Source: Flaccisagitta enflata (Eukaryota). Taken from it: a stretch of DNA of 64,000 bases. Shown in pieces: positions 1-64,000 of the stretch (the first letter of the stretch is position 1; each line of letters opens with the position of its first letter). A model generated the notes under the pieces. That model saw only the letters and a program-made list of their open reading frames with translations, did not search any database and was not told where the DNA came from. The DNA lies in the NCBI GenBank assembly GCA_965153355.1, contig OZ231126.1, positions 1,612,001-1,676,000 of the forward strand. The letters are read 5' to 3'. The position numbers and the translations under genes are program-made.

Positions 1-1350
1 TGGCTTAAAGTGGTTTCTAGGGAAGGTTATGATGAGTTTCAATCAGTTTTGAAAGATGAAAATTTTTCTTGTCTTTTGACCGCCTGAAAAAAGATTCCAC
101 CGCTAGTGTTAGGGTTAGGGGTGTTTTAGAGCTTAATATCTACTCGCCGATTGAATGTTTGCCTATGGAATTTTCGGGAAACTCTGGTGCGATATCATCT
201 GGCAAATGAATTATCCCACCTAATTGAGCTACAGAGATCTGCTTGGTATGTTAGATCGCATTTCTTGCAGAGCTTTCTTAATGGTCAGCCAATTTTTATT
301 TGTGCTTCTTGTCCCCGATTTAACAGTTTTCGTCGGTGACTAAGGTGTAGCAGTGATGTGTACAGACTGAATGAAAATACAACGAGAGCAGTCCAGTTAT
401 GACTCCAAATCTATAGTAGCTCTACCCATTCAGGTTGTAGCACTCATTTCAGGGGCAAAATAGCATCATTGGTGTTTTGACTGACTGTTTATTGCAAAAA
501 AGGTGCATATTTGTTTGATACCAGGGAGCACTGACACTATTTGTGTGAGGGGTATTGCCCGAATTTTCATCGTCGATTTGACTGAGGCAATTTTGGCCTA
601 TTCTGGATAAAAATACCACTTTGTGAAGCAGCAGTAGCACATAAATGGTCAATTTTACTAATTTTGGGGTGAGGAATTAGAATCTGCCATAAAAAATCAC
701 CTAAGATCAATATTTTGCTCAAAATCGCCATTCTTAGGGCCCTGATTGAGCATTGTTAGCACTTTTTGCATATAAAAAACATTAAGAAAGGTAGCAGTGG
801 TGGTTCTATGTGCTATTTGAGTCATTTTGAAGAAGGGAAACTAGTTCTTTAGTCAAGAATGGTCAAAGATGAATATTTTAAAAATTTACTGTCGCACTCA
901 TGGCCCCGATTGAGCTTTTTTTGGCCTTATTTTGGTAAAAAAAAGTCATTAAATGAGGTAGCTGTCGCAATTTTATTAGTAATCTTATCAATTTTGAGAT
1001 GAGGAATCTATATCATTGTTCAAAAATGGTCCAAGATCAACATCTTGATCAAAAACCATCATGCTTAGCTTTACTGGGCCCTTACTGAGAATTTTAATGC
1101 CTTTTTTGGTGAAAAAGACTTAAGTGTTGCAGTAATGGCAGTTCTAAGTTACTTTACCTCTTTGGGAGCAGCAGAAATCAATTCTGAAACCTAAAATGCC
1201 TCAAACAAAATTTTGATAGTTTACTGCCTTCTCATCCAGAGCTTCTGATGGAGCATACTTACCTTTAGAAGGCTGGATATAAAATCTATAAGAGGCTTTG
1301 TTCATCTGTCCATCCGTTTATCCGTTGGTCTGTTGGTCCGTCAATGCATA

Positions 1351-1829
1351 CAGACTCTGAGCTATATAGCATTTTTGTCAACTATATACTAATACAATAC
1401 TCTCAAGTATTGGGACAATACAATACTATACCAATACAATACAATATCCATTGAAATTATATACAATACATTATAATTGTATACAATACGATACAATACA
1501 ATATACATGTAACTATAGTTTTGATAATAAATATTAAATATTATGTTGTAATATGTGTTAGAAATGATTATAGTTAAATGGTCTTCTTATAATTAATTAG
1601 AAAAAAAATATAATGATTTTAATGATTACATGTATTTTGTTTGATAAGAAGGGCTGAAACTTTTCCTACTATTTTTTATTCTTATTTTGTATTTTTTTTT
1701 CTTTTTTTTGCTATATCTATCTTTTTGTTTCTGTTTTTGTCTATCTGTTTTTTTTTTCTTTCTCTATTTTATATTGTTTGTTTGTGTCTTTCTTCAAAAT
1801 CTCTCCCAGTTTGTCTGTCTGTCTGTCTT

Positions 1830-1862
<33 letters not shown>

Positions 1863-2238
1863 GTCTGTCTATCTCTTTTTCTCCTCTAGATTCTTACTCT
1901 CTTGTAGATTTTTACTCCCCTTCCTATTCCTCTTATTCCTCCTCTTCATCCTCTCAGCTTCTAACTACTTATTGTTACCCTCATAGATTCTTATTTTTCT
2001 CCTTCCTCTTTCTCCTCCTCTCACCTACTCCACTTCTTTTATTCTCCCTCAGACCTTTGAATATTATTCCTCTTCCTCTTTATCCCATTCAGTCTTTTCT
2101 CATATATTTTACTCTGCTCAGATCAACATTTTTGTAATATTAGGTAGTATTGTATTGTATTGGAAAAATTACAAAATGAGCTACATGTATTGGGAAAACC
2201 CAATACACAAGAATATTGTAAAACCCAATACCAATACA
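1351..2238. mobile_element. Degenerate copy of the 46930-47841 MITE, inserted into a HINE-like element (about 1270-2420)
   Basis: Shares ctgagctatatagcatttttgtcaac and tattgggaaaacccaatacacaagaatattgtaaa; splits a GTCC-type microsatellite. Confidence 0.7.
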
Positions 2239-3419
2239 CACATCTATCCATCAGTCTGTTGGTTCGTTTGTCCGTAATGATCAAGTCAAAAAGTGGGAAA
2301 ACGAGCGTTCTTGATACTTGTTTATGTTTGTGTGTGTGGGTCAAGGTAGGGGTGTGGATGGAGGTTCGATGCCCATGCCCACCTGTCTGCTAAGATATTA
2401 TGACCCCCTGTCACTTGTTTGGGTTGAATACGCATCATTAAAGGTGGAGGAGGTTCTCTGAGTTTTTTCTGTTGTCAATATAGAGAAGGGGTTTTGATCA
2501 AGCCATCAACATCATAACAAAGAAGAAATCATGTCAATTGTAAGACCTTCATTATTTGTAGTTTTTTGAATTTCATTCATCTACCATTTTTTCCAAACCT
2601 CTTCTAGCCCTTTATCTTTATATTGCTGTGTTGTTGATAAGATTTCAGAGTAACAAACTATGGGTTGATATAGATATTATACTGTAATGCAAATTGTAAG
2701 TCTAGGTTAACTTTTCAGTCGTGAAAACACGACTTTACCTTGCCGTGTTGATTGGCCGGTCAGTCTGTCCAAAATATTAATTACAAACAGATTCTGCATT
2801 ACTGCCCCTGCCTGACCATCCATGACTGTCCTGCCGCGTATCTGGCCTTGCTTTTCTTTTATAGAAGTCAGGAAAACTAAGAAAAAGATATTTTCAGTGA
2901 GAGTTCATAGGCTTTATATCCAACAAAACTGGGTGCAGGTGCTCCAGGTATATATATATATATATTATCTTCACAAATAAAATCTTTCCGCACATTTTAA
3001 CATTTATCTCTGGTTATATTTGACAAATCCTAAAAAATTGGTGACAAAATTACAGCTCTTCAAATTTGCAAGCAGTCTGCGCAAACCGCGTTTTTCTAAC
3101 TCAATGTGTTCAAGAGTTATTCAACTTTGAATGAAATATTTCAATTTTGCTTTTGCCATTCCACACAATCTTCAACCAATATCACTTCATACTTTTTTGA
3201 ATTACTTCTTAACAAATTGAGCTAGACAGATGTGGTTTGTGTAGCCTGCTTGCAAATTTGGAGGCTTCATTTATGTCACCTATTTTTCCATGATTAGTTG
3301 AGTCTCTTTAGAGCTATAAGTCTAAACGTAGAGAAAGAGCAGATCAAGAAAATGGCATAAATGGTTTGGGATTCCATCACTCAAGAGTACATCAAGAAGC
3401 TCCAAGAATCGCTAACTGA

Positions 3420-3597
3420 AACAAGGCCGGATACACGGCCACCAGTTGCAGACGGGTGGGCAGGGGCGGAAATGCGCGTTTTCCCACTTTTCGACTTCGA
3501 TATTACGGACGACGGACGGATCGACGATCAGACGTGACGGACGGGACGACGGACCGACGGACAAAGTTTATAGAGTTGCGTGTCCGCAAATTAAAAA
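3420..3597 (-). mobile_element. HINE-like element
   Basis: Reverse copy: aacaaggccggatacacggcc...(GGAC)n...gagttgcgtgtccgcaaattaaaaaa. Confidence 0.75.
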
Positions 3598-4196
3598 AGC
3601 GGCTGTGATTCATTCAAGAGATGCACATACTTGATATTTATTGACTTGCAATCAACTGGTTTTCCTTGTCTAGTCAATAAACGCGCTTATTTTCGCAGTG
3701 GAAAGATTTTATTTGTGAAGATAGTTTTGCTTCATTCAAGACCCATCTTAAACATTTTTGGCCTTAATGGGTAGACAAGTAATGCAGGTAACTTTGCTAT
3801 GGTATAGAACCTCGCCTACCCCCAACCTAAACACTCAACTGCATAATCTGAGTAGACTTAAACGCAAGTTAAAAATCAACACTATCCAATGAAAGGGTAA
3901 CAGACCAAAGGACTGACGGATAGATAGTTCCACATGCTAATTCAAAAGTTTTTGGGTGGGGATCTACAATAAAAGAAAAAAAAGATCAATATTTTGATGT
4001 ACCACCGCCACTTTAGGGCCCAGACAATCCTCTGGCAAAATCAATGTTAGTGGCAGCTTGACCCACCAACGCATCCACACACCAATATCTAGACCTGTGC
4101 AATTGACCTGGATATGGTTTAGAATCAGCACTTTGACCAAGTTGTTTATCACATTTTGTGCATTTGCCAGTTTTATTCGCAAAGTAAGATGTATAA

Positions 4197-4683
4197 AAAC
4201 AAGGCTGGATACATGGCTACTAAAGTCAAATGCGGGTGGTCAGGGGCCATATTTGAGGTCACCAGGTCATTTGGGCAGGAGCAGTGAGGTCAAAGAAATA
4301 AAATCATAAAAAAGTAGTGTGACCAACCGACCAACCAACCAACTTACCAACCAACGGACAAAGCGGGTTGTGGAGTTACATGCGCGCGACTAAAAACCTT
4401 CAATTTGGTCACCATTTTCATCAAATTAGGCACGTTCACAGCTCTAGCTTAGCAACAAGTGATGCGGGGTCACAATATCGTTGAGGACAGGTAGGCAGGG
4501 GCATCCAACCCCCAAACCCCACTCCAAACACAAACATACAAAAAGAATCCAAAACACTCATTTTTCCACTTTTCAACTCAATCATCATGAACCAATGGAC
4601 CGACAGACAAATGGACTACTGGACCAACAGACTGACGGACAGACAAAGCCTCTAAAAGAGTTGCGTGTCCGCATCTAAAAAAA
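4197..4683 (-). mobile_element. Two adjacent HINE-like elements (about 4197-4396 and 4454-4683)
   Basis: Each starts on + with AACAAG plus a hairpin and ends with the subTIR stem and an A-run; (GAC/AAC)-type microsatellite cores. Confidence 0.65.
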
Positions 4684-4711
4684 AGAGTGAAAGGGGTAGG
4701 AGGAGTGAAAG

Positions 4712-4818
<107 letters not shown>

Positions 4819-6439
4819 CAGAATTTTCTCACCTGATAGACTGATGGCTGGACAAAACTCTTATCTGATACAAAATGTATCTAAAATTGGACCAGTCTTT
4901 TATATAGAATAGTGTACATATTGAAGATTGGTATAGAATATTTCCTTTCTAATTGTGATGAACACATATCAGTTTAAACTTTAAAGTTTACCTTTTACCG
5001 CACTTACAAGTTTAATGAGCATTGACAAAAAGCATATTTGCATATTGCAGTAAATTAGAATTTCATATAGTATGACAAAGGCGTAGGACCTGTCTTACAT
5101 AAATTTGCTGTGGCTATCATAGAATACAATTATGTAATGATAAATTTTCATATTGTGAGGTTTTAAAGATTTAGCACTGATTCATTCAATTTTTTAAATC
5201 TATTTTTTCATCTCTTTTCACCCCTTGGTTGAAAACGGCCTATGTTTATAGCATACAATTTTCATGTGGTTTTGCTGCGTTTAGGCCTTGACTTTAACTG
5301 ACTAGCGCTACCTGGGTTTTGTTAAATACTCAATTTTTTTTTTGTGTCAAACAGCTAGTCAACAGGCCAAAGTTGTTATTTCACCTCTGATATGGGGGCT
5401 AGAGCCTGATTGGACTCAGATACATATCTATCTATAGCAGTACTCCCCTTGAGCAGCCCCACAGTGGTGATATGAGGTCAAATACGGTATCAATCAAGTG
5501 CTTATGTTCATATGAGTGGCGCCATCGAGGCGATTTCTCAATTTCCTCTTTTTTACGGAGATACAGGCTGCAGAAAGGCTTAAATCAGGCTTTTTTCAAC
5601 TACTAAAACAGCAAATTTTTGACCCTTTTCAAGAGCTGCATTCCTGACCTGCTTTGATTCTTCCAACTCGCTCCGATGGCGCTACTTGTATTAACATAAG
5701 TTTTCGATTGGCACCCTACATGACAATACAGCACCTCCTGAATGGATTGCAGGGGGTCCTGCTATAGATTTAGGTCACGCTTCTGGACTGCTCATGTTGT
5801 ATTTCATCTCCTCCAGTCTGTAGTCTGTCGCTTGTTTGTTTGCTTAAAACCTTCTTTATTTTTGAACCAGACTCTTGAATTTTGGTGAAATTTTGCTGGT
5901 GTTGTTTATGTGTCTATAAGAGTCTTTGTAACAATTTTTCAGAAAATTCACCAACTTTTACTACCCTTTGCCAATTATTTTTGTGGTGATATTTAGCTGG
6001 GACTTAAGTGATTTACATAGGTAGAGGGTAGTAAAGGTATATGGGAATTTTTTTTTAATTCTGGTATACAAGTGTCAGTAAATAAACCAGCCCTGCAAAA
6101 TTCGAATTAAATCTGAAGTCTGGTTCATGAGATAGTAGCTAATTTATGTAGTGATATGTTACTAGGACTTAGGCAATTTACATAGGCAAATGGTAGTAAA
6201 GTCATGTGAATTTTTTTTTAAATTTGGTATTCAAGTAAAGGATATTAATTGAACAGCCCCTGCAAAATTCGAATTAAATCTGAAGTCAGGTTTATCAGAT
6301 ATTAGCTTATAAATGTAGTAATACGTTACTTGGCGATTTATATAGAAGGTTGAAGTTGATAAATTTTTCTACTTGCTCATTCATTACCTTCTGATTTTTT
6401 TTTCTTTAAGTTTGCCATCATGGATTTCAGGATTCATCT

Positions 6440-6647
6440 TAAGCTACTGTATTCATCTTCAGCTAATGTCATCATCTTCAGCTACTGTCATCACCTTCAG
6501 CTACTGTCATCATCTTCAGCTACTGTCATCATCTTCAACTACTGTCATCATCTTCAACTACTTTCATCATCTCCAACTACTGTCATCATCTAACTACTGT
6601 CATCATCTTCAACTACTGCTCACTACCTTCAACTACTGTCCTCATCT
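6440..6647. repeat. 19-bp minisatellite carctactgtcatcatctt
   Basis: About 10 units. Confidence 0.88.
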
Positions 6648-7334
6648 AGCCGAAAAAAATTTTGAAAATTTTTTGAAAAATTTTTGAAAAATATTTTTTC
6701 AAATTCTTATTTTTATTTTTTGAAATTTTTATTTCTTTTATTTTTTTATTTTTTTGAAATTTTTATTCTTTGATTTTTTTTTTTTGAAATTTTATTTTTT
6801 GAAATTTTGCAATTTTGAAGCTTTTTTTAAATGATTTAGCCACAATGTAAGAAAACATGGCGGACTCTTAATTTGACCAAGATAGTATGTTGTTAATTTG
6901 ACCAAGATAGTATGTTGCGGAGTGCAGCTGATTACATAAGTGTACCTCCCTCTTAATCCTTCCTGTCATCCTCATTCCCAGATCATGGAGGACTTGAAAT
7001 GTATAATCTGCTTCGACGATGCGACAAACGGTTCTTCTCTCGCCACGGCGTCCAGGAACAAACCATAGGTAGGGTTATAAAATGCGGGGCAATACCCCTG
7101 TTTGAAACTTTGTTTGTTTTAAAAAAATGGCGATGTCGCAATTAATATGACACAGTTTGTTAGTTTATATAGACATCTAAAATGGGTAAAAATCAGCAGA
7201 ATTTGCGTACATTTTCGTAATGTCCACATATATATTGCCCTGTGATAAAAAAATGTCCGCATAAATCCCCCTGTTATTCTCATAGCAATCTAACACTTAT
7301 TTTCCAACTTTTACGTTGAAAAGCGGCTCAGCCG

Positions 7335-7980
7335 TTGCCGCCCACGCAGCGGTACCCATTGCCCTCATGTTAGTATTTGTGATGATGGTGAGAGTAGTGG
7401 CCCTGAAGGGCTGACACTTTGCTTAGTAAGTTTTGGAAGCACTAGGATTGAATTTGAGCTCTGCAAGGATTTGAGCCATGAGGCTGTGATTTGAGCCTTG
7501 AGGCTGTGATTTGAGCCTCGAGTCTGTGATTTGAGCCTAAAGGCTGTGATTTGAGCCATAAGGCTGTCATTTCAGCCTCATGGCTGGTATTTGAGGCTTG
7601 AGGCTGAGATATGAGACTTTAGGCTGGGATACGAGCCTTGAGGCTGGGATGTGAGCCTCGAGGCTGGGATATGGGCCTCTAGGCTGGGATATGGTTCTTG
7701 AGTCTGGGATATGGGCCTCGAGGCTGGGATATGGGGCTCTAGACTGGGATATGAGCCTCAAGGTTGGGATTTGAGTCTTGAGGCAAGGTTTTGGGCCTTG
7801 AGGCTAGAATTTGGGCCTCTAGACTAGGCTCTGAGTCTCTGGACTAGGATGTTGGCCCCAAGGCCAGGATATGAGCTTCGAAGGGGGTGGACGGAGAAGA
7901 AGGAGGAGGAGAAGAAGGAAAAATTTCCCCTATGTGTGAAAGCATAGGTCATCGGCCCCTTTGGGGCTGCTGCCCAAAAA
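7335..7980 (-). mobile_element. Second HINE-like family (GGGCAGCGGCCCCGAAGGGGCCGATGACC ends) with internal 20/21-bp tandem array
   Basis: agcataggtcatcggcccctttggggctgctgcccaaaaa at 7941-7980; (gaggctgggatatgagcctc)n at 7470-7880; relatives at 16130-16410, 19770-19940 and 23030-23323. Confidence 0.65.
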
Positions 7981-7994
7981 GGGAAGTGAAGAAA

Positions 7995-8380
7995 GAGAGG
8001 GAGGTAAGGAAAGAGAAAGAAGAGGTAAGGAAAGAGAAAGGGAAGTAAGGAAAGAGAAAGAGGAGGTAAGGAAAGAGAAAGGGAGGTAAGGAAAGAGAAA
8101 GGGAGGTAAGGAAAGAGAAAGAGGAGGTAAGGAAAGAGAAAGAGGAGGTAAGGAAAGAGAAAGAGGAGGTAAGGAAAGAGAAAGAATAGGTAAGGAAAGA
8201 GAAAGGGAGGTAAGGATAGAGAAAGAGGAGGTAAGGAAAGAGAAAGAATAGGTAAGGAAAGAGAAAGAGGAGGTAACAAAAGAGAAAGGGAGGTAAGGAA
8301 AGAGAAAGAGGAGGTAAGGATAGAGAAAGAGGAGGTAAGGAAAGAGAAAGGGAGGTAAGGAAAGAGAAAGAGGAGGTAAG
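7995..8380. repeat. 20/22-bp purine-rich minisatellite (gaggtaaggaaagagaaag[g/ag])n
   Basis: Directly visible; explains the minus-strand ORFs 7824-8403. Confidence 0.9.
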
Positions 8381-9239
8381 GGTCTGAAGGAAGAGGTAGG
8401 CAAAGGGGAAGGAACGGAAAGGAAAGGAAAGGAAGGGAAAGGATAAGGAATGATAAGGTATGGGGTGAGTTAAGGGAAAGGGAGAGGGAAAGGGGGTAAG
8501 GGATTATGAGGGTGGGGGAGGGGGTAAAGGAAAGTGGGAATAGACCTCCATAATGTGGGGGGAAAGTAATGCTTAAGGCACCCCCACAAGTCTAGGAAAT
8601 AGAATGGAATTAGGTGATTTGCGCCATAAAACTAGATCTGTTTGAAAGATGTTTTCTTAGTAGAAAATCTTAGCCGCTTAAACATTTAGGTTCTATCACC
8701 TACTGACTATATAGTTCAAGTCTCCGTCTTGCATTGTCATGGCTGACGGCCCTGAATTTTGCATTTTACGTATGAGGGTATTTTTACTCCATTTTCCTAG
8801 ATCTCATAAAATGGCACTTTTGAGTTAATTTAGTACTCTGAGGTTTATACCTTGTCCTCTATATGATTGCCCTGCCCTGAATCTAAATCAAGGGGATAAA
8901 TTGGGTCTATCTACATTAATATTTGGTAAGAGAAAAATGATTTTGGGCCTAAAATGATTCTATTTCCTGATATTGTATAAATGATGGGACTGTGAAGGAT
9001 GTCAGGCGGATGAAGTACGAAATGATGTGGGAAAACAGACGGGAGGGGCCGGGGGAACAATATACTTTTACCGACCCACACGCATCATACCCACTTTTAC
9101 AGGACATACACTACTCATTCCTAAACAAATTCTTAAACCCCTGCCACGCAACTTCCCACTTCTACACCAAGCGACTTAACCACTCCTTCTCCCAACACCT
9201 TACCAACTCCTACAGCTACACAAAGCATCTTACCCACTA

Positions 9240-9846
9240 GCACACCATCCACATAAGCCATTCCTTCACCGCACACCGTACCCATTCCTACTCCATTCAC
9301 CTACTCCTACATAGCACACCATACCCATTCCTACTCCATTCACCTACTCCTACATAGCACACCATACCCATTCCTACTCCATTCACCTACTCCTACACCG
9401 CACACCATACCCAAACCTACTCCATTCACCTACTCCTACACCGCACACCATACCCATTCCTACTCCATTCACCTACTCCTACACCCCACACCATACCCAT
9501 TCCTACTCCATTCACCTACTCCTACACCGCACACCATACCCATTCCTACTCCATTCACCTACTCCTACACCGCACACCATACCCATTCCTACTCCATTCA
9601 CCTACTCCTACACCCCACACCATACCCTTTCCTACTCTATTCACCTACTCCTACACCGCACACCATACCCATTCCTACTCCATTCACCTACTCCTACACC
9701 GCACACCATACCTATTCCTACTCCATTCGCCTACTCCTACACCGCACACCATACCCAATACCCATTCCTACTCCATTCACCTACTCCTACACCGCGCACC
9801 ATACCCATTCCCACTCCATTCACCTACTCCTACACCGCACACCATT
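9240..9846. repeat. 43-bp minisatellite cacaccatacccattcctactccattcacctactcctacaccg
   Basis: Unit starts at 9401 and 9444 etc.; about 13 copies. Confidence 0.92.
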
Positions 9847-10749
9847 CCCCCCCCCCCATCATGGAAGAGTTATCTTCAACCTCGATATATATTTCTGTCT
9901 TTTTTTTTTCCTTCTTTTTTTTCTTCTGCGCTTTGAAAAGAGGAAAGAAATGATGAATTTCTTACGTGAGTCAGGAAAGGGAGAAAACGTACTACCAACA
10001 TAAATCACAAACGACAAAATGGCGCAAAATAAGAGTTTTCCACTTTTTGATTTACCCTCACCTGAGATAACGCGACCAAGATTTTTTTCTTCACCCTCAA
10101 ACACGATTTTCTAAAAAAGACTCCATTGCATTACTTCTTTTTCAACCCTTCTAGTCTATCATAAGGAAAAAAAAAAAGGCCTTACAAACAAACACGCAAA
10201 CAAACAGACAAACAAACAGACAAACAAACAAAAAAACAAACAAAAGTCTCTCTCTCTCTCTCTCTCTCTCCAGCCACAATGCTATTCCACTGCGTTGACA
10301 TGCAGGTGAAACTCAGTGAAAGGGGATATTTATGAGTGAATTGAATTTTCCGCTTTCCTCTCTTTTTCTGTTCTTTCTTTCTTTTTTTTTCTCTCTTTTT
10401 TTCCACTTTGACGGACCTCACAATGGGCCGTCAGAAAATATGTCCAAGTTTATGATATCGAATCATTTCCTGTTCATTTTTAAGCGGACTTATAAGTAAC
10501 CAAAACCTCTTCAGTTCTCTGTTACAAACTGCCCGGATCTTTTACCATATCGTCAATGAATTTTACCGTGATTTTTCATTTTCATACGTAAATACGCCCG
10601 TCATAAACTCAATTGGATTCTGAAAAGGGAAAAATGGAGGAAGAAAAAAAAAAAGAGGCGTGAAGTGCTGTGTAGGGGATACGAAGATTCAGTGGAGGGG
10701 GGGGGGGAAATGTAAGCTTGTGTCAATATCGATGGTCATTGATGTAGTC

Positions 10750-11897
10750 TACTGCACAGATAAACACAATCGATAGCACATTAAGTTCATGGATAAGCGC
10801 AATTGAAAGCACAGAAACTCCAGTTTAGAGATAAACACAATCTATAGCACATTCTACAGACTACATTCCACAGACGAGCGCAATTGAGAGTACATAAAGT
10901 CCAAACATAAGCTCAATTGATTAAGTCCACATACAAGCACAATTGAAAGCACATAAGGTCCACAGACAAGCGCAATTGAAGATGTCGCCAGCATATGAAG
11001 TTCACAGACAAGCACAATCAAAGGCACAATAAGTTCACAGACAAGCACAATCAATGGCACATTACTACCTTGGAAAAAAGTATATATACACCCAAAGTAT
11101 ATTATGATTTTCAAACCAAATATCTACATAATCATTATACTGAAAATGTCTGTGTGTCAGGTGACTTGTTTCTTAACTGAATATTCTTGTAAAAGGTTTT
11201 AAAAATAACTTTCAGTATCATTTTTATTAATTACATATAATCTTGTTTCATCATTTTTGAGCAAATTTGGTGTTTTGGGAAAGTGTTTTTAATTTTGTTT
11301 GCCATTTTCAAACGATCACAAGCTACCGGAACCAGGTTGGACTCATCTTTTAGATTTTTTGATGTAGATTTTTTTGCTTTTTTGAAAAAAGTATCTAGCT
11401 GCTCTGGAAGCAGAGATATCTTGTGTAGAAAGTGTCCAAGGATTTTCATATTTTACTACCCTCAATATCATCGAGATCTATAAATTGAATGTTTTTACTC
11501 TTTTGCTTGTAGCTTCTGAATGGTTAGAGTTACAGAGACCAGATTAGACTCATTTTGAAAATTTTTTGATGAAGATTAATTTTCTTTTTACAAAAATCTA
11601 TTTGGCGTTTTTTGAAGCTGAGATATCCTTGGTAGAAGCTGTATATATACTTATTTCCTAGATAGTAATTCCACAGATAAGCGCAATTGAAAGAACATAA
11701 AGTCCATAGACAAACGCAATTGAAAGCACATTAAGTCCAAAGACAAGTGTAATCAAAGGCACTTTAAGTCCATAGACAAGCGCAAATGAAAGCACATTTA
11801 GTCCACAGACAAGCACTCTTGTTTGCACAATAAGTCCACAGATAAGCACAATTGAAAGCATAATAAGTCCATGGATAAGCACATTAAGTCCACAAAT
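10750..11897. repeat. 33-bp minisatellite aagtccacagacaagcrcaattgaaagcacatw, split by a MITE
   Basis: Units at 10923 and 10956, and again from 11668 onward. Confidence 0.82.
11065..11665. mobile_element. TA-flanked MITE inserted into a 33-bp minisatellite
   Basis: ta|CTACCTTGGAAAAAAGTATATATAC...GTATATATACTTATTTCCTAGATAG|ta; the host repeat resumes on both sides. Confidence 0.72.
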
Positions 11898-12017
11898 GTT
11901 GGACCTGAAGTAGAAAATCAAACGTCAACATCAAAGGGAAAATAAGGTCGGAGTAAGAACGTGAGTTGAGGAAAACGATGAAGGCGAGTTTAGCCTCTAA
12001 TAAGTTTTTTTTTTCAA

Positions 12018-12475
12018 TTCGCACACTCGCACTTTCGCACACTTGCACACTCGTTTAACTGCACACCCGCAAACTCGCAAAATCGCACACTCGACACTCG
12101 CGCTCTCTAACAAACTTGCACACTCGCACACTCCCAAACTTGCACACTTGCACACTCACTCACTTGCAAACTCCCACACTTGCACACTGGCTCACTCGCA
12201 AACTGGCTCACTTTCAAACTTGCTCACTCGCAAACTCGCTCACTCATAAACTCACTCACTCGCAAACTCGCAAACTCACTCAATTGCAAACTGGCACACT
12301 CGCTTACTCGCAAGCTGGCACACATGTTTACTCGCTTACTCGCTCACTCGCTCACTCGCAAAGCGGCACACTCGCTCACTTGCAAACTGGCGCACTCACT
12401 CGCAAACTTGCACACTCGCTCACTCGCACACTCACTCACTCGCACACTCGCTCACTCGCACACTTGCACACTCAT
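12018..12475. repeat. Degenerate (CACTCGCA / CTCA)n low-complexity array
   Basis: Directly visible; source of the His/Thr/Leu-rich ORFs. Confidence 0.85.
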
Positions 12476-12704
12476 TGTAGCATTTCCTTACTATGCATTA
12501 CTTTTCGTTGAATACGCCAACAAAGAGCAGAAAATAGACCAAAAAGGCCAATAAGGCCAAAGTGGTGCATATAAACGTCTCAGTTGATTTCCTCAAATTT
12601 GTATTTATTATGAACGCATTTGATATGACATTTGAAATTCTCCACACGCGCGGCTTCAGAATTCTCTCTCCCCTGTCTTTATGCCTTTCGATTACAACTA
12701 CTTG

Positions 12705-12828
<124 letters not shown>

Positions 12829-14573
12829 CTCTCTCTCTCTCTCTTCACATAATTTTTTCCTTCATCTCCTCCTCATTTCTATTCGTATTTTATCTCTTCT
12901 TTGTGGTCCCCATTTTAGGTGCCTTTCTTTTTTTTTAAGGTTAAGCACTTTATTTTTGCATTAACTTCCTTCGAATATCTTAAAAAGACTTCCAAATCCG
13001 ACCTCCGGATTTCGCCATCATACCGTAATGTCTCACGTAGCTCCTTTACAAATTCATGGCACAAGGGCAGGTGCAGGGGCGAAGACGGCACACCAAGTGC
13101 AATCAAGCCGAGCATGTCATGACGGACCGACAGACCTACAAACTGATGGACAGACTATACAGCAATGGACGCCGGCTGTGGGGAGATACACCCATCTTCT
13201 TCATTTTTCCCCCTTCTCAACACCCCTTAGTAACAGAGACCCGCCATCTTCCGCGTTGCTTGGAAATATTTCTGACTCTTCTTCAATCTGCTTCACCTTT
13301 TCCTCCTTTTCTTCCTCTTCCATTAACTGCTCTTTCTCCTGCTCCTGCTCCTTCTTCTCCTTCTCCTTCTTCTCTTCCTGCCTCCGTAGTAACCAAGACG
13401 CTTCTTTTTCTCACCCTTCCAGCCTCCCGAGTCTATTTTCCCTTCCTTCTGCCATCTTTCTCCATTTGGTTCTTTCCTTCCTCCTTCCTTGTCTCGTTAT
13501 TTCCCCCCCATTTTCCCTTCTTTCTTACTCCTTAACAACGGATATTCCCACTTGACAACGCCGTAGACGCCATTTTGCCGGCCGATTCGGTTTTTCCGAC
13601 GCCGACGACAGCCACCGGCCGACACCATATTTGGTCATAACAATACCGGCCAAGATGCCGGCCGGTTTCTGGCCGACGTTGACGCCATATTTGGTCATAA
13701 CAATACCGGCCGGGCACCGCATTTCCTCGCCGACGCTGACACCGACACCGACGCCGTATCGTAATAAACTGGAATAATCTTGAGATGCGTCACAACTTTC
13801 TAAATCTACGCTAAGGCGAGAAAAGGGGAAGAGAACAGTCTCAGAGGCGAAAGACGGTCTGCATCTCCCTCAGCAATTCGGCAAGTGAATTATTCGCGTT
13901 GTTTGTGTTTATGAGGTGAACACGTACACATGAATCCCAAAAGGAAGTAGCCTAGTGAGTGAGCGAGCCTGTGATCGGAGCGGGGGAGGGCAGTCAGCGT
14001 AGTGAGTGAGCGGTGCAAGCGAACAAATGAGGCAAGCGACCGAGTGACCATTTCAAAATGCGATCGCCTGCGTGTAGAATCAGCCCCTTAGTGAGTATTT
14101 GTTAAGGTGTGATGATGGTAGAGGCAGTGGCACCAATGCAATCACCTACGCACAATTGCACATATGGCAAGAAAGAGAAGAAAAAGAACACTTTCCCATA
14201 CTAGTAGAAAGCCATACTGGAATGTCATCTGCCCTTTCGAGGTCTCTGCCAAGAAATTGGTAAAGGTCCGTACCTTGATGCTTATGAAATTAAAAACGTA
14301 CTTTGTCATTGTGTGTCTTCCATGACAAAGTTCATTTTTAATGTTATTTTCCACACTTGCAATCACTTTGAATGAAGATGCCCATAAAGTTTGAGTTAAA
14401 TGGTAAAGATATCCATGACGTTGCCAAGAAGCGAGCCTCACAGTTGTAAAAACTATTTAACGATGACTGGTTATCAAATGTTTGTCTTGAATGTTTACCC
14501 TTCTGTGAGGGGATAATGCAGACAGACGGCGATTAGCTTCTACAATATGGACCATCTTTTGCAAATAGTGTGT

Positions 14574-14639
<66 letters not shown>

Positions 14640-14926
14640 AGACAAAGATGGTTTTCACAATATAGACCATCATCGGAGGAGGTATCTAAAGTACGAATTT
14701 CGTACTAGAGTTAGTAGCTCAAACACTCAAGGCCGAATCGGCCTTGAGTGGATTGGAAGCTCACTGCCCTCATTTCATGATTCGGCCTGTAGTGGAATGG
14801 AAAAAAACATTCCTCTTTGGTGATCGGCCTCGAGTGGATTGGGAAAAAAGATTATAAAGGCAAAAAAAAGGGAGAAAAAAAACCTTTTTGCCTTGATAGC
14901 ATTCTCATTTTCATTTTTTTTCTTTC

Positions 14927-15060
<134 letters not shown>

Positions 15061-15102
15061 AATAATAACAAAATTTTCCCAAATTTTCGACAGCCCATGC
15101 CG

Positions 15103-15231
<129 letters not shown>

Positions 15232-16457
15232 CTGTCCATGCATGTCGAGCTCATGTCCGTCTATCTGTCAGTCAAGGCTAATTGAGAGACAGTGTTGCTT
15301 TAAACGTCCTTGATACGCCAAAATAGCAATGAATTATCATTGGACTGACTAACCAACAAATGGACAGACCATCTCAGTGGGAAAGCGTAGCAACATTTCA
15401 TCGCGTCGACCTTCTGGACCCCATCAGCGTAGCACGCTTCTAAAAGATACTTAGCCGATTTATTTGTTAGCTGATCACATTTCATGATTTCATGCTTTCT
15501 AACATTGTACTTTTAAGTAACTCGCAAATAGATAGTGTGCTCTTTTGATTTAATTTTAAATGATCAAATCCACTTCAGTCTAACTGGTCTTACCAAATCA
15601 GAGAGCCAACCGGGCTCAGAGCCAGCAAAAAGTGAGAGCCCGATAGCAAAATAGAGAGCCTCGGGCTCGCGGGCTCGCTCTAAAAAAAGGCCTGCTCATT
15701 GCCCTTAACTTGGAATATGTCAGAATATGGAAGGGAGAGGGGCAATGACCCTTAAGGGTTGAAGGGCTGACCGGTTGAGGTGTTGAAAAGTGATCATAAA
15801 ATTTTGTATTCCGTCCAATCTTGAGTGATTTCAAGGGACCAACAACTTATTGTCATGTGCTCGCGACTATATTGTTTGTTGTAACATAGAAATTAAACGC
15901 ATTCAGTAAAAAATTCATTCTTGGGGCCATTTTGAAGAATATTCAAAGCTCTTTGATTTGCTCATGGATAGCAAGTGGCTGTGACAATTCTGAATTGCAT
16001 TATAAAGATAAACGTTGAGGCAAAAATTGCCAATAGAAAAACAAACAATATTTGCCCTTTTTCAAATCGGTGATATTTTTCTTCAAACCTATGCCATTTC
16101 TAAATGAATAAAGCTTGGGGCTTCCTGGACATGAGGCTGGGATTTGAGCCTCAACATTGAGACTGGGATTTGGGTTTTGAGGCTGGGACTTGGACCTTGA
16201 GGCGGTGATTTAGTTCTCAAAACGGTGATTTGAGCATTGTGGCTGGAATTTGACTGAAGGAATGAAAAACTAGTCATCCTAGGATCGCACATGGTCAGCG
16301 GTACTCGATGCCCTGCTTGGAGTGATCAGCTGCAGAAGTGGAGTGAGAGCAGGGCAGCGGCCCCAAAGGGCCGATGTCGTGTAGGGCACGGGTGAATTTC
16401 CAGACGTCCTGAGAAGGCATATTTGAGGCCATTGGGGCTATTTTCCATTTCATTCAA

Positions 16458-16521
<64 letters not shown>

Positions 16522-16573
16522 CTTTTTCTTCTTCTTTTTTTTTCTTCTTCTTCTTTTTCTTCTTCTTTTTTCT

Positions 16574-16605
<32 letters not shown>

Positions 16606-16947
16606 TTTCTTCTTCTTTTTTCTTTTTTTTCTTTTTCTTTTTCTTTTTCTTTTCTTTTTCTTTTTCTTTTTTTCTTCTTTTTCTTTTTCTTTTGCTTTTT
16701 GGGCAGCGGCCCCGAAGGGCTTTTTTCTTCTTCTTTTTTTTCTTTTTCTTTTTCTTTTTCTTTTTCTTTTTCTTTTTCTTTTTCTTTTTCTTTTTCTTTT
16801 TCTTTTTCTTTTTCTTTCTTCTTTTTCTTTTTCTTTTTCTTTTTCTTTTTCTTTTTCTTTTTCTTCTTTTTCTTTTTCTTCTTTTTTTCTTTTCTTTCTT
16901 TTTCTTCTTTTCTTTTCTTTTTTCTTTTTTTCTTTCTTTTTTTCTAC

Positions 16948-17537
16948 TTTTGGGCAGCAGCCGAAAAATTCAGCGGACAGCCTTTAACTCACACAGGAGA
17001 AATTTTCTCCTCCTCCTCCTTCTTCCATGCTAACTGTATTGCCCCCCTCAAGGCTAATTTCTAGCCTCAAAGTAATCCAATCTAAGTGGCTCAGTCCCAG
17101 TCTCGAGGCTCAAATCAGCCTTGAGGCTCAAATCCCAGCTCAGGCTCGTCAACCTCGAGGGCTCCCGTCCAGCCTCAGGCTCAAATCCCAACCTCGAGGC
17201 TCAAATCCCAGCCTCAAGGAGCAAATCAGCCTCGGCTCAAATCCCAGCCTCAGCTCAAATCCCAGCCTTGAGCTCAAATCCCAGCCTCGAAGCTCAAATC
17301 CCAGCCTCGAAGCTCAAATCCCAATGTTGAAGATAAAATCCCATCCTTGAAGCTCAAATCCTAGCCTCCTGGCTCAAATCCCAGCCTCCAGGCCCTAATC
17401 CCAGCCTTGAGGCTCAAATAGAATCAGCATAGGTCATCGGCCCCTTCGGGGCCGCTGCCCCACTAACCACCTCACACCCAAATACACTCACATAGGGGCA
17501 ACGGGTACCGCTGACCATCTAACGCTTTTGCGACTAT
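16948..17537 (+). mobile_element. Copy of the same family with (cctcgaggctcaaatcccag)n array
   Basis: 5' ttttgggcagcagcc; inverted 3' copy agcataggtcatcggccccttcggggccgctgccc at 17426-17460, then hairpin-forming gggcaacgggtaccgctgacc. Confidence 0.65.
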
Positions 17538-17787
17538 TCTTTTTCTTTTTTCTACTTTTTCTTTTTCTTTTTTCTTCTTTTTCTTTTTCTTTTTTCTTCT
17601 TTTTCTTTTTCTTTTTCTTTTTCTTTTTCTTTCTTCTTTTTCCTTCTTCTTCTTATTCTTCTTCTTCTTATTCTTCTTCTTCTTCTTCTTCTTCTTCTTC
17701 TTCTTCTTTTTGTACTCTTTGCTTCTTTTTTTTCTTGTTTTTCTTTTTCTTTCTTCTTTTCTTCTTTTCTTTTTCTTTCTTGTTCTA

Positions 17788-18005
17788 TTTTTAGTTGCGG
17801 ACACGCAACTCTATAAAGGCTTTGTCCGTCCATCAGTCCCGTCCGTTGGTCCATGGTCCGTAGTCATCGAGTTGAAAAGTGGGAAAAACAAGCGTTTTTG
17901 ATACTTTTGTGTATTTTGAAGTATGGAGATGGTATGGGGTGTGGATAGAGAATTGGATGCCCCTGCCCACCGTCACTGCTGTGTGTGACCCCATAATCCC
18001 TTGTT
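17788..18005 (+). mobile_element. HINE-like element
   Basis: tttttagttgcggacacgcaactctata...(GTCC)-like...gtgaccccataatcccttgtt. Confidence 0.7.
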
Positions 18006-18065
18006 CTTTTCTTCTTCTTCTTCTTCTTCTCCTTCTTCTTCTTCTTCTTCTTCTTCTTCTTTTTC

Positions 18066-18096
<31 letters not shown>

Positions 18097-18559
18097 TTTC
18101 TTTTTCTTTTTCTTTTTCTTCTTCTTCTTCTTCTTCTTCTTCTTCTTCTTCTTCAACTACTTCTTCTTTTTCTTCTTCGTTTTCATCTTTGTCTTCGCCT
18201 TCTTCTTCCTTCCTCACTCGTTCTTCTTTGTTCATGCCCTTCATTATCATTATTTTCATGACTTGAAATTACCAATCAAGAATCGTGTCCGTGCATCCCC
18301 TTTTACATTACAAATTAAAGCGACATATTTGTTACAGTTTGGAACGCAAAAGAAAGATCTTTAATTTGGACATTGTGTCGTTATCATCGTAAAATTGAGA
18401 GGTGCATGGTTAGAACGCAGAACGTCATTGTGTAGGGAAAATGTCAGTATCAAAACGAAAAAAAGTCTGTTTTCGTTTTTTTCCCCACCACCACCACCAA
18501 GTCGTGACTCGTGAACTGAACTGACAATGAAGGATGAAAAATAGTTCAGGAATTCTATC

Positions 18560-18726
18560 TTTTTAGTCGCGGACTAGCGACTCTATAAGAGGCTTTGTCC
18601 GTCCGTCAGTCCGTCGGTCCGTCGGTCCGTCCGTAGAGGTGATTGAGTTTGAAAGTGCGAAAACTTGTATTTCCGCTCCTGCCCACCCGTCCGCGACTGG
18701 TATTGGCCGTGTATCCGGTCTTGTTT
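18560..18726 (+). mobile_element. HINE-like element, subTIR variant AGTCGCGGAC/GTCCGCGACT
   Basis: Same architecture as 60760-60920; subTIRs at 18565 and 18689. Confidence 0.78.
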
Positions 18727-19239
18727 CAACTTATGAATACAAAACCTAGCGTGTGGGTGGGCGGGGGCTGTATTTGAGGTCAGTAGACCATTTGGGCAGG
18801 AGTAGTGAGGTCAAAGAATAAAAGACATAAATAAGTAAAAGTGTGACTGACCAACTGACAGACTGACAGACTGACAGTCAGATGGACGGACAGACAAAGC
18901 GTAACACACGTCTAAAAAGAGAAAAAATCACGACTTTCAAATCTTGAAACATGAACAATTATTGGCTATGCAGAGATTATCTTTGATAACAGGAGTCTTT
19001 TGTGCTTGTACTGCTGTATGCTATTCTTTAGGTACACTGTCTTCCTTGTTATCATCATTATCATCGCTGTTTATTTATGTTGTTGTTATCGTCGTCGTCG
19101 TCGTCATTGTTATTATTGTTATATCCCCGTCGTCATTGTGCCATCGTCGTTGTCATCAGCAAGCATTTATTGTCATCGTTATTCGTCTTCGTCGTCGTCA
19201 TCGTCGTTATTGTCGTCGTCATCATTGTCATTGTTATTA

Positions 19240-19548
19240 TCGTCTTTATTGTATCATCAACCAGGAAGTCTACGGTTTGATAAGCATGAATCGGCATCTG
19301 ATTTTCAGAGAGGCCATGCGATCCACCACGTTACGCGTTAGGCCATGCCACTGGATTATTTTGTGTAAGACTCCTGTCGATGTCATGTCAAAGTGTTGTC
19401 TGCTTCAACCATAAGGGGAGCTTTATTTCAATCATGAACACACGCTAAGCTACATATGCTACGTCTGGGAGGGGAACGCAGACTGGGATCGATCCCGCGA
19501 CCTTCGAATCCGAAGGCAAGAGCCGTAACCACTCGGCCACCACGCGCC
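19240..19548 (-). mobile_element. tRNA-Arg(TCG)-derived SINE (degenerate tRNA head, body, AATAAA, simple-repeat tail)
   Basis: Reverse strand reads GCGTGGTGGCCGAGTGGTTACGGC...CTTCGGA...GCGGGATCGATCCC: A box, paired D stem, TCG anticodon loop and near-consensus B box, but anticodon and acceptor stems are broken. AATAAA at 19250-19245 is followed by a (GAY/AAY)n tail. Confidence 0.7.
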
Positions 19549-19562
19549 CCGCGTCGTTGTCA

Positions 19563-19693
<131 letters not shown>

Positions 19694-20388
19694 CAACCCT
19701 TCAACCCTAGCTTGAATACTTTGCTAAATAGTCTTTTCTTACCAAAACCAGTCCATTTCTAAAACAAACTTTTTGGGCAGCAGCTCTGAAGGGGTCGATG
19801 ACCTATGCTTTACACATAGGAAATATTTCCTTAAGGCTCATCTCCTAGCATCACCCCCTAAATCCCAGCCTGTTGGCGCAAATCACAATCTGTAGTATTT
19901 AATCCTTGCCTTAAGGCCAAAATCCCAGCCTCGAGGCCTTTTCCCAGTCGCGTGCACGCGACTCGACCACCCGCTTTGTCGGTCCGTCCGTCCGTCGGTC
20001 GATCCGTCCGTCGGTCGTCCGTCCGTCGTCGTCGGTCGTCACGCACTTTTTATGCTAACGTCAACTCTTAGGTCATTTAAGTCATTAAGACGTTACTCGT
20101 TGCTGGTGTTTGATCAATCTGGAAGTCATTTTAAATCATTTTAGTCATTTCAGGTGTACAAGATTATTTTTTATAGTTTTGGTTTTTTAGTCATTTTCAA
20201 ATTATTCTGACCATTTAAATTATTCTAGTCATTAAAATCATTAAGTCTCATTCTAAATCCTCTATCCAAATCTAAACCTCAGTGTTGCTTATTTGTTTTA
20301 ATGGCTTTCTGGCTACCTCCAAATAGTAATTCTATGTGCTCATAAAATAACTCATAGATTTTGTAGTTTTGCCTCTTACCAGTGATTA

Positions 20389-21474
20389 GGGAGTACAAGA
20401 ACGGGTCACCGTAACGAAATGAGCTTGCTACCCTTTTTTAGGCTCAGTAGACTCAAAATATTAGGGTTTGTACCAATTTGGGGGCTGTGCCTTGAAAAAA
20501 AAAAAAACCTAGAAGGCCAAAAACAAAAAAGCGACCATATTACGATATATTTATTGCGTTTTTGATGCAATATTAGTTTAGTAAAAATACATTGCAGACA
20601 GGACCTAACAAGGAATAAGGACTAGTTTAGCATCTGCCACATTCAATAATAACATTCTTCTCACTGCTGGAAAGCGGTTTATATCTCAATTGAATGCAAT
20701 TATGGCATATCTATGGCGTTTTAATTCAATTAGAACACCCTTAGTTTCTAAAATCACCCTCAGGGGCCCCTTAAAAAATCTAACAATTTTTTCTTCAATT
20801 TTGATAATTTGGGGGTGTTCTAGGTGGAAATTCAAAAAATGAGAGCCAATTGAGTTGGTCTAGGTTACTGATCCGACAGAATGCCAAGAAGTGGCTCCAT
20901 CAAATGATAGCCAACAAGAACCTCTATAGTCATAATAAATTCATAATGAACTACAGAGGAAGGAAGCAGGGAGTGAAGGAGTTTGGCTATTTCATTTTGA
21001 CATTTTGTGTAAAGATCCAGATATGCCATAAGACTATCCTTCATTTCAAGGACTTTGAGGGATGCTTTGCATTGGCGACCAAAATTCATCAGCAATGCAT
21101 CATTTCTGCGTCCATTTCTTGGGAAAAATTGATTTTTTTTAGCAATTCTTAGACTGGCAGGGCCCTTTCACTATTTCAGGAACACTAGTTTTAGATATAA
21201 AAAATAACTAAAGAAAAAAGTAAAAACATTTTTTTGTAAAATAATATATAGCAAAAACGTCAAAAATCATAGAAAAATCAGTTTTTTAAGCGATCCCAGG
21301 GTTTTTTTTCAACCGATCAAGCTGAAAAAAGTTTTTAACATCTTATCTAAGCCCTACTCACATGCTTATTGGGTAGCAAGAGTGATATTTTGAAAAAAAA
21401 GTGATTTTCTCCTGAATCTCGTACTAAGACTAAGCACTGGAAGAGAGTGTGTTTCTCCTGAATCTCGTACTCCC
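20389..21474. mobile_element. Possible degenerate DNA-transposon derivative
   Basis: GGGAGTACAAGA / TCTCGTACTCCC (11 of 12 match); TSD not intact (tta / gaa). Confidence 0.35.
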
Positions 21475-22776
21475 GAAAGGCAAAACCACGTCAGAGATGT
21501 GCCATTTATTTTAGCATGGTTCAGTCATAGCTATCTCCATGTCAAATTTCATCATGCTGAGCGCATTTACTCTCATGTCAATCTTTTAATTTTCTAGCTA
21601 ATTATAAAGTTGGACATTACTATATTATATAAGGTGAGCCTTTGGGCTCCTGGTGTTGTCAGGATTACCTGTATCACCAGTAATGAACATTAAAGTCTAT
21701 CTTACATTATCTTAATCAGTTAAAAACAATCAGCAAACAAGAAAAATCAATCCTGTTTATAAATGTAATGAACAAAAGTGATGAGTGTGCTGAACAGTGG
21801 GGCCTAATCCAGAGTCCTCATCATCTAGTCTTGTGTAAAAATATGCCTTATATTCATTATAGCATTGATGTGGCCATGAACCTTTATTTATCTTCAACCA
21901 ATTTACTTATGGGCAGAACATGCATTGCCATGATATCTCAACACTTTGCGACTATAACACCACATCTATCATCACAAACAGACATGGATGATTAAGCTCT
22001 CAGAAAAGTCATCATCCATGACAAAAAATCGTGAAGTTCATATCTCTATCTGTCTGATGTAACTTCTTGATGCATTCGTTTATGTTTATCATAACATGAT
22101 CACTCAGCTGGTTAAACCATCACAATGTATTCTTTTAAAGTTAGTAGAAAGCCTGATGCGGCACAACGGGCAGGCCACAGGTACAAATCAATGTTAATGT
22201 TCATGTGTAAAAATTTCACGATCATGTGATTCTCAGTGTCATACTTTTTAAATCAAGGAAAAGTGCTGTGTAAAAACATAAAATACGACAACGTGGCCTT
22301 ACTAGCGAATATCAACTCTGTTGGCAATATCTAGTCAGTCGTCATTGAATTCCTCTCTGTCAGTATATTGGAATCTGCCCACATCAGTCCGCAACATTTT
22401 TGAATTGAGAAAATACTCACTCTCTAATATTCAATATCACTCTCTGTATTCAATCATTAAATAGTTATATCCTCAAGTGGCAACAGGCTTATTACAGTAA
22501 TGACGTGCTTTAGTACTGTGCAAAAGTGTAAATGCCTAAAATTTTGTTTTTCTTTATCACCACTGATTTCTTCCTCTCTAGTGCTGATTTTGTGAGAAGT
22601 GTTAGAGTAGAAATTGGGTGAGGTACCATTTATACAACTAGGTATCTGCAGTGTCTAACACATCTACCCTGACTTTCTATCAGCCTCTACTAAATTAGCC
22701 TTCTCCCCAATAAAGATGGGAATCACCACTATCTCCTCCGTTCACCACTGCCGTGTGCCTCATAATCGAACTGCAA

Positions 22777-22875
<99 letters not shown>

Positions 22876-23593
22876 CACACAAATTGAAAGTGGCGGAGCT
22901 TTCAGAGGAGGAAAAAATGTTATTTTGTACTCAAAATTTACTGTACATATCACAATGATGTTCTGCCGAAATCTTTTAGCGTGCTGTGACTCTACACCCC
23001 ACTATGAGTCAGTGGTAATTCATAGGGCAAGTTTGAGTCTCAAGATTAGGATATGAGCCTTGAGGAGTTGAGATTTGAGCCTTGAGGTTGAATCTAGGCT
23101 TCAGTTGAATTTGAGCATCGGAAGGCTAGAGATTTGGGCCTTGAGGCTAAAATGTGGGCCTTGAGACTATGATTTGAGCCTCATGGTTGGGATTTTAGCC
23201 TCAAGGCTAGAATATGAGCTTCAAAGGGGGTGGACGGAGAAGGAGGAGAAGGATAAGAAGGAGGAGAAATTTCTCCTGTGTGAAAGCATAGGTCTTCGGC
23301 CCCTTCGGGGCCGCTGCCCAAAAAGGATAACTCAAGCATTTGGGCATCGAAACAGGTAAGATGAGAGGATCAGGTGGGACATTTAAAAATTCGTTGCCTC
23401 TGCCTCTCTCTCTTTCGTTCTTTTTGGCCACTCGATCGTAGTCCAATGGGCAAAAATTAGCATCGCCAATCAATGGTCAAATCTTGTGTATGCAATTCAG
23501 TACGTTGCTTTGTAACACGACCACAACTGGGGACAATAACTCACCTTTTTCTCAAGTCTTTGTTGAGGAAAGGATATTCCGCAGTCAGGAGAA

Positions 23594-23647
<54 letters not shown>

Positions 23648-23683
23648 AGAAGATACCCCACTCCAGTCCGATCTGCTGTAATT

Positions 23684-23811
23684 GGGAGAACCACTCTAGA
23701 CCGAATGGGTAGTTGAGTTACCAAACCACTCAAGTCCGATTCTGACATGAGTGGATAGAGACTTTACTGGCCTCATTCTGAGAATTGGAATCGGACTAGA
23801 GTGGTTCCCCC
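23684..23811. mobile_element. 128-bp MITE with 21-bp TIRs and 3-bp flanking ATT (PIF/Harbinger-like)
   Basis: GGGAGAACCACTCTAGACCGA / TCGGACTAGAGTGGTTCCCCC, with att on both sides. Confidence 0.62.
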
Positions 23812-25207
23812 ATTTTTACATTCATGGCGAAAAAGAAAAAGGTTCTCCATAACTCTTTACAAAAGGAGAAATCAAGTTTTTGACCAAGTGATGCAGGCGC
23901 TTGTTTTACCGCTCCCCCTTCCCCCTTTAGAAATGTCTAAAGAGAAAAGAAAAACGAGAGGGAAAAAATTGTAAATGGAAAAAATCAAACAAAAAATGAT
24001 GAAATATAAAGTGGTTTCATTTTGCCAGTGGCGCCGCCTGCAGAACAGAGTAGCAGCTTTTTTGAACTGCAGTCTAACATCGGGATGGAGCTGAGTAAAG
24101 AGACGCAAATATATTGTATATTGAATAAGTATTTGATAATGGAAAATTAGAATTGATAAAACAGTATAAAGGCTTTAAAGGTGTCTCAAAAAGAAATTGC
24201 TTTTCACTGTGAAATGATCAAGGGTATTTCATCTTCTGTCTCAAGTGAGTGAGATCCAACTCACAGTGAAAATATCTTTCACTGTGCAGTGATCAATAGC
24301 ATCAAGGATAATACAGACAAGGATATAACATCTACTGTCTCTGACAAGTGTGATCTATCCCACAGTGAAATCCTCTTTCACTGTGCAGCAATCAAAGGCA
24401 AGCAGGATATTTCATCTCCTGTTTTGTCCGTGAAAGAATTAATGTTTTTTAAATCAAGAGTGAAATGAGTTTTGGTGCTTTCGTAATTTCCTTCTTCCCT
24501 TCATTTGCCAAGAAAAAAAAAAGAATTTCGACCATATTACTAACTTTTTTTATGAATGACTGTTTTTTGCTTCTTTTCCGATGCGTCCTCTTTCTAATTC
24601 TGTATAGTCTGCCCGTCAAACGTCTTATGCGCGCCAGAGAACGTGTCCGTCACTCCGTCGGCGCTCGGTCAGTCAGCTGGGTACCTAAATGCTGGATGCG
24701 AGCACACACATTTGCCTTCTTGACCTTGTTTAAGTTGTCGTTACTTAAGGAAGAAGATGATGAAGAAATAAGTTGATGAGATAGAGATACGGACAATGAT
24801 ATATTTTAGATGGAGATATTGACAAAGACGCGTTTGAGATGAAGAAATGGACAATGACACATTTGAGAAGAGGATATGGACAATGACACATTTGAGATGG
24901 AAACATGCTACATGATAGTTGATGCATCTATGATGAACATCGAAACATTTTCCGCGAACTTGGAAATGAACAAATCAAGGCAATAAACGATGTGAAGCCG
25001 GAGGAGTTGATTGTAAGCAGACAAGGATAAAGATGGGGAAATATTTTGGGAGACAAATGAACATTTGGACCTAATTGTCACTTTTGGCGTTGAATCGGCA
25101 ACATCAATGCCAAAAGAGGGAAGCACAACTTAGTATCCGGATTTCAGAAGCGCCGCCTGTTGGACCAGGAAACGTCTGAGATCCCAAAAACTGAGAATTC
25201 TCTTTGG

Positions 25208-25413
25208 AACAAGTGACGCGGGGTCACAATATCGTTGCGGACGGATGGGCAGGGGCATCTAACCCTCATCCATTCCCCAAACCCCACTCCCTATACAACC
25301 ATACAAAAAAGTATCCGAAACGCTTCTTTTTCCAGCTTTCAACTTGATCGCCACGGACCGACGGACTGACGAACAACAAGCCACTTACAGAGTTGCTTGT
25401 CCCCAACTAAAAA
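25208..25413 (-). mobile_element. HINE-like element with GTGAC/GTCAC 3' hairpin
   Basis: aacaagtgacgcggggtcacaatatcgttgcggacgg...gagttgcttgtccccaactaaaa. Confidence 0.72.
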
Positions 25414-25997
25414 GGGAATAAAATGTTATCTTTTTTAGTTTTCCTAAAATCGTTGCCCTCTAGAATTTCTAATGCGGTCAAATTTTGTCAGTTAAGTCGT
25501 TAAATGAAAATGTTTTCAGCTGTGACGGCTAAAACGAAACGAAACGGAAAAAGTTTGTTACGACACTTCTTTTATTAAAACTAAGGTTTTCATGTCATAC
25601 CATCAAATCAAATATCGTTGGTATATCGGTTAATGATGTCACTATCTAGATTAATGATGTCAATAAATGGGCGCATTTATTGAGGAGAGAAAAAAAATGT
25701 CTTTCGTTTCTTTCAGAGCAACGGACTCAGAAGAAAAGAAAGTTCAGCCAAGACTATTTCTGCTTCTTCACCCATACCGAAATAACCACAAAGTAATCAA
25801 AGGCAATTCAGATTTCTTTCATTTTGGGCCATAGTGCCATGACAGCAGGTGCGCTGTAGGATGTTGAACCTGAAATCTTGTATTGACAATACAATCATCC
25901 ACATTATCAGAATTCTCAAGGTCGTGATTATGATGATTACATCACCACCATCATCATCATCATCATCATCTTCGTTATCTTCATCATCTTCATCATC

Positions 25998-26062
<65 letters not shown>

Positions 26063-26176
26063 TCATTTGCTTAGGTTTTGAAGGATTTCATGAATCACTG
26101 AAGAAAAGTTTTTCGCGTCAAAGTGACAAAACTGAGACTGAAAAAAGACACACAAATTTAAAGAGACAAAGAGAAT

Positions 26177-26233
<57 letters not shown>

Positions 26234-26723
26234 CTTGACAACCGCCTCGCGTTGGTGATCACCAAGGAAAGGAAGAAGAAAGGAAAGAAAGGAAGAGAAA
26301 GCAGACGAAGAGAGAAGAATGCGAGAGCTCGGTTGCTTGCCAACAAATGCACCACTAATGACGCCTATCTCCCTTTTCCGGCTTCACCTATTTCCCCCCC
26401 CCCCCGCCTTTAAACTTTCTACACTTTTTATATATGGAAAATTTGTTCAAATCCTTGAACCTGTTCCTATCCTGACTGAAGTGAATCAATGAATGCCAAA
26501 CCGACCAAACAAAATAGCGGCCTAGATGAACTATTTTATCTCTTAATTCCTGATTACCACTCTTCAGCGTCTTTTCCCTTCACCCCCCCCCCTCCTCCCT
26601 CCCCTCCAAAACCCTGTCCTTGCTCTCAATACATAACCCGAGTATACATCCTCAATCACATCTGAAATTCCATAAAATTCTCTCCATGCACGCGACTCCT
26701 CTCTCTCTCTGTCCTCTCTCTCT

Positions 26724-26816
<93 letters not shown>

Positions 26817-27472
26817 GCCTCTTGCCTCCATGTCGGGTACCACTCAGGCTATGCATTGACTTCTTCGCACTTTGTTAGTCCGATATCAAAATGCAAAGGT
26901 TAAACTTGGATCTGTCGGCCTGCTGGTCGGTCGGTAGACCGGCCGGCGGTCTGATCCATCGGTCGGTCGGTTGATTCATCGGAGGCATCGGAAATGCGAT
27001 GCCATGAAATTGATCCAGCTTCATTATTGTCCTGATAATGATGCAAAAAGTATGGTGAAACACTTAATTTTCCTTCGAAAATTCGCCGTCTTAAGCTTAT
27101 GCTTGAGCTCTTTTGATTGGGATGGTCCATGATATCCATTTAATGGATTCTTAGTAACATGGCTGTTTTAATCAAGCTAAGCTCTACAACACTGAACCTT
27201 GAATAAAAAATATTTTCAAAAGTGGCTTTTTATTCCTCTGGACCGTTTGCTTGTGCAATGGTCAGATTAGTTGTGCTTTCATACTCAGTTTAGACAGGAT
27301 CAAAAGTTGCTTGTTCACGCCATTTGCTTGTGCAATAGTCTTTTTTGGTGCTTTTGCATTGATTTTGTTTATGCTAATGAATGAGCTTCAGCTTCATTCT
27401 TTTACAAAAAAGCCTTAAATTTCAAGTTGCACAAGCTTATGCTTGAGCTCTGTTGATTGGGATAGTCCATGA

Positions 27473-28568
27473 TCAGGAAAAAAGACGAAGTCAAAATCCA
27501 TGGTCCTTAAATCTTTATCGCGATACTTAAGGGGCGTTTTTAGTCAGAGACAATCGCGTTTTGAACAGGCCATTCGGTTGCTCGCGACATTCGTTCGCTC
27601 GCACCACTTACTTCGCTTACTCGCCCTGCAGCACTCCGCTTCGCTATGCTCGCTTCGCTCGCTCATTCCATTCACGGGCTCGCTCACTCACTTTGCTCAC
27701 TCCCTTGTGGGAAAGTGAAATTCATAGTTATGTTTTCACGCTGAAAACACGTTAAATGGGAACAAACGCATGATTTGTTTTCACTAGAAACACGCCCTAA
27801 GTCTTCGACATATTTGAGAGAAACATGGTTTTCATTTTCTTATGCGAAAGCTGAGCATCTTATTTGGCTGATTGCACCCTCAGGCAAAATTGATGGGATA
27901 AGTAAATTTGATAATTCTTTTTCATTTGGCGCCAAGCAGAATTCTCTACGACAAATATTTTTCAAGTTATGAATTTTTCAATCTTTTTAGTTGCGTGCAC
28001 GCGACTCTACACCCCGCTTTGCCCGTCCGTCCATCGGTCGATCAGTTGGTCGGTCGGTCTGTCGGTCCGTCACACTTTTAATTTTTTATCAATTTTATTT
28101 CTTTAAGTCATTTAAAGTCATTTAAGAGTATGCTGAGTCATTCTAAGTCATTCTAAGTTATTCTAAGGCAATCTGTAAGTCTCGCACGCGACTTATGGGT
28201 GTTGGCCTTGTTATACGTAAAATTCAATTTGAATTTTTTTTATTTCTTTTACGATTTTGTATAGGATCAATAAAGTAGTGTATTGATGTTTGTTTGAGCA
28301 TGCAAATACAAGAAAACATGTTCCTGAGTGTAGCTGCTCATCGTATAGGGTGCTTTTGAGTGTCCTAGCTATTTAGCTCTTTTAGCTCAATTTTTATTCT
28401 GATTTTGATTTGGGAAAATGAATTGATTTTCAGTGCATTCAATACAAACAATTGCTTTTGAATTAATCTCATAAATACATAAAAATTGCAGTGACTGAAG
28501 TCAAAAGCATGGTGAAAATTGACTAATGCTTATGACGTTTTCCTCATGGCGATAGCCGCCATTACTGG
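27473..28568 (+). mobile_element. Helitron-like copy carrying nested insertions
   Basis: a|TCAGGAAAAAAGACG head; 3' ATGGCGatagcCGCCATtactgg; contains a PIF-like MITE and a HINE-like element. Confidence 0.68.
27531..27797. mobile_element. PIF/Harbinger-type MITE, TAA TSD
   Basis: taa|GGGGCGTTTTTAG...CTAGAAACACGCCC|taa; (cgct)-rich interior; relatives at about 59594-59850 and reversed at about 13890-14090. Confidence 0.7.
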
Positions 28569-29249
28569 TATCCATTTAATGGATTCTTAATAACATGACT
28601 GTCTTAATCATTGGATTTTCAGGTTTGTGTAATGGTCAAGTTAGTTGTGCTTTCATACTCGGCTCCAAAGTTATAATGCCTTTGCATTGAGAATTGGAAT
28701 TCTTGATCAAATAGCTATGGCTTTATCTTATTTACATACAGCATTGCAAAGAAGTTCAAAGTTCATAGTTCCAAGTTCAAAGTTTGAAGCTTCAACACGG
28801 CAGCATGTTGCATCTAGTGGGGGCCCCGCTGCCTGAAGTGCCTAGGGCCCCGCACATGGTTGTTCCGGCCCAGCGCAACGCCGCTGTTATTAAACAGCGC
28901 CGCCTATATAAAGTTACGTAACTAGCGCGTTTATTATCTTTTTAAATCTTTTGTTTGCATTGTGATTCCGAATTCTAATTGCACCTTGACCTTATGCGGA
29001 TCAAATCACTTATTGTACAGGAAGAACAAAAGGCCAACAAGATAGTTCATGACAGGCTGTCTTTACCACAGATCTTTCGAAACATCGCCCTAGATAACTC
29101 CAGAAGAAACTGCATCTACGAAGTTCTTTCCCCATGTCGCGTTTTTTTTTCTTATTCTTTCATTTTTTTTCTATGATTATTTTTTGTGACCACGAACACA
29201 CGGTCCTGGAGCATGGAGTGCATCGTTTCCGTGTCATCCCTAAAAGCAA

Positions 29250-29345
<96 letters not shown>

Positions 29346-29642
29346 GAATTTTGGACCAACGGACATACCCTCTTTTAGAGTACCTCAGCAAGCAACTAAA
29401 CAAGGCCGGATACACGGCTGACGAAGTCGCGTGCGGGTGGGCAGGGGCTATATTGAGGTCTTTAGACCATTTGGGCAGGAGCAGTGAGGTCCAAAAATAA
29501 AAATCATAAAAAAAGTAAAGTGTGACCGACCAATCGACGGACAGACGTACAAAGCAAGGTGAAGAGTTGAGTCCAGGCCACGCGACTAAAAAAGTGTTGT
29601 TTCTCTCTTTCCTTCCCCTTATGTCTTCAGCAGTCTCTAGCA

Positions 29643-29679
<37 letters not shown>

Positions 29680-29980
29680 GCTCTTCCCTAAAACGAATCA
29701 ACGCTTAACTTTCTCCAACATCAGAAATACGGTTCGGTACTACATGTCGATAAACATTGCCCTGGCATGGCATCACGAAGGAGCCTTCTTGTCCCTCCTT
29801 GGATATGGACCACGGAAGTCTAAAATTGATGGAGCCCCAACCACCGACGTCCAAGTCAAGACTCAAGAGACAAGGCCTTGCTTATGACAGGTTAGAGCTG
29901 CCAACAGATACAGGGATACAGGGCCAATGTCTTGTGGGACACAGGGGTGAATTTCCAGACGTCCCGTGAGGGAATACACA

Positions 29981-30334
29981 TTTTTAGTCGCGTGCACGCG
30001 ACTCTACAACCCGCTTTGTCCGTCCGTCCGTCGGTCCGTCCGTCCGTCACACTTTACTTTTTTGTACTATAACGTCGACTCTTAGGTCATTTTAAGTCAT
30101 TTTAAGTCATTTATAGTTATTCTTAGTCATTTTGAGTCAGTCTAAGTCATTTTAAGTCATTTCAAGTCATTTTAAGTTATTTTAAGTTATTTTTGGTTTT
30201 TTGTTTTTTTAGTCATTTTAAGTCAATTTTGGTCATTTTAGGTCATTCTAAGTCATTGAAAGTCGTTCTAAGTCATTCTAAGTCACTCTTTGTCTGTAAG
30301 TCTCGCACGCGACTTATAGGTGTTGGCCTTGTTT
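29981..30334 (+). mobile_element. HINE-like element with internal (aagtcattyt)n 10-mer array; subTIR AGTCGCGTGC/GCACGCGACT
   Basis: subTIRs at 29986 and 30305; related copies at about 19945-20250 and 27985-28212. Confidence 0.75.
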
Positions 30335-30592
30335 TTTACAAGAACGTCATTTTTTGGCCAAAGCCTTTAAAAGAGATAGAAAGTAACTAATAAAATAATT
30401 ACAATGTTCTTATTTTGTAGCAATGTAGCCTTGATGTTTGTATAAACTAAGTTCTTATAAGAAAAAAATGTTTGCACCAGGCCAAAAAAGACTAAATGAG
30501 GTTATTGAAGGTGAATTCGAAGTCTAAAGGGCAGATTACAAGCCTGAAAGCAGACAACACTTTTTTTTATAAGAACATCACTTTTTGGGCAA

Positions 30593-30644
<52 letters not shown>

Positions 30645-31006
30645 GCCTCTGATCGGAGTCGTTGGGTCATCAAACAAACCATTGGATCATCGCGTCCGTC
30701 CACCGGCTGAAGACTGTAACGCAAAGAACCCTTTACATGACAGCAACTTCATGCAGGTCGACACCATCTCAAGATTTGCCGGTTCCTACGTGTTTTATCA
30801 CCAGCCAGGTTGATGCTCATTAAAAGGTAAGCGATTGCAGCTAAAGTCTTAAATTCCCTAAGGCAATCTGTCAAATGAGTACTTTGTTTTGTACATAATG
30901 CATAGTGCTCTGGAATAAACAGTGTCTCTCTGATGGGAGTGTCTCTCAAAAACATATTGTATCCAATGCAGTATCTCTCTCAAATCGATTGTGACTCTTG
31001 AATGTA

Positions 31007-31180
31007 CAGTTGAACCCCGCTCAAACGGATCTTAAGGGACTAACAAGTATTATCTATTATAGGCAGAATTCTGTTATTGCCAATATAAGAAATAAAAAAC
31101 TAATTAAAGGGACTATGAATTTTCATTTGACATAGATAGAATTCCATTACTGGCGGGTCCGTTAGAGTGGGGTTCAACTG
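31007..31180. mobile_element. Small Tc1/mariner (pogo/Tigger-like) MITE, TA TSD
   Basis: ta|CAGTTGAACCCCGCTCAAACGGA...TCCGTTAGAGTGGGGTTCAACTG|ta. Confidence 0.82.
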
Positions 31181-32312
31181 TATAGCATTCAATGGAACTA
31201 TCCAATTCCCTTTCTTCCTCAGTTTGTTTGACAGCACGCGCGCGCCTAGTGAAATTACTCTGACAATCGTTTTTCGCTTATATTCTTGGCTTCAAATCCT
31301 CTACGGATGATAATAAATCCTTGGTTCAAAACAATCCAGGTGAGATTGAAATTCAGATTTTACAGTGTGACGCAAAAAAAAACAACAAAAAAACAGGACA
31401 CTCAATTTCTGTCATTCAACTATTTAATGATAAAATTATGAATGTTTAATTTCAAAATATTTCAAAAATTGTCAAAGAATAAAATAAATACTAATAAATG
31501 GAATTTTTTTGACTGATTCTTTAGATCTCTCAGGTTTCAAAAACAGGTTTCAAGAATTGTTTGGGAAAAAATTATTTCCTTGATTACTTCTGCAGGGGGA
31601 AATTTGTGATATAAATTTGCAATGTAAATTTGTGATATATGTTTAAGAAAAAAAATCAATTGTTATTTTTTACCAAAATTCCCTTTACCATTTTTTTTGC
31701 AATAAGTTTAGTGACCATATCTTATGGAAATGAAACAAGGTTATTAGACCTAAGTCGCGTGCGTCGGCACCTTCAAAAAAAAAGCAGGCAAACAGACAGA
31801 CAGACAGACAAACAATTTTTTTTCAAAAAAACATTTGAAATAACTGTTCACTCAACAAAGTTTCTTTTCTACCGTTCAGACATAAAATACACTTTAAAAA
31901 GCCTTTAAAACAGTTTTGTGACCAACCGACCAACCAACAAACCGACAGACCAAAAAGTGACTTATAGAGTTGCGTAGCATGCGACTAAAAATTGAGTAAA
32001 CAAGATTTTATAACAAAATTTTATAAAAATTCATACATTTCAAAAGGTTTTGCATTCTTTCAATCTCAGGTTTTGCATTCTTTGAATCTCAAACCTACTC
32101 CTACATTAGTTACGTAAGAGATATATTTTTGCAATTTCTATGACTTTTTTCAGACAATACAATTATTTATTGTTTTAAATGATTAAGTAAATTGTTATTC
32201 TTGAATAAAGTAAAGTAATATAATTGGTTAGGAAATATTCTGTCCTGTTTTTTTTGCGCCGTGGTGTAGGTGTCCGTAAATCTCTATCATATAATGTCTC
32301 ACAAGAAATTTA

Positions 32313-33770
32313 TCGGGAAAAAAGTCGAAGTCAGTCTTCGACTTTTTGACATATTTGAGAGAAACTTATGAGGAAGTTGTAAGTCTTGGTTGAGCGATTG
32401 GGGCTTCCAATGAAATTTATAGGGTAAGTAAATTTGATAATTCTTTCATTTGGCGCTAAGCAGAATGCTCTACGACAAATATTTTTCGGGCTATGATTTT
32501 TTAAAGATTTATTTATGAAAAATTCGAATGAAATTTTTTTTATTTTTTACAATTTTGTGTAGGATCAATAAAAGAGTGTATTTATGTTTGTTGGAGCATG
32601 CAAATACAAGAAAACATGTTTATGAGCACAGCTGCTCATCTGTAAGGGTGTTTTTGAGCATTTTAGCTCATTTAGCTCACTTAGCTCAGTCTATTCTTTC
32701 TGATTTCAAATATGATAAATGAATGAATATTTTCAAACTTGTTTAACCAAGCAAATTAAAAAAAAAAACATGTCAGTGAGCAGAGCTGCTCCTCTGTAAG
32801 GGTTTTTTCAAATATTCTAGCTTATTTAGCTAATTTAGCTTGTGCTTTTTCTCTGATTTTAAATAGGATGAATAAATTAATGTTTTGATTTAGGCATACA
32901 ATTACAAGAAAGCATGTCAGTGAGCAAAGCTGGTTGTCTGGTTGAATCATCGGGAAAAAAGTTGAAGTCAGTCTTTGACTTTTTGACTTATTCCAGAGAA
33001 ACAGGGTTTTCATTTTTTCATCTCATAGGGCTGATTGGGGCCTCGGGTGAAATTTATAGTGTAAGTAAATTTGATAATTCTTTCATTTTGCACCAAGCAG
33101 AATTCTCTACAACAAATATTCTTTGCGCTATGATTTTTTAAAGATTTATTTACGAATAATTCATATTGATTTTTGTAGGATCAATAAAAAAAGTTTTTCT
33201 ATATTTGTTTGAACTTGCAAATACAAGAAAACACGTTTATGAGCATAGCAGTTCATCTGTGAGGGTGATTTTGAGCATTTTAGCTAATTTAGCTCACTTA
33301 GCTCAATCTTTTTTTTCTGATTTCAAATGCAATAAATGAGCAAATATATTTATAGATATTTAAGCAAGCAAATACAAGAGAGTATGTCAGTGAGCAGAGC
33401 TGCTCATCTGTCATGGTGTTTTTAAGTATTCTAGCTCATTAAGCTCATTTAGCTTATTTAGCTTGCTCTTTTTTTCTGATTTCAAAACAGATGAATAAAT
33501 AAATCTTTTGATTTAAGCATGCAAATACAAGAAAGTATGTCAGAAAGCATAGCTGGTTGTCTGGTTGAGTGATTTTGACTATTTTAGCTCTTACAGCTCA
33601 TATGGCTCAGTCCTATTTTTCTCTGATTTTCAGTGCAACCAATACATACAATTGCTCTTAATTTGATCTAACAAATAATAAGAATTGCAGTGATTTAAAA
33701 AAGCTTTGTGAAAAGTGAACAACGCTTACAACTTTTTTCCTCACGTCGACAGCCGCCATTACTGGTACTT
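32313..33770 (+). mobile_element. Two head-to-tail copies of the same Helitron-like family (32313-32949 truncated, 32950-33770)
   Basis: a|TCGGGAAAAAAGT heads at 32313 and 32950; 3' end cagccgccattactggtact; internal sequence colinear with 39225-40075. Confidence 0.72.
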
Positions 33771-35007
33771 TATCCTAGTGTGAAATACGTTTCATTGCAA
33801 CTCCTTCACGCTTGTCCAAAAAATGTTTGATAAATAGTTCTGTCTGTCTTCGAAAGGCCGCCTATATATCACCTACGCATCACTTTACAGCTGACTTTTG
33901 CCAGGGTTTGTGGGGAGGGGGGGGGGTGCCGAGAAATCCTGAGATCTGCTCTGCAATTGAAGGTATGGCCGGGCTTGAACCCACTGACAATGGTTGGAAG
34001 TACCATGTGATGTGTATGAAACAGAGCTTCTTTGCTCCTGATTGGGGCCCCCAATAGAACTATTCCATATTGTAACAAAGCTAAGTTATGGCCAATATGT
34101 GCGCCTCGCTGATTAAGAATATGTGATTGAACGTTTTCACGAATGAACGAACGAATGAATTTATAACTAAATGAATGAATTAATGAATGGATGTGGGAGA
34201 GGTAATAGGAATGAGGAAAGACATTGGAATCGGCCCTTAAACGTAATTTGAAGGTTTGCGTGACAGTCAGACCAACCAACCGACAGTCGTGACTGCCTAA
34301 AGATGTGAGAGGACGCACATAAACAAGCCCGACCAAGCAACGATGTCTGGACTGTGCCTATGCGTGTATTGATTATGTTACATATATGGAGAGACATGGA
34401 CAAACGGACGGATACAACGACGAAGTAATGAAGGAGGTTCTCAAAATATATTGTTTTATACTTTGTTTCATCTCATCGTGGCCAAAAACAGTCAAGAATC
34501 GTGGTTTTTGCACAAGCGTATCAGACGGATGGACGGACCGACAGATGGCTGGACCGACCGTTGGACCAACAGACAGACCCTCTCATAGATATGCGTTCCT
34601 GACGGACACATCTAAAAAAGAGTTGGCTGTAAATCTACCACTGAACACTTAAATTCTTTCCAGAATATTGATTTTCACGATTGTCTTTAACATCTCGCTT
34701 TTTCAGTCGTACGTTTTTAGCTGAATTTGGCCTCATTTCTGAGGTCAGATCCTTTTCTCTTCTAGCTTGTATTTTGGAACAGGAATGTAGAAAATATCTC
34801 GGCATAAATTTGCGCAAACATTTAAACTTTTCTCAAGGCTAGGGAAGCTAAATTTTTAATGACTGATGAAATTTGAGCCTTGTAACTGGGTACCACTTCT
34901 TTGTTATTGTCGTTTCCAAGAATTTACGATAGTTTTTCTCTGATGATGATTATTCAAATCGTTTCTTTACCATGCCCTTCCATCTGTGTGTGTGCGTGTG
35001 CGTGTGC

Positions 35008-35104
<97 letters not shown>

Positions 35105-35279
35105 TCTCCCCTTCTCTGACAGACTTGCGGCTTTGTTCGATGGTTTCGTTTGACATCGAAACGTTCAATTTGGGAAGCTGGAGATGCCAAGGAGTGAATG
35201 GGCAAAATGCGTCAAGGTTAGTATCCAAGTTATACTGGTCCTACCAGTTAATCGATAGAATAGAAAATGTGCAGCGAAG

Positions 35280-35383
<104 letters not shown>

Positions 35384-35737
35384 CAACATGGCGTCGTTGG
35401 GTACATTGGTCGCTATGGTGTATGTTACAATTTAAAAGTCATAGTTTTCTGATGTTAGCTGATTTTTTATCTCAAATATTCACCACGATGTACAGGCATA
35501 CCCATGAATTCAGCGACGTTTTTTGCATCATCCCCACCTCATCATTTCATGAGCAAACCTGAAGAGGAGAAAATTGCGTGGATTTCCAGCTACAGAAGCT
35601 CAACAGGACACAAGAATTTTTTTTCCATTGCTGTTATTACAATTTCCTTTTCGATTTGTTTGAAGTGAGATACTCGCGACACTATGGGAGGCTTTGTCTG
35701 ATTGTCAATCTGTCTGTCTGACTATGAATAAGCGCAC

Positions 35738-36394
35738 AGGCAACCATTCAATCACGAAAATTGTGCCTTAGTTAAAATCATTTCCACTGAATCACGACGT
35801 CGTGCTTCAGTGGAATGAAGACTAATTAGTGCTCTCTGTAATTTGAGCTTCAATGGAATTGGTAATAACTGATTTTTTCAGTGAAGCAAAGATCGTCAAA
35901 GTATTCTTCATCTACTTTTATCTAAAGAAATCATCTCCCTTCTTTTTACCTCTTATCCTTTCTCTTCATCTAAGTAGACTTACTGAATAAAAAGAATGTT
36001 GTTATCAAGAGTAAAATATCTTTTTACATCTAGATCAAGTTTTTATCCTAATCAAAACTTCAAGTGGGAAAACTTTTTTTTCATAAAAACATACATTCAT
36101 GTGATAGGAAATAGTTTTTGTCATGAAAAGAAAAACTTTAAAAGACGAAAAAAAATTTAGAGAAATTTCCAAAGACAACAATTTATGGTAAAATGAAAAA
36201 ATCTTTTTTTGAATAAGAGAAATAAAAAAGTTTTTAATTGCACTGAAATGAATTGTTTTGACCAATCAAAGAAAAACTGGATTGACTTTTTGTTTCATTG
36301 CAACATGAAAAGAGGTTAGAGTCAATTCCACTGAAGCACGAAGTCGTGCTTCAGTGGAATGGAGCCTTACTGTTCGTGATTCAGTGACTAGCTC
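35738..36394. mobile_element. MITE-like element with twin internal palindromes, flanked by 10-bp direct repeat ATAAGCGCAC
   Basis: Direct repeat at 35728-35737 and 36395-36404; AATCACGAA / TTCGTGATT inverted near the ends. Confidence 0.6.
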
Positions 36395-36800
36395 ATAAGC
36401 GCACTTTGCCCCTGCTATCCCCGCCTATAGATATTGTATTATCGCGGTTTATCAGGGTGCATACAAAGGGAAAATTTGAGGTTAAGTTTCCTTCAATTTT
36501 ATTTTTGATTAACAATGGAAAAAGTAATTTCATTTTTTATGAATTATAAAAGCGATGACAGACCTAAGTTTAGCAGGACCTTATCACAATGGTCTTGATG
36601 GGTCTAGATAAATGAATATTCTATGGCTGAGAAAACAAATGCTAATGAAACATTATCAAATGTCAAATCCATTTCTAAGAAGATACATAACAGAAGTTTG
36701 AAAAAAATCTTCATACTTAAACTTTCCGCTCTTTGTATGTACTTCAACTTTCCGTTCTTTGTATGCACTTTTTATATTTTTGCACCAAGAGATTGGATTG

Positions 36801-37125
36801 CAGGGGTGTTTATTCTTGAGTGGCTTTTGATTTTTTTCCTCCCCCTGCGTTTGATTTTCTTCCCCGCAACGCCTCGCGTCGAGTTTTTATATCCATGATT
36901 TTCTTCCCCATATAGCAATAAAACTATGTAGTTATGGTTTAAATAGTGTTAAATTGTGTTTTACTAATTGAGTTTTATGGTTTGGTACTGTAAAAAGTTA
37001 TATTTTCCCCAAAATTCCTTTTTTTCTCTTTTTTCCCCTTTTGTTTCCTTCCCCATCTCCAGACCCTTTGATTTTTTTCCCCCCCCCCACGGGGGGGGGG
37101 GAAAACTCAAGAATATATAGGCCTG
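36801..37125. mobile_element. Second, oppositely oriented copy of the same hAT-type MITE, 8-bp TSD TTGGATTG
   Basis: caggggtgtttattcttgag...ctcaagaatatataggcctg; TSD at 36793-36800 and 37126-37133. Confidence 0.88.
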
Positions 37126-37229
37126 TTGGATTGTTTTAAAAAAAAAGTTCCTATTTCATTGTATTTTAATGTTTGATTCTTATGCCAACAATGAATTATG
37201 GCCTCCAATCAATATAACCATTCTAAATA

Positions 37230-38003
37230 CAGGGTGTTTCAAGTGAGTTGTAACATAAAGAATCGACATATCTTTGCTTCTAGGAAATCAAATTAATTTC
37301 TGAAAAAAAATCTAAAAAGATCTTGGTCTGCAGTTTTTCCATACCAAACCTCAAATTTTAGTAATGGATAGATGTGTGTCAGTAAAAAATCAAAAGGACA
37401 ACCATTTTTGGTAAGAAATCATCTTTTTTATACTTGTACCTAGCAGTTACTTACTTTAACTGCTTGCCATTTTTAAAGTAATTGAGCTAGAATCCTGGGA
37501 TTGGTCTCTAATGAAAGATATTTGCACATAGATTGCTCAACTGCTTTGAAATTAGGGAAACTTTGATAATTTGAAGACTTTTTAATGATTTTGGTCTAAC
37601 CTCATAAAGGTTTTGATTGCAGTTTTCAAAAAGCTCAATCAAAACAGTCTCAAATAGTGAAAGGCTTCCAATTTTTTCAGGAGATCTAGAATCAATGACA
37701 AATATTCTGTCATTTGAGACCAATCCCACGGTTCTAGCTCAATTTGATGAAAAATGGCACACAATTAAAGATAGCTTCTCCAAAGTACAATAAGGAGTCA
37801 AAAATAGAAATTGATGAGGTCAGAAATCATATATGTTTTTCAAAGATATGTGGCATCTAGATGAGAAGTCCGATTATCATGAAATTTTGCATGCTAAAAC
37901 TGCAGACCAAGATCTTTTTAGACCTTTTTTCATAAATTTATTTGAGTTTCTAGAAGCAAATATATGTTGATTCTTTATGTTACAACTCACTTGAAACACC
38001 CTG
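37230..38003. mobile_element. Tc1/mariner-type MITE with ~100-bp TIRs and TA TSD
   Basis: ta|CAGGGTGTTTCAAGTGAGTTGTAACATAAAGAATC...GATTCTTTATGTTACAACTCACTTGAAACACCCTG|ta; additional inner inverted repeat at about 37481 and 37743. Confidence 0.88.
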
Positions 38004-38872
38004 TAGACGCAAAGGAATTAAATGGTCAGCGGTACCCATCGCTTCCAAAAAAGCTCACTTTCACAATAAGCTGTTTAGGTTGGGTGATTCACATAGCAAA
38101 ATTAGAAAGTATCCCTTCATCGTATTTATATAATATTGAAGAGCAAAAATAAATATTTTCTTTTAATTTTCAGTTTTTCTTTTTTGTTTTGGTTTGAATA
38201 TTTTTATTGAAATAAAAAAATCATCAAATTCAGATTTTGTTTTTAGAAAACTAGGAGTGATTCGCGTAGAAACTAGTTAGGGTTTACAAGGCCCTCCTCT
38301 ATTTATATCAGATTCGGTATAGTGAGGGATATTATTCCATGTATTATATTTAGTATATTAGGTCCTATAAAAAAAATTTTCCTAAAAAAATAAAACATGA
38401 ACAATTTTTCTGAAAGAAAAACTATAAAAATTTTAAAATTTGCCACTTTGTATTAGGTAACAAGGATGATAAGATATTCCAAAATTTTGTTATTTGGGGC
38501 ATCCAACCATTGAGGTAAGTTGAAAGTGGATGAAGCGGAAGAGAGGGGAGAGGGAGACAGGGAGGCAGTAAATTAAAAAAAATGTTACCATAATCAGAGC
38601 AAGACAAAGGTTTTCAATTTGTTGACCTTGTTCTAATTTTCAGTTGCGTGCTACACGACTCTACACACGGCTATATCAGGTCGGTTAGTCTGTTGGTTGG
38701 TCGGTTGGTCCCATATTACTTTCTTGGCGTTTTTTAGCTTTTTGAGCTCACTGCTCCTGCCCAATTGATCTTTTCTAGTATTGCCCCTGCCCACTCACAT
38801 GCGACTGAGGTAGCCGTGAGTCCGGCCTTGTTATCATCTCTCCGTCTGTTCTTCTGTTTGTCTGTTTGTTTG

Positions 38873-38941
<69 letters not shown>

Positions 38942-39224
38942 GCTTTACACTGTGTGAGAACAAGGCCGGATACACGGCTACCCTAGTCGCGTGCGGGTGG
39001 GCAGGAGCAGTGTTGGAGAAGGTCACTACTAGAGTTTGGAGTTTCAAACAAAATCATCTAGTGGCATATAACGGAAGTATAACAGATTATATGCATAGTA
39101 GTAAGAACATTTGCACGGCAGATTGCGGAGTGATCAGGTTGGAAAAAAGTTGACTGATTTTTTAAACGAGCGAACAAACTATGAAAATATGATAAAAAAA
39201 TGAATAATTAATCATGTTGCTTGT

Positions 39225-40075
39225 CTAGTACCAGTAATGGCGGCTGTCGCCGTGAGGAAAAAAGTCGTAAGCGTTGTTCACTTTTTACCAAGTTTTTGTT
39301 TTCAGTCATTGCAACTTTTTATTTGTTAGATCAAATTAAAAGCAATTGTATATTGTGGTTGCACTGAAAATCAGAGAAAAATAGGACTGAGCCAAATGAG
39401 CTAGAAGAGCTAAAATATTCAAAATCACTCAACTACACAACTAGCTATGTTTACTGAGATGCTTTCTTGTATTTGCATGTTTAAATCAAAACATTTATCT
39501 ATTTATCGGTTTTGAAATCAGAAAAAAAGAGCAAGCTAAGTGAGCTGAATGAGCTAGAATATCTAAAAACACCCTCACAGATGAGCAGCTCTGCTCACTG
39601 ACATGCTTTCTTGTATTTGCTTGCTTAAACATCTATCAATATATTTGCTTATTTATTGCATTTGAAATCAGACAAAAAGGCTGAGCTAAGTGAGCAAAAT
39701 GAGCTAAAATGCTCAAAATCACAATCACATATGAGCAGTTATGCTCATAAACATGTTTTTTTGTATTTGCATGCTTAACCAAACTAAGATACACTCCTTA
39801 ATTGATCCTACACAAAATCATAAAAAATCGAAAAAAATTCAATTTGAATTTTTCGTAAATAAATCTTTAAAAATTCATAACGCAAAAAATATTTGTCCCA
39901 GACACTTCTGCTTAGCGCCAAACAAAAGAGAATTATCAAATTTACTTACCCTATCAATTTCGTCCAAGGGTGCAATCGCCCTAAGGAGTTCCGAAACTTT
40001 CGCATAAGAAAATGAAAACCCTGTTTCTCTCGAATATGTCAAAAAGTCGAAAACTGACTTCGACTTTTTTCCCGA
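39225..40075 (-). mobile_element. Non-autonomous Helitron-like element (5' TC ... hairpin ... CTAG 3')
   Basis: Minus strand starts a|TCGGGAAAAAAGTCG and ends GGCGacagcCGCCattactggtaCTAG; no TSD. Confidence 0.72.
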
Positions 40076-40550
40076 TCATGTAGAAAGGGCCCATAGAGTC
40101 AGAATGTCATTTTTCAACGAGTAAAAATAAGTGAGGTTTAGAGAAATGAGACTTACTGGGAAATAAGATACTTTTGCGCCTGTAAAAAGGCCTGTACGCC
40201 TCTGTACTCACAGGGACATATAGTTTTGACCTTGCTGATTCTAAATCCGGTTTTACTTTTTTTCCGATTTCATCCGAGGCAACGCGATAAAAATAAGAAG
40301 ACGAAGCATCTCTTAAAAAGTGCTAATCAAAACAGCGTCATGGAAATAGCGCGTAAAACGCAAGTAAACAGTTCGTGGTTTGCGCTTGTAAATATTTTTT
40401 GTCTCCGATTTTATCTTTTTAGGTGCGCCATAGCACCTCTATAAGAGGCTCTGTCTGTTGGTCGGTCGGTTGGTCGGTAACGCTCCAGTTGAAAATATCA
40501 GGAAACAGTCAAAATCACCAAAAATGGATCCTTATCATCATTATATCATC

Positions 40551-40616
<66 letters not shown>

Positions 40617-40704
40617 GTCGTCTTTATCATCGTCATCGTCATCATCGTTCTCGTCTTCAACGTTGTCTCCGTTGTTGTCGTTATCATTGATTCATTGTCA
40701 TTAT

Positions 40705-42627
40705 CAGGCCTTTTCTTTGTCATTTTTTTGAGCGGGCCAATCGGCCCGATCCTCCAAATTTTAGCGGGCCCGACAAAGAAACAGCGGGCCCGGTATGTTA
40801 TACTGTTCTCTGTTCCCAAATAGTGGTATTTTACAGTGGCTATTATGTAAAACAAGGCCGGATACACAGCTACCCAAGTCGCGTGCGGTTGGGCAGGAGG
40901 CAGGAGGCAGGAGCAGTGAGGCCAAAGACCGCAAAAACCCAAAAAAAGTAAAGTGTGACGGACGGACCAACGGACGGACCGACGCACTAAGGGCCACGGA
41001 TTGCGCTAGATGGCTCCTTGGGTATTTGGGTGAAAATTTTTATCTCTGCTATATGGCTCAAACTAAGTAGAATGGTCATGGTAGCATTTGAGCATACATT
41101 ACCGGTCCATACGACAGGTTTTATAGCAATTTAGAGTGAAAAAAGGCCACCAAAATGGACATTACTACGAAAAATGCTAAATTTCAAGAAAAATCAATGA
41201 ATTTTTTTGATTATCTGTTAAGATTACAAAAATCTCATGATATCTTCAATATTGGATTGGATTCCTTCATTAATGTTTAAATGTCTGGAAAAATTTCAAA
41301 AATCATTATTTTTTACATTTTTAGCACTATTAAATTAGTCTACTATTACTACATATTTGACCTAATTTGCATGCTTTTATTACTCTATAGATATAAAAAA
41401 TCGCACAAGGACGCACAATGAGCCACTTATGCCAAAATGTAGTTCAAGGGGTCCTGAATCCAGAATGCTATGGCTCAAGCGGGCCTTCGACGTCCAAATT
41501 GCGATTTTCTTGGCCTAAAATGGACAAGTAATAATGTGGATAAAAGTAAAAATCTATATTTGATTGGAAGAAAAATGAGCAAAATGAGCTAAATGAGCAA
41601 AAAAATGATTTTTTATGAGCACCTTATTAGGGAATCTTATTGAACAAAGACAAAAATTTAATTGATTTGGTCAAAACATTAGGCAATTTAAATACTAACT
41701 ATAAGAGAGTTTAGCAGTATTTTTCACTTTATTTTCTCAAATTTCTCTTCTTTTGTACTCTAAGCTCATGAAGCTCCTAATCCAATAGAAATGAGTCAAT
41801 ATTGGATATAAATAGTTTCATAACATCTGAAAATATGCAGAAAAATGTTTTTCACTCTGTATATTTCATAAGGAACAATGTAATGGAAAAGATGTAATGA
41901 TAATCCCCAATGAGCCACCTAGCGCACAATGCAGCCCACAGTGCGACGGACCGACAGAGCGGGTTATAGAGTCGCGTAGCACGCGACTAAAAACTCGAGA
42001 CAATCCTTCTCCTTGCATACTCCATTCAGATCTAACAATTTCAACTATAAAACAATTGTGGTTATCATGGGCTTCTTGGAGGGTGAGGATAAAAAAGGAA
42101 AGGAAAAAAAGAGTAGCCTTGAGACTACTAATGACAGTAAGTTCAATTAAGCACAGTGAAAATGATGTAACAAAACGAGCACAAAATTTAGCGCACTGCT
42201 CAAATCAGATGGTGCTTCAAGTTGCCATGGAAGCATGAAAGCAACAAAAAGTATGGAGAACTTGTATCAAGATTTGCTGATTACCCCCATTAGAGAGTCT
42301 CAAGTCGACTTATGGCAGCAAAAGAATTGTTGTCTTTAAAAGTTTTGATTTCTAAAAAGTTTTCTATGAATGACATGCTACCCAAGGTGTATGCTTTTAA
42401 TATCTCAGAGGAGAGACTATTCAGTATCATTCTTTTTTTCAATTTTTTAAAAATATGAAGTGTAACTTTGAAAAACGTCATCAAAATAGTTTCAGAGAGA
42501 AAAGTTGAGTGCAAAACAGATAGCCAAATGAGATCGGGCCAAACGGGCCCACTGCCAGCAAAAAGTGCGGGCCCGACAGCCAAATTGCGGGCCTCGGGCC
42601 CGCGGGCCCGCTCTGAAATAAGGCCTG
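40705..42627. mobile_element. hAT-type MITE with GGGCCC subterminal repeats, hosting nested insertions
   Basis: Ends CAGGCCTT / AAGGCCTG; flanks GTCATTAT / GTTATTAT (7 of 8 match); clustered cgggccc motifs at both ends. Confidence 0.65.
40985..41943. mobile_element. Transib-like non-autonomous element, 5-bp TSD CGACG
   Basis: Ends CACTAAGGGC...GCGCTAGATGGCTC and (reverse) CACTGTGGGC...GCGCTAGGTGGCTC; CGACG at 40980-40984 and 41944-41948. Confidence 0.7.
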
Positions 42628-42640
42628 GTTATTATTCTCA

Positions 42641-43251
42641 TTTTTAGGTGCGCCATAGCACCTCTATAACTAGCTCTGTCTGTCGGTTGGTCGGTTGGTT
42701 GGTTGGTTGGTTGGTTGGTTGATCGGTCACGCTCAAGTTGAAAATCTCGAGTAGAAGAAAAAAATCACTGGAAATGATTCAGAAATATGCTAGGATGATT
42801 TTTAGATGCGCCATAGTACCTCTATAAGAAGCTCTGTCCGTCCTTCCATCCGTTGGTCACGCTTGAATGAAAAATTGCTAAAAATGTTTGAAATCAATAG
42901 AAAACTCATATCGTTCATCATTGATGATACTCGTCATTTCATACACTAATATAATCAGCTACGGTTAGGTCTGATAGAGCTGGGGATAGGTCGGATAGGT
43001 CTGGTGATGGGTCGGATAGGTCTTTGGATAGCTCTGATAGAGCTGGGGATAGGTCTGATAGAGCTGGGGATAGGTCTGATAGAGCTAGTGATAGGTCTGA
43101 TAGAGCTCGGGAAAGGTCTGATAGAGCTCGGGAAAGGTCTGATAGAGCTAGGAAAGGTCTGATAGAGCTAGGGATAGGTCTGATGGAGCTAGGGATAGCT
43201 ATGAATTGATAACGCTCGGCGCACCGTCTTGGCCCGTGTATCCGGCCTTGT
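42641..43251 (+). mobile_element. HINE-like element, subTIR GGTGCGCC/GGCGCACC, with duplicated 5' end and internal 21-bp array
   Basis: Heads AGGTGCgccataGCACCT at 42646 and (degenerate) 42804, another at 40421; (gggataggtctgatagagctr)n at 42965-43200; 3' subTIR at 43218 then ccgtgtatccggccttg. Confidence 0.65.
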
Positions 43252-43884
43252 CAAATTATGGTAGACTTACATACATGCGAAAATTTGTCTAATTTCCACG
43301 TAGTTGTCTGGTGGAGTAAACAAGGTCCGACAGAGGTTGCCAGAGAATTACTGACATTTACTTCTCGTGCTCCATCTTCTCTCTGTCTCAGAGAGAATGT
43401 TCTGAAAGGTGTGCAGAATTTTTTGAAGCAAATTGCGCAACTCAAGCAAGCAGACTCGAAATCCACGTAGCCATCACGACATACTTAACCATGGCTGGTA
43501 TCTTTAGCCTTTTTCGCAGTCATATTTTTGATTCAACTGAGATATAATGAATTTATTCAGCAAGCATGCAAACTCGAAAACCACGTAGCCAATGCGACAT
43601 TCTTATCCATAACCAGTATCTTAACCTATTTTGCAGTTGTATCTTTTATTAAATGGAGATTCAATGAATTCTACTCACTGGATGATCTCAAACATTCATA
43701 TGCAATTTGTGCCTTTCTTTTACATTCAATGGCGCTTTATGTAATTACAAAATTTTATCGTCTTGAATAAACAATTTCTTTCCGTCTTTTGTTCAGTTTT
43801 GATTTTATGTCGCGGACTCTATAAAGGCTATATCCGTCTGTCTGTCAGTTGTCCATCTAGTTTTAGTTGCGGGCACCCATCTAT

Positions 43885-44126
43885 TTTTAGTTGCGGACAT
43901 CCAACTCTATAAGAGGCTTTGTCCATCCTTCGGTCCGTCGGTCAGTCAGTCCGATGGTCCGTTGGTCTATGGTGATCGAGTTGAAAAATGTGAAAACACG
44001 CATTTTAGACGCTGCTGTGTGATAATCCGTGGGTGTAATGTGTTTGGGGTGGGCAAGGGTGTGAATGGGGGTTGTATGCCCCTGCCCAACCGCCCGCAAC
44101 GATATTGTGACCCCGCGTCACTTGTT
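43885..44126 (+). mobile_element. HINE-like element with GTGAC-cccgc-GTCAC 3' hairpin
   Basis: ttttagttgcggac...cccgcaacgatattgtgaccccgcgtcacttgtt; close relative at 53899-54116. Confidence 0.75.
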
Positions 44127-44131
44127 CCACT

Positions 44132-44231
<100 letters not shown>

Positions 44232-44332
44232 GCCGATAAGACAACGACCCACCGCTTGCCCCTTCCCACACCCCTCGACGTTGCCACATTGTTTTAAAAG
44301 TCACCATCACTTCGCAGTTTTGTGGATGATTA

Positions 44333-45197
<865 letters not shown>

Positions 45198-45777
45198 GTC
45201 ATCATCCTATACTATTGTGGTGATGTACGGCTTGAATGAGTCTTTGTGGTGAAGTATTAGGTGGGTGATGTGACATGCTCATTTTGGACGGGCACCCTGC
45301 ATGTTCCAAGTCAAATTTTCACCCCAAACGGATTTCAATCAGTTAGAAAGTTAAATCCAAACAAGTGACAGACTCACTAGAACGGCGCCAAAATCAATAT
45401 AGCGCGATATATGTTAGAAAAGTAGTTAAAATATGCAACATGGGGTATCAATCGAAAGCCCTTGATATTCTGCATCGATTGATACCCATAATTGAGGTTT
45501 CGGAGGAACATGCATTAAAACAATGCAATGCAACAATACAACCGGTGCTCGAAGGTTACTAGATTCCATGGCACATAATAAATATTAAGGCTGTCGGTCT
45601 AGTACATGTCAGTGAACCGAATGTACGTATAAATTAGATTTAAAAGAAAAAAAAACAGCAAAGTAAAACCACATAGGTTAAAATTAGGTCCGGACTAAGA
45701 GCGGCGTTGGAGATGACCACGATGGCTCGTTGCGAGCGGAAAAAATCTTGAAAGAGTATGGGTCCGCGACTGGGGTC

Positions 45778-46325
45778 GAACGGTGTTGTTGAATGGCGTT
45801 GTCGAACGGCGTCGTTGAACGGCGTTGTCAAACGGCGTTGTCAAACGGCGTTGCCAAACGGCGTTGTCAAACGGCGTTGTCAAACGGCGTTGTCAAACGG
45901 CGTTGTCAAACGGCGTTGTCGAACGGCGTTGTCGAACGGCGCTGTCGAACGGCGTTGTCAAACGGCGTTGTCGAACGGCGTTGTCAAACGGCGTTGTCAA
46001 ATGGCGTTGTCGAACGGCGTTGTCAAACGGCGTTGTCAAATGGCGTTGTCGAACGGCGTTGTCAAACGGCGTTGTCAAATGGCGTTGTCAAATGGCGTTG
46101 TCGAACGGCGTTGTCAAACGGCGTTGTCAAACGGCGTTGTCGAATGGCGTTGTCAAATGGCATTGTCGAATGGCGATGTTGTCGAACGGCGATGTTGTCG
46201 GCGTTGTCAAACGGCGTTGTCAAACGGCTTTGTCAAATGGTGTTGTCAAAGTGTTGTCAAACGCCGTTGTGAAATACTGTTGTCAAACAGTGTTGTCAAA
46301 TGGTCTTGTCAAATAGCGGTCAAAT
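45778..46325. repeat. 13-bp GC-rich minisatellite (AACGGCGTTGTCR)n
   Basis: About 40 consecutive units, homogeneous in the centre and degenerate at the edges. Confidence 0.92.
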
Positions 46326-46605
46326 AGGGGTTGAGAGATAAGCTGCTTTGTTCATATGCATAGGTTGAGCCATTTAATTTTGAGTCTACATACCAAATTT
46401 TAACCAAATTGATTGAGAATTGTTCAAATTATGCACATTTTTCACTTTTAAGGTGGTAGGCTGGTTGGGTGGTAGGCCGGTTAGCATGCTAAAATCTTTA
46501 CAAATCAAATACATATGTTGAGTCCTTCCATTTAGAGAAAACATACCAAGTTTACACCTAATCAGTTGAAAAACGCCAAAGTTATTAACTTTTTTCACTT
46601 TAAGG

Positions 46606-46913
46606 CAGGCCTGTATATTCTTGAGTTTTCCCCCCCCCGGTGGGGGGGGGGAAAAAAATCAAAGGATCTGGAGATGGGGAAGGAAATCAAAGGGGGAAAA
46701 AAGAGAAAAGAAGGAAATTTGGGGAAAATATAACTTTTTACAGTACCAAATCATAAAACTCAATTAGTAGAACACAATTTAACTACATAGTTTTATTACT
46801 ACATGGAGGAGAAAATCATGGATATAAAAATGCGACGCAACACGTTGCGGGGAAGAAAATCAAAGGCAGGGGGGGGAAAAAAATCAAAAGCGACTCAAGA
46901 ATATACACCCCTG
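46606..46913. mobile_element. hAT-type MITE, 8-bp TSD CTTTAAGG
   Basis: TIRs CAGGCCTGTATATTCTTGAG / CTCAAGAATATACACCCCTG; TSD at 46598-46605 and 46914-46921. Confidence 0.88.
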
Positions 46914-46929
46914 CTTTAAGGCTGGTAGG

Positions 46930-47841
46930 CAGGCCTGAGCTATATAGCATTTTTGTCAACAATACAATACCAATACAATACATTCAAGTATTGGGACAAT
47001 ACAATACAATACCAATACAATACAATATTCATTAAAATTGTATACAATATATTTTAAGCATACAATACAATACAAAAAATATGATTTTACAGAGTTTTAA
47101 TAGTAAGTGATAAGCAGTAATATATATTAAACTAATCATAGTTAGGTAATGTACTAATAATTTGAAAAAGAATATGAAAATTTTATTCATAATATAAATA
47201 TTTTGTTTTATAAGAAGAGCTAAAAATTTGTTATATTTTTTTTCACTGTGATAAAAGTTTTATTTCATTTTTTTCTTATTCTGTCTTAATTTCTAGTATC
47301 TTTTCTTTTTTTTATACTTATCTATTTGTTGTTTTTTTTTATCTAGATCTGGTTCTGTTTTTTTATTTTTTTGTGTGTTTTTCATTGTCATTCCCTGTCT
47401 TTTTCTCTCTCTCCTGTAGATTTTCTTCCTCTTCCTCCTTTTCAACCTTCCAGCTTCTGACCACTGATTGTTTGTTTTATAGATCTTTATTCCTCTTCTT
47501 CTTCTTTGTCTATATTTCCAACCCACCTAATCTGTCATAAGTTCTTCTTCCTCTTTCTCTTTTCATCCCTCACCGACTTTTACTTTCAGCAAATCCTCCT
47601 CTTCTCCTTTTATCTCTCATTTTATCTACTTCTTTTGTTCTCCCTCAGACCGAGGAATGCTTTTCCTCTTCTTCTTCATCTCCTTCAGTCTTTTTTTCAT
47701 ATATTTCATTTATTTATTAATATTGTATAGTATTGTATTGTATTGGTAAAATAACAAAATAAACTACATGTATTGGGAAAACCCAATACACAAGAATATT
47801 GTAAACCCAATAACAATACCCAATACAATCGCTCAGGCCTG
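46930..47841. mobile_element. hAT-type MITE with (caata)n subterminal repeats, 8-bp TSD CTGGTAGG
   Basis: TIRs CAGGCCTGAGC / GCTCAGGCCTG; TSD at 46922-46929 and 47842-47849. Confidence 0.88.
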
Positions 47842-49319
47842 CTGGTAGGCTAGTTGGGTGGTAGGCCGGTTTGGCCGGTTAGCATGCTAAAATCTTCAGG
47901 ATTCAAATACTTATATTGAGTCCTTCTATTCAGAGACTACATACCAAGTTTCAACCAAATTGGTTGAAAAATGCAGAAGTTATGCACATTTTTCACTATT
48001 CGGCTGGTAGGCTGGTTGGGTGGTAGGCCGGTTTGGCCGGTTAGCATGCTGAAATCTTTACAATTCAAATACATATGTTGAGTCCTTCCATTTAGAGACT
48101 ACATACTAAGTTTTAACCAAATCGGTTGAAAAATGCAGAAGTTATGCACGTTTTTCACTTTTCGGCTGGTAGGCTGGTTGGGTGGTAGGCCGGTTTGGCC
48201 AGTTAGCATGCTAAAATCTTTACAATTTAGATACATATGTTGAGTCCTTCCATTTAGAGACTACATACAAGTTTCAACTAAATCAGTTGAAAACAGAAGT
48301 TATGCATGTTTTTCACTTTTCGGCTGGTAGGCCGGTTGGGTGGTAGGCCGGTTTGGCCGGTTAGCATGCTAAAATCTTTACAATTCAAATACATATGTTG
48401 AGTCCTTCCATTTAGAGACTGGCCGGTTGGGTGGAAGGCCGGTTTGGCCGGTTAGCATGCTAAAATCTTTACAATTCAAATACATGTGTTGAGTCCTTCC
48501 ATTTAGAGACTACATACCAAGTTTCAACCAAATCGGTTGAAAAATGCCAAAGTTATGCACATTTTTCACTTTTAGGCTGGCAGGCTGGTTGGGCCGGTTG
48601 GGTGGGTCGGATCATAACATACGCATAGGCCGCAAAGCGGCTTACCCTAGTACAACTTCCCTCCAAATATGAAGCAAATCGGTCAAGGCGTTCAAAAGTT
48701 AGCCTATTTTTAAAACTGTGGACGACAACAACAACGACGACGACGACGACACCCACCCGCCTCGAATTATAGTCCGCGTCGGAATGGTATTCCGTCGTGG
48801 CTAAAGGATGCCAGTAGAGATGCTTTTGAGCAGGCCGAAATCAAACCCTTTAAATCAGTATTTCGTGCCTCACAACATCTAAGGCCAAAGCTTTTCAAAC
48901 GCGCTTTATTTTCTTTTGTAATCATCCCCCTAGCAGAGATTTCAATAGAGAATTGAGAAACAGCAAATTCACGGGACAAATCTGCCACAAGCGGGGCATA
49001 CTTTTCCTCTTTGTAGACATGATCACGATCTATGTTCCTTTACCATGGGCAAGTCAATTCGAGAATGACAATAACACGCGTATCTTCATTTACCACAAAT
49101 ACATCAGGGCGCAGGGGCGTGACAATCAAATGGGGGGGAATAACACCGCCATGAGGTGCCTGAAAACCACTCAAGTCGGAAAACAGAGAAAAACCATTCC
49201 TCAGAGGGCTATTTGTGGAGGTTTTAGCCTAAAAAACGCTTTTTAACTTTTTTTTTTGTAGTATTACAATTACTTCTATTTTTGAAGATGAAATGAGTTT
49301 CCCAGTGCCTGTGATGCAT

Positions 49320-49836
49320 TTGGGTGCTTCACATAGCAAAAGTTGGGAGTATCCCTTCACCCTACTTAGGTAATGTGGAGGAGCAAAAATCATGAAAATA
49401 ACCATTTTCCTTTTTTCAAAATTCCTTCATCTTCCGTTTTTGTTTTGGCCTTAAAGTTTCCACTGATTTTCCAGAGTTCAGCAAAATCCTGTGTAGTTTT
49501 GTTACAAAAAAAGACAATTATTTGTTTTAAAAAATCATGATATATATAAAAATAAACTAAAATATCAGAACATAAGTTATGAAAGAGCAAATGAAAAGGC
49601 AGAATTGCAATTCTATGAAGAGTAAAAAATTATGAAAGCTGATTCAAACAATGTCAGCATATTGTTTTATCCCACTACATTATGCAAATTAGGTCCTCAA
49701 AAGCAATTTTTAAAAAAAACGGAAGATGAACAAATTTTGATAAAACAAAAATGGTAAGGGTCCTAAAATTGGTCACTCCATATTAGGTAAAGAGGGCAAA
49801 AAGAAATAACCAACTTTTGCCATGCGAAGCACGCAA
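49320..49836. mobile_element. Mutator-like MITE with long imperfect TIRs and 9-bp flanking repeat GTGATGCAT
   Basis: TTGGGTGCTTCACATAGCAAAAGTTGG / CCAACTTTTGCCATGCGAAGCACGCAA; repeat at 49311-49319 and 49837-49845; relative at about 38078-38509. Confidence 0.6.
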
Positions 49837-50841
49837 GTGATGCATGGTTGACTCTTTATGAAAATACTTGAGCAAAGCATGGCTGATGATGGTGTTTTAT
49901 TTATTTTACATTTTTTCCAAAACCCTTTTTTAGCTGCTAATTTGTGTATTGCTGTATCATTGATTTCATATCAGAATTATTGTTCATAAATATATTAAAG
50001 TAGCTATATAAATATTTTGGTTTGATTCCTAATTGGGGTTAGGTAAAAGTTGTTTTTTTTACCACAGAAATCATAAAAAGAAGTAAAACTTTATATTCTT
50101 TATTGAGGTTTTGGGTCTTATTTTTAACAAAACCAGATGGAGACTCTGAAAGTATATATATTTTTGACAATCTTTACCTGCGCTAAAAAAATGAAAGACG
50201 ACTGAAATTTGAAAAATTAAAACGCTAAAAATCTTAAAATTATTTTGTTTTGCGCTCCCTGATGTTGATGATCTGATCAAGGATACTTTTTATTTTTTGA
50301 CACACCCTAGCGGGTCATAGTAGCGTGCATGCGACTAAAAATCAAAGTTTTTGGCACTTTTCAGCTGCGTCCATGTTACACACCGCATCAAACACTCTTT
50401 AGTAGGCTTTGGTTTTATCTGTCTGTCCGTCCTTCTATCTGTCCTTTCATATATCTGATATGTCTATCGCCAAAGACAATACACGCAAGGACACAGGACG
50501 CATCATTGCCCAGTCGGGGTTGGTCGTGTGCTTTCTACTTTTTTAGCGTTTTTGAGCGTTTTGAGCTCAGAGCTCCTGAGTCAGGAGCTCTGAGCTCAAA
50601 ACGCTGACCAAATGCTCCAGTGACCTTCTCTATCACTGTCCCTGCCCACCCGCATACAACTAAGGTAGCCTTGTATCCAGCATTGTTTTTATCTTCAACT
50701 TCTTTTTCTGCCCCTCCTTGGCTCCTTCTCTTCCTTCGATTCCGTTTTCTCCCTCTCTTGGATTCGGAACATGATTTTCGGAAGTTTTCGTAATACGACC
50801 GAACGCAAATCGCGCGATCGATTCCTGCGCCTACGAAGTCC

Positions 50842-50905
<64 letters not shown>

Positions 50906-50915
50906 CAGAGACAGA

Positions 50916-50948
<33 letters not shown>

Positions 50949-52189
50949 ACAGACAGACATGCACACAAACGTTAGTCTGATGGAGATTTCCTCCTTGAGA
51001 ATTTCGGTTGCCTCCGGTTTGCGCATCACCGCTAATGTCTTTACAATGAAAAGAAGAAGGCTGGACGCTCAGCCCAAAAGAAGTCGCTTGAAGGTGGGCC
51101 GGGGCAGTATTGTGAACGGGTTTGGGCAGTACATGTAATGCACCAAACCACGATTTCAGTCGATTAAGTGTCATCCATGATTTGCGTCACATTATCCGTT
51201 CAAACGAGGAGGGCACTCAAGGCCAAATCCTGATCCTGATCTGAAAATGGGTAAGGGGAACTGTAAATACCCAAGGCCATAAATACCCTGTAATGAGAAA
51301 ATGGGCCAAGAGGCCGGGATTTCTGTATAAATTCCCCCTAAGTACCCCATTTCAATGTCTTGGGAATCGTTTGCTCAAATACTTTTCCAACCTACAAATA
51401 CCCTACAAGTTGTAGATGGGGATTCAACTCATAAATACCTCTCATTTTCCCTAAATACCCCTCTCCTTCAATAAACCTGGGTGTCCATCTCGTAAATACT
51501 GTTTTTTTTCTCTTATCCCTCTTACTCTTTTTAGTTGCGAACACGCTTTGTCAGTCGGTCCGCCCGTCAGTTTGTTGGTGTGTCAGTCCTTCCATCATTT
51601 GGACCGTCCGTCGGTCCGTTCGTCCACCATGTTCGAGTTGAAAATGTGAAAAACCGCGCATTTTAAGATGCTGCAGTTGGTATTGTGTGTGTTTGAATGT
51701 GTTGGAGGGGGGTTGGAGGTGGGGTTGGGGTGAGGCTGGGGTATAGATGCTCCTGCCCATCCGTCCACAAATCCCTATTAGAGGGTCTGTCTGTCGGTCA
51801 ATCAGTCCCTCCGTTGGTCCATCTGTCTGTCAGTCCATCTGTCCGTCGATCCGTTTTGCCTGAAAAATCGCATACTAGGTTGTTTCTGGCCACGATAAGC
51901 TCTTGCGATGAATAGAATGATCAAATACACATGTCTACAGTGTCTCATTTGACTGTTAAAAAAAATTCAAGCAGTTCGTCTGTTTATGTAATCACCGTGA
52001 GATTCACTCCACGCATTGACACAGTCAGGGCGCATTGTTGCCCGGTTGAGCTTAATGTTCTCTCTCTCTTCCTTCCTCGCTTTCGTTAATCTCGTCTCTT
52101 GGAGTCGGAACACAATTTTCAAACATTTTACGTTTTCGTAATAACTCAACCGAACGCGGATCATTTCAATCGCTTCTTGCGCTTGTTAG

Positions 52190-52251
<62 letters not shown>

Positions 52252-52356
52252 AACAGACAGGCACAGACACAGACAGGCACAGACAGACACAGACAGACAG
52301 ACCGACAGATAGATGGACAGTGAAAGAAAGAAAGAAAGAAACAGACAAACGAAGAC

Positions 52357-53598
52357 GGTCAGAATCCCCTATTGAAAAAAAGTAAATAAAAAGCAGATAA
52401 AAAATAATTTTATTATAATTTTTTTACATAAGAGTTTTAAAAAAGATATAGAATTAGAATATGATGTTTGTTTCGGTCTAACTTGGGCCAAATAATGAGA
52501 ACCTATTTTTAGTACTAAAAGTAATTATTTTTGCTATAAAAACATTGCCAATTTAAATATTTCCTTTATCTTTTTTTAAAGAAGTAGAAAGGTTATGAAG
52601 TAAATGATCATTGCCAAAAGAAAGAACATTTTATAATAAGCTACAAACGCTTGAAAATTGATTTGAAAAGCTATGAAGAAACTTGCTAAATTTGTAAATT
52701 TTTTTAAAATTAAGAATTTAAATCAGTGCAAAATTATTAAATTACTATCATATTTCAGTTTTATAAATCTACTTCAAGAAAAACTAAACTAAAAGCAAAA
52801 AATGCAAATTGCAATATGCAAATGAGCTAGAAATTTTTTTGAAAATTGGCATAAAAATAAAAATCCCTAAAAAAGTGTAAAATAAGAATATGATATTCAT
52901 TTTGATAAGACTTAAGCCAAAAAAATCAGAATTTAATTTTATAACTTAATAATTACTTTTTACATAAAAATAGTATAATTTTGAAAAATTTTGTTATTTT
53001 TTTCGAAATATTGATGGATTACTATCTATTTTGAGTAGCTGCAAAAAATGTGGAATTCCTACCTTTTTTAAGCAAATTTTCAGGAAATTTGCATTATAAG
53101 CTTATTTGTGTATTGCAGTTATGAATTTTTTACTTATAATTCTAGTTTTTCTCAAATAGACTCACGAAACTGAAATGTGATATTAATTTCATAATTTGAT
53201 ACTAATTTAAGTGCTTGATTTTAAAAATTTGTATAAATTTGACAAGTTTCTGCAGTTTTTGGATTTTCAAAACAATTTAAAGCCTTCTTGGGTAATCAAA
53301 AAATATTGGTTTTTTTTTTTTTTGAAAATAATCAAAAACTAAATCACTTTTTTATTTTTGTAAAAAACAAATGGGTATATTCAATTGAATATTGTTTTTA
53401 TGGGAAAAAAACTATATTTAACACTAAAAATGTGTTCTAACTTTTTTCGGCTTGAGCCTGACCAAAACAAATATCATATTCTGATTTAACATAAATCTTA
53501 CATGAATGAAAATTAGAATGAGTTTATTTCTTTTATTCTTTATTTATTTATTTATTTATTTTTTTTTTTTGAGAAATTTCCAACAGGGGATTCTGACC
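52357..53598. mobile_element. AT-rich foldback/MITE with GGTCAGAATCCCCT TIRs
   Basis: GGTCAGAATCCCCTATTG / CAACAGGGGATTCTGACC plus further degenerate inverted segments inside; no TSD seen. Confidence 0.62.
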
Positions 53599-53659
53599 AT
53601 TACGCGTGATAAATAACTCGACCGGATTGTTTCGATCGCTTCGATTCCGGCGCTGAGTC

Positions 53660-53775
<116 letters not shown>

Positions 53776-53898
53776 TCCTGTTGCATCCAGATTACGCGTC
53801 TTCCGCCAACGTAGGGAAAAGAAGAATAATAGTCAAAAAGTAGTCGCTTTAGGGTGGGCGGGGGCTGTAATGCAAATTGGCTGTGGCTGTAGTGCGCT

Positions 53899-54116
53899 TT
53901 TCAGTTGCGGACACGCAACTCCATAAGAGGCTTTGTCCGTCCGTCCGTCCATCCATCCGTTGATCCGTCATGGTGATTGAGTTGAAAAATGGGAAAACGA
54001 GCGTTTTCGATACTTTTTGTGTATGTTTGAGTGTTGGGGGTGGGTTGGGGTGTGGATGGGGGTTGGACGCCCCTGCCCACCCGTCCACAACAATATTGGC
54101 CCCGCGTCACTTGTTT
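53899..54116 (+). mobile_element. HINE-like element
   Basis: ttcagttgcggacacgcaact...(GTCC)n...gtccacaac...gtcacttgtt. Confidence 0.75.
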
Positions 54117-54804
54117 TAGATAGATTTCTCTAACTAGAATGCAGGCTTCCAGCTTAAAATAAATCATTTTCTTGCCACTTTTTGAAAAAAATCCAAACGC
54201 ATACCTTGCAAGTGACTAAGAATTGAAGTGAGCTCTCTCTCTCTCTCACACACACACACTCACACTCACACTCACACTCACACTCACACTCACACTCACA
54301 CTCTCACTCTCTCTCTCTCTCTCTCTCTCTCGCAAAGGCTGTCTCAATGCCGCAATGACGTCACGATCTCGAATGAAACAAAGATAGAAAAAAATGACGC
54401 CTTATCGAATTTAATTGCTAGTAGGAAAGGTAGCGCCAGAGAGCATTTACTAGTTCTTTGATCGGGATGACCAATATTATGTTTTTTTTTTTCCCGTGAA
54501 AATTAATGTAGAACAACGAATAAGATGATTTTGAGTTCCACTTTACAGCTTTATCACCAGGGACGGACGGACTGATTTATAAATAGATGGATGGACAGTT
54601 GGATAAAGCCTCCCATAGACTTTCTTCTGACTACCACATACTTATCATGTCCTTCATTTCTTACATTGTTGTTGTTGCTTAAGCCTTAGGAATCTCTTCA
54701 ATCATTAGCTAGAAAGATGTCAATCGCGCCGGGCGAATTGTTACCTTCGATACATGTGACGCATGGCCGCATATGAAGTTATGAACAGGATCTTTTTTTT
54801 TTCA

Positions 54805-54900
<96 letters not shown>

Positions 54901-54975
54901 GTTACCTCCAACACATGTACCGCATATGAACAGAAGTTTTTTTATTTCGTCAAGATTCACTCTCTCTCTTTCTGT

Positions 54976-55163
<188 letters not shown>

Positions 55164-55649
55164 GTTTTGTATGTCATCAGTCTATAGTCTCTCACCGATT
55201 GACTAATTTTTTGTCCCTCTTGACTTTCTTTGCAGAAGAAAAAAGAAGATTGCAATGAGAAATTACATAGAAAGCATCAGATGTTCTCAACTGGTGCGCG
55301 TAAGTTTTGAATATCAAAAAGTATCAAAAAGGGAACAGTTTTCGCAGATACAGAAAAGGTACATTTTTGATACAGTATCGAAAATTTTTTGATACAGTAT
55401 CAAAAATGTTTTGATACAGTATCGCAAATTCTCCGATACTTAATAAACCTCAGACTACGTCGTGTGCACTAGAAGTTGCCACTATCAAACCTTTTGCACA
55501 AGAAAAGAAGGATCAAAATAACGGTGAAACTAATACTAGATATTCAAATATTGCTAGCGTTGTAAATGATGAAGATGAAATTTATGTCTCTGATGAAGAA
55601 TTCAGTCTTGAAGAAGCATTACAACGGATGACTGAAGTTGAATGAAAAT

Positions 55650-55863
55650 TTTTAGTTGCGTGCTACGCGACTCTACAACTGGCATTGTCGGTCCATCCGT
55701 TGGTCCGTCCATTGGTCCATCCGTCCGTCAGTCCATCACACTTTACTTTTTTGTTTTTTGCGGTCTTTGGCCTAACTGCTCCTGCTCAAATTATTTAGAG
55801 ACCTCAAATACAGCCCCTGCCCACCCGCACGTGACTGGGGTAGCCGTGTATCCGGCCTTGTTT
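55650..55863 (+). mobile_element. HINE-like element
   Basis: tttagttgcgtgctacgcgact...gcacgtgact...gccgtgtatccggccttgttt; relatives at 29399-29592 (-), 38638-38832 (+) and 57152-57310 (+). Confidence 0.72.
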
Positions 55864-57794
55864 ATTTTTACTCTGAAATTTTCGTGGAATTCACCATCAT
55901 TGTAATTTTTGTATATCATCAATTCATCATTGTGAATTGTTGTTTTATTGTTTTAAAAATGTCTAAGAAACAAGTCCAAGAAACAAAGTGTGTGTTTATT
56001 CATGTACTGATTATACCATTTATTATCTTCTACTGTGTAAGAAAAAAAGAAACCCTAAGCATAAAATCCAACTGCTATATAATAACATATTGTACTTCTT
56101 TTTCATTGCCATCTATATGGAACTGTATTAGTGTCACTAAAAGATTAAAACATGAATAAAAGTGTAAGCAACAATAAATTCTGCATTACATTCTGCATTA
56201 TGTTCACACAAAGTTCTTTTAGCTAGTTCCTTATATGATTCCTAGTTATGTAGAATTATTCTATTATTATTTGGCAGCACAAAAAAAAAATCAATTGGTG
56301 CAGTGTCTCTTTTTTCAGTAGTAATTATGGACAATCATGCAAAAGATATATTTTTTTCCCAAAAAAGCATGCAATTCTTCATTTACACTTTTTCAAAAGC
56401 TAAAAAATGAAATTTTTTATTTGCGAACTTACAGCAACCTGCTGCAGTAAAAAGAAGTTGCTGTAATGTCTATTTTTAGTTTATTTTTGCTAGAAGTATC
56501 ATAAAATCATCTCATTTTGTCTTTCTACTGAGAAAAAAATGATTGTTTTACAAAAAATCCTCAATCGCAAAATTTCATCAAAGTTGCTGCAATATGCGGC
56601 AATTTGCGGCAACATTTTTCATTTTTGAGCCTGGTAACCCTTCTGGATGGAAAGAGCATGTAAAAATGTACCAGAATCCCAAGTTTCATATAGTTTGCCA
56701 GATTTGAAGCCTCTACATGAAAAATGTCATCAACCCAGTGTACCACTAGGAGTAGGAGGAGAGAGAAATATACAAAGAAAGGGCTAGAAAGGGTGACAAA
56801 TCTCGGGAGTGCATCGGAATCCGATATCTTATCTTTTTTATTCCCTTTCTTTTTTCTTTGTAATATTTCATTGAAGGTAAGGGATGATATCTTCATCGAC
56901 GTCAGGCTGAGAAAAATAGTAATTCTGATTTTTTTTTTTTTTTTTTTTTTACTTTTTTGAAAATGGTTGTATGAGATATCACCTCTACCACAAGCACCAC
57001 GTCCAGTTGTTGGAAAAAAAAGTCGAATTACGTATTCGACTTTTTGAAACGTGGAGGAGAAATCAGGTTTTCCATTTTCGATTTTAAGCATGTGTGGAAG
57101 TTGAACCATTTTCTGCCTGGGATTTAATAATTATAGCTATGAAAGAGCTAATTTTCAGTCGCGGACACGCGACTCTACACCTTGCCGTGTCGGTCGGTCG
57201 GTCGGTATGTCGGTCCGTACGTCCGTCACATTTTTTAATTCCGAGCGGTTTCCGCATTACTGCTCCTGCCCAACCGTCCGCGACTGGATTGCCGTGTATC
57301 CGGTCTGTTTTCTCATATGGCACCAACCAGAAGTCTGTACGGTTAAAATGTTTCGGGTTGAGATATTTCGAATCTTTTTTTATATTTTCGAATTTTTTTG
57401 GTCGGTTACATTAGTCGAGAAGGGCGATTTTGTTTCAATGACTTAGTGCTTGTGTTGCCTCAAAAGAGCTGACAATTATGGCATTTTCTCCGGTTGATTT
57501 GTTTCTATTCAGTGGCTCTTTGGAAAGGTTTGAAGTGGATGTTTGCTTATCATACAAGGATAGAATGATGTAAGGATGTCAGGATAGTTGTGAAGGGCCC
57601 GGATGAAACACCGGTTAGAGCTCCCAAGGCTCATGTCTTTTCTCTAGTTGTTGGTTTAGTAGTAATGATGTCCGACTTTCAAACATTACTGCCTCCGCTT
57701 ACGGCCTCAGCCGCTTACCCGCACGCGTCTAAGGTGCTCCTGCTCCTGTCCTGTTTCCTATTCAGGAGTGTTCAATGACAAGTGTGGACATCTC

Positions 57795-58100
57795 TTATTT
57801 TTCCTTGTCCAGACGCGGGCACGATGTTAAACGGTTTGCCAGATTACCTTCACACTCTTAACTCTTTGCTTGTTCAGGCGCGGGAACAATGTCCAACGGT
57901 TTGTCATATTACCTTTACACTCATTGCTTGTTCAGGTGCGGGAACGATGTCCAACGGTGTGTCATATTACCTTTACACTCTTTGCCTGTTCAGGTGCGGG
58001 AACGATGTCCAACAATTTGTCATATTACCTTTACACTCTTTGCCTGTTCAGGTGCAGGAACGATGTCCAACGGTTTGTCAGATTACCTTCACTCTCATCG
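57795..58100 (+). repeat. 58-bp tandem repeat made of the exon's splice acceptor plus its first ~45 nt (5 copies)
   Basis: AG ends at 57812, 57877, 57935, 57993 and 58051 (spacings 65, 58, 58, 58), each followed by a copy of GTGCRGGAACGATGTCCAACGGTTTGTCA. Confidence 0.9.
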
Positions 58101-58212
58101 CTATGGCAACGCGGAGACGAAAGATTTGTGGGCGGCGTTGACCAAAGCCACGCTCATCTACGGAGGCAAAAGAATCGACGTCGGCGCCATCATGGACACC
58201 TGGACGAAACAG
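58052..58212 (+). CDS. Internal exon (161 nt, phase 1 to phase 0) of an M1-family aminopeptidase (aminopeptidase N / glutamyl aminopeptidase / ERAP-like)
   Basis: ttcag acceptor ends at 58051 and CAG|GTGGGG donor starts at 58213. Translation (G)AGTMSNGLSDYLHSHRYGNAETKDLWAALTKATLIYGGKRIDVGAIMDTWTKQ matches the M1 pattern GLxxYLxxHxYxNAxxxDLW...IMDTWTxQ. Confidence 0.88.
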
Positions 58213-58700
58213 GTGGGGGATGGAATGAGATAAGATGAGCTAACAGTGGACGAAACAGGTGGGGGCTTGGATGAGATGAGCTAACAGTGGATGAAACAGG
58301 TGGGGGCTTGGATGGGATGAGTTAACAGTGGATGAAACAGGTGGGGGCTCGGATGAGATGAGCTAACAGTGGATGAAACAGGTGGGGGCTTGGATGGGAT
58401 GAGTTAACAGTGGACGAAACATGTGGGGGCTGGGATGAGATGAACTAATGAGTGGTGACATCATGGACACCCGAACGAAACAGGTGCGGGCTTGGATGAG
58501 ATATGCTAACAATCAGTAGATGGAATAAATGAGATGAACTAGTGAAAGTGGTGACATCATGGACACTTGGACGAAACTGGTGGGGGCTGGGATGAGATAT
58601 GCTAACAATCAGTGGATGGAATAGATGAGATGAGCTAGTGAGAGTGGTGACTTCATGGATACCTGCATACAACTTGTGGGGGCTTGGATAAGATGAGGTA
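58201..58700 (+). repeat. 41-bp then ~96-bp tandem repeats containing the exon end and splice donor
   Basis: TGGAYGAAACAG|GTGGGG-like copies with GT at 58213, 58259, 58300, 58341, 58382 and 58423; longer units containing CATCATGGACAC-like sequence with GT at 58484, 58580 and 58676. Confidence 0.88.
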
Positions 58701-60225
58701 ACGGAGGGTGGCATGAGGATATTTTGATGAAACAGATGAGGGAACAGGAAGTGCTGGGTGCTCGGATGAGATAGGCTGTTGAAGGGTAACTTGAGGAATA
58801 CTTGGACAAATCAGAGGAGGAATCGAGAAATGGCGAGAGCTTGAAGTAAGCTAATTCATGCCTGTAATTAGCCAATCAATGATTTGAATACTTGGGCGGA
58901 TAAGGAATACGGGAAAACAGAAATGACGACAAATGGAATTCTTGGACGCGTAACGAGTAAAAAATGAGATAGGTTGGGAAACGTATTGGTGAGTGCATTA
59001 GTGAAACTAGTAAAAACGCTTGGGTGGTGTAGACTGGAAGGCGCGTCAGTGGGTGTTTGGATGAAACAATTACGACATCTAGCAGGGGACTGGGGACACC
59101 AAGACGTAACAACTAACAAGTAAGAAAACTCATTTGGGATGCCTGAATGAAAGTTAGGCTTCACGTGGAAGCCGTATTGGTGAGAATTATCTATAGGCAT
59201 GGATGTAGAAGAAAGGCCCTGATGTTGGACTGAGAAGCCTGTCGGGCTCATTTTCAAGAGATAAATTCGAAAAAAGATTAAGGAAAAGAACAGGAAAAAC
59301 ATGAGGATGTACAAAAACTGGAAGAGAAAACATTATTTATGCACCTTTCTTTGGGTAAACATAAGATTTGAATAGAAAAACCATTATAAAAACTGTTGGA
59401 CTGAAGGCCTAACGCATCTTGCTCTCCTACAATCATGTCTATAAGTCGTGTGAGGAACACTTGAATGAGACGGGTGAAGAAACACTTTGGATGAAACAAG
59501 TCCCAGATCAAAAACGGAACATTTGGTTGAAAGTGGCTAGAAGAAACACAATTGGAATTTGGGAACTTGGATGAAACTAGTTAAAGGACTGAAGGCCTGT
59601 TTATACACGTGACAATCTCGTTGAAAAAGGGCCGCTTGCTCACTCGCTACACTCGCCCGCTTCCACCACTTACTTCGCTCATTCACTCCACAGCGCTCCG
59701 CTCATTCAAATCGAATGATTCGATCGTCCAGAAGCTCGCTCACTAATTTCGCTCACTCCCTCTTGGGACGGTTGAAATCCAAATGTGTTCGCGCTGAAAA
59801 CGAGATTGGAGACCAAAGTAGCGATAATTGTCGTCACTAGAAACACACCCAGAGAAGGATCACTCAGATTAGAATGGATAGAAAATACTTTTTATGACAG
59901 ACGCGAATTATTAATACCGACACGCGACATTCATATCCGTAATCTGTCATTCATGTGCAGCATATCCAACATTAAATATTGTCCATACAATGAATAGATT
60001 TTCGATGCATAAATCAAATCAGCCTTTTTGCCTCTGGCCTTCCCTTGTCGATATTCATTTGTATTTTGTGCAGTTGCTGTCTGATATTTTCCATTTCCTT
60101 TTTCATTCCTTTCGTTATTTTCCATCTCTCTTCATCTGTTTGTAAATCCCTCTATCTGTCCATTTGTCTCAGTTCACTGTCTGTCTCTGTTTCAGTCTTT
60201 GTACCTATCTTCGTACTTTATAATC

Positions 60226-60394
<169 letters not shown>

Positions 60395-60466
60395 TTTTTT
60401 TTTCTCTCCCCCCCCACACACACCTACACACATACAAACAAACACCATCTCTTCCCAATAATCCAG

Positions 60467-60640
60467 GGCGGTTATCCACTTGTGACGGTGAAAAAGAACG
60501 GAAATCTTTTGACAATTAGTCAAGAGAGATTTCTAATCACTGCCAGTCACGAATCCATGCCGAAATCTCCCATCACGGGCACGAAAGATTACCTTTGGCA
60601 AATCCCGATTCACTACGTCACCAGCGATAATACTTCTCAG
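60467..60640 (+). CDS. Next exon (174 nt, phase 0 to phase 0) of the same M1 aminopeptidase
   Basis: atccag acceptor and CAG|GTGAGT donor. Translation GGYPLVTVKKNGNLLTISQERFLITASHESMPKSPITGTKDYLWQIPIHYVTSDNTSQ joins in phase to give WTKQ-GGYPLVTV...SQERFL...YLWQIPI, typical of M1 aminopeptidases. Confidence 0.9.
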
Positions 60641-60759
60641 GTGAGTCACTACATCAGTAGTTATACTACCTCTGATATTACCTCTTTAGCAAGCAATCAA
60701 TACAGCTATCAGCCTATCAGTAGTTAAGTCTTAACGGTGCCATTCAGTTGATTGACCTG

Positions 60760-60920
60760 TTTTTAGTTGCGGACACGCAACTCTACAAGAGGCTTTGTCC
60801 GTCCGTCCGTCCGTCCGTTGGTTGGTCGGTCCGTAACCATCGAGTCGAAAAGTGAGAAAACGCGCATTTCCGCCCCTGCCCACCCGTCCGCAACTGATGG
60901 CCGTGTATCCGGCCTTGTTT
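60760..60920 (+). mobile_element. DINE-1/HINE-like non-autonomous Helentron-type element (intact reference copy)
   Basis: T-run, subTIR AGTTGCGGAC (60765) with adjacent partial inverted repeat CGCAACT, (GTCC)n, 3' subTIR GTCCGCAACT (60886), hairpin GGCCG-tgtatc-CGGCC, then TTGTT. Confidence 0.8.
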
Positions 60921-61149
60921 GTTACATTACCAACCATGACATAAAAGGTACATTTTGGCACAGGTTAGATAACTGCAAACCATGAATTCAAAACAAAACA
61001 ATGGATAATCTTCACAACAACAATGACTTTAAAAACATTGGAACGACAGACTGCGAAGCGTTACTCGATGTTTTTGTTGTTGTTGTTGACTTGTTATTGT
61101 TGTTGCTGTTGTCCTTCTCCTTTGATTTTCATTACCCAGCGCTACAAAC

Positions 61150-61207
<58 letters not shown>

Positions 61208-62904
61208 ACCCACATTCCGGAAAAAAAGAACAGCCGGGACGAAATTGCCTTAGAGAGACCGGGAATTTGCTAATATCACGAAACTAAAACGATGGTGCGG
61301 GGCCTTCATCTTTCTAATCCTTCCCTCTTGCGCTTAGCTGTCTCCCCTCTCCTTCCACGTTTCTGTCACCACCGCCAAAGCCTCGTTAATTCGTGACCTG
61401 GTTGACCCCACTGCCTCAAACGATTTTAGTTGCAAGCGCAAGATTCCTCAAGTCAAACTTGTCGATGGTCCGGAGGGTCCGTCCGTCCGTCCATTCGTCC
61501 TTTTCTTCGAGATGGTTTCTGCGTCACTAATCGCATTGGACATGGGCAGTGCAATGTTCTTGCCTTGTTTTATCCTTAATCCCACAGAATATCTTTTTTT
61601 TCCTTTGACTTGTCGCCTGCTGACGAAGATGGAGGGGAAGAAGGGGGAGGAGGAGTGGTACGTTTCTTCAAGCACTGTAATACTTGGATATCACTACTTG
61701 TCAGCCTTTTTTCTTTTGATACATGATGTACTGAGCCTAAAATACAAATTTCAACATCTTAGCTTGATACAACCCTTCGCCGAAATCCATTCATCTATCA
61801 CTACTCCAAGGTGGTTATTGTGAAAGTGTTGAAATTTGGTCACTTTGGGCTCAAAATCGGGCCACTTTAGATTTGAAATTTGACCCCAAATCCATGAGAT
61901 TATGAAACTAGAGCTCAAGAGCTAACTAGTGGTGCAATCCGCATGTTGCTATCGTTTTTTGTTCAGATTTGAGAGCTTTTCAAAGATGGAAGGGTGTGAG
62001 GGTTATTTTACCAGATGAATTTGGTGGTCAATTTTGACATTTTTTACAATTTTTGATATATCTCCGCTTTGGATAGACAAAGTTAGATGAAATTGGTGAC
62101 CAAATTTGAATCTGGTGACCAAATTTGAATCTGGTAAAATTTTTGATCAATATGACCCTCAAAATTTTTGGGAGACTCTAGAAGCAGGTGCTAAAAAGTG
62201 AATTTTTTTGCCATGTTGGCTACTTTGGTCAATATATTCAGGCACTTCCGAGATACTATCTAGAACATATGTATATCGACAGGCATTTTAAGCAATAACT
62301 CTGTTAAGAATAGAAAATTTATAAAAAAATCAGTGAGATTCTGAAACTATTTCGAATTTCTGACCAAATGCCGCAAACCGCATCCTTTTAGCTCAAGGCG
62401 TTTAGAATTGACAGGCAAAACAAGATTGATACCTCAATTAGAAAATGGCCAAAAAAATGCATCTAGTTTCTTTACAAGTTACTAAGTCTCCTTTCAGATA
62501 GATTGGAGGCTTTTTCCACCCTATTTTTGGTTCTAATTACAGCGCCCAACACCTTTGTTACATTATCTTGGTTGATTTCAACCTCTCTGAATCATTGGGA
62601 TTGCAACTGAAGCAAAAAAGAGAACATGGCATACACTAAGGAATTTTTTTAAATAAAATTTTATGAGCGATAGTTATCATGCATTTATATAAAGCATTTG
62701 TGTTAAAGTGCTTAGAAAATCCACAAACAAATATGTGTTGAAACCCAAAGACGTATTATTGGGGTGTTTCATAGAGGGCTCATGGTCGAATTTGGGGCTG
62801 GCTGTGAAATCACAGTTGGGGTGTAGTTAGATGAAGTCCCTAAGCTCTTTTGTTGGCTTCCCGGAGGCTCCCACGAGTTACTCGGCCTCTGTACAGGTGG
62901 CATA

Positions 62905-64000
62905 AAAGGCCAAAAATGGCCAAAAATGACAAAAAAGCTTCAAAATTCAAATTTTTTGGGTAATTTGATAAGAAAAACCAAAACTTCTTCCTAGTTTACT
63001 CAGTTATAACCTATGGAATTGGGCTATGCTGAAAAACGACCAGCGAAAGCCATGGGGGGCCTCTAAGGACCCCAAAATGACCAAAAAAAGGGCCAAAACT
63101 GACTCATTTTAGGGAAAATCAAAAAATAATGAAAAATAATGAATTTTTTTTTATCAAATTATCGATTTATGCAAAGATATAGTCTCAGTGAAGTACAGGA
63201 GACTAGAAACAGCAAAAAATTCCGACCCTCATTGTTGTATCAGGCCAAAAACAGGTCAAATATAGCCAAAGTTGGCTTAAAATGACAAAAAAGCTTCAAA
63301 ATTCAAATTTTTGGGTTAATTTGATTAGAAAAACCAAAACTTCTCTCTAGTTCACTCATTTACAACTCAAAGATGTGGCCGATGCTTAATAACGGCCAGT
63401 GGATGCCATAGTGGGGCCTCTAAGGACCCCAAAATGACCAAAAAAGGGCCAAAATGACTCATTTTAGGCCAAGTTAAAATATTAAGAAAAATTATGAAAT
63501 TTTTTATCAAAACATCAATTTATGCAAAGATATAGTCTCAGTGAAGTACTAGAGACTAGAATCAGCATAAAAATTTGACCCTTATAGCCGTATTAGGCCA
63601 AAAACAGGTCAAAAACAGCCGTAATTGGCTCAAAAAGATCAAAATGCAGTTTAAAGAGGATTTTTTCATTAATTTCATCAAATTCATCATACTCATGCTT
63701 CAGTTTTGAATGAGCATAAGTTAAAGTGGGAATTCATGGCCAGATTGGGACACTCCAGGCCATTTTAGGCTCTGAAGGCCCTAAAAAAGGTCATAAACAG
63801 GCCCAAATGGGCTCTTCTGCTTCAAAATTCAAATTTCTGCTTTTGTTTCATCAAAGAGATGAACATTTCTATCAAAATCACTTGGTTTGATATTTAAAAT
63901 GAAAGCTAGGCTCAAATATGAGCAGTGGATACCATCAGGGGCCTCTAAAGACCCCAAAAATGGCCAAGAAAAGCCCTGATATGACTAATTTAAGACTTTA
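62905..64000. repeat. ~357-bp tandem duplication inside an AT-rich, probably transposon-derived segment
   Basis: aaatgacaaaaaagcttcaaaattcaaatt at about 62924 and 63281; ggggcctctaa(g/a)gaccccaaaa at about 63056, 63413 and 63939. Confidence 0.75.

What the first reader, a model, noticed from the sequence alone, without database searches (positions are those of the whole stretch)
57795..58700. A coding exon whose two splice junctions are each tandemly amplified
Seen: the aminopeptidase exon 58052-58212 has four extra copies of its acceptor junction upstream (58-bp unit) and eight extra donor-like copies downstream (41-bp and 96-bp units). The two arrays are unrelated in sequence, and each unit straddles an intron/exon boundary. 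Inference: amplification at both boundaries of one exon is unusual. It places many near-identical competing splice sites around the exon, which could tune productive splicing (for example via NMD), or point to a junction-focused duplication mechanism.
Basis: partly seen in the sequence, partly recalled or inferred. Interest (0 to 1): 0.8.

Follow-up and report, generated by a model that had tools for sequence, protein, structure and literature searches.

The report
Repeated splice junctions around aminopeptidase exon
Both edges of one exon in a marine animal's aminopeptidase gene have been copied several times into the neighbouring introns, and the copy number differs between gene versions, but short local duplications are as common elsewhere in this genome, so this looks like a tidy case of a known oddity rather than a new splicing device.

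Summary
The arrays are real: 4 extra acceptor copies and 8 extra GT copies flank exon 58052-58212. Read-derived contigs carry window-identical pieces of both.

The exon belongs to an M1 aminopeptidase gene on contig C8, not to the window's locus. Window 56746 onward is a second version of that gene, split from its upstream exons inside a transposon. It is probably the other allele, misjoined here: exons differ by 9 synonymous and 2 non-synonymous changes, depth is about 1:1, and a second sample lacks it.

The C8 version has 2 extra acceptors and at least 14 extra donors, so these are variable-number repeats.

Exon ends are not enriched for local duplications: 3 and 4 of 104, against 57 and 65 of 2058 controls. 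Other exons show them, two at both ends.

Best reading: tolerated tandem duplications, with the innermost sites used, as in human F7 and CBS. Splice use is untested: no RNA read covered the exon. This scan noted similar arrays in other genomes.

The parts
56594..56745 (.). Right end of a terminal-inverted-repeat transposon. Its left end lies at C8:36828291, directly after the upstream half of gene version B. A 3-bp target duplication (CTA) follows at 56746-56748. This is where version B is joined to C1 sequence.
56746..61647 (+). Segment of aminopeptidase gene version B, colinear with C8:36719956-36713509 (minus strand) at 83-94% identity
57798..58094 (+). Acceptor array: about 15 nt of intron end plus 43 nt of exon start per unit. 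AG ends at 57812 (most decayed, continuous with unique intron, probably the ancestral site), 57877, 57935, 57993 and 58051 (real).
58052..58212 (+). Coding exon, C-terminal end of the Peptidase_M1 domain
58187..58780 (+). Donor array of 41-, 61- and 96-bp units. Real GT at 58213; extra GT at 58259, 58300, 58341, 58382, 58423, 58484, 58580 and 58676.
58231..58233 (+). In-frame TAA in the first intron unit; it would be included by use of any later donor
60467..60640 (+). Next aminopeptidase exon; joins in frame to exon 58052-58212

Best explanation
Two independent tandem duplications happened to straddle the two junctions of one exon and then grew and shrank like ordinary minisatellites. They survive because the spliceosome can still use the innermost pair (last AG, first GT) and so removes every extra unit with the introns; duplications lying wholly inside exons are purged. 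The exon's own first 43 nt carry a branch-point-like motif, which lands about 22 nt before each new AG and may be why the last acceptor works. The window holds one allele (B) of a gene whose other allele (A) is on C8; B was probably joined to C1 through a transposon during assembly. Shown: the arrays, their variation between versions, the background rate, the split point and exon conservation. Inferred: which sites are used, neutrality, the branch point, and misjoin rather than true rearrangement.
For: Same detector: 3 and 4 of 104 exon-sized matches against 57 and 65 of 2058 controls. 12 of 347 match ends against 368 of 6295 control tests, with exon interiors at 3 of 307. 3 of 220 inferred splice sites against 186 of 7496. 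The host gene region is duplication-rich: 219 of 1623 positions. Two other donors of this gene are duplicated, and two kinesin exons are duplicated at both ends. Copy number differs between versions: acceptors 4 against 2, donors 8 against at least 14; sample X2 shows skips of 45, 47, 96 and 333 nt and lacks depth over part of the acceptor array. Outer copies decay while the innermost pair keeps an intact frame in both versions. Human precedents use the innermost copy (PMC1557585; PMC2630376).
Against: No RNA evidence for which sites are used. The junction sample is small and comes from four protein families with approximate boundaries, so an enrichment of up to about twofold is not excluded. 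Within this gene, 2 of 20 other junctions are duplicated against a 3.3% background (p = 0.14; a 21st junction, also negative, was not counted). A plain first-AG scanning rule predicts the outermost acceptor, which has the longest pyrimidine tract. All 4 exon differences between A and B fall in the duplicated 67 of 161 nt (p about 0.03, post hoc).
Confidence: 0.72

Rival explanations
1. The arrays act as an allele-dependent splicing dial. Outer sites are used part of the time and give stop-containing messages, or, in version B only, an in-frame 58-residue insertion from the AG at 57877.
For: Five of 8 extra donors keep CAG/GT. The real donor of B has the same first six intron bases as four of them. 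All later donors bring in the stop at 58231. The -174 acceptor leaves an open frame and has a TTAAC motif 20 nt upstream. A review passage links CBS 31-bp repeat number to lower enzyme activity (PMC5188458).
Against: The in-frame option is absent from version A, where the extra acceptors add 59 and 124 nt; a 58-nt unit taken three times is in frame by arithmetic. F7 pseudo-donors stay silent. Array structure is not conserved between versions.
Confidence: 0.15
2. A junction-directed mutational process, for example repair or replication trouble at splice sites, duplicates exon edges preferentially in this genome.
For: 4 of 23 junctions examined in this gene are duplicated, counting this exon. 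Two further both-ended exons were seen among 179 matches.
Against: No enrichment in three versions of the test. Both-sided duplication also clusters in control segments: 24 of 4927 against about 9 expected, so regional rate variation explains the co-occurrence.
Confidence: 0.06
3. The window segment is a real, transposon-mediated translocated or duplicated piece on C1 (a two-exon orphan), so its arrays are under no splicing constraint.
For: No assembly gap at the transposon join. Sequence after the transposon's left end on C8 matches C1 1.727-1.735 Mb at 82-98%, as an exchange between chromosomes could give.
Against: Exons differ by 9 synonymous and 2 non-synonymous changes in 711 nt while introns are mostly 85-95% alike. 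X1 splits about 1:1 at 25 listed sites and X2 has none of the window letters there. X2's exon is a mosaic of A and B states. B-like sequence ends at a gap. Genome-wide depth was not available.
Confidence: 0.2

Closest known systems
Human F7 intron-7 37-bp VNTR (PMC1557585; abstract and Discussion read)
   Same: The first unit spans the exon/intron boundary; there are 5-9 near-identical donors, variable in number; only the most upstream donor is used.
   Different: Donor side only. Here the units are mixed (41, 61, 96 bp), the acceptor of the same exon is also repeated, and use is untested.
Human CBS c.844_845ins68 (PMC2630376; passages read)
   Same: [quoted passage not shown]
   Different: One extra copy, not four. 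The paper's wording is 'splice donor'; that the junction is an acceptor is my reading.
Human CBS 31-bp VNTR c.1444_1467+7(16_21) at exon 13/intron 13 (PMC2630376 and PMC5188458; passages)
   Same: Donor-spanning repeat of variable number; the same gene also has an acceptor duplication.
   Different: In CBS the two duplications are at different exons. A link to activity is reported there and untested here.
Variable internal tandem repeats at exon-intron boundaries in human duplicated genes (PMC2812944; passages)
   Same: Repeat number at boundaries differs between gene copies.
   Different: Those cases often create new introns or alternative transcripts; none is shown here.

Membership tests
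Splice-junction-spanning VNTR (F7/CBS type) | Repeat unit includes the real splice junction | tested here: met
Splice-junction-spanning VNTR (F7/CBS type) | Head-to-tail copies extend into the intron and keep AG or GT | tested here: met
   4 of 4 extra acceptors keep AG; 8 of 9 extra donor units keep GT
Splice-junction-spanning VNTR (F7/CBS type) | Copy number varies between alleles or individuals | tested here: met
   A against B and X1 against X2; that A and B are alleles is inferred
Splice-junction-spanning VNTR (F7/CBS type) | The innermost site is the one used | tested here: inconclusive
   0 reads on the exon in 1824 million letters of X8
M1 (aminopeptidase N / ERAP-like) metallopeptidase | HEXXH-x18-E zinc motif and GAMEN motif | tested here: met
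   present in exons on C8, not in the window
M1 (aminopeptidase N / ERAP-like) metallopeptidase | Peptidase_M1 followed by the ERAP1_C domain | tested here: met
M1 (aminopeptidase N / ERAP-like) metallopeptidase | Complete colinear, expressed gene | tested here: inconclusive
   The GAMEN exon was found only in the inverted B block; exons 5' of C8:36850671 were not fetched; no RNA reads
Junction-targeted duplication process | Enrichment at splice sites over matched non-exon positions | tested here: not met

The most novel reading that the evidence does not exclude
One exon carries polymorphic decoy arrays at both ends, and repeat number sets the splicing outcome allele by allele. Version B can add a 58-residue triple repeat to the catalytic domain through its -174 acceptor, version A cannot, and unequal exchange between arrays feeds changes back into the exon edges. 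This would be a natural allelic series for testing how last-AG and first-GT choice are coupled across an exon.
Probability: 0.12. Interest if true: 0.6.

Novelty: new member of a known kind. Interest (0 to 1): 0.27.

Why it matters
If the best reading holds, it adds an invertebrate case to the F7/CBS pattern and gives a rough rate: about 1-4% of exon ends sampled here carry a duplicated edge. Such genomes therefore offer many natural tests of splice-site choice, including on the acceptor side, where simple scanning predicts the wrong site. It is also a warning about this assembly: the window joins an allele-like piece of a C8 gene to C1, so the exon would be mis-annotated as an orphan or a paralog.

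Tried and rejected
RNA test: raw poly(A) run X8, about 6% read, gave 10 reads, all partial matches to a dispersed repeat at 57604-57639 and none on the exon. This says nothing about splice use.

The word-index protein search found no relative; the HMMER search found 104.

Assembly stutter was rejected. A dead pseudo-exon was disfavoured by the synonymous excess (the two HEXXH differences were printed as non-synonymous through a frame slip in my script and are synonymous in the right frame).

Detector limits: the strict test missed four or five cases seen, probably because of low-complexity intron sides, a decayed intron side or mis-set boundaries. One of the 12 hits (L033) is an AT-rich array, not an exon edge. 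Many myosin and kinase match ends are not exon ends, which dilutes the junction rate; controls may hold unannotated exons.

A second batch of gene spans (kinesin and myosin) could not be fetched, so the sample stayed at 179 matches.

Seven paper searches listed no paper on arrays at both ends of one exon. That is weak evidence, since most subscription papers are not held. No supplements were opened. PMC10078293 (passages) had nothing on duplicated junctions.

Full report
Observation. The window holds a 161-nt exon at 58052-58212 whose 53-aa product matches Peptidase_M1 (E 7.9e-07, over the cut-off) and ERAP1-type structures. Upstream lie four extra copies of its acceptor junction (AG ending 57812, 57877, 57935, 57993), each about 15 nt of intron plus 43 nt of exon and 46-52 of 58 nt identical to the real junction. 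Downstream lie eight extra GT-bearing copies in 41-, 61- and 96-bp units, five with CAG/GT, and a ninth without GT.

Where the exon belongs. The exon occurs twice in the genome: here and at C8:36718556-36718716. Around the C8 copy (version A) tblastn with 13 relatives finds a minus-strand series of 12 M1 exons over about 200 kb, whereas 254 kb of C1 around the window hold only this exon and the next one at 60467-60640. An inverted block at C8:36.772-36.828 Mb carries the GAMEN exon and second copies of three exons. Its similarity to A stops at A position 36719954, and the window's similarity starts at 36719956. At that point version B has a transposon with terminal inverted repeats and a 3-bp target duplication: the left end is on C8, the right end at window 56594-56745. 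B-like sequence resumes after a 7-kb insertion and ends at a 10-N gap at C1:1680870. So the window from 56746 is the continuation of version B.

Allele or paralog. Five exon pairs differ at 11 of 711 nt, 9 synonymous and 2 not (with the HEXXH frame corrected by hand), while intron blocks are mostly 85-95% alike. In DNA run X1, 25 listed sites split about half and half between window and other letters (for example 75 of 158, 88 of 157). In X2 all 25 show only the other letter, and X2's exon piece differs from the window at one site only, a mosaic of A and B states (40 rows shown, 111 not shown). This fits two alleles of one locus, with B misjoined to C1. A real rearrangement is not excluded: there is no gap at the join, sequence beyond the transposon's left end matches C1 1.727-1.735 Mb, and genome-wide depth is unknown. 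X1 may be the assembly's own source.

The arrays vary. Version A has 2 extra acceptors (59 and 124 nt upstream) and at least 14 extra GT copies, with an insertion of about 600 nt inside the donor array. X1 contigs match window pieces 57644-57989 and 58622-58814 exactly. X2 has depth 0.9 over 57964-58057 against 36-82 on either side and shows skips of 45, 47, 96 and 333 nt in the donor array. The outermost acceptor copy is the most decayed in both versions and joins unique intron; I infer it is the ancestral site and that function moved to the last copy. A TTTAC motif from exon-derived sequence lies 22 nt before the last three AGs and may serve as branch point; this is inference.

What mis-splicing would do. 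Any later donor includes an in-frame stop at 58231 in B, and A has a stop at the same codon. In B the acceptors at -58, -116 and -239 shift the frame and -174 adds 58 residues with no stop; in A both extra acceptors shift the frame. The RNA run gave no read on the exon, so actual use is unknown.

Is it special? I searched 24-mers for a near copy (at most 5 mismatches, within 400 nt, low-complexity words removed) at exon-match ends from the M1, myosin, kinase and kinesin searches. Match ends: 7 of 175 and 5 of 172; other positions 183 of 3143 and 185 of 3152; match interiors 1 of 154 and 2 of 153. Inferred splice sites: 3 of 220, against 186 of 7496 terminal-unit controls. Best matched, requiring a unique middle: 3 and 4 of 104 against 57 and 65 of 2058. 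Both ends duplicated: kinesin exons at C1:354921 and C1:28343910, and 22 of 4925 control segments once this exon's two hits are removed. In the aminopeptidase gene two other donors are duplicated, in a region where 219 of 1623 positions have a local copy. So exon interiors are depleted and exon edges sit at about background, which is what survivorship predicts. The sample is small and boundaries are approximate, so a twofold excess is not excluded.

Mechanism. Most likely (0.72) these are ordinary tandem duplications, expanded by slippage or unequal exchange and tolerated because the last AG and first GT still define the same exon. Less likely is an allele-dependent splicing dial (0.15) or a junction-directed process (0.06). 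Separately, there is about 0.2 that the window copy is a true orphan on C1.

Known relatives. F7 intron 7 has a 37-bp VNTR spanning the donor, with only the first site used (PMC1557585; abstract and Discussion read). [quoted passage not shown] Boundary repeats vary between human paralogs (PMC2812944; passages). Seven searches listed no paper on both ends of one exon, which is weak evidence. Earlier notes of this scan describe acceptor or donor arrays in other genomes (unchecked).

Verdict. A real and clean example of a known kind, doubled on one exon about as often as the genome's duplication rate allows. Interest 0.27.

Noticed in passing
G000:C8:36772000-36828300 (L047-L052): Inverted second copy of three aminopeptidase exons plus the only GAMEN exon found, with no gap. 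As assembled, neither version is a complete colinear gene.
   Followed up: partly
G000:C8:36850560 and C8:36710095 (L062, L010): Two other donors of the same gene are duplicated into the next intron: three decayed copies at the first and one copy at the second.
   Followed up: yes
L186 (C1:354921-355079) and L155 (C1:28343910-28344146): Kinesin exons with decayed copies of both their start (upstream) and their end (downstream).
   Followed up: partly
L174 (C4:85635204, 96-bp units), L138, L022, L175, L181: Further junction-spanning duplications in kinesin, kinase and M1 genes, including a multi-unit acceptor array in L138.
   Followed up: partly
window 61659-64000, continuing to C1:1680607: 7-kb insertion in version B with long inverted repeats (about 600 and 1200 nt, 88-90% alike) and an apparent 8-bp target duplication; foldback-like element.
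   Followed up: partly
window 58056, 58071, 58093, 58200: All 4 A/B exon differences lie in the duplicated exon edges (p about 0.03, post hoc).
   Followed up: partly
genome-wide tables: Many gene pairs with equal or near-equal scores 30-260 kb apart, often inverted (for example C7:34172284 and 34223817; C4:85380452 and 85631716), suggesting retained haplotype copies in this assembly.
   Followed up: no
window 60647-60675: Short decayed echo of the next exon's end just after its donor, seen by eye; not detected by the strict test on the C8 copy.
   Followed up: partly
L014 (C7:38643042-38644415): M1 peptidase with a 554-aa uninterrupted frame, unlike the intron-rich family members.
   Followed up: no
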